Shown: one piece after another, positions 1-64,000 of the stretch
Layout of the letters: each line of letters starts with the position of its first letter
Numbering within the stretch: the stretch's first letter is position 1
Assembly: GCA_976226885.1 (NCBI GenBank)
Contig: OZ320316.1
Span: forward strand, 88,164,001 to 88,228,000
DNA from: Iphione sp. A-MEVVRFRX5
Taxonomy: Eukaryota
DNA length: 64,000 bases
Direction: 5' to 3'
Notes under the pieces: model-generated
The model's database searches: none
Told to the model about the DNA's origin: nothing
What the model saw: the letters and a program-made list of their open reading frames with translations, nothing else
Position numbers and translations under genes: made by a program

Positions 1-939
1 AACATTCATTTAATGGGCTTCATAGCCATTGCGCGACGAAATTTTGTTATTCGGCAAATAACGATTTAATAACGTGTAAAGCTTATCGAATGTTTGACAG
101 TATGTACTTATGACACATGGGAGACGAATTCCCTCTTGACAAACAATCTTGACGTACCTAATGCATGTTCTTGCTATGATGGTGAATACTTACCAATAAT
201 CACTTAAAATTAGACCAGCCGTGAAATGCCCCTGGCTCCGCGCGGGCAGCTGACGTGCCATTGCCCTCCATGCCCCTGGACCGCAGTGACCACTGCAGCC
301 GTCCATCAAACCCACTGGGGCGACATTCGTAGTCGTTCGTCAGACTGTGATGAACGAGCCTTAGACGGTCCAGCGACTGCCTTCATTAACCCGCCCCACT
401 CTCTCACCACCACCTCCCCATCCATGCTCCACCCTACCCCGAAATCTTCCTCCTCTGAACCTCATCCTCAGGCTCAAGCCTCGACCTTCGATACTGCGGC
501 CTTAGTTACAGGTTACACAGACATGCCCATCATTTGCATTTAATCGTAACAAACACGAGGTTAAACCATTTGGAAATGCGGGCGGATTGACCGGCCCCAA
601 CAGCTTTGCCAATCCAGCGATAATGACCTCCGTGTGATCTCGCTTTGTTCGTTGATTCCAGTAACAGGGACAAAGTCTGCGTAATCCATTGTTATTGGAC
701 ACAAAAGTAAAGGCAAGGCCGTTATGATCTAAAACCTTAGGTTTTATATATGAAAACGATTGTCATACTCACAAATATGTAAAGTGTCACTACAGCCATC
801 TGAGGCATTTCCAAAGCAAGATAAGCCTTGTCATAAGGGACAACAGACCACACTTGATTGTTTTCTTCCTCTCGCTCCCTCATCACACCCTCATTGGACA
901 CTTTTGTCACGGACCCTCTAAGCCTAAGTGTGACATTTA

Positions 940-1527
940 GCCCCCCACACGTTGCCACCTTCTGTCGCTAGCTTATACCCCCATCGCGCTCGTTACCGCA
1001 AAAATGCATGCGGCGAATTTTTGTCATGTTGCCATGGAAACCTGGAAAGACGAACGTCGCGTTCTTCGCCGTAAGAGCGTCGTCCGCCTCGGGTTACACT
1101 TGCAAGTAGAAGGTGACGGGGGGGAGGGAGCGCAGGCAAAATCTCACGCCCGCCTCCTGGCTTGGGCCATTAATCCATATAATTCTCATCAAGCTGTTTG
1201 GGCGGATCTAATTAGGGCGCCGGGAGGAGCCAGCCAAGCCCGCAGCAACGCACGTCCACGCGCCTGCGACTTCCGTCGTTGCCGGCCGACGCGCAACTTT
1301 GCTGATTGATTTATTTCCGGAACCCCAGACCCCAGATTTTGGCGGCCGGCAAACATCTGGCGTCTTCTTCTCCCCTAAAGTATTCTAGGCAGCTTTTGTG
1401 GCTTGCAGGCTGGCTGTCGGCCTGTTATTGTTTCGATTGGAATCTACACGTGTTTGAGTTCGTGTGTCATGCTCCTGAGCGGCGTTAAGCATCAGATATA
1501 ATTAAAGACTATCCCACTCTTTTACAG
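940..1527 (+). promoter_or_regulatory. CpG-rich promoter-like region with candidate non-coding first exon ending at a splice donor (CAG|GTAGGG, intron starting 1528)
   Basis: Locally high GC and CpG content, GC-box-like CCCGCC/GGGCGG motifs, an X-box at 1028-1041, then a donor-like site followed by AT-richer sequence. No transcript evidence. Confidence 0.4.
1028..1041. promoter_or_regulatory. RFX X-box motif GTTGCCATGGAAAC
   Basis: 14-nt near-palindrome, one mismatch from the canonical GTTGCCATGGCAAC X-box, lying inside a CpG-rich region. Confidence 0.6.
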
Positions 1528-2180
1528 GTAGGGTGTTCGGTTTGTACTACTCAGTGATATCACGTGTGCGTTTACACGTTTTACTCCAGTGTACTTGAGG
1601 ACGTTTCCAGATGATTTACGCCCGTCTGGGCGGTTCGACGTGATACATTGTGTGTTGCAAGGGGCAACGCACTTCGCCTGGTGTGGCCGACCTCCGACCT
1701 AACAGAAAACCATAGTTTATTCAGTTGAACATAAGTTCGGTGCACTCCTCCTTGACTCGAGCAGTCATTGGCGCTTTCACGGTTATGTCTGTTCTGCTAC
1801 GAACATGATATCCATATCATCCTAAGTTGTATAAATCGTAAACAGATTACAACGATTAAATATGATTGAAGCTACAGAGGTGAAAATATTTAGGGTTGAA
1901 ATAGTAGTCGTGTGTCTTCTATACATATTAATGTGGAATATATCACATTCATGTTCATGTGTATCTTACATTAATGAGCTTTAATTGGGCACACATCACC
2001 TTAAGGATTTTCTCCTTCCCTTTACCTGTACATCTTTCTAAATGTTATCGATTTCATCCTTACCTCTTTAAGGCCGGCTTCCCATGTGTACAGATTTTTT
2101 CCCATACTCAGTGCTCCTCCGGGAAAATAACTTTTTTTCCAGACGAGTACAAATAGGTGTTTTCCATGTTTGTGGATAGA

Positions 2181-2250
2181 ACACATACACACACAGAGAG
2201 AAAGAGAGAGAGAGAGAGTATGTATGTATGCATGTATGTATGTATGTATG
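2181..2250. repeat. Compound microsatellite (CA)n-(GA)n-(TATG)n inside MITE A
   Basis: Read directly. The (TATG)n part corresponds to the (TACA)n tract at ~22538-22570 in copy 2. Confidence 0.9.
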
Positions 2251-2388
2251 GAGGTCGAGGCATAGTTGTAGAAATTGAGCGCTTTTTTGTGGAGGTTGAG
2301 GCATATCAGTGGAGATTGTGTGGTTTTTCATTAAGGTTGGGGCATATCGGTGGAAATTGTGTGACTTTTCATGGAGGTCGAAGCATAA
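2251..2388. repeat. ~40-bp minisatellite (GGAGGTTGAGGCATATCAGTGGA...) internal to MITE A
   Basis: About 3.5 degenerate units, the reverse complement of the 40-bp units at 22331-22517. Confidence 0.8.
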
Positions 2389-3017
2389 GCCCCGGTTTCC
2401 ATACGTGCAGCGGTCTGCGTGTGCGTTGATGTGCATGGACGTGTGTCATTAACGGTATATAGAGAAACAGTGGAGGGTGTTCCATACCTGCAGTGCTCTC
2501 CGTGTGCATTGCTGTGCGTTGAGGTGCATCGCCCGTTTTCGGACCCTTCCCGTAAATTTGCTGCACACGGATGGCAACGCACACCAAAGCACTGGTATTT
2601 CCATCATTTTGACTCACTTTGGCTCACTTTGATGTTGATACCGCACATATCCACACAACATCGTTTTTTTCCCGAATTTTTCCACACATTTTTGCCGTTT
2701 TTTGGCCGAATTTGCATGAAATAAGCTGTTTTTTGGCCGATTTTGCATGTAATTCGCCGTTTTTCGGCCGAATTTGCATGAAATAGGCGTTTTTCGGGAC
2801 AATTTGCATGGAATTTGCCATTTTTCGGCGTTTTTTGCCGTTTTTCATATATTTTCCTGGGTATTCTCCCATCATTTCCCGCACTGTCCTGCAGGGTGTT
2901 GAGGACACGCCTGTGCGTTGCTGTGCGGTAAGAGAACAACGCAGACCAACGCACTGGAAACGCACGCGGACCTCTCCGCAGCTCACCGCACAGCAACGCA
3001 TGTAAGGAAACCGGCCC
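2389..3017. mobile_element. Nested Harbinger-like MITE (family B, copy 1) with internal TTTTGGCCGAATTTGCATG-type minisatellite
   Basis: TIRs GCCCCGGTTTCCATACGTG and (reverse complement) GGGCCGGTTTCCTTACATG. TAA duplication at 2386-2388 and 3018-3020. Removing the element restores a minisatellite unit of the host MITE (gaagcaTAAaggtggaaattgtg). Confidence 0.75.
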
Positions 3018-3042
3018 TAAAGGTGGAAATTGTGCATTTTTA

Positions 3043-3548
3043 GCCCCGGTTTCCTTACATGTGGTGATGTCCGTGTGCGACTCTGTGCGTTTCTGTGCAT
3101 TATTATCGGTCATGTTGATTTCAATAGGGGGTGTTCCTTACATGTGGGTGCAGGATGGTACGGGAGGTGTGCGTTGCCTGTTTTCAGTCCAGGTCTTTTA
3201 ATTTCCCACACATGGACACCAACGCACACCAATTTCTTCATATTTCTTCACAATTCTTCACGTTTTCCTTCTGGAGTTTTTTGGGTAATTTTCACCATTT
3301 TTCATGGCTTTTAGCATCATTTCTGTCCTGTTTCATCATTTTCCCCGTCATTTTTCATGGCTTTTAGCATCATTTCTGTCCTTTTTCATCATTTTTCCCA
3401 TCATTTCCTGCACTCTCCCACGGCCCAATTCCCGCAGATAAGGAACACCCCTGTGCGGGAGAGTGGGGGAGAATAAAAAATGCATACCAACGCACATGGA
3501 TGCCTCCCGTATTTCGCCGCACTCTCCCTCAGGTAAGGAAACTGGGCC
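3043..3548. mobile_element. Nested Harbinger-like MITE (family B, copy 2) with internal CATCATTT-rich repeats
   Basis: TIRs GCCCCGGTTTCCTTACATG and (reverse complement) GGCCCAGTTTCCTTACCTG, 16/19 match. TTA duplication at 3040-3042 and 3549-3551. Sequence after 3551 resumes homology to family A copy 2. Confidence 0.75.
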
Positions 3549-4789
3549 TTATGCAAACGATATGCACATTAAAAATATATCATAATATCTAACACATGCT
3601 ACACAGTGTTTTTGTTTCTTAAAATGCCTCAAACAACCTTTTATATACTTCTGGTGTGGACGTGCTCCGGAATCCAGATTAATTTACGGCCCAGGTTTGT
3701 TATCTGCCTCCAGAGACAGAGCATGGAGCACAGAGCCCACACACTTGGAAACAATCATTCTGAAAGCCATAGAATCATTTTTTCTGGAGCCCAGGCTCCA
3801 TGCTCTGGAGGTAATTTCTGTACGCATAGAAAGCCAGCCTTAGTATGCGTGTACGTGTGTGTACTCCCTTCAACACAGCTGTTAAGAGCATTTAGGTGTA
3901 TGAAGTGTTGGTGATGGTCAAGTTTACCCGTGTGAAATGGGTTTTCTGTTTTGTGCATATAATAGAGTATAAATAGTCAATGTCTGTCAGTTCTTTCTCC
4001 TACTACTTAATTAGATTTTTGCAGTATATTCTTGTGATGATCCTATACATATACACGTTAAGTTTGACCTTGTATAATTGAAGGGAGTACATGCCTATCG
4101 GGTATCCAATACTGTACGTGAATATTCGTTTGTTGTAGGTTGTTGAAAATTCAATGAGTGAGTTCATGTTCATACTGATATTGATTACTGTAGGCAAGAT
4201 GGTTTTTCGTTGCTCACTTGTTTTGTTGTAGCGCGTTTCGCGTACTGTAGTGTGAATAGCGTATGCTTATCAGTTGTAATCAATTTTCCCTTTGCTCGAT
4301 GTTAAAATATACCTGTGCTCATGCTGGCGGGGGTCTCAAATATATAAAAAAAATTAAAGCACCTCCTAGATTGACGATTCCAAAAGCACATGTTCCTGGC
4401 TGTTGTAGGAGACAATTTCAAGCAGGACATGTGAGCTTTTTAGCGTGACAGGTGTCAACCCCCTTGTCGGCAAGCTGGAGCCGAAATTCGGGTCTATCAT
4501 GTCAGGCAATTAAGTTAGTCCAAGACTACTTAACGTCTCAAAATAATTAATGGCCATCGCGCAGGCTTATGTCGGGCTCAAATGATGACAGGGCTTTTCC
4601 CGTCGGGGGAATAGGTGGGGGGTATTGGATGCAAACGGTGCGGCAACAACGAAACAACTAAGTACATGAAGTGGGCAGAGGGAGGCACTATTAGTTCACC
4701 AGAAACGTGAGCAGTCGGCTCGCCGGTCAGAATAGGCCGACATCACTGCGCAGAACATTAGAAGCAATGGTTGAGGTGGAAGGTCATCG

Positions 4790-5050
4790 CCCTGATGGTT
4801 GAGGTTATTGGGTCGCGGCCGCCAAGGAATTGATAATAACATCCAGCGCACCTGTTTTGCCTGTAAGAAGGCCAGTCGTAAATACCTTGGCCCTCTCCCA
4901 CAAGAGTACGGTGTGGATGCATATACTCATGTATGCACCAATTCATGTGTACCTCGAATGGTGCATATCCATGTAGATCTGCTTGTTGTTGAGAAGAACG
5001 GGAAATTGGAAGCAATCTGTCACTTCCATTCTGATGGTGACGAAGAGTAG
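4790..5050 (+). pseudogene. Degenerate BEL/Pao-like retrotransposon integrase fragment
   Basis: Translation LRLLGRGRQ..IQRTCFACKK..LGPLPQE.YGVD..VCTNSCVPRMVHIHV..FHSDG has the motif order expected of BEL/Pao integrase (W..GR..I..CxxC..MGxLP..TGVD..CLFTC..RAVHLE..SDNG), but it is shortened and poorly conserved. Confidence 0.4.
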
Positions 5051-8000
5051 CTAGTGTGGTATTTCGTACTAATCCACATCGACAAATCTTGCCGAACCAT
5101 ACGATATCAAACTGTATCGCTTCATGTGACCATTGGATCTAATGTACTCTGACCTGACTATACTGTAGACCTACGCCCACCCAGGTTCGTGTATTATGGG
5201 CACCTTGCATGACTACAGCATCACATTTAGACGTGATTTACTCATTTGGTAATCAATATACTGCTAAATCATTCACACCACTCTTCGTGATTGAGTCCAT
5301 AGCAACGTAATTGCGGACCATTAGGATAGATTTCTCGGAGTTTGGCCACCCGCCACCTCCTCTGAACTGTATGTACCGAATCATCTGCCAAGTCAACGCG
5401 AGAGGCCATCAGCAACTAAGTCATGGTATTCATATCATATCTCGCTTTGGCGATGTCAGGACAGAGGATACTAATGGCGTTTTGCCGGTCATTCAATAGA
5501 AAGATCCATGTAAATGTGCATTTTGCCCTTGGAAAATAGGAATTTTGTCAATAGTAATAAGTGCATAATAATAATCCATTGTCCTGGCATAGCATACTTT
5601 ATACGCCCCAAACCGTCTTTATGACATCTCATTATCTGAGAAACCTTCAACATCAAGCAGCTGCACGGAGGCGTATGTTAGGACAGTTTTAAAACTCAGA
5701 TGCGGGATTCAATGAAATTCTATGGCGAAAAAGCATTAATGATTTTAAAACGTTAAATGAAGCCAAATTTCCTGTTCTTATTTGATTTTGTTACAAACAG
5801 ATTTGTTCCATTGCTAAATGGATCCATAACCAGCTATCCGTTAAGGATGGACATCTGTCAGTGACATGGCGTACCATCTGCCTGCAAGCCGCAGGTGAAA
5901 CGATAAGAAGGAAAGCTCTTGTTACTGCTCAAAACGCCCCAGTTAGGATATAATATCCTGTCAACCTATCAAATATTTCGAATTCATTAGCACTTGACAG
6001 CAGGTAGTAAAAGGAGACTTTGTATTTCATGTAAGACTATACTCAACAACAATTTGACAATGCTGGAAATCTTGATACTTCTTTACTGCATACTCGAATT
6101 GACGGGCAAAATGTCACCCATGATAATTCATCTGAATCGGTGAACATTCACACTCTGAGATAGCTCAGATGACTAGGTGTGTGGACAGGTGAATTTCTAA
6201 TTTATTTCTGTATTGTTTGGAAAGGAAAAAATGTATCTCTGATATAAGGTAAATCTCCAAATCATTCCCACCATAAATATATTCGAATCTTCTTTGCCTA
6301 TCTACTAAGTAACAGTAAAAACATGTCCGCCAAATGTATAATGCTTTCATGTGCAGTTTATACAGATAATACAGCTCGTGTTGTTAACAGATTAAACATA
6401 TGACAAAAGGGTTAATAATAGCAGGAACACGCGTTTAATTTCCATTAATTAATCAAGTTTTCCCCATAGACATTCTCCCCCGAATCACTCAGTTGTCTTC
6501 GTGCTTTAAAAATCTGAACCCGCCTTCATGAACTAACTCCAGGAAAACGGTCTGTTGCAAACTGGTAGCATCGAAGTTGAGGCTTTACCTATATATAACG
6601 AGCTACGGGCTTCCCTCGGGCAACTTCCTATGCCGATTTCCCAAGTCTGGCACATTATCTAATCTGGGACGTCAGCCCTAACCATGCGTGGCAGTAGGGC
6701 GAAGGGCCGCTCCCGATTGAATGTGAAAGGTGGAGAGAGGTGGCAATGTGCTCGAGTGTCTCGGCGGGTCCTCGAACTACCACTTATCCCAGTGCGCTCC
6801 TAAGCAAAGCATCCGTACTACGGGGTCTTACAGGCGCAAATAACTGGCGTCAGTGCAGTCGCAGTAGTGATTATCATTCTGGATGTCACAGCTCGAGCGC
6901 CCTCCATGTCAGTTCCACCTCCAACTAGCGGTTCCTCAACGCGGCGCGACCATTACTCACGCCGATCGACAGGAGAACCTAAACATAGGTGGCGCTAGTA
7001 GTGCGCAGTTACAGGCGGACAGTTCAGTATCGAGTAACCTGTTGAAGACACATGCGATGCATGAATCGGCAATGATTAATAAATGTCTACGACCATGGCA
7101 TCGGAGACGAGACATTAACGATTAATGGGTAAGGCTTAGCAGAATAGCCTTTCATAGTACAGGGCTCATGGTACGCCTGCTAATTACTGGTTCATGATAC
7201 CAGATTTTCTTTCATATTGATATCAAATATTAAAATTATGTCTTCACTACTAATATTCGGGACAATGTATAGAAGTAACTAAAAATTGTTATTCTTTACA
7301 TTCTTAATTTTCTTAACATGCAAGCCACTCCATTGTTCTTTTTATGTTGACGCAAATTATACCTCCTGCATGCTCGTTCCAGCTTTCTTTAACATACAGA
7401 ATAGTGGTATTCACACAAATTGAATTACTTCGCCCTTTCGTGCGCATTAGGACAGGAGGCAGGGGAATGAAAGATAGATACTAAGGGATGGAGATACATG
7501 TAGCTGGAAATAGATTGGAAGCCCCAGGTAAACAATGGAAGGGTTAGCAAAGACTCATCGGCCTAATGGCGCCACTCATTACCCGGAACTGCATTAGGCT
7601 GATAAGAACACGTAGGTAGAGCTGCTCACAGTAGTCTCCGAGCTGGTCTTAATAGCTACTCAGATAATTTCCAATCCGATCTGTATCTTTAAAACTTCAC
7701 AGTAATAGGGCTATGAGTTACTAATGCTGTGCAAGAATCCAGCCCCCACATCTCTATTTCTCGATCCTTTTTTTTTCAGAGTGGACAAGACATTTTAATT
7801 CCCGTAAGCAATTCTTTCGATTTTTGAATTCTGTTTTATTTCAATTCCTCTCTCTGCCGCTCTATTTTATTTTCCTCCCTCTGAAGGGAGGGATCGGCCC
7901 ATTGATTTCGGTTGCTTTTCATGTCGCTATATGGGGTGCTTTTGGAAGCAGTGAACTGCAGCACAATTGTGGCCTCTCTGTGGGCTGCTCAGCTTTTCTC

Positions 8001-11000
8001 TGTAGCCTTGCTCTCGCATAAGGCCTTAGAGATCCGGCCTTCCGGCGCGTCTTTAATCAGACAATACCCCGGTGTGAGTTACAAAAGTCATTTCTTGTGA
8101 GGCCGGCTGGCACCGTGTGACGCTGGAAGCTGAGCGCTGCTGGGCGAGGCAAATCACAAAACCGCCCTGTACTCGGCCGAGTGGTTGCCCGAGAGGACAG
8201 CCTGTGGGCCTGATTAGGTGGCCGCCTCGTCTGTCAAGGTGATGAGCGACATCGAGTGCGAAACTGCCTGGTGCCTGAACCTTGCCTCACTTCAAAGTGT
8301 ACTAGACACAATGGATGGGATATAATTATTAACTGTAAGACCGATTCGATATTGCTGTTTTCCCGACCCCATTACCAGATCCCGCACAAAAGGTTTTTGG
8401 TCAGACTACTTTTCACATTCACTGTGTGAACCAGTATTATTTTATACATTTTTTTGTTTCATCTTACGTAGCGAAGGAAATAATTAATGGCACAATAAAT
8501 TCTTTGTGAAACAAAATCGTCTATAAAAAATACCTTGTTAAAAGCCTTCTTAAGAGTTGATGATGATAAACATTCTAAGAAAGGTGAGAGTGCATTTCTC
8601 TGATTTCTGCCCCACATATGGAGCGAACGGCACTGAAAAAAGGCGTTATCAGATTACAGAAGATAATAGAGTACAAGTAAAGACGGGGTTTCAAAGTGTT
8701 TTAATTGCAGGTTGCTTGCTGCAATTTTAATTCGCGCTCATGGCCGGGCTTCACGTCTGTGTAATAGCGAGAGGAAGTTTGATGAAAGCAGACCAGCATG
8801 TAGGTACAGCGACCTTGGATGTAGCCATGTGGAGCACCATCTGTATAATGGGATGATAAATGCACCCTTTGCTGACAGGGCTAGCTTTCATCCCGGTATA
8901 TGAGCGGCGCGCTCTACACAGCCATGTGGGACCCATATCGTCATTATATGCACGGAATAGAAATCACATATACGTATATTTGCACCACATAGAGGCATGT
9001 AAGAAAGACAGACGAAAAAAAGGTATTATTCTCTCAGTACCAGCACCTCCACAGCAGTAAACGGTATAGTACGTGTATAGCCAGGTGAGATAAAATCTCA
9101 AAAAAAATATTTCTGTTCGTCTTACCCTTATCATTTACGAGGACCATTCCTTTCAGCGGGCGGAAAATTACGCATTTTTAACCCTATTCTCACGTTAGAT
9201 GTTTGAATTAGGATACAACTTGCCGAGAGGGATGTATAACCTCAGGGATTTATGAGCTACTTTTTCTCCAATAGCCTATATCATCAAAATTTCCAGTAAA
9301 TAATCAACATGTAATGGTCAATATTTCATTTACATTTTTCTCAAGCAAAACCAGCTTTACATATACATTGCAACACAAACACATGTATGTGAATATTTTC
9401 ATTTTCATCAATTCATGTGTTCCGTATCTGGGACACATTCATGCAAGATAAGTGAAAAACATACATTCATATTGTATACAGCTCCCCAGTAGAAATGAAG
9501 TAATAAAATAGTATACTTGTACTCTTTCTAAGCACATGATAGGACCATGCTACTCGCAATCGGAAAATCTAAATGAGGAATCGTCGTTGCGGGATTCAAT
9601 CTTCGACGTGTAATGGTAATTTTCTAATTATTGAACCTTTTATAATAATATAACGTTATATGCGATCTTTCCCTATAGGAACACCCTAAATGTATCACAC
9701 TGCAATTGTATAATGATACAAGATCGAATTCTGGGAATGACCGTAGAAAGCCCTGCAATCATTTTATCTCTCCCTCGAAACGGGACATTTTACAGACAAA
9801 ACTCTAATTAGCTTCAATTGCATCTATAATATCCATGCTCTGGCCACAACTTTAGTGGTGCTATGTCGATGAGCTGCTAAAAATATCTTTATAGTTACTC
9901 TCATAAGTGATTCGTTTTACATGGACATAATTATAAGACCATTCATTCAGGTTTCAATGCCCTATTGTATTGCAACGTTTGTGGAGCACACTATTTATCA
10001 TTAGCTTCCGTTTTTCCAAATTACAAACTCCTTTTGTGTTTCTATAGCTTTAATAAATTGTCAATGAAATCATCACGTTTGCTCTATATATTCATAATTT
10101 ACCAACTGTAAACTGAGCCTAAATGAGTGTCGTGTGAGTGAGGGACACATATCGATCCATTTTCTCCGGCGTATCATACTTACCAGCGCCCGTATATCAG
10201 TAAGGCGACATAATTGAGAACAGGCCCACAAAACACAATTCCAGGTTATTTCAGCCCCGGCTTAAAGCCCTAAAGAATAGGATGATTTCCATGGGAAATT
10301 CGCGGCTGACAATTTGCTAGGCTTAATGATTGAGTAATGATGGGTCCATGGAGGATGGGCTCCTGCTGGACAGCAATCACACCAGGACAGCTGCTGCAGA
10401 CACCCTATTGTGTCAACATTTCACCCTCTCTGCGCCATGAAATTTTCATTTAAGTCGACACATTAAAATTAAATGACTGGCTTTTTATGGGTTGGGAATG
10501 TCGGTTGAATGCAAATATCACCAGACAGATGGTTCGATGTGTTACTGGCAGCCACGCCCAGTTTTGACTAATCCATCCCTCGAGGGGCCTCAAAAGTGCG
10601 ATTATCTGTCCAAGGAATAAACGTCTCTTGGGTACAACACTCACCACAACTCCGGACGTTCTTCATTTGTCCTTGCCTAGGAAACTTAATTCGGAAGTTT
10701 GCCAGGGCCAGACTTTTCCATGTGACAACATGGAGAAAGTTCCTGTCTCTTCTGCTTAGTTCCATCTTGTCAATGCTTACGTGGTACTTGTCAGACCGCC
10801 TTACGCAACAGCTGCTCTAATGATACGATTATGGCCATATTACACTAATGGAATTATTTGTAACAGACAGTAAGACTATTCGACGCAGGCTAGGCTGCTG
10901 GTCTGGTTTGCGTTATTTCACACCTGAGCACCTGCAATGAATGGCAGGCAAGTCGGAACGTGTGAACGCGGCGACTCAAACACCAGCAAACCACGCCGCC

Positions 11001-11426
11001 CAGATGTGTAGATCAGTCTGGCCAAACAGGTCATTTGTAGCCAGCGCAAAAAGTCTCTCATATAATTTAATACAGCTGCTTATCATTACTTCGGGGGTTA
11101 TTAATTGCAGCTAAAGGGCATCATGTGCCAGACACTAATGATTTAAGTGGTGCTTGACATGATGTAAATAGGGCAAACCTGTTCCAAACTACATACGGGT
11201 GGATATAGATTTAGGTCTTTGTCCTCTGCTTAGGGGCACCGAGTGATACCGGACTAAATTCGGCATGTACAGTGTATTGTAGCCGCTGCGTGCGGCTACA
11301 GCGATCCGGATCGTGCGGCTCCGGAGAGCCGCTTGGTGCTGAAGTAGGGAGCCGGATCGTGCGGCTACGGGGATCCGGATCGCTCGGCTTTGGGTTGGCC
11401 CTGGGGGGGAAGGAGTAGCACACTTG

Positions 11427-11434
11427 TATAAATA
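11427..11434 (+). promoter_or_regulatory. LTR TATA box (TATAAATA)
   Basis: Canonical TATA about 80 nt upstream of the poly(A) signal, consistent with a U3-R-U5 layout. Duplicated in the 3' LTR. Confidence 0.75.
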
Positions 11435-11505
11435 GGAGCCTCCCCCCAGGGCCCGGGGCAGTTGTTACCTGATACTCTTACTGTTCACTTCATATTTCTC
11501 TCAGC

Positions 11506-11511
11506 AATAAA
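11506..11511 (+). terminator. LTR polyadenylation signal AATAAA (functional copy expected in the 3' LTR, 20992-20997)
   Basis: Canonical hexamer followed by a TGTGTC/TGTCTT GU-rich downstream segment. Confidence 0.7.
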
Positions 11512-11534
11512 CCTCCTCTTCTATAACCTGTGTC

Positions 11535-13229
11535 ATGTCTTGGTTACGAAACGGCAAGCGCTACATTGGTGGCAGCGGTGGGATCTCGCCCCCTGCCGCT
11601 GGAGGTCGTCACTCCACCGGCCGTGGCTACCGGAGATTGGTAGGCCGCAGCCCTGGAGAGGAAGGTACACAGGGTGGAAGAGCACTGGAGGACATAGGCA
11701 GCTCCAGCTCCGATGGGGAAGTGGAGTTGATGCCGGATCGTGCGGCTCGGGGGAGCGCGCAACCCCAGGGGCCGCACCGCCGTCGCCGCTCCGGCTCTTC
11801 CACGGAGGAAGAAGACTGGGCAGACGCTGGGAGTGAAGAAGACGACACAGCCTCAGAGCAAGGGAGTGGCAGACCAAGCCGGAAAAGCCACGGCGTCCCA
11901 CCCCCGGGGCCGACCGGGGGCGCGTCGTCATTGTCAGGACAGCAACAGCATAGGTCGGGAGGAAGTGCCGGAACAGCCGGATTGGGGGCCCGTGCCGGAA
12001 CGTGCGGATCTGGGGCCCCGGCCACACCAGCCGGCTTGCGTGGAGGAGCCGGAACAGCCGGATCAGGGTCCCATGCCGGAACGTTCGGATCGGGGGACCG
12101 AGGAGTACCAGCCGGCTTGAGGGGAGGAGCCGGAACAGCCGGATCAGGGTCCCATGCCGGAACGTTCGGATCGGGAGACCATGCTGCACCAGTCAACCAG
12201 AATGGAGATGCTGGAACGTTCGGATTAGGGGAACATGCCGGATCAGCCGGCACAAGTGGGGATGCCGGCACAGGCGGATCTGATGGCAGGTCCACGGTCT
12301 CCTCGAGGTCCTCCACTGGGGATAGTGACCCGCATTCCACAGCGGATACGGTGCGGCAACTGGTTGCAGAATTGCAGTCTTCACTCCACCCCCCCCCTCC
12401 GCCCCGGAAGTTCCATGTCAAGCCCGAGACATTTGATGGTTCCGTCCCGCTGGCGGAGTACCTGCACCATTTTTCGCTAGTGGCCCAAGCCAACCGCTGG
12501 GACCGCGGCGAGCAAGCACTGCAGATCAGCGTGTGCCTGCGGAAGTCGGCGCAATCGGCGCTCCGTTCCGCGTCCTTGGACGTCAGCGCCCCGGGTGCCT
12601 TTGACAAAATTGTCGAAGTACTTCGACAGCGGTTCCAATCGGAAGACAGAGTCACGTACTACGAGCAGGAGTTGAAACAGCGCCGTCAGGCCAAGGACGA
12701 AGACGCGCAACGCCTAGCAGAAGAAATCGAGAGGCTAGTCCGCCAGGCGTACCCGGAGGCGGAGGGGGCGTGGCTCGATCGCATGTGCCGGGATGCGTTC
12801 GTGGCGGCACTGAGGGACGAGCGCAGCCGCCGTTGGGTAGTGCAAGCCAAGGCGCGATCGTTCCAATCGGCGATCTCGGAAGCATTGCTGGCGGAGTCGT
12901 ATCATAAGGCGGAGCGCGAGAGGGTCACCGCCCCGAGTACCGCGAGAGTGCACGCTGCGTCCGACCAAGAAGAGCAAGTTGCAGCTTCTCAGGCGGCGGC
13001 TCCCCCAGGAGGGCTTGAGCGCATTGAACAGCTGCTCCTAAAGTTGTTGGAGCGACCGCAACCCACCTCCGGGCGCCGAGGAGGTAAGAAGCAAGACAAC
13101 GACGGCTGCTTCTACTGTAAGCAGCCTGGCCATTTCAAGCGGGATTGCCCGGCCCGGCAAGCTGCTGAGAAGGAGAAGGCTTCGGAAGCTCAAGCGGAAA
13201 ACGCGAAGCCGCCCGCCCCGGCCCAGTAG
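11535..13229 (+). CDS. gag: Gag (564 aa): ~290-aa Gly/Ser/Ala-rich repetitive N-terminus, capsid domain and CCHC zinc knuckle
   Basis: Capsid-like KPETFDGSVPLAEYLHHFSLVAQANRW from ~12405 and CX2CX4HX4C (CFYCKQPGHFKRDC) at 13107-13148. The ATG lies within the LTR. Confidence 0.93.
   Translation: MSWLRNGKRYIGGSGGISPPAAGGRHSTGRGYRRLVGRSPGEEGTQGGRALEDIGSSSSDGEVELMPDRAARGSAQPQGPHRRRRSGSSTEEEDWADAGSEEDDTASEQGSGRPSRKSHGVPPPGPTGGASSLSGQQQHRSGGSAGTAGLGARAGTCGSGAPATPAGLRGGAGTAGSGSHAGTFGSGDRGVPAGLRGGAGTAGSGSHAGTFGSGDHAAPVNQNGDAGTFGLGEHAGSAGTSGDAGTGGSDGRSTVSSRSSTGDSDPHSTADTVRQLVAELQSSLHPPPPPRKFHVKPETFDGSVPLAEYLHHFSLVAQANRWDRGEQALQISVCLRKSAQSALRSASLDVSAPGAFDKIVEVLRQRFQSEDRVTYYEQELKQRRQAKDEDAQRLAEEIERLVRQAYPEAEGAWLDRMCRDAFVAALRDERSRRWVVQAKARSFQSAISEALLAESYHKAERERVTAPSTARVHAASDQEEQVAASQAAAPPGGLERIEQLLLKLLERPQPTSGRRGGKKQDNDGCFYCKQPGHFKRDCPARQAAEKEKASEAQAENAKPPAPAQ
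11567..11584 (+). other. Primer-binding site TGGTGGCAGCGGTGGGAT for tRNA-Leu (AAG/UAG isoacceptor)
   Basis: 18 nt starting 1 nt after the LTR end, complementary to the 3' end (...ATCCCACCGCTGCCACCA) of metazoan tRNA-Leu as I recall it. Confidence 0.9.
11966..12290 (+). repeat. Coding tandem repeats in the gag N-terminus (81-bp period, smaller AGT(A/F/C)GS sub-units)
   Basis: CCAGCCGGCTT occurs at 12027 and 12108 (81 bp apart). The peptide PAGLRGGAGTAGSGSHAGTFGSGD occurs twice. Confidence 0.85.
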
Positions 13230-13239
13230 GGCGGGCGGC
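13196..13239 (+). promoter_or_regulatory. -1 programmed ribosomal frameshift signal between gag and pol
   Basis: Slippery G_GAA_AAC (13196-13202), a 5-nt spacer, then a perfect 11-bp stem GCCGCCCGCCC (13208-13218) / GGGCGGGCGGC (13229-13239). The pol frame is -1 relative to gag and open from 13169. Confidence 0.8.
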
Positions 13240-13273
13240 ATCCGATCACTTCAGTCAACCCCTGCCCGAGCAT

Positions 13274-16200
13274 TTGGAGGTACTGGCGGCCTCCTTTGCG
13301 GGCCCGGGCCGGATAGAGCTTAAGGGCCATCGGAGGGCGGGGTGTCGCGGACTCCTGCTAGAGGGCCAAATAGCCGGGGTCCCTGTCGATTGGCTAGTGG
13401 ATACGGGAGCCTCGACATCGCTCCTGTCCACCCGAGTGTTCCGCCAGACCACGAACGTGAAGTTAGGGGCAGTGGACGTCCGAGTGGTGGGAGTGGACGG
13501 TGCCCCGCTTAAGGTGCATGGGACCATCGAGTGCGGGGTGGACTTTGGGCCGGTCACCCTGGCCGTCGCAGCCAAGGTAGTCGACATGGACGTCCCGGCC
13601 CTCTTGGGCCTCGACTGGCTGGACCAGATGGACGCTGCCGTGGATACACGCGGAGCGGTAGTGTCTGTAAGGGCACCCGGTGGTGATGCCCCGGTTGCAG
13701 TCAGTGCGGGCTGTGACCGTGTAGTGAGGGCAGGTAATGTGGAATTTGTGTGCGCCCAAGTACAAGGAGTAGCGGCGGGGGCCACAACCGGGGTCGTGGA
13801 GGCTAGCGTGCAGTTCGAAGAGAAGTCTGGACTGCGGGTAGCGCAAGCCATGGTGACCCCGAGGGCAGGCCGAGTTTGGGTTCCGGTGTGGAATCCGGGG
13901 TCGCAAGATCTTCAACTGTACAGAGGGACGCACCTGGGGAGATTCCAAGAGGTGGCGGTCGTGGGAGCCGAGGAGACCCCGTCCGGCCAGGCCTGGGAGG
14001 AGGAACAAGATTCGGCAGTCCAACAGCTCCTGGAGGGCCTTCCATCAGAGGTTGAAGGGGAAGAACGCGAAGAGATTGCCGAGATGTTACTCCGGAATCG
14101 GGCGGTGTTCCAAACATCATCCGGCCCCCTGGGATGCACACCCGAGGTGCAGCATCACATAGACACCCAAGGGCACCCTCCTATCCGCCAGAGAGCGCGG
14201 CGTCTACCTCCTCACAAGAGGGAAGCAGTCCAGAGGGAGGTAGAGCGGATGGTGGAAAAAGGGGTGCTGGAGCCCTCCTCCAGCCCGTGGGCGTCGCCCC
14301 TGGTCCTGGTACAGAAAAAGGACGGGGGGCTTCGGTTTTGCATCGACTACAGGCGCCTGAACGCGGTGACCAAGAAGGACGCCTTTCCCCTGCCCCGCAT
14401 CGATGACACCCTGGACGCGCTACAAGGCAGCCGGTATTTCTCAGCCATAGACCTGGCCAGTGGTTATTGGCAGGTGCGTATGGCCCCGCAGGACGCCGAG
14501 AAGACCGCAGTCTGCACCCCGGCAGGACTGTTCCAGTTCCGGGTGATGCCGTTCGGGCTGTGTAATGCCCCGTCCACATTCGAGCGGCTGATGGAGACAG
14601 TCCTGCGGGGCCTGGTGGGAACCGAGTGCCTGGTTTACCTGGACGACATCATTGTCCTCGGGCGCTCGGTCCCGGGAATGTGCCAACGGCTGGAGCGAGT
14701 CTTCGTCCGACTTCGTGAGGCAGGGCTGCACGTCAAGGCCAGCAAGTGCCAGCTGTTCAAGAAGGAGGTGTCATACCTGGGGCACCGTGTATCGGCGCAG
14801 GGGGTTGGAGTGGACCCCGAGAAGGTCGAGGCTATTACCGGCTGGCCTACACCACGCTGCGTCACCGAGGTTAAGAGCTTCCTCGGATTATGCTCCTATT
14901 ACCGGAACTTTGTCCGGGGGTTTGCAACAATAGCAGCCCCACTCCACGCTCTAGCAGAGAAGGGGGCAGAGTTCTGCTGGACGCAGGCGTGCCAGGCGGC
15001 CTTCGAGGTGTTGAAGAAGGAGCTCAGTAGCACCCCGGTGCTGGGGTTCCCAGATCCTGTGGGCCAGCTGATACTGGATACGGACGCTTCCGACACAGGT
15101 ATAGGAGCAGTGTTGTCCCAGGCCCAGCAAGGGCAAGAGAGGGTGTTGGCGTACGCGAGTCGCACGCTGTCCTGGCCGGAGCGTAATTACTGCGTCACAC
15201 GGCGCGAATTACTCGCTGTGGTATTTGCGCTGCGCAAGTTCCGTTGCTATGTGGGCGGGCGCACAGTGGAGATCCGGACAGATCACAATTCTCTACGGTG
15301 GCTGTGTGCGTTTAAGGAGCCCCAGGGCCAACTAGCCAGATGGCTTGAAGAGGTCTTCTGCCATGACATCAACATCGTGCACCGCCCGGGGCGACAGCAT
15401 GGGAATGCCGACGGGTTATCGCGGCAGGAGTGTAAACAGTGTGGACGCCGGGAGGAGGGCTCTTCGGGGGAGGAGCTGGCCGCAGCCGTCACGCTGGGTG
15501 AGGTGGAAGGAGTAGAGCGAGTAGGTGTGGCACAACGCGCCGAGCCGGCCACAGCAGAGATTATCCAGGCACTGGAGGCCGGGCAACCCCCACCAGGGTT
15601 ACGGGTGGGGCTTAGCTGGGAGGAGAGACAGCTACGCTCGGAAGCTCACCGGCTCCAACTACATAGGGGCGTACTCGCCAGGAGTTGGGAGGGTGAGGGA
15701 GGCACGTCTGTCCCTCAAGTGTACGTACCGGCCGCGCTACGACAGCCGCTTTGGCAGGAGACCCACGCGGGAGCGATGGGAGGCCACCTGGGCCCCGACA
15801 AGACCGGGGCATTAATCCGGATGCGCTGGTTTTGGCCGGGCCTGAGGAGAGACGTGGAGAGGTGGTCACGCTGCTGTCAAACCTGCCAACGGAGGAAGGG
15901 ACCAGGGAGGTCCCGAAGGGCCCCGCTGCAGGCCCGGCCGGTCTCGGAGCCCTGGGAGCTGGTGGCGGCCGACATATTGGGTCCCCTCCCGGTGACGAGC
16001 CGCGGAAATCGGTACATCCTGGTCGTGGCAGACCACTTTTCCAAGTGGACAGAGGCTTTCCCCTTAGAGGAGGCTACGGCGAAGGCGACAGCCGAAGTGA
16101 TCGTGCGGGAGGTGGTGTGCCGGTTCGGCCCCCCACGAGTCATTCACTCGGACCAAGGGCGGAACTTTGAGGCAGCACTATTTACGGAAGTGCTCCAACT

Positions 16201-19200
16201 ATTAGGTGTCGAGAAGTCTCGAACCACCCCCTACCACCCGCAGAGCGACGGAGTGGTAGAGCGGTTCAACCGGACACTGGGGAACATGCTGGCCTCCATG
16301 GCGGAAGAACGGCGGAAAGACTGGGATGAGGCCCTTCCCTTTGTGATGGCCGCATACCGGGCGACTCCACATACGGCCACAGGGGAGTCGCCCAACTGGC
16401 TCCTCTTTCATCGTGAGGTAAACCTACCGGTAGATCTGCGCTATGGACATCCGGGGCCGGACCCAGTGACTAGGGGCGCCTACGCGGACAAAGTGGCGAT
16501 GGAGGTGGGAGAGGCCCACCGTCGCGTGGCGGAGAGGCTGCGCCGGGTGGCAGCAGCCAGCAAGGACTGGTATGACCAAAAAGTGCGACGTCAAACTTAC
16601 GAGCCGGGAGAGCGCGTGTGGCTATTCTCACCACTCAGGAAGAAAGGGGTGTCCCCTAAGCTCCAGAGTTGGTGGGAGGGCCCTTGGTTGGTGGAGGACA
16701 AACTATCAGCCGTGGTCTACCGAGTGAGCCGGGGAGCCAAGAGGAGGGTGGTACATGCCGATCGACTGAAACCGGCATATTTGGATCCACAGGTGACGTG
16801 CCGCGTGGGGAGAATCGAGACCATTCACATCTCAGGAGCCGCGCCTGTTTCGCCGCGGCTGGGGGGCAGCCGCAGCGAGCGGTCTGTGGGAAGCCGCGCG
16901 GTGCGGCTACCCATAGCCGCATCAACCGAGCGGCGCGCCCGCGCCGCAGCGTGCGAACCCACAGAGGGCGCAGGAGCCGCGCCTGTTTCGCCGCGGCTGG
17001 GGGGCAGCCGCAGCGAGCGGTCTGTGGGAAGCCGCGCGGTGCGGCTACCCATAGCCGCATCAACTGAGCGGCGCGCCCGCGCCGCAGCGTGCGAACCCAC
17101 AGAGGGCGCCACTGCGTTTCAGCGGCGCCATCTCTTGGATTCTATAAAAGACGTCGATTCGCAGTGTCGACCTTCTGTCGCGCGGCTACCACACCACGAG
17201 GAACGACTTAAGCCTCCCAGACCCGCTCAGGACACCCTTGCCGAGCTCGCTACACCAGGAGCCACGAGGAATACCCTACCACGAGGACAGCCGCAGCGCG
17301 CATCGATCGAGTCGCCCGATTATTCTCAGGTGAGCAGCACTACGTGGAACGCTATGGGCGATAAAGGGGAGGTCGTCAAGCCGCGATGGGTTAACGGGCT
17401 GGGGAGAGCAGCAGCGGCACGGGTAGCTCAAATCCAATTTCCTATTGGTAAAAAGGGTACATCCAGTGCGGAACTTTTTGCATGGCGCCGAAAAACTGAC
17501 GGGAGCATGTCCTCTTCCGCAGCTCGAGCCGCGTGTCGCACCGGGGCACTGTGCAGCCGCCTCATCCCGATCCGCAGCGTAGGCATGGACGACGGGAAGC
17601 CGCAGCTTCCGACGGAGCCGCGCCCCGCGGCTGGAGACAAGCCGCCAGCAGCGGAGTCCGGGGAGCCGCGCCTTGCGGCTGGGGGAAAGCCGCCGCAGCA
17701 TCCTAGAGCCGCGACGCATGAAGAGCCGCGCCAACCAAGCGAGCCGCTGGGAGCGGCGCCGCCCCCCGTCGAGCCGCATGGTGCGGCTACCCACGAGCCG
17801 CACCGAGCGGATCGAGAGACCGAGGAGGACCGACCAGCTACCGGGGGTAGCCCCGGACCCGCCCCATCGTCACCCACGCAAGATCAGGACGAACATGAGG
17901 ACCCCAACGCCTCGCCTCGGGTGCACTGTACGCTGTGTAAGAAAAGATTCGTGCACCAATCCAACCTCAATCGGCACTTGCGTGATGTGCACGAACAGCA
18001 GGGTTTCGGATGGCTGTGCCCGGACCAGGACTGTGGGAGCCAGGGTTTCCATAGGAGAGGCGATTGGAAGCGCCACCTGAGCCAGGTCCATGGGAACCTG
18101 GGCTGGGCCCACACGGTGGACATACAGTTTTTGAAGTTTCGGGGCCTTAACCCTACTCGGGCCAGGGCGCAGGAGTGCCCCGAGTCGCTCCTACCCCAGC
18201 TGGAGAAGGTGCGGAAACAAGAAAAGCGTAGCCGGCGCCGCGACCTCAAGAAAATGATTGGCGAGGGAACATCGGGCGCAGGATCTTCCGACTTGGAGGT
18301 GCCTTGTCAACCACCGGGCACCTCCCCCGCCGGTCCCTCTGCATCCGCGCCGGCGGTCCCGTCACCGTCGCCGTCGACTGCGGCCCCGCCGGCGGTCCCG
18401 GAGGGACGACCGCAGCCCCCCCCGGCCGTCCCCTCCACCAGCACCGGAAAGACGGCATCGCGACGGGCCCGCCGCCGTCCAGATCTGCCGTTGCCACCGA
18501 GTTCGTCCGAAGAGGGGACGCCTGAGCCACCCCCACCCCGTCGTCGTTCCTCCCGTCAGGCGACGCGTGGGCGGAAGGGCCCTCGCACGCCCAGTGTCTC
18601 GCCAGGCAGCGCTGTCCCCTCGACGTCGGGGTCCGATGGACCGCCGGGTGGGGACGAACCTCTTCCCCATCGGGACACCCCGGAGCGACCCCCTTCTGCC
18701 CCGGCCGAGACGCAAGGGTCAGCCCCGCCCCCTTCACGCTATGCGCAGGGCACCCCAGCTAAGACATACGAGAGGAAACGCCCGGCGGAGTGGACCCCTC
18801 CAAGGCCTGCCCAGCCTGTATTCCGTGCCCCGGCGGTTCCCTCAGCACTGATAGACCTTCCAGTGTCGCAGACGGCATACCGGGGCCGCCGACTCTTCGT
18901 GGGGGACCACGAGGAGCGCCTGGATGAGGGGGCGGACACAGCTCTCATGAGCCCGGCCGACATAGAGTGGGCACCGGGGACGTCGGACTGGAGCAGCACA
19001 ACGTCCCATTCCGCCGCACCGACGTCTCCTCGAGGTCCCACACCCTCTGTGGGAAGGGGCCTAGGAGGTGGGCGCGCGACGTTCCGAGCCCCGGCCGGGA
19101 CATACGACAGACCACCCCTGCGGCTTCCGGCGCCGGGCAAATGGCCTTCGCAGCGACAAGGGCCAGAGACCGAGCGCAGAGAGGCTGAGCTCGACCGACG

Positions 19201-20620
19201 CTTGGGACCGGAGTGGTCGCGCCCAGAGGCCGTGGAGACGGTGGTGCTGACTGACTCCCCCGACCGCAGTCCGTCACCCAAGCGTCCACGAGGGCAGCAG
19301 GAGCCGGAGACCGGTGGAGCGGGCACGGCACCGCCAGCTCCCGCAGGAAAGGGTGACCCCGGCCCCACCGACATCCTGGCCCAAGCTATGGAGGAGTCCC
19401 TGGGACGGTACCTCCCGGGGACATCCTCCAGCTCCGACGCCGGCGACCTGGCCGAGATCTTCCAGGAAGACGACGAGGAGATCCCCACCACGCCCGGGGG
19501 AGCCCGACCTGCCTCGGCCCCGGGGTCTCGGCCCTTGGGTAACCCTGCAGGGAAGCAGCTCCCTCCCCAACCCGAGGTGCCGGCCGACAAGAGTCAACCT
19601 GTCGACAGGGCGGGAGAGCCGGTGCCGCCGCCGCCTCGCAGCGACTCCCAAGCCGAGCAGCAGCCTGCCGACCCTGGGGCGCCCAAGGAGGACGCACCGG
19701 AAGTACCGCCGCCACGCGGGGACGCCCAGCCCAGCCTGCCGCCGCAGCCTGCCCCTGTGTTGGTAACAGAGGGCGTGGCGACGGAAACCGGGGACGTGCC
19801 ACTGACACCCGCCCCCGGCCCCAAAGTCGTAGGTACGGTGGACCGTGCAAGAGAAGACGCGGCGACGGGAACCGAGGACATACCACTGGCACCCGCCCCC
19901 GGCCCCAAAGTCGTAGGAACGGTGGACCGTGCTCTGTCACCCTTTCCTCCCCCGCTTGCACCTCGGGAGGATGCGACCACACAGACTCCAGTGGGAGAGG
20001 AGCCGGACAACCGCCGGTCCGCACCGGGACCGATGGATACCCCACCCCGTCACTCCACACCTGGGGGGAGGGGGACCGGAGCTCAAGACGACGCCGGAAC
20101 GACCACCACGGTGAACCGTCCTCGCCTCCCGTCACCCTGGGCCAGGGTGCCACCCACGCCGCCACGGGCAGGCCCCTCCGGGCCCCACACACGAGCCGGA
20201 CAGCCGAGGACCGGCACCCCACTGCACTCACCCCCGGTGTTGGATGTATCAGGACCGGCGGCGGCCGATGAAGCAGTACCAGCCGAAGTCCACGTCTGGG
20301 CCGCCGCACGCCTGGTCAGCGCGGAGACCAAGGCACCCACGGGCTGGGAAGTACGCGATGCGACGGCGGCCCTGGACCTGCAGGTCCTCACCCAGGGCCA
20401 GGTTAAAGTCACTCTGAACCAGACCATCCGGTTCAGGCGCTTGGGCCCCCCTGTCGCAGGAACCGAACTGGCTCGCTGGCATGCCACCCACGGCACGGTG
20501 CTCACCCGGGGGCGACCGGTTCTCCGGATGCATTCCTGGAGGGAGAACCCGGTCGCCCCGGGAGAAGTGGAGATAATCGTCAAAGAACTTTGGACGGTGT
20601 TTACGGACACCGCCCAATAG
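13274..20620 (+). CDS. pol: Pol polyprotein (PR, RT, RNase H, IN) with a ~1,280-aa in-frame C-terminal extension. The frame is open from 13169 and is probably entered by frameshift rather than at the TTG.
   Basis: PR LVDTGA (D at 13400); RT YLDD (14636-14647); RNase H DTDAS/ELLAV/RTDH/NADGLSR (~15070-15425); IN HHCC from 15764, D..D(35)E and GPY/F-like EGPW..VVHADRLKP ending ~16774. No stop codon until 20618-20620. Confidence 0.97.
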   Translation: MEVLAASFAGPGRIELKGHRRAGCRGLLLEGQIAGVPVDWLVDTGASTSLLSTRVFRQTTNVKLGAVDVRVVGVDGAPLKVHGTIECGVDFGPVTLAVAAKVVDMDVPALLGLDWLDQMDAAVDTRGAVVSVRAPGGDAPVAVSAGCDRVVRAGNVEFVCAQVQGVAAGATTGVVEASVQFEEKSGLRVAQAMVTPRAGRVWVPVWNPGSQDLQLYRGTHLGRFQEVAVVGAEETPSGQAWEEEQDSAVQQLLEGLPSEVEGEEREEIAEMLLRNRAVFQTSSGPLGCTPEVQHHIDTQGHPPIRQRARRLPPHKREAVQREVERMVEKGVLEPSSSPWASPLVLVQKKDGGLRFCIDYRRLNAVTKKDAFPLPRIDDTLDALQGSRYFSAIDLASGYWQVRMAPQDAEKTAVCTPAGLFQFRVMPFGLCNAPSTFERLMETVLRGLVGTECLVYLDDIIVLGRSVPGMCQRLERVFVRLREAGLHVKASKCQLFKKEVSYLGHRVSAQGVGVDPEKVEAITGWPTPRCVTEVKSFLGLCSYYRNFVRGFATIAAPLHALAEKGAEFCWTQACQAAFEVLKKELSSTPVLGFPDPVGQLILDTDASDTGIGAVLSQAQQGQERVLAYASRTLSWPERNYCVTRRELLAVVFALRKFRCYVGGRTVEIRTDHNSLRWLCAFKEPQGQLARWLEEVFCHDINIVHRPGRQHGNADGLSRQECKQCGRREEGSSGEELAAAVTLGEVEGVERVGVAQRAEPATAEIIQALEAGQPPPGLRVGLSWEERQLRSEAHRLQLHRGVLARSWEGEGGTSVPQVYVPAALRQPLWQETHAGAMGGHLGPDKTGALIRMRWFWPGLRRDVERWSRCCQTCQRRKGPGRSRRAPLQARPVSEPWELVAADILGPLPVTSRGNRYILVVADHFSKWTEAFPLEEATAKATAEVIVREVVCRFGPPRVIHSDQGRNFEAALFTEVLQLLGVEKSRTTPYHPQSDGVVERFNRTLGNMLASMAEERRKDWDEALPFVMAAYRATPHTATGESPNWLLFHREVNLPVDLRYGHPGPDPVTRGAYADKVAMEVGEAHRRVAERLRRVAAASKDWYDQKVRRQTYEPGERVWLFSPLRKKGVSPKLQSWWEGPWLVEDKLSAVVYRVSRGAKRRVVHADRLKPAYLDPQVTCRVGRIETIHISGAAPVSPRLGGSRSERSVGSRAVRLPIAASTERRARAAACEPTEGAGAAPVSPRLGGSRSERSVGSRAVRLPIAASTERRARAAACEPTEGATAFQRRHLLDSIKDVDSQCRPSVARLPHHEERLKPPRPAQDTLAELATPGATRNTLPRGQPQRASIESPDYSQVSSTTWNAMGDKGEVVKPRWVNGLGRAAAARVAQIQFPIGKKGTSSAELFAWRRKTDGSMSSSAARAACRTGALCSRLIPIRSVGMDDGKPQLPTEPRPAAGDKPPAAESGEPRLAAGGKPPQHPRAATHEEPRQPSEPLGAAPPPVEPHGAATHEPHRADRETEEDRPATGGSPGPAPSSPTQDQDEHEDPNASPRVHCTLCKKRFVHQSNLNRHLRDVHEQQGFGWLCPDQDCGSQGFHRRGDWKRHLSQVHGNLGWAHTVDIQFLKFRGLNPTRARAQECPESLLPQLEKVRKQEKRSRRRDLKKMIGEGTSGAGSSDLEVPCQPPGTSPAGPSASAPAVPSPSPSTAAPPAVPEGRPQPPPAVPSTSTGKTASRRARRRPDLPLPPSSSEEGTPEPPPPRRRSSRQATRGRKGPRTPSVSPGSAVPSTSGSDGPPGGDEPLPHRDTPERPPSAPAETQGSAPPPSRYAQGTPAKTYERKRPAEWTPPRPAQPVFRAPAVPSALIDLPVSQTAYRGRRLFVGDHEERLDEGADTALMSPADIEWAPGTSDWSSTTSHSAAPTSPRGPTPSVGRGLGGGRATFRAPAGTYDRPPLRLPAPGKWPSQRQGPETERREAELDRRLGPEWSRPEAVETVVLTDSPDRSPSPKRPRGQQEPETGGAGTAPPAPAGKGDPGPTDILAQAMEESLGRYLPGTSSSSDAGDLAEIFQEDDEEIPTTPGGARPASAPGSRPLGNPAGKQLPPQPEVPADKSQPVDRAGEPVPPPPRSDSQAEQQPADPGAPKEDAPEVPPPRGDAQPSLPPQPAPVLVTEGVATETGDVPLTPAPGPKVVGTVDRAREDAATGTEDIPLAPAPGPKVVGTVDRALSPFPPPLAPREDATTQTPVGEEPDNRRSAPGPMDTPPRHSTPGGRGTGAQDDAGTTTTVNRPRLPSPWARVPPTPPRAGPSGPHTRAGQPRTGTPLHSPPVLDVSGPAAADEAVPAEVHVWAAARLVSAETKAPTGWEVRDATAALDLQVLTQGQVKVTLNQTIRFRRLGPPVAGTELARWHATHGTVLTRGRPVLRMHSWRENPVAPGEVEIIVKELWTVFTDTAQ
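16833..17108 (+). repeat. Tandem duplication of 138 bp (46 codons) just after integrase
   Basis: 16833-16970 and 16971-17108 differ at a single synonymous site (ACC/ACT). Confidence 0.95.
17927..18091 (+). other. Two tandem C2H2 zinc fingers within the Pol extension
   Basis: CTLCKKRFVHQSNLNRHLRDVH (C-x2-C-x12-H-x4-H, 17927-17992) and CPDQDCGSQGFHRRGDWKRHLSQVH (C-x4-C-x13-H-x4-H, 18017-18091), with the usual F and hydrophobic helix positions and an 8-aa linker. Confidence 0.9.
19777..19932 (+). repeat. 84-bp-period coding duplication (PL(T/A)PAPGPKVVGTVDRA x2)
   Basis: Units start at 19777 and 19861 and are more diverged than the 138-bp pair. Confidence 0.9.
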
Positions 20621-20750
20621 GAGTTTACCACTTCCCCTTCAAACAAGGGACTACCGTTATGGTTATCTTTGCGGACGTTGGATTTTAGTGTTTGACATTA
20701 CTCGTTGGACAGTTTTTTTGTTAGCCTTGCGCTTGGGTCAAGCGCAGTCT

Positions 20751-20763
20751 GAAGGGGGAATAG
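20751..20763 (+). other. Polypurine tract GAAGGGGGAA(TAG)
   Basis: Purine run immediately upstream of the 3' LTR TG at 20764. Confidence 0.9.
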
Positions 20764-21051
20764 TGTAGCCGCTGCGTGCGGCTACAGCGATCCGGATCGT
20801 GCGGCTCCGGAGAGCCGCTTGGTGCTGAAGTAGGGAGCCGGATCGTGCGGCTACGGGGATCCGGATCGCTCGGCTTTGGGTTGGCCCTGGGGGGGAAGGA
20901 GTAGCACACTTGTATAAATAGGAGCCTCCCCCCAGGGCCCGGGGCAGTTGTTACCTGATACTCTTACTGTTCACTTCATATTTCTCTCAGCAATAAACCT
21001 CCTCTTCTATAACCTGTGTCATGTCTTGGTTACGAAACGGCAAGCGCTACA
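20764..21051 (+). repeat. 3' LTR (288 bp)
   Basis: Matches 11278-11565 base for base by eye and is followed by the GTAT TSD. Confidence 0.97.
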
Positions 21052-22002
21052 GTATCAATTTGTATCGTCGGAAGTGTCAATATCCCCACACGCTTGCACA
21101 CAAACACACACACATAGATATACACATATACATATGTTATGGGTCTCCTATGATCAATGAACCCATAAACTACACACCAACTGTATCTATGCTGCCTTTG
21201 GACATTCGCTGCGGACGCCCAGCTACTGACTTCAAAACTGCTATCCACTCCAGCTTCTTTACGGAATACACACAGGTTTGTCATATTCCTGCTTTATCTC
21301 CTGAACATTGATTTTATTTTGCACATTTTCACGTGAATACTTTCCTGCTATTCACATACCTTACGTTCGCAAATATAAGGATCGAAAACCCCGAGTTCTC
21401 GTGTGAGTTGTATTACTCGGTGCCAGCGCCATACATTAACGTTGTCATCTAAAAGACTGGTTGATCGCTAATACCCTCCCGGCCACATAGGGGAGAAGAC
21501 ATGTTATTTCAGTAGTGTGTATTCCTCCCAAAATCTGCAATACTCTTCTTTGGACAGTTGGGATAGTGATCATGTCTTATCTAGGTCCTCTTCTTAACAT
21601 GTACTGGAAGGGGGAGGGAGTAGTTTAGGCAGCTTTACATTTTCACGCATTCGGTTATGTAGGTTCAACCTATGGGACAAACCCGAGACAGATATTTACT
21701 TTGTCCCTACACATGCGTGAAGACATAATACATACAGATGTGTATCCATGGTGATGATCTAACTTCCATGTTTTTTACTGGATATGGGTGCATAAACATA
21801 ATGGCTTTCAACCAAGAGCCATAGCAGTTCAGAACATTGTGTATAAGTTATATTATGGAAATTCGTCCATTTTAGACATATGGATACGTTTCTAGGGCAC
21901 TCAATATGAGTACATGGGAGAGCCAGCATAATGATGGCTTATTTTTGTTTGCTGACTATAAGATACTCACATGATCAGGGGTACAGTTTTTTGATTGACT
22001 AA

Positions 22003-22739
22003 GGCCGGCTTTCCATGCATATGGAAATGACCTCTGGAGCATGGAGCCTGCACTCCAGAAAAAAATGATCTGAGACACCTTGCTTGAGGGCTTTCCATGG
22101 ACTCAGGTCTGTGGATCCATGGTCCAGGTCTGTGGGCCGAAAACGAACCTGGGCCATAAATTTACACATTTTCCGGACTATGGATACCCCCACAGACCAG
22201 TAGGATAGAGAGATGGATGTTATCAGCTGGATAGGCACTGTCTATCTCATTATATATAATGTGAGATATTTTCTAATTTGCATATCATTTGTGTAAAACC
22301 TGCACAATCGCCACAAAAAAGAATGCAAAACTTTCACCAATCTGCTTCGATCCCCACAAAAAACACACAATTTTCACTGATATGCTTCAACCTCCACAAA
22401 AAACGCACCATTTTCACTGATATGCTTCAACCTCCACAAAAAACGCACCATTTTCACTGATATGCTTCAACCTCCACAAAAAAGCACCATTTTCACCAGT
22501 ATGCTTCAATCTCCATAACCTCATAAACTTATAGACTACATACATACATGTACATACATACACATACCTGGCACAAATGTACATGCATAGTCACATGCAT
22601 ACCAGTCCATGTCCATCTGGAAGTCAGCCCATTTTCCATATACCTGGAAAGTACCAGTCTGAAGAGTCCAAAAAATCGGCCGAATTTCCTGAGGGACTAT
22701 GCTGTGCAGAGAAATCTCCGGATGCATGGAAAGCTGGCC
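22003..22739 (+). mobile_element. Non-autonomous PIF/Harbinger-like MITE (family A, copy 2; uninterrupted, 737 bp)
   Basis: TIRs GGCCGGCTTTCCATGCAT and (reverse complement) GGCCAGCTTTCCATGCAT, 17/18 match. Perfect TAA TSD at 22000-22002 and 22740-22742. No coding capacity. Confidence 0.85.
22331..22517. repeat. 40-bp minisatellite (TTTTCACTGATATGCTTCAACCTCCACAAAAAACGCACCA), ~4.5 copies, inside MITE A
   Basis: Identical units at 22371-22410 and 22411-22450, with degenerate flanking units. Confidence 0.9.
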
Positions 22740-24844
22740 TAACCCAAAGAAAGTAGCCAAAGGATGCCAAATGGTTCAAAGGTGTCAACAGATGCCAAAC
22801 GACCAAAAGTTACCAAATATATCACAAATGAAAAAAAATGTGTGAGAAAGACATACAATAGTTAAAAGTGGAAAATGACTGAAGGAGCAAACTCTCCACT
22901 TGGTGCTCACTAAATGCCCAAAATACGTTAAGATGAAAAACGGGTTACAGAAAGTGTCCAAATGCATGGGGATTGTGGGAGAGCGGTTGAGAAAGGAGGG
23001 AACTGCATGGAGGCTGTCGAAGGCAGGGGCAGATAGTGAGACCCAAATCTTGTTTAACAGAGAGCGACCCCTTCGGAACAGTTCTTTTTTAAGGGCACGT
23101 CTTTTACACAATTTAGTCTGTTTCTTAAATACTTTTTTTCCAGTCATATATATAAATGCACGAATTTTATGTATACATTACCAGTTCCTGGTAAGTAAAA
23201 ATTCACACCGAACGCCATACATACTTTGTTTATAAACAGTTCAATAAACCACCAAACTTCGGGGCGCATGAAAGTGGAAATATCTTATTGAAAAGGACAG
23301 GAAAATCAATTTCACATGACATGAATTAGTGGTATTCCATAGAATGAGAGGGTCTTCTTTCCTCACGATGTCGATAAATTAGACGATACTGTAACAACTG
23401 CACCCTTTATTGACCGCCCGACTGAAGCACTTGGGTCTGCAGAGACTTGTCTCTCTCATAGGAAGTCGGCAGCACAGCCTGGCGGCGGCTGCCCGCCGGC
23501 TCTCGGCGGTATCCATCCTGCCATTATCTTGTCAATGCTCAGTTTGATCTTGTCCAGATGGTCATCTAGCCTCGAGCATACATGACCGAGTATGGTAGGT
23601 TTTGATAAGCCACACTGCCGCTCGCCCAGCGCCGTAGCGAGCTCCACACAAGGAAGGCCGTCCAATGTGCTCAAGCGCTGTCTACTTTATAACAGGCCTC
23701 TCCGATCTTTATTCGGTTTGCCTGTTTTCAGAGCCCCCATGTGGTGAGCGGTCACCTTCAATCAATTCCAATCTTCCCTAATTTCATTGATTTATGAGGG
23801 TGGTGGCAGGTAGATCGCGCTGGTAAGCAGAGTGGTGAGACGGGATACACCTCCTATTCCGGCAGAAAATCTGAAGAGGTTTTTACACGAGATGACACTT
23901 GGACTGTTTTAGCGCTACTACGATAAAAGGAGAGGAACACAGTCATTTACCATTCTGCAAAAGCAATTTACATAGCTAAACGGCACGTCATTAAGTAATT
24001 ATGTTCTAATGATTTATATGATGCATTTTCACGTCATATTTTGTCATGAACAAATGAAATGTTATTTTTTCCCGCTTGCAAGGGGAGCTTTAAAGTTTAT
24101 AATACTCTTTAAGAGTTTTGTCACATAGGAATGGCTCTTATAATGTCAAAACACTTGGTTCCATTCCTGAAGGCATCCACATAATTACTGATCTATTATG
24201 TACCATTACAAGTACATTGTGTGGTGAATTATCGTTTCACCGCGGGCAAAATGCGTTTAAATATCGACATTCCCTCGGAGGGCGCTCATACTAATAACCG
24301 CATTGGGTATGTATAATGTACGTACATTATATGCGTGTTGCTTTCTGCAGAGATCTCTGGGTTGAGAAACACTCCCCCCCCCCCCAGATATTCGTTGCTT
24401 CTGTCTAGACTTTGCGCCACTCTGGTACCTTGCCTGCGGGTGATTGCGGGTGTGGAACACGGCACTGTCCCACTTGTGTAATTAAACGTAATGATAGCTA
24501 ATTGCGTCCAATACTGATTGTAACCAAGTTGGTGAACCCGAGGTGAGACGGTCCACCTTCGATTCGTATAATTATGGCTTGTTATTTAACTAGTAGTTCC
24601 AACACAGCAATCTGTATAATTTGTAGAAGCCATTAATTTAAAACAAATTTAAAACAAGATCGCTCCTGTTATGGTAGCAGGACTGGAACTGAAATACGTG
24701 TACATGTACATGTGTTCACTTTTTTTTATGTCGGCGATATTCACCATAGATGTCCTATCATAAACGCATGCATGGCTGGCCGAAATGGGATTGCAACCCC
24801 CTAATGTACTACAAATCAGGAATTGCGTCATTAATTGATGTGGA

Positions 24845-24910
24845 CCCAGGCAGGACCATCGAACCACCCTGATCACCCTAGTGGCCCGACGCCTTACCGA
24901 AGGGGTCACT
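24845..24910 (-). mobile_element. Possible degenerate tRNA-derived SINE head
   Basis: The minus strand reads GTGACCCCTTCGGTAAGGCG...GGTTCGATGGTCC, loosely resembling Pol III A and B boxes at tRNA-like spacing. The match is weak. Confidence 0.25.
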
Positions 24911-27900
24911 TGTACATCCCGATAATAGAATGATTACGATGTCACGCGCCTTGCACGACCGAAGATGACTCGTTCGCCACTCGTCGGGATGGGGTGCCTC
25001 CTGCCCCAATACAATAACTAATGTTGCGCGAGCGGTAACGATCACGACCCGGTCACGCGCACCTCTTCCTGCTTTACGTAAGGTTCGACGATTCGCCGCC
25101 TCGGGGTACGGGTCGGAACTAAGCGGGCCCCCGCATCAAAGACCTCCCGTTGCTCCAGCGATCGATGCAAGGTTTTACTATGAATCACGAGTGCGCAGAT
25201 AATCCGCCTGCAGCTAAAAAAAAGGTGGATCCGTATTACTCTAGATGCACCCGACCCACAGACAGCGCGACTCATCACTGGAGGCTACAGGTTCCAAATC
25301 GCTCCTCCTATCCTAGTGTTTATGGAATCTGTGTGGTGCCTCCACACGCAAAACAGGAGATTTGGATAAAACCTGCTGTTAAAAGGAGGTAACACAAGAG
25401 AGATCTCCCTCCCCTCACTGAAGAAAACAAAAACAAGCAAAATAAGGCAGACTACAAGCGGTGTCTAAAATCCAAACCTAGATGCAATACTTGTTGTACA
25501 TCCTTTCGTATTCACCTAGAAAGGTCCAAATATAGTGCAAGATATGAAAGTGCTATTACGGTGAATCCTTGAAGGTGTCCTCTGATATCTCTGGCATATC
25601 TCTGTAGCTGAAATAGGAAGGTCCAACGATGTCAAAGGACTCGCCGAATATCGATTATCAGAAAGTGTGTAGGCGATACCAGGCGTACCTATACGGCTGA
25701 CGGATCACTTGAATGAAGCAATGTTACTGGGAATAAAGGGCAGCATCGAAGGCTGCAAATATAATAAGTGTTAAAATGTGAGGTGATCTTCTAGACATGT
25801 CTGCTCTATGGTTTGATTATTGTATGAAATTCATTGTCCCTTGAAGGTCTTCCTTGGTTTGTCCTTAGGTTCCTTGCAAAAATGAATACATGTAATATTA
25901 TATCACTACTTTTTTCTGACTTTTTTTTCTGATTACGTGTACGTATCTGTCCATGACATCCCGTTACATGTGTACGTGCACTCGGTAGTGAAATCTGTAG
26001 GAAATGTGATTTAAATGCACGAACTGCGATACATGTTAAGTCACTTCTCTGAATCAATGCATCAATCAGGAATTAGCGGTCTGATGTCCCTAACAAGTAA
26101 AATATGTACCCATGTCTTCCAAACCCATTCAATTAAATTATAGCCGAATTGTAGGACCACATGGAACAGGTACTATTCAATTCTAACTCACTCACAAAAG
26201 CCTGAATCGAAATAATAGAAATTTAAGTAAGATTGGCCATTATGTTATTTCTTTTGTCGTTTACACCATTCGCTAAGGCAAAAATATCTCAAGGACGGAG
26301 TGCGTGATTTTTCGAAGTGGTTCACATCCACGAAAGACAATGAAATCCTTGTTGGCATGTCACAGCAGCAGTGCCACTTTAAATACTTCTTGCCAGTAAT
26401 TAGATTTTCAGCTGGCGCTTAAGCTTGCATCCTAGCTAATTATTTTACTGTCAGTGCCGTGAGGCGGATTTGAAAAGGGACTGAATATCTAAATTAATGC
26501 GTTTGGGTATGACACTGTAGAACTAATAGACGGTTATGCTACGTACGTGGCATACACGATGAGAAAGTCATCATTCCCGCACCAGATCATCAGGTGGGAT
26601 ACAGTGCTGTTTCTTCCTAATGCTATTTGCTCGTATTTGACATGCCTGTATGCGAAAATTAGGGCAGCCCATCCTTCTAGAAAGCAGCAAGACAAACCAT
26701 CTACTACCTTGTTACGGTAATGCTGTCTTTCGTCAGAACAAGGGGATGTTATACTCTGCTGAAGTAAATAGAGATTTCCTCCAGCAAGTAGATAAGCAAC
26801 TGCCAATATCCTTTACAATTAAAGTCGTTTTCGATCCAGATGTAACTAATAAAATTGACCATCTCCTCGTACAAGAGCAGAAACAAAATATATCCTCGGC
26901 CAACGGTTTACAAGATCCAAGACATTGAAAGATCATCATCGAATTTAACAACTTAGAGATATAAAGCAGAAGCTTCTATCAGGACGTGGTGACTGGTGAC
27001 CTTTCAAGCTGTAACATCGTAAACTCTCATATTGCAAGATTAAAGGAGATTCATTCAAATATAACTCTGTATATGACCAAAAATAATAAAACAGCTCCAA
27101 TTATAATAATGTGGCGCAGTCCCTTGTATTATGTCGTGAAAGGTGGGAAAAGAGACCTAGAATTTTCTCTCGGAGTAAAGTTTCTGTTACTTGGGGTGGG
27201 GGTGGGAGACGGGTATGGCTTCATATGTAATGAGTATGTCTAAAATTTCAATACCACTCGGCAATATCTTGAGAGTATACATGCAGATGCATACAGTGCA
27301 GATAACAGCTGTAGTAGACGTGTTTGCCAAAAGAAGTTCAAATGTTCAGCCATAGTAGGGGGGGTCGCTAGATAATGGACATATTTAACGCACCTTACAG
27401 CACGCAAAGGTTCTGAATGCGCTGAAGATAAACGCTAAGCGGGAAGTAGACCGACTCTTTGCAGGAAGAACCAAATCCTCTTACTAGATAGATAAAAGTA
27501 AAGCAAATGGATGATGACAGATACCTAAGGTTTCCATAAATATTCCCTGAGAAACTGAGCTCCTGTTGTATGACCTTTCATAGTAAGAATGTGCGTGCTT
27601 TTATTATATATATGATTGCAAATTCTCCATTCACGCATTACTGTGTAATACATTTCGCATTACTATTTCATGTTGGCGTACATATTAAATCAGTATTGCT
27701 CTCATCACTCTCACCACTCTTATAATACAAAGATATGTAAGGCCGTACCTATGCTATACAAGAAAAGCGATAAAACCTGTCTGCCACTATATGCTAAAAA
27801 TGTACATGTTTATAGTTGATGTTGGCTGAAATTCATTATGCGAAATATAATTCATTCAGTCATTTCATTTCAAGTCTAAATAACATGTAGAAATACGTCA

Positions 27901-27928
27901 TATTAAGTATTCTTTTTCTTTGTTCTAG

Positions 27929-27970
27929 GTGCCGCCAGCTTTCCTTTTCTGCAGCAGTACACACAATCAG
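27929..27970 (+). CDS. Candidate 42-nt internal host exon (one possible reading: xAASFPFLQQYTQSx)
   Basis: Strong acceptor (TATTCTTTTTCTTTGTTCTAG|) and donor (CAG|GTAAGG). Length is a multiple of 3 and all three frames are stop-free. Gene identity unknown. Confidence 0.45.
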
Positions 27971-30900
27971 GTAAGGGCTGCCTTGCTGAAAATACTCCTA
28001 TTTAGAATACACTACATAGAACAACACATGTCGATCTATAAGTATACTGAAGATTAGAATACATGTGTAAATATTCATATCTACAGTTTTGCAAACAGAT
28101 TTTCACTTTTCAAATCGCTTTTCTCCCGATTTGATTATCTACGCGTCCATATTGCGTAAATGTATAGCTATGATAACCCACACATCTGCGGTCCCGTGGA
28201 GAATAAATAACCACAATGGCTCTAATCGACTATGTAGGCGCAAAAGGAGATATAAATGTTCATGTACAGAAGGAGATGAATGTGCACATCGGAACACATT
28301 TTGGACATGACAGGAAGCTGCTAGAAGCTTTTTGAATAAAAGCACTTATGGTGACAAATTATGTGTATGTGAGAGATCATGTGTAAACATTTTGTCTAAG
28401 TATTGTCACTGACATCAAATTTGATAATGACACATTCGACTAAAATACAACTTGTTTCAGTTAGCTCCCTAATAATCTGTTCTTTTAGTGCCGATATTTC
28501 CTATCGTTAAGAACATACGATGAACACACCGGGAAGTGATGTCGCTAACACCGGCTTTCCAATTGCTATTACGTGAATGCTGTAAGCGTTTAGTACAGAC
28601 CGATGGGAGGTGCCTTCAGGCGGGGGGATGTATAAGAATATATATTAGCCAGATGTTAGAATTTGCTTTTCGCTGCTTATGGTAGAACGAGCAGCAGACT
28701 GGAGCCGTTGTCTTGGTCGTCTATCGTGACACGCCAAGGAGCTAACATTACATGTATTCTGGATAAAGAGGTGGACACATTTAGATGCTTTCAAATCTAA
28801 GAGCATTGGCCAATTCATCCATTTTCAGTCTGGTTCCCAGCTCATACAACATTACCATATCAGTACGTCGCGTACGTATAGGTGATTTTAGAGCGTACAC
28901 AACATACGTGACCGGTAGACCCGGATAGTTTCCTAAATGCACTGTTGCTTTTCTTTGAGGCATGCAAGTTGAGGTCACTAGAGACAGGGTGCAATTATCT
29001 CGACCATCCAGTATGCCTGACATGCCATCCTCAGCGAGGCTCGCCTAATGAAGAAGTACAATATAAGCAGTATGGCTGATCATTAAAAACATCTGAGGCA
29101 CGCAAGGCCTGCCGACTTGCATGAAGGACTAGGTATACTGCGTATCATTGTTTCGGTCATAAGTCATTTATTACGATGAGCGTTCCTTAGCCTCTTACAT
29201 GTACATGTATATGGAACCTATTACACCTGAATGGCATTGCTTCGCACTAAAGCTGATACGAATAAAGCGTATGGATGATTTGACTGGAAGAAATCCTTTT
29301 CACCATCTCGTGGTGCAAGACGGGACTGCCATGGCTTTCTGCCATGAATCTTTGATAGCACGTGTATAATTCACGCTTTGCTAACGGGCAGGGTTGCCCC
29401 TCTAGGAGTGTATAACTATCACAGAAGCTGCGCAGCTACCTGCCCCAACCGGGACCACAAACATGATTGTTGGCCATTATTGATGATGGACTGGTGTTTT
29501 CAGGCCACTCTGTTTACACAACGTCTACGGAGGCCCCAGTGGTCAGGCTACACTGCGTTGTTATTTCGATAATAATGTTGGAGAAAGAAGCCCATATGGC
29601 AAATATATTGATCACCTCTTCGAACCATATTATCCCGCACATACTTTTGGAGAGTAGTAGAGTAGCGCTAGTGAAGGTGTTTCTAAACATGGATGAAATT
29701 AGAAGTCCTCCCATATTAACGCATATGAATCACAGTCATTTTCGTTTGTCATCCCCCAGTGAGACTTTCGTTGGTTTTTGAGCACTCTGATTTCTGGGGG
29801 AGAGGGAGGGAGGGGTGACAGGCAGCCAGTGGCGACGGCTCTTCCATATTCTGTGTTCAAACGTGCTGCACGCCGGTCAAGTGTCCGGCCCCCGGGGAAG
29901 CGGCCCCGCCTTAATTACCGGCGGCTCGGCGTGCGGCGCCCACGCTGAACGGCCGCTTGTCAACGTCGCATGTCAGCGAACGCAAGGAAAACCAGGAAAT
30001 ATTGGCCGCGTTTGCCCTCCGAGATTCAACTAATCAAGTTTGTTGACCTTACGCGCGCCGCCGGCGCAATCGTCACAGGCGACGCGCAATGGCTGCTCGT
30101 GCGCCATGATTTACATAAACGCGGTGTAGAGTCGTCGAAATGGATGCCACACGCCTGTCTTACAGGCGGAGACAAAGCGAACGACACGCGCAACGACGGC
30201 CCAGGGAACACTTTTGAGCCATTGTACGTTTTTCTTGCCGGATCTTTATTGTGTCGGAGGGCTTTAAAAGACCCAGACGAGGGCAGAGCTCAAATATTAA
30301 ACTAAACATTCAAAAATGAGATAACTGGATGTGGGTCTTGAAGCAACCGAAGAATTGGAAGAAGAAATGTCCCTATAATTGCCGTTCCCTGCCAACTATT
30401 CGATGTCACGCTACCAATTATTCCCAAGAAGGTATTGACAGTGTTCTCTAAATGATAGTTATATGGGAGTATGAGTTACGAGCTGGCCTTCGTCCAAAAA
30501 GCACCCATGTGTAGATGATCGTGGCCTTTAGTATCATGTTCGCCTGTGCGTGTCCACCCAACTCCAATGATGTCAAAGATTCTGGAGAAGCTGGTGTTCG
30601 TGGGAAGCACGGGGAGGGTAAGAGAGTACCGCCGAGGCGCCAATGCACCTCCATTCTCCTACCTGCGAATCGCTATGAAACCTGATGCTGCCTTCAGGTT
30701 GATACGAGCAAGAGGCAGGTGCGGCCTTTGAAGCGGCACGCACTGCAGGTGCGCCGGTTTGTTAAGATGCGGTGCGTCATGGAATTCTCACCTGATACTA
30801 ACACCTGCGTCCGAGTGCACTGAGATACTCGGTAAGAGCGCGAGCAATTCGCCCCTAAAAGCAAGAACGGGATCACATATACCATGCTTATGCTCAATTA

Positions 30901-31491
30901 GTTCACGCGATACGCCTAGATACTCAAATCGAAAAGGGGATTTCTTAACGCTTATACGACGTTTTACTGTCTCGGTGCATTATATTCTCTGAAAGGTAGG
31001 CCATAGAAAAGACTCGCGATGACTCACTGCAATAGCCCCGCGGCCAAGAGATGTGCCAGGTCAATACTGCGTGAACAGGTGCCATTCATTAATGTCAGAC
31101 TATAGCAGATGCACGTAAAGAGTGGGGAAAAACTGTCAGTGCCATCCCTCCGAGACCCCCATATGCCTCATTACTCCTATGTCATATGGAGAGAGAAAAC
31201 TTAAAACATGCACTGTCTGAGCCTTGGACGATTCTTTTTCACGATCAACATTCAGACTAGGATGTTTATCTCAAATATCAGCATAATTAACTAAAACTTT
31301 GATGAGCAAAGCTAAGATGATGGATTGAATTTCCATTGTGCTGTAAACGCTCTTCAGGAACTTTGTCATGCCCCCATTAATATGAACGTAATGAGCAATG
31401 CATAAGTGCTTAATGCATATTTCTTAATGCTAGTGTGTATAACCATGTGATTTTACAGTAAATTATCAGGTCGGAGCGAGAGACAAACATA

Positions 31492-31494
<3 letters not shown>

Positions 31495-31551
<57 letters not shown>
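31495..31551. repeat. (AG)n microsatellite
   Basis: Read directly, with one AA interruption. Confidence 0.95.
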
Positions 31552-34500
31552 CAAAACGAGAAAACATGTTCCATTCCAAAAACAGGGTACGCGTTGACAC
31601 ACTACATGGAACATGCCACACGCATGCATGAAGATACCCTTTGAATTAACCATAGTTTCCCTCAAAACGTGCTGAAAACAAGTGTGGATGGAAATTATTC
31701 CTCAAAGGACCACTGATGACAGGTTGATGCCTCTTTTATACATCTGATTGTACAAATATATTGTCTGCTTCACATTGAAGAACACTTGGAATTATTTTTT
31801 GTACAAAATGTGTGCTACATAATTAAAATACGCACCCTCGACTCAAATAGATGTATACCGATGTCCCCTACCTATTCACCTCAAAAAGATATGCACCAAC
31901 TGGAATAGAAACGTACGTTGCTATGCACCATACGAATTTTATATTGTTAATAGGTAAGGACATGCCATAGGTCACCTTGATCACACATAAACGTGTAAAT
32001 GTACATAGCAAATATTGTCTGGACTACAGGTGACAGCTCATAGTAGGGTTTTCTCCTTTCTTCCATTCCGATGAGGCCGGAGGTTTCTCCGGTAGAGCAT
32101 CTATTAATGAAGAGATTCAGTGTGCAGAACATTGTTGATGCAGAATCGGTCAACATCAAAGGGTATCTTCTCCTCATGAACCATGTGATACTGAATAACT
32201 ACGATCAGGACCTGGTCTCGACTGGCCGGGGAAAGAAGAGGTGAATAATGGGTCCACTCGTGTTCAGGCAAATTGTCAGCTAGTTGGCAAGGGAAGTACT
32301 GTCATTATAGGGCCGCCTCACGGAACACGACCTTCAGGCCTCTGCCGGTATCACGGGATCCATTGCCGTCGAAATCCTCCATGAAGGCAACCGTAAAAGA
32401 ATAGAGGTTATTTCAAACAAAGCCATCTCAATCCTAATCGACAATGTCCAATGTACCTTTCGTGGTATGATGTGAAATATTTCTGCTTCTTAGCTAATTG
32501 CTGTGAACTGTGTCAGTGGCGCAAGGGCGAAGATATCGCTGTAAAGTACGATGTGTTATTTCGTTCGCCTTTTCTTTTAAGCTTCAAATGCAACTCATTT
32601 ACTCCAATAATACTGGCAACAGCAATAAGGCAGGGGTTGCCCTTTCAACTTTAAGGTCTCTCCTACTCCTCACTTGCGAATACCCCCAGAGCCCACCTCG
32701 GTGTCGTCAGTCCCGCCGACGCCTGCGGTGGCGCGCAGCTAGACCTACAGCATCGATCTACACCTGAGCTTGGATCTCCTCCATAATGAGTAAATCAGCA
32801 AAGCAAATACCTACCGCCCCGAGAGCTACTCGAAGGTTGTAGCTTGACACGCGACCGATACGTCCAACTTCCCTTCCGCACTTTACCTTATGTTCCGTGC
32901 TATGCCTTCCCAGAGCGTAAGCCATAGCAGATGACCTTTCTCACACGACCTCATCGAAAGGTGCCAAGTGCATACATTAACATTTGAAACCAATTTGTTA
33001 TTGCACACTCTCCGTCTTTCCTGCTGAGGAACGTTTTTACATTCAAGGGAATACTTAAAATAAGGCCAATAAGAATCATGAAGTATGCAAAACGGTGTTT
33101 GTATTAGTAGTCTGGAACCCAAAACTGTTCTCCCAAACCGAATGGCAAATGTCTCATACGTCTTCTTTACCGACAAGACCAGCATTGGAAACTATACAAC
33201 AATGATGTGTTTTGACTTCTACCTGTCCTTAACATATATACATATATACATGAATCAATTTCGTGCTCACAGGATTACAAGGCTAGCATTTACACTGCTC
33301 AGAGAACACCCTCTTGCTTTGTTTCCCATTGTTACATTTTTGTTAATCCGTGCAGTTAAAATACAAAAGGTGTCCCTAGTAATGCGAGGAGGATATTTCA
33401 ACACTTGCGCTTTTTTGTATCAAAGAAATGCCACCTGAGTAAAACTTACGAGTAAATCCACCAACGACTTCAAAGTGAAGTACATTATTCCCTGAAAAGA
33501 ACGAGCGCCATCGGGCTTTGCTGAATTGTAGAAAATCGTATATGTATTACACAGGATTGACAAAAAACGTCAGAAGAATGTGGAGTGTTGGAAGGATGTA
33601 AGATATAAATATAAGAGCAAAAGCTTTAGAGGCAAAATATAGACAGGCTACCTTAAGCTTTCGTGGATATGGATACAGATTTTTTTTTTCAATGCGATGA
33701 CTTTCTTTTGAACATAGTGTTTTTATTAATGTATACCATTCAGCACAATTCATCACCGACCCATCTTATGCGAATTCATCAATAGGGGTATGTCATCTTT
33801 CATTGTCTTTAGTTGCTAGGAAACCTGAGTTGACACAACCTTGACTGCTCTCTCCTTGTTGGGGCTGAGACCACGCCCACCTGTCCGATGACGTCACACT
33901 GCGTCGCATGTCAAACTCACTTCAAATCGGGCACAGGGGCTCCTATTAATTAGGGTGCAATTACCACGTCATAAATGATGGTGGTCCATGTGTGCCTGCC
34001 TAGGGGCGGGGTAGCGGTGCCAGGCTAAGGCGGGAACTGCCTGCGTGACCTCGGACAACCAGCAGGTGAAATGAGCTGCTCAGGTGACAAATGTAGCACA
34101 AGCCGCGCACACTGTGCTAGATTACTCACTTTTTAGCAGCAGCACAAAAAAGACACTCACACCATTAAAGAGAAACTTATCCTGGTTGGCTGAAGAATAA
34201 TAACAAGAAATATTATTTCGTTTTATGCTGACTGCAAAGTAAAATCTTTCCACCCGCCGTAATCCCGTCATGTAATTTTACTGCACACATGTCACAGTCA
34301 TGAAATGTTATGAATATCAGACATAATGCTGAGTCATAAAGTCCATGTCTTGCCTCTTTAGTGATCACAAGGAATATAATAGGGGTTTCAATTAGTAACA
34401 AATGTGCCAGAAAAAATTCATAACTGTTGTCAACTACATGAGCCAGAGACCTTCATTTTTTGTCCTCTACTCTCTGACAGAGACCAGTGTTTTGCAGCAA

Positions 34501-37500
34501 GAAACGGCCATGGCAAATTTCCTGTCAGGCATGGCTGTTTACATGAAAGGCCATCTTGTTGGTAAAAAGGAAATTGCATTTTTCTTGTTTTAGCGCAATT
34601 AAAATCCATGTGTTCGAGGTTATTTTTGCAGATTGGATCAAGGCTGTTACAAGTCAACAATCTCATTCGATGATTGCTCGCGATCTTTCACGTTACTTCC
34701 CAAACGAAGATAGAACGTGACATTCTAACTGAGATAGGTAATTTTCATGATTTTTAATGTTTTTCACGCTGTCTCATTTTAAAGCGGCGACTACAGATTT
34801 CTTTGAAAGACTATAAGCACTTGTCGGATCTAATAGGATTTCCATCTTGTCGTGCACATTTATCATCACCAGCAAGCACAATGGACAATGTGGCATAATC
34901 CAGTTTGACTTTGCCTGGAGACTCAAGGGGTTCGCAGTGAAAATGGATTTGTGCTCGGCTCTTATTTCAAATTAAACCTGTTCTTTCTGTTCAGTCTATA
35001 CCTACGCATAATAAAAATGTATAAAGCATAGGTAATACGTACCCAAGCAGTGAGTTAATTCTTGGAAACCTGAGACAAGTGCATGGGAGAAAATACAATC
35101 TGACGGAAGTGTAATATCTCCTCTTTTTCGTTTTAGGCGCTGGTTACTAATGCAAAGTTCACTTTCAGTTGCCGTGAAAATGAGATAAAGTATTAAAAAT
35201 CACATTGGCATGTGTCCCGTACAAACTGTATTTAGGACTCATTCACGTATCTTTTTTGTAAATTTGAATGCTTCTACAAGTCTGTGCGCAGAGGTAAATT
35301 GTGTACAGAGAGTATTTAAACAGTCAGAACACAATTTATTGCCAGAGAAAATTTTAATTGGGGAAGTAGATCATGCATGTACAACTCCTCGTCAGTTAAC
35401 ATGGTGGTTATTAGGATGGGTCCCTACACTGTAAATAATAGAATAAATGAACTGCCCAAATATCATTGATATAGATTCAAATAGACAGCAACAATTACTC
35501 TCGGAGGGCACAATTAGAGCCAGCGATTTCAAGTCAACTTTAGAAGCAACGACAAAATTGGACACAATCAATCAATATTGCGTGCCATCGAATACAACAA
35601 AAGTTGAAATTCCTTCAGCTGTATCCTACGCAAAACGACAACATCAGCATGTCGACGATGACTCATGAGAATTAATTGAAATAATTAGGGAGGGTTTTAT
35701 ATAATTACGGGTCCTAGAATGTTGACCTGGACCGATGACGACAGCAAAAAACCTCCGCTGGACGGCAGTGTGACGTCCTTTGGTTTAAGTGACATTTAAA
35801 TCTTTGCCTCTTTGAACACGCTCTGCTCTTCAAAGGGCTCCCGCCTCAGTGTTTCTAACAATCCCCGAACTAAAGCAATGCCACTTCAATAATGAAACAG
35901 TTCGAAGACACTGAACATGTCCCACGTGATGAAATAACCTAGCTTGAAACGAATGCCGTTCAGGCTGCATACATTGGAAGCAAACACGGAAATTTACATC
36001 TCCCAGTCCCTGCTTCAACCTCCCATGTGTAAAATTTCGGAAAGTGAAAGGCTTCTTCTGATAATTAATTTGAAATATGTTGCAGTGCTGATACGAAGCT
36101 ACTTTGCAACTGCTCAGAGCCACTCGAGCCTATCCCTCAGTCTATTTGCTTTACTGACATGTATATACAGTGCCAATAATGAACGGGGACACGCGCCGAT
36201 CACAGTGAGCAGCTCGCCCTCTGGGAGCTTCTCTTTGAAACTCGATCCACCGCTATTGCCACGTAGAACCTTGAGATTAAAAGTTGAGTGGCTTCTCTAA
36301 ATACCCATCGAGGTTTCTAGAGCCGCATTTTCCTTGAAATCGGACATGAAATCTATACACCTTCCGGAAATTTTCATCAATAGGATGAAAGAATGATGTC
36401 TTGGAAGGGCGAAAAATTGGCAGGATGTATCCACCTTTTTGTAAGCCCATCTGACCTGATCAAAGAGAACAAAGCAAGACAATGGCGGTTCAGAGATCAA
36501 AGGTGTGCGGCTCAGGTGATGATGGCCAGAGATGCAGCCTTGGGGAGCCGACGACACCGGAGCAGAGATCAAGCACCCAACCTGCGGGCTCAAGCATTGT
36601 GTGCGAGTTATCTAACCGGACGGCATCTGCGAGCACAACTGACTGACTCATGCTAACACTATCAGCGTCACTAACCATGGTTAGTTAGCGGCCAAAGAAG
36701 CTCGGGGCTTGCCGCCTACTGGGGAGCTGATGCGGCGCGGGAAGCGATGGTCTGGCCTGATTGGTTAATCACCCATTACGTTAATTTTCATCGTTTTCCA
36801 AAGAGAGTGCCTGAGGCTGGAGGTGACATCTTTGTCTGGCCCTTGGTGATATTAACATCACACATTGAAATCGCAAGATGTTAGAATCCGTTGCTTCTGA
36901 ACAATTCATTTTTTATTCTGGAACTGCTCACTCAGAGCTCTTTGAAGTCAGCACGCTAAAAGCTTTCTATGCTCTTCAACACGTCGCTCACAGAGTCACT
37001 GGCACTACACAAACATGCATCATTTCATAAAAGAGCTACTTTTACCCTGCACTTGTCAGAGTACTTCGGAAATCTAGCTGATAATATGATGTTCTAGCTG
37101 AAATGAGTTTTGGACAGCTCGCACCTAGCTGACGTGGAGAACTGAATTCAAGCTTTGGTAAACATTACTACTATGATCCTTACACACTGCAAGGGACACC
37201 CAGCTGACTACAAAGACAAGTTGGATCTTTGATATTTATAATTATACTGGTTTATTCTGTCCTAGTGGCCAACGTTTGGCTCAGGAAGGTAACGGTCACG
37301 GTGCACTTTGGCAACGACCCCTGACACCTACAGTCCTTACATTGCACATTCGTGTGGCTGTCACGCGGCTTGCCTCTCCTAAAGTGCTCACGTAGTGACA
37401 CTGCCGAAATTGAACATGTCCGGTTGTTGACAAGTTGTGATTTGCGTCCGTCGTGAAGCGGTGACGATTTTTTCCCCTTCTGCAGATGAGCAAACCATTT

Positions 37501-39289
37501 ATAGCAGTGCTGCCTTTAATATTGAAATAGTCTGGTGGGAAGTATCACTAATTACGCACAGTCTCACACATATGCATATATATAAATCATTTCCATCCCT
37601 TCTTATATTGTATATTCTTTGCCTCCTCACGTGATGTACATAATTTAGATATAATTAGTCACAGTGAATTTTTTAAAAATTGCAGACACCTTTGGGACTG
37701 ACTGTAAGCTTATGGTGGAACGGCTGCATTAAGGTGGTCCCATATAAATATATAGATAAGGCATTGGTTCTTAGACAATGGCTACAAGGAAGAAGTTACC
37801 TAAGTTTAAAGGTGACCTTAAAGAGATTTCTTCTAGGTTGGCGTCATGTGTATGAATATCAACATTTACATCAGTGTAGTCTGACAAGCAACCATTTCAC
37901 AAATTGTCTTTTTTTTTCAAAAAAGAGGGGGGAAAACACATCCAGGACGGCTTCCCTTAGTCCTTTGATGGCTTGTAGACCCCACAAGGCCGATTACCAG
38001 ATGCGACTGGCCCTTCACATGTCCCCCGCGTCCAACCTCTTCAAAAAATAGCAGTCCCCCCTCCGGGCAACAATAAGGTCGCTAAGGACTCGAGCTCCGG
38101 AGGCGGACAAAGACCCATGGCCTGACATCAGTGGGCTTGGTTAAAGGCCATGTGTAACCTCCACGTTGGCAGGTGGCCTGTGCACGTTCAAGGTGGAGCC
38201 TCACCACAAGTCTGGCCTCTGGACCTGCTGCTGTCAGCTGGACGGGCAAAAAATACAACACCAAAGACAAATCAGTTTGCAGAACTAATCGCAGATGAAA
38301 GCGGCGGCGATTTTGGATCTCATTTCCAGAAATCAACGTCAACCAGCGCCCGTAAACAGAGGTGACCGGTTTTGGGACACCTTTTTTTCGGGCTAATGAC
38401 ATTTTGCCAAGCCCTTTCGGTGAGTGGAGGTAGCTGCTCGGTGTAGTAGACATGTGCTCATAGCAGAGACTAAAGGTTGAGTCACCTTGTGGACACGATT
38501 GTGATGGTTTTTACCTCGACTGGGTTGGTGACGCAGCAAGGGGGTTGGCTGTCTCTCACGTGCTGGACCTAATGGACTGATCGGCACTAATGAGGTTCTT
38601 ACAAAACACACCTGCAATAGTCCTCCGGGGACCTTTTCTTCGGTATGTTTTTGCTGTTTACGTTCTTGTTTTGTTAGCAATGTAATTTCGTCCTTTTTTT
38701 TCATTAGCTGTTTTTAAGTCGTGTGTAGTCGCAACAGCGGGCGCCCTGCCACGCGGAGTTCGCTGCTTGTAAATGAACAAAAAATGTATTAATTTTTTGG
38801 AGCTAGAATGTCTGAACAATGGGGACAACTATCATTTACGAAGAACCTAATATAATCTTTTGATTAGAACCATACCGTTAAACAAAATCCTAGCAATGGA
38901 ATGTCCACCTTAAACATCTTCCGGTTGTCTCTGTTGCGCACGCTCGGAAGTTAATCCTGATTTGTGTTAACTGAATGTCTCGAGTTCGGCGAAGGCAGGC
39001 GACACCTCACCCCTACAGTCGCATCGCTAACTTACACTCTTCCCATAAACTGTGTGCTGTGTACGGATGGCAGACAGATCAGCGGGGCGACCCCTCTGAA
39101 TAATTCATCTGCTGCTCCGCACAAGACAATGAGATGATCTACTCAATCCAACCCCCTATGGTCAGGTCTTATTGTCGGCCACTTACAATCTAATCCTGCT
39201 GCTTTTGTGGTCGTCGGTACGCCGCACAATGTCCATTCTTCAACACGTCCGACAAATCGATGCTCTCTCTCTGTATCCAAAGATTAACA

Positions 39290-39450
39290 TGATCACTATA
39301 GGTACTCATGTTCAGGTTAATTTAAAATTGAATTTTATTGGTTTCGTAGGGGAAGAATGGCTGACTGTGGCCTTTATAGATTATGAATCTTCATTCGATG
39401 TTGTTCAGGGAACGTCGTTCGTAAATATTGGATACGATTCAAAAGAATAA
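39290..39450 (+). pseudogene. Degenerate non-LTR (RTE-like) reverse transcriptase fragment
   Basis: LTVAFIDYESSFDVV (from 39361) resembles the LxxAFIDYEKAFDSV RT motif and is preceded by a loose STIDHI-like segment (TIGTHV). Confidence 0.4.
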
Positions 39451-42289
39451 CTCATAAGGACATGCAAATTATTAATACAAATGGTAGTTTCTTTTGTGAG
39501 CTCTGAAGCGGGACTAGCGGTACTATTTACATTATAGATAGTATAGTTATGCTTGCGAAACAAAAGAGGATTGTAAAGATACAATTATTTAAACGTACAT
39601 CTTTTTGAACAGTCACAAAGGATCGTCAAATAGGCCTAACTTCAATGTTCCTACAGTATTTGTGGTACAGTCATAACTTTTGTCTGATTTTCTAGAATGC
39701 GCAATGCGTCCTTAATTCTCTGTCTTCGTTAAAGCGAATGTTCATTGTCATGTTTACGAAACCTATGATATCTTATTTTCCGCTTTGATGCATGTGCACT
39801 ACCTCATTCGGAAGTATTGGAGCTTGAGCGTGAACTCAACATCTGCATACCCCCTAAAATATGATTCCCCGATGAATTATACTTGTATGAAAGGGCTCAT
39901 CAGAGGAAAGGCATGACTCAATATCTGAACTCCCTTGACTCTCTATAAAAAATATGTGAAAAAGCGACTATTTTGATGCGGAGTCATTAGTTCTCCGGGA
40001 ATGACTTCAATACTGAGTCTTTCTGAGAATTCCTAACCTCAAGTCTTCAAAGAAGGGTCGACCCTACAGTGGATCTCTGCATGAGTTTCAAGTGTTGCAT
40101 CCGATGTCTTAGTTTTAAACCTTGAACCAGCGTCCACGAGATGGACAGAAAAGCTTGCAATGGTACTCTTCTCACAAGGCAGAGGACGCCTGTTACTTAC
40201 AGCATCGTTTTGTCGTGATGAGATATCGCAGAACAGACGATTACTATAGTATCATAAAACGATCACTCCTAGAGGGTTGTGTAAGAGAGGTGGCCATTCT
40301 TGGTCTTTACTAAGAAAAACAGGTCTGCTGGGCGTGTATAGCAAGTTAGATATTCTATTGTAATATACCGTTTAGTTTATTCCCTTCGTGTATCTCTTCA
40401 AATGATTTTCATCTCGTTTGCATGCATGTCACTCGGCCATTGATACCTAGTAATAAACTTACAGGAACTGTTACATTTGTTTACCTAAGACGTGAATAAC
40501 ACGTTTTGGACAGTCGATTGCAATGTTTGCATTGTAGGAGAGTTTCATCAGAAGCTGTCTGACGAATCCTCTTTGGCAATACAATGTTAGCTTTACTTTG
40601 TCCGGGGATTTAACAAATATAAAAAAACATAAAAAAGCTGTGTACATTTCCAAATATTAGGAGTGCGTTGTGTTTCTCTTTAGGACTGAGGGAAATGAAA
40701 CAGCTGTAATATCGCAAGTTGCAAACAGAATTTTTTAAGAAAAATAAATACAATGAACTCAAGTACTGGTGATCTTGTTTCTAATACTTCTGATTTGAAA
40801 ATACCGGTACTCTATCATAATCTATGTAGCTGGATGATGCTAATCGCTTTATTGCTTTGAGTATTTCTTACTCTCATAGGTTTTTTCTTACATTACATGT
40901 TTTGTTCCAAAGTTTCACGTTCCCTTTACCTTTTTCCTTTCATGTAGGATTTCAATGGGCCATGTCTTATTTGGTTAACCACTTTGGGACCATGCGAAAC
41001 CGTTTTGCCGGTCCATTTAGGCATTCTTGAACATGTAAAACGTAAACATGGTTCCAGTTCGATAACGCCTCATAATCCTACTGAACGAGCTGTACCTGCT
41101 CTCGGTACAGAATTGGGTACATATACATTAGTACAGAGTACATCCACGTCCTGATTAGACGAAAGTTCCTCTTGTCTCCTATTGTGACTTGAAAACATGT
41201 TTTATATACATCTAAGTTCCTGAAATGGTCAGTTGACAAGAAAATGCTGTCTGAAATGCAAACAAATTGCATTAATACCTCTGCCCCGCCTGGTTTGTTC
41301 TAAACGTGGAACTCGATGTTTCATGCAGCATAACATGCTTGTATCATAGGTATTATCGAGTTTATTAACTTAAGAGCCTCAAAAACGTATGGTATGTAAT
41401 ACCTTTTCTTCTCATGTGCATTACACACTGATTGCATATTGCTTCTTAATGACATGATTGGCAGTGCAGGTTTTGACTCACCCACCTGCTCGATCCCACT
41501 AGCTCAGCGCATCGATCCGCTGAGTTATAGGTGCACTGCCTTTGATCAGACACTGTAGATCTAAATTTAACGTGTTGACCTTTGACCACGCGTCATAGAG
41601 AAGGTTAACATGACTATCTCCTGCTTCTTTTCTCTCCATGACGGAGAGTCACTTTAGCAGCAGGCCCATGTCTGGCACGCACTTTGTGATCTGCAGGTCC
41701 GTTCGTTTGAAGGTTAAATGAAGGTCGTCCGCTTCCGACACTGCTACTCATCTGTCTTTCTTCACTTGTATTGCTTCTTGATCTGGATTAATAAACATTG
41801 ATGTCTTAAAGCTAAGATTGATAGCCATTTGGCCGTGTGGGCCGTCAGGGGATTCGGAAATGTAAATCCGTTCCTGTCAGAGGCAGCCGGTACCGGCCGG
41901 TAGGCCGGTTTGTTGCCAGGAATTTATGGCTGGAGCCGGATCGACAATGGGTTACCTGTCGTCCCGGAACGTAGCCTTTCTTAGAAACGGGCAGTTTTTC
42001 AAACTAAGGGCAGCTGAATTATTAGAGTGTCAGGGTAAACAATGCTGGTCGTAAAACATTAGAAAGATATTCTACTTCTAAAGATACCAAGCATCTTATT
42101 TGTATGGAAACAGATTGACGGGATTCTAAGTTGGAATAATTAATTTGCACATACCGTCATGTTTCATGATGTTGGCTATATATTACATAAGTGGGGAAAA
42201 ACAAAATGATACAAGAGCCACAGAACGTCTTCCGAAAGTATCTTTCATCTTAACTTGAACATATGCACATTGAGGTGGATCATGACCGC

Positions 42290-42400
42290 CTGAAAAGCAT
42301 TGCGTCCTTCTTTCCTGTAATCGAGTTTGCCGACGAAAAGTATCGGGGAGCTGATTCCACTTTACAACATCGTTTCGGTCCTGATCGGTCCATCCTTCAG
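42290..42400 (-). pseudogene. Possible LINE ORF2 3'-end remnant
   Basis: VVKWNQLPDTFRRQTRL resembles the R..xxWNxLP..xSL..FK C-terminal motif of CR1/L2-type ORF2. Only one short motif supports it. Confidence 0.3.
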
Positions 42401-45400
42401 CGCGGACCGTACAGTGCACTAAAAGGCCATCGGCTAGCAGCCAGGCTTGTCTTTTGGCTGCAGATGACAGGCGTTCGCCAGCTCTGCTCTAGGCAGGGGC
42501 TCTTTCCGCCCGACTGGGGAATCGGGTCGGTATGCTGGTCTCGGCAGTTGTCGGACTGGTGGTAGATGGAGATAGCCGGCTTGCTGCCTCCGACACTCGC
42601 CAGGGGCCTTAGCTCTAGACCTGGCTCCCAAGCTACCTGCCTCTGAACGGAATGCTAAAGACAGCCGCTAGTCATTAATGTCATGAAAAACCCATGAGGG
42701 GCTCTGCGTGCGCAATACGGGCACAAGGCCAGGCGATGCGGGTAGTTGACACGGTCGTGGAAAAGTATCAACTCATGACGTCCAGTAAACAGATGAAAAT
42801 GTAGGCCTTACTTCTTTGCACGCCGGGTATGTATAAATGTGCTTTCGTGTACGTTCATAGCATTTTATCAGCGGACTGCTCTTGTGAACGTTTACTCATA
42901 CAGAGGGCAGTGGGTTGCTTGAAAGCTGTTTTTCTCTTCCTTCTTGAAATATAAATGACCAAGTTCTTAAAAGCGTCGCTCTCTAAGGTGCTTTTACCAT
43001 GGCTCGTCATGAAGTGGACTCTTACGCATTTGCAGGCCTTGTCTTCACAGCACAGGAAGACAGTAGACGGTGCGATAGGCAGCTGTGGACGAGGCAGGTC
43101 TATTAGTAGCGGTGCCCACCGTCCACTTAGACCTATTGCTGGATGACGTGGCCTGCACTCTGAGCAGACATCGCGAAACTCGCCAATACTACTGTAGCGA
43201 TCGCAGTCAACATTAAACAAGCTCGGCCATGCCAGTCGATGAGTTGGCCTGTACGTAAAGTTGTCCTTCACAGGGGTCTCTGCTGATTGCCCTTTGTGAC
43301 ACATCAGGTCTTCAATGAAAGTAATTTAAAGCATAGGGGGAATGCGTTTTTCCCGGTCAATGAATCTTTTTTTCATCAGTGGGAATTATTGCTTAACAGT
43401 TCTATTATAACATGACCCGTAGACTTGCAAGTATAGGGGCTAGTGTCAGAGGCCTTTCCATACCGGGCTGCCATGGGTGCCACTGTGCAGCTTTGATAAC
43501 AGCAACCTATTCCTTCCTTATTGATCCCCGTTCTCGGTAGGCCTTCAATAATGGATCCCACAGGCTTTCCTATTGCTCTATCATTCGAACGACAGAAACA
43601 TTGCGGTCACATACGAATTCTGTAGACATAGCATTTCAATTCATGGGCCCATTAGGCAGAAGTACATAGGCTCACACCTGGCACCGGGTATTCATTAGGT
43701 AAACTCGACTGTGATCAAACCTACACTGGACACACGAGTATATTTACATGTCACCATCCGTCTTCATATATCACTGCCTCAGCAGTGCATTGCCACCAAT
43801 GCCAATAAGGTGCGAAGACAGTCTACTTGTGAGGCGTTCACTGGCTAAGGTTGTGAGGGTCTCATTCAGATTGGTAGATAAAAATATCCTCTAAGTTTCT
43901 TCTTGTAACATTGCTTGTTGTGTATTCATACCCACGAAAACTGTGTTATATGATGTAATCTGAATATTTGGAAACAAAATATTTGTGGTTAGAGACGACA
44001 AAGTCACGACTGATACTGTTCAAATTATTGAAGTGTTCGATGAGCCATGCCAATTTTATTTTTCTAACCCTTGAAAATATGACAAGAGACAAAGTGTTTT
44101 TTAAAGGATTAGCTGTCAGGAGTGTATCAGTTGCAAGCAGGGAGCACAAACTCTCTGACAACGTGCCTGCCTCTCGGGGCATCTACAGAGGAAAGCATAT
44201 GATCATTGGGGCGGTAGAATAGAACCGGAAGTAAGCGGGAAACCCCTTCTTCACTGGTCATCAGTTGTTATCAGCAGCGACGGCGAACTCCTTTATATCG
44301 CAGGCCATTCGCAGTCATCGATCTGTCAGTTGTATGGATCAATAGACGGCGTTATCTGCCCTAGAGCATCGGTCGCCATCCATTATCGGCCTCGACCAAC
44401 GTGGAGACCCGCCTACAATACCGTAGATTACGGAACACCTTCTTGTGCCAACCGGAGGCCAGCACTGTGGCTTCGTTAGCGAATCCATGTGGCTTCATTA
44501 CCCACGACCTGGCCGCGTCAGGTGGGCGCCTCGTTAACGACTGGTTTCCTTCCGCCAAAAGTAGCTTAGTGGGAGAAGTATTCGAGCCAGCACACAACCC
44601 TTTCAAGCTGAAATTGATGTTCATACACGTAAATACACGCATAAAAATATATTTGTATAAATATCCTCTATAGCTGAAAGTCTGAAAATTATCGAAATCA
44701 TTTCCCTTCTTTCGTGACCCTTAAACAATATTGTTACTAGCAAATGAGAATCGGTTCTGTTGACCTTCAGAATTTTTTGTTTGAACAACTCTAAAACGGT
44801 CCAGCAGAGGTGATAATACCCTCAACTTAGACAATCAGCGACGGAAAGCACGAGTTGATGCTCCCTAGCACTCTCAACTGTGTATGGTGCGAAGCGTCTG
44901 TAGTCACAAATGTCGAATGAGTCAAAACTAATTCTACCATATACCACAATTTGGTCACAATGAAAGTATCATATCCCTATCCTGGCAGAAGGGTCACTAA
45001 GTGCGTGTGAACGTCAGGAGTATTTATATACTGTTACTCATAGTCTTATTATTCCTGGGTGAATTTCTAAGACGCAAATGATATGGTTAACAACACAATG
45101 CCGTACAAATCTAATCGATAGTGCTCTCTCTGTGTTCAAAGGTTGTCTGTTCCGACATCTTTTTATGGCTGGGGGTGACATTGGAGAACGGTTCAATACG
45201 TTTTACAGTCCCCTGTATCGCGTCGGTACATTTAACTGTATAAGAGAGAAAATGGATGCCGGTTTTCTTAGCTCAAAGCAAATAAAAAGAAAGAGATTAA
45301 CAATACTGGTTGTGAATTTCATTCAGCATTGACTGACTGTTTATATTTCTTTTGATAAGAGAGAGTGACTGTTGAGCGTTAAACCTTTAGTGATGGCTGC

Positions 45401-48400
45401 GCGCCCTGTTACAATGAGAAGGTTTAAATTCCTGGAGGACTTGGCTCTTGGCCGGGGAGGGTCATCAGCGTCGCGGTGGCTGACCAAGGGGACCTGTTGA
45501 TCATAGGCTGGCGAGCCAAGGCCTACTGCTCGGTCAGTCGCTGGACGACACCAGTTGATTTAGATCTCCCAAGGGGTCGATAGCATCTGATGACCAGGTC
45601 AAGAGTAGAGCCGCCCGTGAAGCCACAACCCAAACCACTCTCCTTTCTGTGGCATCTGGACGTGGCACTTGAGCTGGAGAAATTGAGATTGGAGGTCAGA
45701 GACCGGATTTATTATCGCTGATCAGCTATAATGCCATTGATCCTAATCCATATGCATCGGATGCTTATATGTATAATTCAGGATCCTGCGACATGGGATT
45801 GAATGTTTTTTCCTGCCTCTGCTTTCTCTTTAATGCATATCCACAAAGTGCAATTACCAAGTGCATCTAGTTAGTATTTGTGTTTTTAACTTGCCGTTTT
45901 AATTCTATATTTTCTCTTTGAACTAAGATGTGACAATTACCATACAGCTATATTCGCCTTAGTAGATAAATTCGAATATTAACATATCTGTCAAATACCT
46001 TCTTGACCAGTGACCTGCCGTAGACGTGACTGACCTGAATGGCCACGAGGGAGTTTGTAGCATATCCTCCCCTTGCAGCCGTCAGTAGACAGGGCGGCAG
46101 TCAACTATTGTATCTGACGAAACTGTCACACGGTCGATGACCATAGTGACAGAAAGAAGCCTACAAGGGTTGTCACGCAAAGATAAGTGAGTTATCATAG
46201 ATGTGGGAAAATTACATGTTACTATATGCATGTATTTATCCTGCGTGATTCTTTATGATTTCGGCGAGATTCCATTTTAATTTACACGTCTGGGTGCCTT
46301 TGGCAAACACACTGTTGTGTTCGTCAGGAACAGATGGCTGTCACTCGTCTGACCTTCAGTAAAAGAGGCCGCATGTGCAGCGGTCGCTATTTAGTGCAGA
46401 AAGCGACACAAATATGTGTCTTTTTGATTGCTATCCGATGACCGGTGATGAGGTCCGCAAGCCATTGTTTCTCCATTAGAGTCACCATTCATCACAGCCG
46501 ACTGCAGGTATCCTCCAGGGACTGAGAATGAGGGAGGCAGGAATCATGGAGAAGCCTACGGCGACTGCAGTGGCAGCAATAGCCGGCAGGTGTTTCCTGT
46601 CACTCGGATTGGCTGCATGACTCCGCATATTCTTCTCGTGTATTAAATAAATATTTTATATTTTTATTTGCATTATAATTATCACCTTTACAGATTCTAC
46701 CGACCTGTAAGATATTGTATGAATATGTATTTTTAAACTATTAGAAAACTATTCTGTAATCTAATGAAAACGATTCATGCACAAGGATATTTTTCCTGTT
46801 TGGAATTAACTGTTTACAGACATGTAGTCAGCTCAGGTCCTACATATCATCACAATTCTGGATGAAGGGAGTAACACGTTTATTTTTAAACTGTATCTTA
46901 GATAGACAGTACATGTATACTGTCGGAAAATGAAGATGGATTGCCTTATAACATCGACACTACGTGTAACCGTCTGGAATGCGTCAACTCCCTGATGCAG
47001 TTTCCTGAAAGGTTCCGTTGACATATAAATACCACATACATCACACTTTGTTCGTCACCATGACTACTGTTTGCGACTGGGGCTGGTTGAATAGGAAATT
47101 GTCTTTCCCCAAGCCCCAAAATAAAGTTCTTAACTAGAAGAAACTTTCTGAGGCTGCCTCTTGGTTGGGTAACTTACACACCTAGCATCTTTCGTATATC
47201 TCTTAGAATGAGATAAGAATCACATCGACTGCTACCAAGGATGTGTAGAGCGCCCATTGTAGACGCGAACTAATTAATAATCACGACCATTTTCTGCTTG
47301 ATTGAGTAGTGGATGCGATGGTCATGTCTCCGGCAGATAAGACTAGTTAATTAATACGATGCTTCCTAAGTAGTAAGTGAGGCCTCCTCCAACAGCAATG
47401 TATCTATGTCGGAGAACAAAAGGCTCTTCAGGTATATACAGTGTGCAAAAAGAAGCGTGCACTTAGGGCCCGACGTAATTCCCTTAAGAAAGACAGAGTC
47501 CTTCCCTCCTTCTGAAAACAATGCTGGTGTCCTGCCATGTATAATTAAACAACCCTCGAATCAGGAGCTAATTTCAAAAGATATTTTATATGTCATTGTA
47601 AAGGGAGAAAGTACAGCTTCATTAGTGATAAAAGCAAAGGCAATGCTTTTTATGTGTCCCCTCCTCGCTTCCATCGCTTTTAACTACACAAGTTCAACAC
47701 GTAGTAATTCATGTTCTAGAACTACTTCTCATTAGGACCAGGTACCCTCCATCATGCTATAGTCTGGGATAAAGGATACAGTTCTAACACTCAGTATGAG
47801 GTACACCAAAGAAAGAAATAACATACACACCTCTTTTTAAAGACAGCTAACAGTGACAAATGTCTTAAAGGAAAAAGATCACCTGGGAAGGATTGAAAGG
47901 GGTCAGTCTTTCATCAGCTTGTGTCGTATTTTCTGTTTGAAAAGGGAACACGAGCCAAAGTGTCTTTTCTATCAGCATCTATAGAATACGAGCGCACCAA
48001 AAAGCGAAGACCTTCATCTGGCTTGCGTCAAATGAAGCTAAATATAGGTGCCTACATTTTTTTCTTACAGACTGTATGCTATACTGCACTTGTTTTAAAT
48101 GATGTTTACGTGTCTTAAAAGTTAGATGGAGCCTTGATACCCATACACAAATATATTCGTCATTTTTTCTGTAAGAGTAAAGCTGTCACGTATTACAGTC
48201 TAGTTATGGTCATCGTTAGAGCGAATGCTACATCCAGCGTTATATCAGCCATGCTCTTGGTATAAGCATGAACGGGTCGGTGTGACAGAGCTTTACAGAG
48301 CGGCTCAAAACAGCGTGGCCATGAACTGTTTATGACCTGGTTCAGCTGCGCTTATGAAACATTGGGCCCCCATAAATAACTCTATATTGGCCCGAAACAT

Positions 48401-51400
48401 CGAAGGTTGCTTGTAGATGTACGGGCACATAACCTCAGTGGAGCTACATAATCCTTTACGGAGGTAGTTAATATGGCTTCTGAAGATTACTGGACCTCTC
48501 CCGAATAAGAGGGAACATTACGTAAACTGCCTCACATGGATACATTCACTTTTTATTTAACAGTAATCCCCACATTGACTTCAGAAGCCTCTAGCACAAA
48601 AGTGTATACAACGGGTAAGAAATTAGGCAAAGTGTAGATCAAAGTTTGTCTATTCGGGATAGAAACATAGTTCTCCTTGTACCAGGAGGAAAACATGGTG
48701 ATAATACCGCACGTCCATTGCTGAATACGACTGTGGCCACCTACAAATAGACTTGAAGCATTAAGAAGATGGTGCAGAACGTGTTACTTGCGCTCACTGG
48801 ATTAAAACGTGCTTTAATTTGCTTTAAATTAGATCACCACCTTTCTTTGACAAACCTCCCGCCATTTCTGTTCATGTCAGCCACCGTTCGCAACAGACGC
48901 AAAATACGACAATGCGGTTGTAGTCCTGTCGCGTCACTGACAACGGCCCTCCCCGCTACTGTTTCATGCCCAAGGGAAACACCCTGCGGGCCCGTCGCAG
49001 CTGATATTTGTGATTTTCGCCAATAATTGGGGATTTTCCTTTTTGAGACATCGACTTTCTCATTAAATTCTTGAGTAAACATCAGAACTGCTGGTGTCAA
49101 AAGCTTTTTACATGGTAACCAATAATTAGTGAACTTATCGTTTTGACACGCGTCAAGAATCTCGCTCGTGCATACAATTTGCAGAATTGCACTCTCATGA
49201 AGTGCGTCCTTACAAGAGGAGCAATTGCATATTCAAAGCATTTATTATTAGAGTTGAGCGTAGATCGGACTGATTGGCAATGACGCCGACGAAGGCAATG
49301 ATAAACCGCGACCGATGCGTTCCTGGCATCGCGCATGACCGACCCATTGACCGATGGCTACTGGCAACTGTTGTCAATGGGGACGACGTCGTAGAGCGTG
49401 ACGATTGATCCCTTGATATCATTATAACCCCGACCGCCGTCGACTACCGCGATAACGAGCGAAGTGATGAGCATAATTAGAACAATTAGGAGACAATGGA
49501 GATAACGAAGGCATGGGTGGCGCTCACTTGGCCTTTTCTTTGTCGGCTCCGCCCTGTGGAGCAGGGATTGCCTTATAGTGTCATGCTGCCGATGGCGCCC
49601 ATTCCATGTGAACGTTAGCCTTACTCAGCATGGTCGCATGCGTCCCCATTAATGGTTGGCTTATAACCTACAACGCTATGGCCGTGACAGGGTGCTCGTC
49701 TGTCCCACATGTAACAGCAATTCTTTCTTATAATGACATCATTGAGAAATGATATCGTGCACTCCGCCCATGGCAAGCTTCTTGTTACACACGCGAAGGA
49801 TTACATATCAGGCATCGTGAATACACTTCACACAGTTGTATACACGTTCAGTAAGAGACCATGTAGCTCTAGCAGTTGTTCGTTTGGCTCGTACAGATAG
49901 TATATTACATACAGTAGCCACGTCAGCTGATCGTACATGCGTTGGTTTTTTCCCTTGGAATTATGTTCATTAATGGAGGCAGGGGATTCCTTTTGCCTGT
50001 AGCATTATTCTGTGCACAATGACCCCCCTAAGAAAAGGAGGAGACTGCCTGCCGCCAACTGGTACAGAAAGATGTCCATGGTCTTTGCAGGTAAGAAGCA
50101 TAGATTCCCAAGGGTCTAAAAATACTGTTGCCACGCAATAAAGCCATCACTATGGTCCGGGATCTTCACGACTTTCAATCACACATCAGGACAAAGCTTT
50201 ACCCTCGTATGCTCATAGCAATGATATACATTTATCTAGGTGAACTTTCTATCTTATGAAAAATCGATTGTTTGTCTAAGGCGTTGTTAAAAGCAAATGC
50301 GAGGCACAGGATACCCTTTGAGGTGAACATTTCATGATCTGTATCAATTAAGGGAGTCGCTCGCAGTAGATAAGGTAAGTGTTTGGCGCAGTGTCACGAA
50401 GCATCAGAAACAAAGAGAGACAATGGGGTGCCGCGATGGAGAGGAGAGATGGTCACTGTGATAGGGGTCACATCCTCTCAGCCCGGGGACAAACAGGGTG
50501 CCGCTGCCAATGACGCGCCAATCTCCGGAAAGCCGTTTTACATGATTTGGTCTCAACATGATGGCTGACATGCGCTCCAACATGAAGCCCGCGTACCATG
50601 ACCTTTTGGTAGAGGTCAACGCACACAGGGACTGATTTCATATCAGCAGGTGACCGCTGAGGCCTGCAACAGACAAATGTGAACGCACCATCTATATTAC
50701 TGTATACGCAGGATTGCCAAATGAATCTTTCCCTGTTTTCCCCTGTGTCAGTGGTCATAATGAGTACATGTATTCGTACATCATTCATCTAATATTTTTG
50801 GCCACAAACATGTGGATATATAAATATATACATGTAAATGAATGTCCTGCACAAAGAGGAATCTCTTGTGGACCGTAATGCTAATGCTAAATATATTTGC
50901 AGTACATATATTCATGTCAGTGAACGTGATGTTAAACTTATTACATGTACATATTTTATGCGAAGTAAATCTGGGCGATGAGGATGTTTTGCATAGGAGG
51001 GGACACATAATGCAGGTGAATATTTTGTATCCAAAATACGCATAAGGACGGAAGGGCAAAGAAGTACATGTATATATTGGACGTGTTTCTGTCCCGCTGA
51101 AGCCATAGAGATGGAGCTCCGGGACTGTTCTCTGCAGTTTCTGATTAAACAACGATCTGATTACTAAGTCCTGCAGATAAGGGATTCTCCCCTCATCACC
51201 GAAGTGCGCTGTGCCACGGCGTCTGTCCGTAGTCGCTGCAGCATGCTGTCTGTACTCCACTGATCCTAGATCTATACAGATCAGGTTCACAGAGGAAACA
51301 CCCCACGCTCGCCTGCCTGTTATCTCATACACACTGTGGCCTTACTTGCTGCTGAAATAGCACGTGCAGTGATACGCATGTAACAAATAGTCCCAGAAGG

Positions 51401-54400
51401 ACACTGATACCCACGCGGGAGGAGAGTGTAGCGTTCCCGTAATAAGTTCATTTTAGAATCACATAAATCAGAAACGAAATGCTCGAGGGGAATATCATAG
51501 AAAAACACCACATGAGGCATAGATAAACATCCAGTAGGTTTCCTACTAATGGTTGTTTATCTCCTTAAACGTTGTTGGCATGTACACATAACATCGCCAT
51601 GAATATAGTGAACGCAATTCTTTTAGTAGAGCCAATCCGTTATATGTTCCAGCCACAGGAAATCCGCAAATATGGCTTAGAACCATGTTGGGCCATGTGG
51701 TTACGAAAAACTTTTCAGAGTAAACATATCAACTCTTGAATGATGGTATAAACCTCTTTGTCTCAAGTGCCATTAATGCGGCAATAACTCAAGATAACCG
51801 GGTAGAGCATTTACCAGAAACTAGTTTTTGCGCTACTGGCACGACCTTTCTCAGTGGTATTTTTGTGTACGTTTCCATTGTTCGTAGCCCAGTGCGGTAT
51901 CTATCCTTCAGCGGCCACTAAACTGGCACGCCCATTACGCCGTTTCTTTATGTAAGTAAACCAACTGAAGACGCTCATAGCTCTGCTCAGTGAGAGTCCA
52001 CATGGCCCCGGCTTGCCTCTAATAACCTCGCATCTGTCAGCGCCGGTAGCGACAGGGAATCGTCAGTCGCCGCCGACTGTCATCGACGAACCTCATTCAT
52101 TCGATAGTGTGGCGTTAGCACCGAGTCATCAGTGTGCAAGATGCCAGCAAAAACGGTGGAGTGCGAGGTAGCTTCGGTAAGTTTAGCCTGGGCGATTTAG
52201 AGTGGCTTAGTAGGAATGGATGATTCACGCTGGCCATGCATGCGAGAAAGAGACCCTATTTGCATTCGTCGAGTACTTGCTTCTACCCACTGGTATTGTT
52301 ATATTTCAAAATACTACTACTTGTGTAAAATTTCTAAACCATTGCAGAAACTTAGGTGTACGTGGGCGTTACTATACGATATAATGTATGTGGCAGGGGA
52401 TTTATCTAGAGAATGATTAAGTAGTCTTGATGGGAAGCACCGCAGCAGCTACGATGAGAAGACGGAAAAGTGAGCGGTTGTCATGGCGACGCCTGCTGGG
52501 GTGTGACAATGGGACCAAGGCGGCCGTCTACTGGGATCACTCCTCCCGGCGCCGGTTGTGAGAAAGCAAGGTGCGACGAGCGCATACACGTACAGGTAAC
52601 CAAGGTAACCAGGTGATCCATCCACATCTCCTGGTTGGCGGGTGGGGCCGGTGTCTCGCCTCCAATACCCCTTGCTTTAGACCCGACTTTACTTGTGGGC
52701 GGGAAACATGCAGCGGAACAAGCATCACATGGCAGTTTCACATGTCGCTTGTCAGTACCATTTCAACTTCTGGGCAGCCTCAGGAAACTAAGCAAGGCGG
52801 TTTCGGTAACTCAGGCAAAAATAACTCGAGTCAGGCATTCGCCGACCTGCATTTATTAGGATTATTAACCTCACAAAGTGTCATGCAAAAATGCAGTCAA
52901 GCCAACTGGGACACGAGAAATGATATTGCAAAACGACGTGAGGAACTTTTGGGCAGCATTTGTGTAAATGTACAACTGTACAACTACACCGTGTACCTAT
53001 ACATGCACCAGCATAGCACACATGTATCATATATTTGTAATTATACAGAACTAAAGACGGAACTCATTCCATGAGCATAATTTCAGGCATCCGTTGCAGT
53101 ATCATCACTGTCCAGTTATCTCTGGCATGATCTAATGTAATATATATATTATACGTATGTATATCGACAATCTGCATCAGTCCTCGCGATATATAGGTTT
53201 CCCAAAGGCACATTCCGTTATAAATATTCGCCATGGGACGAGTCTAGCATCAACGACATGCAACATTTGTCAGTAAGAGCTAGTAAGTGTCTTCATTGTT
53301 CATAACACAATTAGGGCAGGTCGACGAAAGGGCCACTGCTCATTTCCGGCGTGTCACAAAGGCCCGGATCTTCTCGCGTCTACTGTCATGCACGGTAGCC
53401 ATCAGGCGCGAATTTCGGCACCGGCCGCGCCGGGAACTGTTGCATGCTTGGTGGCTGAGTGAGAAGACAATGCCTGGGGTGCGTGCTTGGCAACATTTAG
53501 CAGGTGCCAACGGGACACCGCTGTTTGTCGGAGGCCTCCCAAGTCCTGTCGCGCGCACACAAAATAATGAGAAGAAGCCCCACATCGCGGCGACGGTGGG
53601 TGTCACTGGCATTCATCAGTGGCGAGCGGCTGCATTCAATACCAATTGTTAAATATATTCGCGCTGCAATTATCCCCCATCATTACAGTCGAATCGGACG
53701 ATTGGCCATCAATCCCGAGCAGCGGGCGGGTAGATGGGCCACTACTGACAGGGCCTGATTCCAGACATGACATTCGCATCCGCACTTCCTACGTCTTTAT
53801 ATCCTTCCATTTCGCTCGCGCACTTGTTTTTCCTCGACATCTGCATCGTCGTCGCCAAACACTTACGTGGCACACTCCATGCCCGTTCGGATCTCCTAGT
53901 CGCCTATGACGGTCGAGAAATTAATGGGTTTTGAAACCGGAGCCAATTTTCATTATTAGACTCGTGGAGCGTTGCGATGGTATAGATAGCGATAGGGGAA
54001 GTTTTGTTTTGTACGTTATCTGTCACATTGGTGAATGCGGCCGGCTTGTTTGTTATCCATATGCCATGCAGGGATGCTGGCTTGGCTCTGTCGACAACCT
54101 GATGTATGCCGAAAGAAGCGACAATGCGTTGTCATCTCAACTCACTGATGACATGTTGATTGAAGGGATTGGCGTTGAGGCGACGTGTTCGCCACATCCC
54201 TCATGTAAATGACAAAATGAAATAATTAAAAACAGATCCTGATATCATCAGATACTTTTTGTGTTAAGTCAAATGCAAATCCCGACAGTGTAATGTTTTA
54301 TGTACGCCATGTTTTATGTAGTTCTTGTAATTGTATTGGGTGCTCGAACCATGCCATTCGTCAAACTGATGTTTTACGTACGGAATACACGTATACCCAC

Positions 54401-55287
54401 AACTTTGTTTCATTTACAATGGAATATTGGCCGACCATATTGATGTTACTTTCAGGGTTTTTTCCATGTTTCGCTAAATATAATGACCAATATTGATAGC
54501 ATAGCTGATATAGTTATATTGTTTTTTCAAGTTTTCCTTTTAATAACGTCCTACCTCTGAGTTTGATGGGCTTCAGATTCTCATAAGAACACGCCAATAA
54601 CTTGTGTGCATATGCAGTCGTGATCTTTAAACATTATTTTCTCCCTAGATTTAATGCATCCAGTCACTGCCACTCCGAACATAGTGGAGATACTACAGGA
54701 AGGAGCCGTGTTACCCGTCGTTAATTGGGTATTCCTAAGCCATACGTTTATATCGAGCATTCTAAAAACCTGTGTTAACACCGCTGGTCAATCGTCGATA
54801 CAGGGTCGGTTAATTTCCCACCCTGGTAAACTGCACCATGGGGAGCCATACATCATTATAATGCTGATAGGTTCAAACATGGAACTCAGTTTTTGTGGAA
54901 GCAGACTATTCATTACAGTCGTCCCTTTGTAACCGATACCTCCTCTTCTAGGCGATCTTGACGGTTATATGGCAATTATCAGTTAAGGACATAGACTAGA
55001 GTACAAGCCTAAAGTACAGTGCTATCCACAAGTCAATCGGTTAAGCATTATTGTCAGCCATGTGGTCGTCGCTTACACAGGAATCACTGTACATAGGTTT
55101 ACACAGGTATATCGAGAGATGACGGGAATTGAAAGATCTGCGGATTGATACAACAGAATAGGAGTTACATTTATGTATAGACACGGTGGTGTGATTTTGG
55201 AATGTATATGCAGAAAGCAACCTAGAATATTTATTTAACACCTCTCCCCAGATGTTCCGGATGGGGCTTTTCCATTGATGTGTTCTA

Positions 55288-55360
<73 letters not shown>
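55288..55360. repeat. (CT)n microsatellite
   Basis: Read directly. Confidence 0.95.
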
Positions 55361-55363
<3 letters not shown>

Positions 55364-58300
55364 CCATCATGTACATATGCACCGCAACCATAGATATGAT
55401 CTTGTTCATTCTCATAATATTGTCACCAAAACCTACAACATATCATGACACATTTTACATAAATCAGACCTAAAAACACAAATTAAATCCAAAATTAGTG
55501 ATCCATTTTAAATAAACTGGTGACAACCGTCGAAACCGTGGTATAGTGGACAGAACCAAGCCAGGTCAATTAAGAAAAAACAGAAAGAAACAATCTCACC
55601 ATTGTGAGACCTTAACTCTGTCACCCCTAGCAACAGGGACAACAGAGAGACTAAAATAGTGGTGAAAGACAGACTGGCAAGCCACAACTCGGTCGCACCT
55701 TGGGGAAGAAACACTAGCAGACGTCTTAACAACCCATAATATAACAAGAAATCTCCGCACCCATACACCACGCACCCATGCACGCACCATGGACTCATTA
55801 CAGCCCTAGGACAATTGTAAATATTGTTATAGAAATTCGTTTATGCAGAACATGTACGATACTTTCACTCCACTCCTGCCAACACTACATATACCACACA
55901 GGCTTTTTAATTCAAGTTTACATCCAGTGAGGTAGTAGATTAATGGGATGGGTTTTCTCATGATACTTAACCGATAACACACAAAAATTGATCGTATTTA
56001 TATTTTCAAAACACGTTATCCAAGAAAGATTTAGATTGAGGACCCTCTAAAATCATACTGCTTGACGTTCGAAGCACCTGTTTGGATACTTAGAATGGAT
56101 AGCTATATGAAACCTCACAGATAAGAAAGGTGCTCCAGAAGCTGAAGAAACAGTTGTCAGTAGTTTATAGAACTGTCACATTCATGCAGGTAACCTGCTG
56201 CAAAGGACGCCACTGTGTCGATAGTATTTACACGCTATCAATTCATTACCTACCAACTCAGGAACGTATTAAGGCCAAAGATGCTGTACAATGTTGAACG
56301 GCAACCTATCTACAATTAAATTAGTTGCTTGAAAATAAATTGTGGTCCTCTTCCGTGGTATGACGTAGGGAATAGAACCTTGTGTATTTGTACCGTTCCC
56401 CCCCAACAATGGAAATACAAGGCTGTTGTCTTATGAAACTTCCCTTTTGCCTATGAAGATGACAGTAAAAGGGCTCTTTTTTCATCCCTGTGTATCCATG
56501 CTTGTGAGGAATTAATTCAACCCTGGGGGCCACATATAGTGGAAAAGAAAAGGTATCCGTTTGTCGTCTTACCGGGGCACCCTGCCTCTTGCAGGTTCTG
56601 ATCTAATTTAGATGCCACGTTGACATGTCATAGCAGCCGAGGCGACCCCGCTAGGTGAAAGGCAACAAAGAGCAGGCTTCCTTGCGGGAGCCCATTACGA
56701 CCGCCTTCTTCCGGTCTTTGAGGAATGGGCTTCAAACAAAAGCATTAAGTTTTATTCAAGTCAAGCTTGCTGCCCAGCGCTGGTGGGCGAGGCGAGCAGT
56801 GCGACCTCCAGCTCGCCCGCTGCCCTCCGGTAACCCCGACTACCACCTCCCCTACTGAACACTGCAGGGGGTTCCGCTGATTACTGCTTTTGGGCAGACA
56901 ATGACTTACTTCTTCTACATCCATGACCTCACAAACTCATTTCTGTAGCAGTGACTCATTACGTGTCATTTTATACAGAACAGAATCCACAGTGTTTAGT
57001 GGGAGTTCCTTAATAGAATGATTAGGTTTTTTTTCTCCATGTGCAAAACCTTCTCCACATAGTGAAATTAGATTTCGTTTCAATGGAAATAACGCATTCA
57101 ACTTAGAACGTACAGCACTATCAAAATTATTCCAAACAAATAAAGCTTTCGGCTTCTCCGTAGTATTTCTTTCTCGTCATGACAGCAGTTTCCCTAAGTA
57201 GCAGCTCAGCGAGAATAGGCCTTCTACTGCTAGGGCATCTGTCATCGCCCTCCTTCCCCACACCCGCACCCTAGGCCCGAGCCCATCATGATCAATCACG
57301 GCCAGAAACCCCTAACCTCAAACCTCAGTCTGCACTGCAGCGACTACAAACAAAGATCGGACGTACACAGCTTTGTGCGTCCGTAATGGCTTTATCGACT
57401 GCCGCACTCCAGACATAAATTTGCCCCGAATCACCGTCGCTTCGGCCGACCTCTGCCAACCTACATCGTACGGCAGGATGATCCCCGATAAAACCTCTGT
57501 CATGTTCGGCGGTTATTTCAATCGACAGCCGGAACCAGGTCGCACGCAATGATGGGTTTGAAGAACCAAGAGTGAATAAAGTTCGGTGGCGTATTATCGA
57601 AAGATGTTCCATTTTCCCTCCGCGCTTCCCGACTGTCTTGGTAAAACGAATATCGGTAAAAGAGTTATACTTTTAAAAATGTCGGTTCATATTTTCACTT
57701 TGATTATACAATAGTTGTATATGACTTATGGTCCATTATCTAAGCACAGCTCAAACAATATGTACGTTCTTAACTCCACATGTATAGAACACACTATATT
57801 TTCCATTTAACAACGTATTATGCATGCCCTGCTCACGAAAGACAGGGTTGTTCCCCAATATGACCTTTCGTATAGAGCTTACTTGATAGACGTCAGCTTT
57901 ACACGAGGATTCTAATGTCAGCGGATGAAAAAATAGAATGGTTATATAGGACAAAACGCATGCGAGCTCTATTCGGGATAATGTCAACATTAATTACTTT
58001 CCTATGATGTATGTTATTCTTTATAATAACCACTAATATCTTTTTAAAGACAGAGACTGCAGTCTTGAAAAAAACGTCATTGTACTGTCAGCGAACATCA
58101 TTTGGAGAGGTCTTTTTTGCTGTGCAAGTGATAGTTTTGCTTGGTAAGTTAGTCTCCATGTTGTATCTAATGAAGAGATCAAGTTGCACCTGACCGGTTT
58201 CAAATGGCATAATACCCTGACCGGTTAGCCGTCGAGGAAACCGTCTGCCGCTTCGTCTCCCGCTCTGCAGCTCAGCTCTGTCGGGGACAGACCGTTGCCA

Positions 58301-59444
58301 GAGGCACTTCTCGTGATAAATGCCTGACCAAGGAGCCACCAGCCACTGCTGCTCAAGGGCCGGGCCACGAGAGGCCCTTCTGTTTCCTGGCATCCAGGAA
58401 AGCCATTAGTTATGTGGCTGCGTCCAAGGACAGACCTGGCACGGCTGAAGGGGCTGACATATTAGGGCGCACATTGCCCTCCGGCGCACTGAATAATACA
58501 ACAGAGCTCCCGTATGGTAAGCCATTGTCATCACACACAAACACGATTTAACACATGCTAGTTTTGAGCGTAGACACCCTTCGTCAAAATAGACGTACTT
58601 GTCCTTTATCTAATGTCAGCTGGTGGTTTGATAATTTTTGGTTGGCCTGCCAAGAGCGTCCGGTGACCTTCAATCATGTCGTGAGTATTGCTAGCCTCGG
58701 CCACACCTGTCCGGACACCACGGAAAGCTGCCATCTGCATTACCCAGGCTTAGAAATATCACATATCGAATGATCACAGAAATACCGTATGGCAAACTGC
58801 ATCATAGTGAAGAAAACAGAGCACGATTTTAATAATAATGTTTTACGAAAATCTTTATTTTCTCACAATAAGGACAACAATCAGTTTCACGTCATCTTTT
58901 TGTGTTGTGACTTGGAGAGGCATTCATTTACCTGAATAATGTAAATACATGTACAATAATCAAACAAGGCAGAGCGTAAATTATGATGCCCTCTTCGGGG
59001 AATTAATACCAAGATTACCTTCCCCTGAGAAATGACCCTACATTCCTGGCGTTGTTTCTCCGTATCCGTAGGTTAATCTTCCGATTACTCGGTCGGGTCT
59101 TGTTATTGATTTGGCTTTCAGTACCTATAATCATTACCGGAAACAATCACTTGAACATGCATCGACTTTGAAGATTACTTCGCCCCTCCTTAACGATGAC
59201 CCTTTCCTTTTAAACCACCATCTTAGAAATATTTATGTTTGAGGAAAGGTGATTCGGAGGAAAAAAAGTTTCCGAAAGGATGCTTTGCTGAAAAGGGTCA
59301 CAATTGCCAGCAGGCAGAGCCTCGCATAGACAAAGACAAGCCGGTCTTGATCACTGATGAAGGATCAGAGCCGAAAAGCGCACTTCAAACATAGTGAGGG
59401 GCCATTCATCAGCGGGGAGGTCACAGCGTGTGGGTGGTCATTCA

Positions 59445-59979
59445 TCAGACTCTGGTCAGTGCTGCCTGCTTCGTCAGCCAGTCATAGCATCTCTTTTTGA
59501 ACAGCCAGAGGCCATCACGCCCCGCCGAGGAGTGTGCAGTCTTAGCCCCATGCAGCAGGTGAAACTCTGTGCGGTCGTAGGGTAGACGTTGACACCATTT
59601 TCCCATTAATCTTCCATGGGTGATATCCTTCCCTCCCCTAATGCGCAGAATTACCTGGGTACACTCACGGGCTGGAATTGCCTGTGGGAAGATGCACTGC
59701 TCGTCTTGCATCTTCATCTGGAGGGAAATTGACCTTGAAGGGGTAAATATGCGGTGCGCCTTTTCGAAGGCCTCTTCTAATGTTTGGGTCGTCCTGTGGC
59801 TTTTTTCCGCATTAAGGTCTGGATCAAAGGTATGGATCCATTTCAGTGCTCCATCACCTTTGGTTGTCCTTCTACCTTTCCTGATGTTTGTAGGATATGG
59901 GCAAAGCGGACCAACGCGGAGTTCCTGCGTTGTCTCTAGGGTACTATCAGTCAGGTCCCGGAACTGCCACCAGGGTGAC
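59445..59979 (-). other. Candidate terminal exon or unassigned 177-codon open frame
   Basis: Acceptor-like TTCCTTACTTTTATAG| before 59979, one long open frame to a stop at 59445, and an AATAAA ~600 nt downstream on the minus strand. No recognisable domain. Confidence 0.25.
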
Positions 59980-62584
59980 CTATAAAAGTAAGGAACGGTC
60001 ACGTGCCTGTGTCTACATCAAATACACCCGAAATAAATCATGTAGCTTTGTCACAAAATCAAAGACTGTGTGCAATAAATATTTACAGAGAGCAGACATG
60101 AGAAGGCGTGAATTTCCGTTGTGTTGAGGGTGCGGATGATACATGGTTGCCCCGTGCGCGAGCAGTATGTGTGCATTGATTTGGAACACAAAAACGACTC
60201 CTGGTCCAAGCTCAAAAGTGCTTCCCACTTCCAAAGTAGACATTACACGTACACTCTGTCCCACGGAAGCTTGCGAGGTCAACACTGAGAAGAGAATGGC
60301 AAGGTTGAAAGGTCAATTAGCTTATGTCAAAGTTGATGCACGACACCGTGCAAAGGCTTCTCCCAAGACGTTCTGAATTGGAGCTTTTGACGCGACTCTT
60401 AGTTTATGATCCAGATGCATGTGGGCTTTCACGAGGGCATCGCTCAACATGCAGCAAGCAGTCAGGGACTTTCATCTGTAAAGTGCATATTTCAGGTTGG
60501 TGCATGTAAGGAAATAGCGAGAAATGATGCATAAGCCATCATTTTGCCTTTTACAAAAGAGCCAGCCTTTTAGGCCTATTTGCAGGTGTTATTTATTCTG
60601 TGCACAAAACGCCTCTTACCTTTTTCCACGATAAAATCGGTCGGCAAATGTTTTTGACGTTTTAAACTAATACACTACTTCCAATTTCAATGCACGTGAT
60701 ATACTGTCTCCTCTCTTTATTGAGAATCCTTTGCATCGCAGGGCTTGGACGGACTATCCCATGATTGTGACGTATTTTCCTTCAATGAGATACTGGGCCG
60801 GGGGATGTCATCGCCGCTAATGGACCAGGTTCGGAGGGAATCAAGCCTAAGGATTTAAAATCGCCGCATCTGTCCCAACAAAGCGTCATTGTCCTGGCTG
60901 CCGGTGGTGGCTGCTGGCCGTGAGCCTGGACCCTTGCAGGTATTGTCAGGCAGGGCAGGTGAAGGGAAACCCGCTGCGACGGGGACGGCCATTGGAGACA
61001 GCTATGCCGGAGTGTGCCTCCTGTTTTTACAGCTCAGCTTTTCCAAACCAGCATCACCATCAATGGAGCTCGGGGCTAATGCATGCCAGCTTTTAATTGA
61101 TACACCGAACAACAAAAGGGCATTAAAATTACACCCCAGTGTATTGAGTACCAAATCAGCTCCAATGTTACAGTCCTAGTTTCTCATGTACCGTGTGCGC
61201 AGTACGAAATCACAGCATTTGAATCACGTTGTGCTCAAATGTGTCCAAGAAATTCTCCATCTTCCTATCTTTTTTAAAAGATTTTACCTTGAGTTTATCT
61301 TGATCACCACTCTAAGAGCTTTGGATATTTAAGATTGAAAGTACATAGTCCATTGTGCGTGTCCTGTCGTTGGCAATTGTATGTGGTATCTATTATCAAG
61401 TTGCAGATTATGTATATTTTCTTAATAGTGCTGCGGGAAGAACGTCTTTTTATGTTCGATCGATCCCTTTTCGCTGTGGCAAACAGTCCCTAATGGTAAG
61501 CGAAGAGCTCCTCGGTGATCGAGCGCCTAGGTTATTTGGGTCCCACATTTAGGTCACCGGACCGAAGGGTATAGATTCACCGTGCAAAAAAACTGCAGGT
61601 GGAGAGCCAGACACCTCCAGCTGACATTATCCAAATACTCCTCCTCCGATATTAGATATGCCCCAGAGCTATACTCTAAAGTACCTATTACTTGCGGATA
61701 TGACGAGTGATAAATGACCTCAGAATGATTGAGGAAAAAAAGATACGTGAACTGGATAAAGTTTGGTAATACATTCTACGCAGTCTGCAAGATGAACCAC
61801 ATGTATATTAAGAAGATGTGCTTAACAACTACCTCCAGTATACCCCCATATGGTAGATGCAGAGTAAGTTTACTTTGCCTTGTAAAATTCCAAATGACAA
61901 CTCGGCGGAGAACATTTGATGGACTCTTCCTATTATTACGTACACAGAATAGGGCTTGGACCTGTTTCATTTGATCAGCCCTTACCAGGTTCCACAGCGT
62001 CAGTAAAACTTTAATCTAAGTCACCGTGTGCTCTTCTGGCTGTGGCTGTGCCCCGCAGCTCCTATTGATATGAGTGATGATGTGAAAATTTAGGTTAATT
62101 TGCTTAGAATTCGAAGCACAAATAGGGAAGAAGGAGTTGAAGCACCACTTTAGTACCCTATGGATGACCATCTATATTTCTTTGCTGCATGCCCCTGGTC
62201 TCATTTCAGATGCTTAAGATACCATCGTACTGTTTCACAGGTCTACCGAGTGGATACGAACGTGTCCTGATTCTCTACCTCAGATTTTCCAATCAACACA
62301 CATTTACACCTCTCACATGCCTCTCCACAGAAGACTACATGCGTATGCCTTGGCTGCTTGCTTATAGGAAGTACCACTGGCCCACGGCAAGCGAAGGCGT
62401 CGCGCCTGGCCTGCCACCCCCGCAACTATTGTGGTACAGCCCAGTGGCTTGAAGTGTGTCGTGATCGTTGATTGGCTGTTGGCGTGGGCTGTGTGTTGGG
62501 ACCAGCACGTGAAACCCAGGCGGTGAGCATTGGCAGCCAGCAAGTACGGCAGGCGGACACGTGCTGGCAGCTGGTTCGCTGCCA

Positions 62585-62617
62585 CAGCAGCAGCAGCAGC
62601 AACAGCAACAGCAGCAG
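62585..62617. repeat. Mixed CAG/CAA trinucleotide repeat (11 units) in a CpG-rich island
   Basis: CAG5-CAA-CAG-CAA-CAG3, read directly. Confidence 0.9.
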
Positions 62618-64000
62618 GAACGCCGACAACAGTTGCAGCTTACGCCGCGGCGTCTACCGCCGTTCCAGCGACGGGGTGGCATCGCAGGCTAGTGTCTCAT
62701 CCGTCAAACCTGTTGTCGCGGGCAGTAGGCGCAGAGCGGCGGAGTTGTCTAACTACACTCTCTGTAGTCAAGCCCTGGTCCCATTGTGCTCTGTCCAAGT
62801 CAGTGCTGGTAGATGACCATCAATCATCCGAGTTAAGACGGTGGTACACCGAAGCCGGAGATACATACCTCTGAGATGGCGCGGTAGCGCCAATGTGCAT
62901 GCAATAGCTCTCATACATTCCCATCCTGTGGTCTCCTTTCACACGAGCTTGGGAGCTTAAGCGCTTACCATATAGCGGCACCTTTGGAAGTACCATAGCT
63001 GTCTGTTCTGACTACTCAGCTTAAGAATATCCTCAACCAGTGTGACAAATGGAGTTGGTTTCTTATACCAATCATCCGGTGTCAAGGATCTTGCATATAC
63101 CGCCTTAGACATTTGAGAGTTTTGGACAAAATCTCGGAGTACCCAATCCAACAACAAGGTTACTCTACCAGAAAGCGTCGGTCTCTTTTGATGTAAGTAT
63201 AGAATACAATAAAAAACATTAAAGCAGGTCTTAATCTCTGAGCGATACTTACAACTCGGGTATAATACCCTTTGACGAGTATAATCCCTACTTGGGTAGC
63301 ACTGAAGAACGGGAGAACATGGGGACAGGGAATACATTTAAAGGGGCCTCTATTGAAAGGGAGTTGGACACGCCTCTATTGTGGTAGGTAGAGGTTTTAC
63401 AAAAAAAGACGTTTACTCCTCTCGAGTGAGCCGTCCAAGGCCTTTAAAATAGACTAACAGGACTCTTTTTACAACACGAGTGGCAGTGTCCTGCAGGGCT
63501 ACCACGCCCAGGTGTGATATTGCTTATTGTCGACGATAGTGATGAGAAACCAACCCACCTGTCAGGTATGGCTCGACGGGAGCTGGTTTGAACATCCTTG
63601 GGTGACATTTGTGGCTTGAAAGGTTGACAAGGCGGGTTTTCGATGTGTTGAGAACGAAATGCAGTATAGTACAAACACCCCCATTGATAATATATCAAAA
63701 CATAACTGTTAAAAGTAATTCAGAGAAACTATACCATGGTGTGTCTCTCTCTTCGGCAAAACCGACCTATCAGATTACGTACGTCATGTACTTCTTCTAA
63801 AGATAATTATTGATATAGATATGAGTTTGATGTGCAAACATATTGTGACTGATAAATTATGCTTGAGTCGCTCACTGTTCGTCTCAGGTGCTCACCGATG
63901 AGGTGGCCCTGACCTTGAGGGTGGGTTGACTCCCGCTGTCTTGCGCTTCATACCTCCCTCCTCTGGGCGGTGCTCCAAGCTAATCATCTTGAGATGCAGT

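Follow-up and report, generated by a model that had tools for sequence, protein, structure and literature searches.

The 64,000-nt stretch of Iphione sp. A-MEVVRFRX5 contig OZ320316.1 analysed here (the window, to which all coordinates refer) contains a young Ty3/gypsy LTR retrotransposon (Metaviridae) at 11278–21051. Its LTRs (288 bp, TG...CA, forward strand; 5' LTR at 11278–11565, 3' LTR at 20764–21051) show no differences over 288 bp, and are flanked by the target-site duplication GTAT at 11274–11277 and 21052–21055. A TATAAA is present at 11427 in the 5' LTR. The primer-binding site, identified from sequence at 11567–11584 on the forward strand, is one that we take to be of the tRNA-Leu type, and a purine tract is also present. 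The gag gene (11730–13229, forward strand), counted from the first in-frame ATG past the primer site, encodes a CCHC knuckle, and the pol frame (13169–20620, forward strand; 2,483 codons from stop to stop) encodes protease, RT and RNase H followed by integrase, in the order found in Metaviridae. The two frames overlap at 13169–13229, near the sequence GGAAAAC, which suggests that pol is made by frameshifting. Integrase ends at about 16774 and is followed by an in-frame extension of 1,270 codons. A domain search of the element found no env domain. In the 1.18-Gb animal assembly covered by our genome-wide searches, the LTR has 40 scored relatives with 75–100% identity, and a 15-mer from U3 has 86 exact matches, compared to none for its reverse. 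The host DNA to the right of the element contains a 40-bp tandem repeat array (22311–22510).

The extension includes two C2H2 zinc fingers at 17927–18091, as the first-pass annotation had claimed (Pfam zf-C2H2, 26.7 bits against a cut-off of 25.2), and the translation confirmed the residues it had listed for helix positions −1/3/6, H/N/R in finger 1 and R/D/R in finger 2. Finger 1 (17927–17992, forward strand) has H, S, N and R at helix positions −1, +2, +3 and +6, while finger 2 (18017–18091, forward strand) has R, G, D and R. Both fingers have the C2H2 ligands and the ββα fold, but finger 2 is atypical (Cx4C-x13-H, with 13 rather than 12 residues from Cys to His, and Gly instead of Asp at +2), and the linker, EQQGFGWL, is not of the TGEKP type. 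The AlphaFold model of the module has a pLDDT of 89.8. Among solved folds, the closest are the finger pairs of Tramtrack and CTCF bound to DNA (Z of 5.5–6.0, rmsd of 2.4–2.6 over 57 residues), although the matches are modest (Foldseek E of 0.05). As modeled, the pair shares its fold and relative finger geometry with Tramtrack (2drp) and the CTCF pairs, together with Arg, Asn and Asp at the base contacts of the Zif268 code, and finger 1 may resemble Tramtrack finger 1. Unlike in those classical two-finger domains, the linker forms a strand in the model, there are extra C-terminal strands, and the module is encoded by a retrotransposon. The extra strands belong to a conserved C-terminal extension of the module (18092–18181, forward strand), modeled as a short helix and two strands. 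Over 24 aligned rows, conservation at the surface is highest where the fingers contact bases, with N+3 and R+6 of finger 1 each found in 19, and R−1, D+3 and R+6 of finger 2 in 20, 21 and 19, respectively; positions +2 and +5 are variable.

Several features upstream of the fingers suggest that they are expressed from a separate transcript. A putative internal-promoter TATA box, TATAAAA, lies at 17143–17149 on the forward strand, followed by a putative 193-nt intron (17330–17522, forward strand) with AG/GTGAG at the donor and TCTTCCGCAG at the acceptor. The donor and acceptor pair is present in 8 of 12 subclade copies, and the donor without the acceptor in three more. The first ATG past the acceptor, at 17585 on the forward strand, is in the finger frame and is the putative start; 24 of 26 rows have an in-frame Met no more than 40 codons from the first Cys. 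Of 22 families, 13 have a TATA-like word in the last 1 kb upstream of the fingers, where 3.0 are expected in sum; the count for pol stretches is 1 of 22 (one family offered none for this comparison). All 10 copies checked of a distant clade have a separate ORF of 406–556 codons that begins with the fingers. Many copies nevertheless have an uninterrupted frame between pol and the fingers, so that a role fused to Pol is also conceivable.

The product predicted from the ATG at 17585 is a Pro/Ser-rich protein of 1,011 residues, in which no clear activation motif was found. It ends in a conserved, folded domain of 120 residues at the end of the extension (20261–20617, forward strand), with 36–79% identity within the subclade and a model (pLDDT 88) of four long strands and two helices. 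This domain matched no Pfam family, and its Atlas scores were under 0.9. A fold search gave nothing above common levels, with a best Z of 7.2 to phage tail-terminator-like rows. The domain weakly resembles the phage tail-terminator and ferredoxin-like folds.

A query with the fingers gave 150 scored matches in the genome (47 to 100% identity), and a 17-mer from the primer site gave 4,717 exact matches. Three samples were fetched: 20 of the finger-query matches, the first 80 of the 4,717 primer-site matches (an unbiased sample), and 40 more with divergent fingers. By profile search, 68 of the 80 elements sampled by primer site alone carried the finger pair, which is thus a clade-wide feature; given the 4,717 matches, the clade may hold thousands of finger-bearing copies. 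Target duplications in the clade are 4 bp long and mostly ATAT (32 of 60 copies). No finger-less sister lineage was found among the 12 copies without an HMM match: six belong to finger-bearing families, L180 has the pair by pattern, L154 has a remnant of finger 1, and the remaining four are L105, L132, L164 and L178. Seven of the 80 copies (L114, L120, L145, L150, L159, L160 and L166) have the LTR of an autonomous family and lack RT, but keep gag and, about 3.4 kb past the primer site, the finger pair (helix RQSNVDR). These copies are a deleted derivative that retains the candidate regulator.

The first-pass annotation had predicted that the finger pair reads GCG-GAN, and had pointed to similar repeated sequences in the LTR and gag of the element. 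The repeats are present as described, with CCGGATCGTGCGGCT at 11306, 11352 and 11733, a variant at 11375, and GTGCGGAT at 12002, and the many GCGGCT/AGCCGC words reported after integrase were also borne out (30 at 16791–17926, compared to 2.4 expected from dinucleotide shuffles). The predicted site is not the repeated word, however. GCGGA is absent from both LTRs (0.7–0.8 expected) and occurs at the shuffle level before the fingers (5, compared to 5.6 expected) and in the whole element (37, compared to 34.7), while the best code-predicted word, GCGGAT, ranks only 266 among the 2,080 hexamers in U3, leader and pre-finger DNA. The enrichment check that had been proposed thus placed GCGGCT and CCGGAT above chance and GCGGA at chance, and GCG-GAN was dropped as the repeated site in this element. 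The word that is enriched is (G/C)CGG(A/C)T, of which GCG-GCT is the dominant form. Both halves of the U3 repeat differ from the prediction at a single position, base 1 in CCGGAT and base 5 in GCGGCT.

The words are clustered in three regions, an arrangement that recurs across a large clade. In U3, 11 of them, including the repeated CCGGATCGTGCGGCT, lie on both strands at 11281–11380, upstream of the TATAAA, compared to 0.7 expected, a count matched by none of 300 shuffles; GCGGCT occurs there five times (0.3 expected), as does CCGGAT (0.1 expected). Another 20 are found at 11730–12330, in the repeats of the leader and gag N-terminus (D2–D4; 2.7 expected). Between integrase and the fingers there are 32 in total. 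A 138-bp tandem duplication (D6, 16833–17108) upstream of the putative internal TATA box contains 12 GCGGCT/AGCCGC words, and 16791–17142, up to that box, has 12 (G/C)CGG(A/C)T words compared to 2.2 expected. Three more lie between the box and the acceptor, and a second cluster of 17 (2.5 expected) occupies 17527–17812, which is coding DNA, in three frames and on both strands. Enrichment was weak in pol (19, compared to 9.7) and absent in the gag core (4, compared to 3.7), the post-finger DNA (9, compared to 7.9) and the flank (10, compared to 11.4), and GCGGA and CGGCT are depleted in the host flanks. After CGG, base 5 in this element is C in 73 cases and A in 36, and base 6 is T in 56 of 95, compared to 16 of 76 in control DNA. 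The possibility that the repeats are peptide-driven was ruled out, as the words occur in 18 codon contexts and three frames; their presence in all frames and on both strands places the pattern at the level of the DNA rather than the peptide. The (G/C)CGG(A/C)T pattern was defined post hoc, which limits its strength for this one copy.

Related families offered a broader test of the recognition code. His was allowed to contact T, and Glu to contact C or T. The core of the code, as given in PMC12264921, pairs Arg or Lys with G, Asn or Gln with A, and Asp with C. For each of 23 families, the predicted hexamer was ranked among the 2,080 in U3, leader and pre-finger DNA, regions chosen beforehand on other families, with dinucleotide correction. 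The predicted hexamer was among the top four words in nine families. Eight of these have near-textbook helices (R/H-x-x-N-x-x-R in finger 1 and R-x-D/E-D-x-x-R in finger 2) and all predict GCGGAG, which ranks 1, 1, 1, 1, 2, 2, 2 and 4, with 17–32 observed compared to 1.8–2.8 expected, although these families are kin and may count as one event. In pol and post-finger DNA, the same word ranks 743–1926 in six of the eight, while in the other two it is enriched in pol too. In the ninth family, with Arg at +3, GCGGGG ranks third. The literal code failed in the remaining 14 families, including that of the present element, with ranks of 12–1014. The L118 and L124 families differ from the others in that GCGGAG is enriched along pol itself (20–23, where about 4 are expected).

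The top GCG-anchored words were compared on an RT tree of 24 rows, made by a quick method and leaving out F26 (no RT), F27 (broken RT) and families 12, 15, 18–22 and 28. GCG-GAG is the top word in three clades. Arg at +3 together with Arg at +6 in finger 1 goes with GCG-GGG (three families), and Lys at +6 with GCG-CAC/AG, while the clade of the present element has GCG-GC(T/A/G/C). Where the finger 1 contact residues are lost (E/G/E, A/A/Q), the word is GCG-TCG, nested beside a GCG-GNN family; the many identical copies with long open frames indicate that this change in finger 1 is not decay. Base 6 was also compared with residue −1: it is mostly G with Arg (7 of 7 families) and T with His (3 of 4, one family retaining G), but A with Gln in only 1 of 4. 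As far as can be judged from these comparisons, the 3' half of the word changes in related families where finger 1 changes, although sign tests on independent contrasts were not significant, with one or two independent pairs per trait on this tree. In the subclade of the present element, base 5 is predominantly C despite the retention of Asn+3, which contradicts the Asn-adenine rule as stated in PMC12264921 and PMC3113574. This base-5 switch is a single event and coincides with other changes (loss of Asp+2 in finger 2, Trp+4). L176, L211–L240 and L253–L255 make up a young family in which finger 1 lacks the Arg and Asn contacts in nearly all copies; its leader has 17–24 GCGTCG words, and its U3 has GTGC(A/T) words instead.

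The first-pass annotation had also proposed an autoregulatory loop, in which the element encodes a factor that binds its own promoter. This idea stands in part: the code hexamer is a top word in nine families of relatives, the word shifts with finger 1, and the words surround a likely internal promoter. On the other side, the site that was named is not repeated here, GCG-GCT breaks the Asn+3-adenine rule, and most families miss the code. The likely internal promoter and the occurrence of the fingers throughout the clade had escaped the first-pass annotation. We think it rather likely that the finger protein binds the clustered words of its own element and regulates both of its promoters. The two-finger module would be made from the element's own internal, spliced transcript, and would bind the (G/C)CGG(A/C)T clusters in U3, the leader and the internal promoter. 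Finger 2 (R/D/R) would read the near-constant GCG half and finger 1 the variable 3' half, the low specificity of two fingers being offset by the density of sites. The bound module would regulate transcription of the element, most likely by switching it on or shielding it from silencing, and the internal promoter would provide a feedback loop. The module is best read as a self-encoded, sequence-specific regulator resembling foamy virus Tas or VANC.

We considered the possibility that a host GC-box-type factor uses the clusters, which descent would have preserved, that the fingers do something else, and that the code match reflects shared ancestry and chance. Many host zinc-finger proteins have sites with GCG-rich words, and the failures of the code, the non-significant contrasts and the lack of a finger-less control lineage among the copies examined are all consistent with this explanation. 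It does not readily account for a single predicted hexamer reaching ranks 1–4 of 2,080 after dinucleotide correction, for words that differ between co-resident families of one host in step with finger 1, or for the depletion of GCGGA and CGGCT in the host flanks, and we regard it as unlikely. Another possibility is that the fingers do bind their own words, but as part of Pol or integrase on the cDNA, where they would hold the U3 end or compact the pre-integration complex. The in-frame fusion is kept in the subclade (for example in 4/4, 4/4 and 2/2 copies of three families), and in many families a word lies no more than about 10 bp from the U3 tip. In contrast, the distant clade has the fingers in an ORF of their own, the clusters with the most words are located internally around a TATA box, and the seven deleted copies keep gag and fingers without RT, making such a role quite improbable. 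We give similarly little weight to the module acting as a self-repressor or copy-number brake. This would draw on the same evidence for binding as activation does; the clusters reach downstream of both TATA boxes, and the Pro/Ser-rich product has no clear activation motif and a C-terminal domain without a family. The similarly arranged Tas and VANC, however, are reported to activate or de-silence (PMC3798896, PMC5735166), and the module is kept by young, expanding families.

The position of the fingers, in frame after integrase, would also fit a chromodomain-type role in steering integration to GCG-GNN in host DNA. The family words are not enriched in the 300-bp 5' flanks of 60 copies (3, compared to 4.4 expected) and the target duplications are AT-rich, and local integration targeting was dropped as a very improbable explanation. 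Both orientations of GCGGCT/AGCCGC are present in leader and pre-finger DNA, as they would be if the words were complementary halves of RNA stems for packaging or dimerization. Pairing would neither fix a code-matching hexamer across families nor change base 6 with residue −1, and we find this explanation scarcely credible.

The reading of the module as a self-encoded regulator has precedents. Foamy virus Tas (Bel1) has response elements in U3 and an internal promoter and forms a positive feedback (PMC3798896); like the protein predicted here, it is a DNA-binding protein that the element itself encodes, with its gene in the 3' part of the genome behind an internal promoter, putative in our case. 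Foamy viruses are spumaretroviruses with a gag-pol-env genome, whereas the present element has a gypsy-type pol and no detected env domain. Tas is not described as a C2H2 protein in the text of PMC3798896, and its response elements share little sequence; the present element has C2H2 fingers, its words are short, clustered and number in the dozens, and the finger gene is in frame with pol. VANC of the Arabidopsis VANDAL elements binds a short motif present at high density, often through tandem repeats, and its motif and protein diverge together between families (PMC5735166), a pattern that the sequences suggest here as well. Dense, family-specific motif clusters are likewise found in the present element. 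VANDAL is a plant Mutator-like DNA transposon, and VANC, according to PMC5735166, is a non-C2H2 protein with a 9-bp motif, mainly non-coding and in one orientation, unlike the 6-bp words on both strands, partly in coding DNA, of this LTR element with C2H2 fingers. The bdelloid ORF3s (PMC5408684) and env-carrying elements (PMC13524379) have an extra 3' ORF, typically on a spliced message, as proposed here, but these ORFs encode env, exonuclease or esterase, and the terms "zinc finger" and "C2H2" are absent from the main texts of both papers. We found no gypsy-encoded C2H2 self-regulator in the literature searched, which included PMC12440569 and bioRxiv 10.64898/2026.08.24.746577 (outside supplements and Repbase). 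Our contribution consists of a census of the clade, the rank test including the families that fail it, the finger–word shifts on the tree and the corrected word for this element.

With slightly less than even confidence, we propose a wider reading: that a Ty3/gypsy radiation carries its own programmable C2H2 transcription factor, made from an internal promoter and recognizing family-specific word clusters in both promoters, and that helices and words diverged together to give co-resident families with partly private on-switches or anti-silencing circuits, the present subclade reading its word non-canonically (Asn+3 over C). If binding holds, env-less LTR retrotransposons would join complex retroviruses and plant DNA transposons as elements that encode control of their own transcription, and the genome would offer a natural panel of more than 20 finger/word pairs, usable for studying protein–DNA co-evolution, exceptions to the code and competition between families. 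C2H2 fingers are familiar chiefly from the host side, as weapons against retroelements; in this case, both the finger and the site seem to belong to the element.

Homologue searches with the finger region found nothing, and a profile search with the fingers was dominated by poly-finger proteins, with none of 150 having an RT. Among 120 RT relatives from other sources, one, P0184, has a similar finger pair after pol. Residues 1626–1706 of this Pol-like protein form a related two-finger module with different helices, and since P0184 is from another public source, this arrangement also exists outside the present genome.

What the first reader, a model, noticed from the sequence alone, without database searches (positions are those of the whole stretch)
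16775..20620. Gypsy retrotransposon whose Pol carries a ~1,280-aa transcription-factor-like extension with tandem C2H2 zinc fingers
Seen in sequence: after the integrase end motif (VVHADRLKP, ~16774) the frame stays open for ~3.85 kb, about 40% of the element. It encodes two well-formed C2H2 fingers (17927-18091), a basic helix (LEKVRKQEKRSRRRDLKK), a long Pro/Ser/acidic low-complexity region and a compact terminal domain. There is no signal peptide, TM helix or furin site (so not env) and no chromodomain. With the -1 frameshift the full product would be ~3,030 aa. Established: Gypsy integrases normally end shortly after the GPY/F region or add a chromodomain, and complex retroviruses encode trans-activators. 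Inference: this is a captured or evolved accessory module (trans-activator, anti-silencing factor or integration-targeting tether) kept intact in a very young element. I do not recognise this architecture, but I cannot confirm novelty without a search.
Basis: partly seen in the sequence, partly recalled or inferred. Interest (0 to 1): 0.92.

Follow-up and report, generated by a model that had tools for sequence, protein, structure and literature searches.

The report
Gypsy retrotransposon with zinc-finger Pol tail
A very young Gypsy-type jumping gene carries a real, evolutionarily conserved 1,280-residue tail with two DNA-binding-type zinc fingers fused to its integrase. The same module recurs across a small, apparently undescribed clade of related elements, so it is an accessory part of the element and not a one-off accident.

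Summary
Window 11278-21051 is a complete 9,774-bp LTR retrotransposon: identical 288-bp LTRs, GTAT target duplication, gag, and pol in the -1 frame. After the integrase ends at 16774, the pol frame stays open to 20620. It has no stops in about 1,280 codons, against 21-24 in each other frame.

The tail holds a tandem C2H2 finger pair (17927-18091), a basic helix, long Pro/Ser/acidic low-complexity sequence and a small beta-rich end domain.

It is not a one-off host capture. A 12-member clade of GC-rich Gypsy elements (bootstrap about 80%) carries the same finger pair downstream of integrase in every member where that region is held. It is fused in frame in six lineages and forms a free-standing ORF3 in this element's two nearest relatives. 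In a sister lineage, five intact copies give tail pN/pS of 0.28-0.36.

Outside the fingers the tail evolves fast and has no detectable homologue among 1.84 billion representative proteins.

My best reading is a nuclear nucleic-acid-binding accessory module travelling with integrase, most likely for integration targeting (about 40%). A trans-acting regulator is the main rival. I rate it a new variant of a known kind, of moderate to high interest. I could not search Repbase, Dfam or GyDB.

The parts
11274..11277 (+). Target-site duplication, left copy (GTAT)
   Evidence: The same 4 nt lie directly outside both LTRs.
11278..11565 (+). 5' LTR, 288 bp, TG..CA ends. TATA-like box at 11427 and AATAAA at 11506. 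U3 carries 3 copies of CGTGCGGCT.
   Evidence: 288/288 identical to the 3' LTR. Motif counts.
11567..11584 (+). Primer-binding-site-like sequence starting TGG, one base after the LTR
   Evidence: Read directly from the sequence. The matching tRNA was not identified.
11535..13229 (+). gag ORF (564 aa as listed). It has a CCHC knuckle near the C-terminus and an in-frame 81-bp x3.4 repeat at 11967-12242. The first ATG lies inside the LTR, so the true start is uncertain.
   Evidence: (zf-CCHC, E 3.4e-6).
13169..16774 (+). pol core (PR, RT, RNase H, integrase). The frame is open from 13169, is -1 relative to gag, and overlaps gag by 61 nt.
   Evidence: Pfam domains in order. Frame geometry.
16775..20620 (+). 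In-frame post-integrase extension, ~1,280 aa including the stop codon. This is the finding.
   Evidence: No stops, against 21-24 in each other frame. Homologous module in relatives.
16833..17108 (+). In-frame tandem duplication, 138 bp x2 (46 codons each), 99% identical
16892..17812 (+). Cluster of 7 copies of the dyad motif AGCCGC-N5-GCGGCT (up to 1 mismatch) inside the coding linker upstream of the fingers. The same motif occurs twice in each LTR's U3.
   Evidence: 11 matches in the window, all in the element, 0.07 expected. The motif falls in different reading frames. It is absent from all 45 relatives' loci.
17927..18091 (+). Tandem C2H2 zinc-finger pair, the only part conserved across the clade. 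The linker carries G-[WY]-x-C-P.
18200..18253 (+). Basic helix / NLS-like cluster after the fingers
   Evidence: Sequence. AlphaFold2 predicts a helix at pLDDT 66-71.
18314..20218 (+). Long Pro/Ser/Gly/acidic low-complexity region with further basic clusters. Includes an in-frame 84-bp x2 repeat at 19765-19932.
   Evidence: Composition profile. Repeats. No Pfam family.
20219..20617 (+). C-terminal hydrophobic, beta-rich domain (aa 2316-2448), unassigned
   Evidence: AlphaFold2 pLDDT 60.7. No PDB sequence hit. No significant Foldseek match in PDB or BFVD.
20751..20763 (+). Polypurine tract directly upstream of the 3' LTR
   Evidence: Read from the sequence.
20764..21051 (+). 3' LTR
21052..21055 (+). 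Target-site duplication, right copy (GTAT)

Best explanation
Shown by the evidence: the 3.85-kb stretch is a genuine protein-coding part of pol. It is this family's version of an accessory module that defines a small clade of GC-rich animal-type Ty3/Gypsy elements. The module has three parts: a tandem C2H2 finger pair followed by a basic helix, several hundred fast-evolving and probably disordered Pro/Ser/acidic residues with NLS-like basic clusters, and a small C-terminal domain.

Inferred from the reading frames: in this element the module is made only when the ribosome shifts from gag into pol, and it leaves the ribosome attached to the C-terminus of integrase.

Inferred mechanism (about 40% likely): the tail travels with integrase inside the particle and the pre-integration complex. 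It supplies nuclear-import signals and a short-sequence DNA-binding (or chromatin-contact) surface that biases where the cDNA is inserted. This would be the role the chromodomain plays in chromoviruses and that C-terminal integrase tails play in yeast Ty elements. Where the module is a separate ORF3, it would have to join the complex non-covalently.
For: Coding and selected:
- No stops in ~1,280 codons, against 21-24 in each other frame.
- Six independent lineages keep Pol and tail as one ORF of 2,172-2,636 aa: this element, P0066, P0175, P0075, P0076 and P0191.
- Five distinct intact 2,315-aa copies exist in the P0066 lineage. Their tail pN/pS is 0.28-0.36, with binomial P of 6e-4 to 8e-3 against neutrality. 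The Pol core gives 0.04-0.16.

Homologous module:
- hhalign of this tail against the P0075/76 and P0066/175 tails hits only the finger pair, with probability 97% and 89%.
- Seven of the eight zinc ligands, plus the G, P, R and D positions, are invariant columns.
- The signature is present in every clade locus that reaches that region, and in none of the 34 other Gypsy loci scanned.
- Clade support is 78-84%.

DNA-binding type: the fingers match solved DNA-binding tandem C2H2 fingers.

Position: the module is fused directly after the integrase C-terminal SH3-like domain, which is where chromodomains sit in chromoviruses (my own knowledge). By parsimony on the tree, the fused state is ancestral: one fission against two fusions.
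Against: - The two nearest relatives encode the module as a separate ORF3, after a non-coding spacer in L044 (1.3 kb). That arrangement fits a trans-acting protein at least as well as an integrase tether.
- Only one insertion of this family is visible, so target preference is untested. The GTAT site looks unremarkable.
- Two fingers specify only about 6 bp.
- Pfam scores the fingers below its threshold, and the second finger is modelled at low confidence.
- Selection was measured in a sister lineage, not in this family, because no other copy of this family was found.
- Outside the fingers there is no significant similarity between sublineages. The C-terminal motif test failed, with 540 of 2,000 shuffles scoring at least as high.
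Confidence: 0.4

Rival explanations
1. Trans-acting nuclear regulator. The finger module is released from Pol by the element's protease, or made from a subgenomic message. It then acts as a transcription activator or anti-silencing factor on the element's own LTR, as complex retroviruses do with their trans-activators.
For: - In the nearest relatives the module is a free-standing ORF3 whose Met lies about 10 aa before finger 1.
- ORF3s of LTR retrotransposons are typically expressed from spliced messages (PMC5408684).
- The tail has the acidic/Pro-rich and basic stretches typical of activators.
- The dyad motif AGCCGC-N5-GCGGCT occurs twice in each U3 and seven times just upstream of the finger-coding region. 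It occurs nowhere else in 64 kb.
Against: - Six lineages keep the in-frame fusion to integrase. That is an odd way to make a regulator, because Pol is made in small amounts and is packaged.
- No relative carries the dyad motif.
- The internal motif cluster may simply reflect local duplications of a repeat unit.
- There is no homology to any known trans-activator.
Confidence: 0.27
2. RNA-binding or particle-assembly helper. The fingers and basic clusters bind the element's RNA or cDNA, acting in packaging, chaperoning or reverse-transcription support rather than on chromosomal DNA.
For: Some C2H2 fingers bind RNA (my own knowledge). The tail is rich in Arg and in disordered segments. As a Pol fusion it would be delivered into the particle. 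The dyad motif can form a 6-bp stem with a 5-nt loop in the genomic RNA.
Against: gag already carries a CCHC knuckle for that role. The best structural matches of the fingers are DNA-binding factors. The dyad motif is not conserved in relatives.
Confidence: 0.1
3. Selectively neutral open frame. A GC-rich 3' region happens to lack stops and is translated, or not, without function.
For: The region is 64-70% GC, which lowers stop frequency. Long antisense ORFs of 283 and 307 aa also exist here. Most of the tail is low complexity and diverges very fast: 25% identity where the Pol core keeps 69%. The tail takes most of the amino-acid changes between near-identical copies.
Against: - The other frames have 21-24 stops.
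- Six lineages keep 990-1,440-codon tails open.
- Tail pN/pS is 0.28-0.36, significantly below 1.
- Zinc ligands are kept between elements whose Pol cores are only about 44% identical.
Confidence: 0.06
4. One-off transduced host gene fragment, such as part of a cellular zinc-finger transcription factor, captured by this copy or family.
For: All outside hits are cellular C2H2 proteins.
Against: Those hits cover only about 60 aa at 29-42% identity. Nothing matches the other ~1,200 aa among 1.84 billion representatives. The module is shared, at the same position, by relatives with 43-57% Pol identity.
Confidence: 0.03

Closest known systems
Chromoviruses (Ty3/Gypsy elements with a chromodomain at the integrase C-terminus)
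   Same: An extra nucleic-acid- or chromatin-contact module is fused in frame directly after the integrase C-terminal domain. It is conserved across a clade and is thought to guide integration (PMC2864245 and PMC3605345 abstracts; function from my own knowledge).
   Different: No chromodomain is present. Here the module is a C2H2 pair inside a ~1,280-aa, mostly disordered tail, about 20 times longer. In sister elements it is a separate ORF.
ORF3-bearing LTR retrotransposons of bdelloid rotifers (Rodriguez, Kenefick and Arkhipova 2017, PMC5408684)
   Same: Additional coding modules are acquired downstream of pol in a modular, lineage-specific way. ORF3s are usually expressed from spliced messages. 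The two nearest relatives of this element have just such an ORF3.
   Different: The rotifer ORF3 types are env-like, GDSL esterase, DEDDy exonuclease, coiled-coil and TM proteins. The paper contains no mention of 'zinc finger' or 'C2H2'. Here the module is mostly fused to Pol.
Orchid Ty3/Gypsy elements with an acquired m6A RNA demethylase domain (PMC9289625)
   Same: A rare fixation of an additional conserved protein domain in Gypsy elements (abstract).
   Different: That case is a plant lineage with an enzymatic domain and no zinc fingers.
Trans-activators of complex retroviruses (for example foamy-virus Tas with its internal promoter); from my own knowledge
   Same: A nuclear DNA-binding accessory protein is encoded 3' of pol. 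There is a possible parallel in the motif shared between U3 and an internal region.
   Different: There is no sequence or fold similarity. There is no evidence of a subgenomic message. The motif is not conserved in relatives.
Site-specific non-LTR retrotransposons with N-terminal C2H2/Myb DNA-binding motifs (R2 type), and engineered integrase-zinc-finger fusions; from my own knowledge
   Same: Element-encoded or fused zinc fingers are used to choose the DNA target.
   Different: R2 belongs to a different element class and uses a different mechanism. The integrase fusions are artificial. No natural LTR-element case turned up in my literature searches.

Membership tests
Ty3/Gypsy (Metaviridae-type) LTR retrotransposon | Direct LTRs with TG..CA ends, a short target-site duplication, and a PBS and PPT next to the LTRs | tested here: met
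   288-bp LTRs 100% identical, GTAT duplication, TGG-starting PBS-like site and purine tract.
Ty3/Gypsy (Metaviridae-type) LTR retrotransposon | gag with a CCHC knuckle; pol in the order PR-RT-RNase H-IN | tested here: met
   Pfam hits in that order, E 1e-9 to 1e-33. Nearest proteins are Gypsy Pols.
Chromovirus | Chromodomain (PF00385) after the integrase | tested here: not met
   No chromodomain hit in the extension at E up to 0.1.
Errantivirus / env-bearing Gypsy | Third ORF encoding a glycoprotein with a signal peptide, a transmembrane anchor and a cleavage site | tested here: not met
   No TM-like hydrophobic run of 15 or more residues. Hydrophobic fraction is at most 0.33. No env family found. 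Four R-x-K/R-R motifs lie in basic clusters only.
Classical C2H2 zinc finger (tandem) | C-x2-4-C-x12-H-x3-5-H spacing with a hydrophobic core, two units joined by a short linker | tested here: met
   Spacing read from the sequence. Both fingers align to solved ZBTB17 fingers, E 1.3e-4. The 40 library hits are all C2H2 proteins.
Classical C2H2 zinc finger (tandem) | Score above Pfam's curated threshold for zf-C2H2 | tested here: not met
   19.0 bits against a cut-off of 25.2. The Pfam threshold alone would not call it.
Classical C2H2 zinc finger (tandem) | Beta-beta-alpha fold of each finger | tested here: inconclusive
   In the single-sequence AlphaFold2 model, finger 1 forms beta-beta-alpha at pLDDT 60-74, while finger 2 is below 50.
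The finger-tail Gypsy clade defined here (P0066, P0175, P0075, P0076, P0191, P0180, P0212, P0206 and allies) | Pol core groups with these elements in a tree | tested here: met
   NJ on 810-841 columns. The window groups with P0212 and P0206 at 100/100, and the 12-member clade is supported at 78-80/100. An earlier 6-member version gave 168/200.
The finger-tail Gypsy clade defined here (P0066, P0175, P0075, P0076, P0191, P0180, P0212, P0206 and allies) | C2H2 pair with a G-[WYF]-x-C-P-type linker downstream of integrase, fused or as ORF3 | tested here: met
   hhalign probability 89-97%. The strict signature is found only in the clade loci held at that point and the window, and in none of 34 other Gypsy loci. 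Looser versions occur in L044 ORF3, L045 and P0191.
Transduced host gene | A cellular gene more similar to the insert than any element-borne relative, along most of its length | tested here: not met
   Nothing beyond the ~60-aa fingers among 1.84 billion representatives, and nothing among long proteins.
Retroviral-type trans-activator | Expression from a subgenomic or internal-promoter transcript and activation of the element's own LTR | not testable with these tools
   No expression data are available. The only hint is a motif shared by U3 and the internal region.

The most novel reading that the evidence does not exclude
The element encodes its own sequence-specific DNA-binding factor with matching sites in its own DNA. 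The dyad motif AGCCGC-N5-GCGGCT lies twice in U3 and seven times in the ~1 kb just upstream of the finger-coding region. This would make a self-contained regulatory circuit in an LTR retrotransposon: LTR plus an internal control region, analogous to the foamy-virus Tas and internal-promoter arrangement. Alternatively, the fingers would be a natural, programmable integrase tether. The fused and split ORF3 forms in sister elements would then be two solutions to the same function.
Probability: 0.12. Interest if true: 0.82.

Novelty: new variant of a known kind. Interest (0 to 1): 0.62.

Why it matters
LTR retrotransposons rarely fix extra protein modules, and the known cases (chromodomain, env, dUTPase, extra RNase H, a few enzymes) have each revealed how an element copes with its host. 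A conserved C2H2 finger pair attached to integrase would be a natural counterpart of the engineered integrase-zinc-finger fusions built to steer integration. The split and fused forms in sister elements offer a natural comparison of the two arrangements. The finding also shows that this group of animal Gypsy elements has a modular post-integrase slot: finger tails, Macro plus CCCH tails, and shorter finger tails all occur there. Gene predictors currently label these as 'uncharacterized protein'. The practical limit is that function is inferred only from position, conservation and fold type.

Tried and rejected
Searches and tests that led nowhere:
- Extension against long proteins: no hit.
- Extension (1,199 aa) against 1.84 billion representatives: only generic C2H2 hits on the fingers. 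No donor gene and no family copy.
- Two JGI metagenome scans. The extension found no relative. The Pol core found 34 loci, all at 47% identity or less and none with the finger signature.
- C-terminal domain: no PDB sequence hit at E up to 10. The AlphaFold2 model scored pLDDT 60.7. Foldseek against PDB and BFVD gave nothing at E 0.001 or better, with TM-scores of 0.42 or less. It remains unassigned.
- A C-terminal motif shared by P0066, P0175, P0075 and P0076 looked by eye to recur in the window's tail. An HMM test was not significant, with 540 of 2,000 shuffles scoring at least as high. I dropped the claim.
- AlphaFold2 on the finger region: low confidence (47.9), so no fold search was run.
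- General sharing of 9-mers between LTR and pre-finger regions, in the window and six relatives: no consistent enrichment over Pol-core controls; L001 and L043 alone exceeded theirs, and the window fell below its own. Only the specific dyad motif stands out.
- Antisense ORFs of 283 and 307 aa inside the extension, and the other tail segments: no Pfam family. I treat them as by-products of high GC.
- Rfam and tRNA scans of the window found nothing, so the host organism stays unidentified. There is no flank similarity to any fetched locus.
- Literature searches for a natural integrase-C2H2 fusion, or for Macro-domain Gypsy elements, found nothing. Sample identifiers were not found in any paper.

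Rejected readings: env (no signal peptide or TM), chromovirus (no chromodomain), chance ORF, one-off capture.

Declared slip: while reasoning about helix positions I wrote from memory a stretch of about 20 residues of a textbook mammalian zinc-finger protein.

Unused tool output: align_proteins printed a consensus line by itself.
Full report
**1. What is at the coordinates**

The window has a GC-rich island (62-70% GC) in a background of about 43% GC. Two 288-bp direct repeats at 11278-11565 and 20764-21051 are identical. They begin TG and end CA, and are flanked by the same four bases, GTAT. A TGG-starting primer-binding-like site and a purine tract sit inside them. Together these make a complete 9,774-bp LTR retrotransposon that inserted very recently.

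It has a gag ORF (11535-13229, with a CCHC knuckle) and one 2,448-codon ORF (13274-20620). That ORF is open from 13169, lies in the -1 frame relative to gag, and overlaps gag by 61 nt. Pfam finds protease, RT, RNase H, the integrase zinc-binding domain, the integrase core and the integrase C-terminal domain in that order. The last ends at residue 1167, which is nt 16774.

**2.

From 16775 the frame stays open for about 1,280 codons. The other two forward frames of the same stretch carry 21-24 stops each. At that stop density an open frame of this length is expected with a probability of about e^-22 (my estimate). The extension is 39% of the element.

Its composition is 15% Pro, 12% Ala, 10% Arg, 9% Gly and 8% Ser. 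Hydrophobic islands occur only at about aa 1356-1430, 1536-1650, 1836-1875 and 2316-2448. Two internal tandem duplications are both in frame: 138 bp x2 at 99% identity, and 84 bp x2.

Pfam alone would not call them (19 bits against a 25.2-bit cut-off). But both align to solved tandem C2H2 fingers (ZBTB17, E 1.3e-4). In a scan of 1.84 billion representative proteins, all 40 significant hits are C2H2 proteins matching just this stretch.

There is no chromodomain, no env family and no TM-like segment. One small correction: four minimal R-x-K/R-R motifs do occur in the basic clusters.

**3. The module belongs to a clade**

A Pol-core search found relatives at only 43-50% identity. Three of them, from metagenome contigs about one element long, also carry 990-1,150-residue tails after integrase: P0066, P0075 and P0076. 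BLASTP aligned the finger region of each to the window's.

Profile-profile comparison of whole tails hits the finger pair and nothing else, at probability 97% and 89%. In a five-sequence alignment, seven of the eight zinc ligands are invariant, and so are G and P in the linker and R and D in finger 2. The eighth ligand is present in every sequence but offset by its spacing.

A profile search then recovered closer Pol relatives that the length filter had hidden: P0212 (57% identity) and P0206 (51%).

Neighbour-joining trees on 810-841 columns place the window with P0212 and P0206 at 100/100. These three sit in a 12-member clade with P0066, P0061, P0089, P0175, P0176, P0075, P0076, P0180 and P0191, supported at 78-80/100. 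The internal nodes are at 98-100.

Every member whose sequence reaches that region has the finger pair downstream of integrase:
- **Fused in frame:** the window, P0066 (five intact copies), P0175, P0075, P0076 and P0191.
- **Interrupted copies:** the L004 copy has the tail in another frame (one frame change), while its cluster-mate P0175 is uninterrupted. The tail of L045 is split into four ORFs at 3x read coverage.
- **Split form:** in L043 and L044, the window's nearest relatives, pol stops just after integrase. A separate ORF3 begins with a Met about 10 residues before finger 1. In L044 that ORF is a 1,040-codon open stretch lying behind a 1.3-kb, 45%-GC spacer with 20-27 stops per frame. 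It matches the window's fingers and a short motif after them (29% identity over 94 aa, pairwise E 4e-6). In L043 the ORF lies about 5 kb downstream, behind tandem-repeat sequence, and has a single finger.

None of 34 other Gypsy loci from metagenomes has the signature.

On the tree the split form is confined to one subclade. Fusion is therefore the more parsimonious ancestral state: one change against two (inference).

**4. Selection**

No second copy of the window's own family was found anywhere.

Three of the five intact P0066-type copies, from three different samples, differ at 22-37 sites in the tail. Tail pN/pS is 0.28-0.36, with binomial P of 6e-4 to 8e-3 against neutrality. The Pol core gives 0.04-0.16. 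Most amino-acid differences fall in the tail.

Between the P0066 and P0175 lineages the Pol core keeps 69% identity. The tail keeps only 25%, yet remains collinear over about 950 residues (E 6e-27).

The tail is therefore under purifying selection, but much weaker than on Pol. It behaves like a disordered region with conserved islands.

**5. What could not be assigned**

The C-terminal domain has no sequence relative in the PDB. Its single-sequence model is beta-rich at pLDDT 60.7. It has no significant fold match in PDB or BFVD.

A C-terminal motif shared by four relatives looked similar by eye to the window's. It failed a shuffle test, so I make no claim. The finger-region model is too weak to use.

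**6. Mechanism**

Shown: this is a coding, conserved, finger-bearing module placed after integrase.

Inferred from the frames: here it is translated as part of Gag-Pol.

The function is also inferred.
- **Integrase-associated nuclear module that biases integration (about 40%).** Six lineages keep the covalent link. The position is the one used by chromodomains. A Pol fusion is delivered into the particle rather than into the nucleus of the producing cell.
- **Trans-acting regulator (about 27%).** This is favoured by the free-standing ORF3 of the nearest relatives, by the activator-like composition, and by a curious DNA motif. AGCCGC-N5-GCGGCT (up to 1 mismatch) occurs 11 times in the window, with 0.07 expected. 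All copies are in the element: two in each U3 and seven within 16892-17812, just upstream of the finger codons. They fall in different reading frames.
- **Caveat on the motif.** It is absent from all relatives. Part of the internal cluster may come from local duplication. I treat it as a lead, not as evidence.
- **Other readings.** An RNA-binding helper, a neutral open frame, a one-off capture and env are ranked lower, for the reasons given under the rival explanations.

**7. Comparison with what is known**

The element passes the tests for a Ty3/Gypsy element. It fails those for a chromovirus or an env-bearing element (see the membership table).

The nearest concepts are as follows:
- chromoviruses;
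- the varied ORF3s captured by rotifer LTR elements, none of which is a zinc finger (PMC5408684);
- the orchid Gypsy demethylase domain (PMC9289625);
- retroviral trans-activators, R2-type finger-guided elements and engineered integrase-finger fusions, all three from my own knowledge.

Five literature searches found no natural LTR-element integrase-C2H2 architecture. I could not query Repbase, Dfam or GyDB, so prior cataloguing cannot be excluded.

**8. Verdict**

The feature is a lineage-conserved accessory module, not a capture. I rate it a new variant of a known kind, with interest 0.62.

Declared slip: in my reasoning I once wrote from memory a short stretch of a textbook mammalian zinc finger to index helix positions. 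The consensus line printed by the alignment tool was not used.

Noticed in passing
window 11281-11366, 20767-20852 and 16892-17812: The dyad motif AGCCGC-N5-GCGGCT (up to 1 mismatch) occurs 11 times, all in the element: two per LTR U3 and seven clustered in the coding linker just upstream of the fingers, in different reading frames. About 0.07 are expected in the window. It is absent from all 45 fetched relatives' loci.
   Followed up: partly
P0108 and P0077 (relatives), residues after integrase: Another subgroup of the same Gypsy assemblage carries a Macro domain plus a CCCH zinc finger after integrase. Pfam Macro scores 22.1 and 23.5 bits against a cut-off of 22. I found no paper describing this.
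   Followed up: partly
P0081, P0083, P0102, P0105, P0117, P0082, P0094: A further subgroup, outside the 12-member clade, has 190-390-aa post-integrase tails with a different finger arrangement: C2HC plus C2H2, sometimes with two more C2H2 at the end. They also have conserved flanking motifs. Whether these are homologous to the window's fingers was not tested.
   Followed up: no
window 11278-21051 against its flanks; L001-L008, L043, L045: The element is 62-70% GC in a genome of about 43% GC. The other long-tail clade members are 60-64% GC. L043 runs 53-59% GC through gag-pol (up to 75% in its repeat-rich ORF3) in flanks of about 40% GC. A strong, clade-wide compositional offset from the host is unexplained.
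   Followed up: no
window 11535-11565 and 21021-21051: The first ATG of the gag ORF lies inside the LTR, so the same ATG and the first 10 codons are also present in the 3' LTR. The real gag start may be further downstream. The gag N-terminal half also holds an in-frame 81-bp x3.4 repeat at 11967-12242.
   Followed up: no
window 2248-2387 and 22311-22515: Two arrays of a 40-41-bp tandem repeat look like the same unit in opposite orientation. The second lies 1.3 kb downstream of the element. This is probably a host satellite or a MITE-like repeat.
   Followed up: no
L043 16951-17850 and L044 13604-14332: The free-standing ORF3s of the two nearest relatives are filled with short-period in-frame tandem repeats (9/12/21/30 nt and 18 nt). 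These give runs of peptide repeats rich in Ala-Pro-Glu or in Ser-Gly-His.
   Followed up: partly
L002 824-2173 and L006 178-1158 (gag of the P0066 lineage): The gag products get faint to weak SCAN-domain hits. This is in line with the known descent of the vertebrate SCAN domain from a Gypsy capsid (my own knowledge).
   Followed up: no
P0077: A 1,826-aa Gypsy Pol with a Macro tail is labelled in NCBI as a DDE integrase of Klebsiella pneumoniae, on a 6-kb contig. This is most likely eukaryotic contamination of a bacterial assembly.
   Followed up: no
P0001-P0048: Many top hits from Cordylochernes scorpioides and several fish are gene models of 2,400-4,500 aa. At least some contain two Pol copies, for example P0001. 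Their lengths come from chimeric models, not from true long tails.
   Followed up: partly
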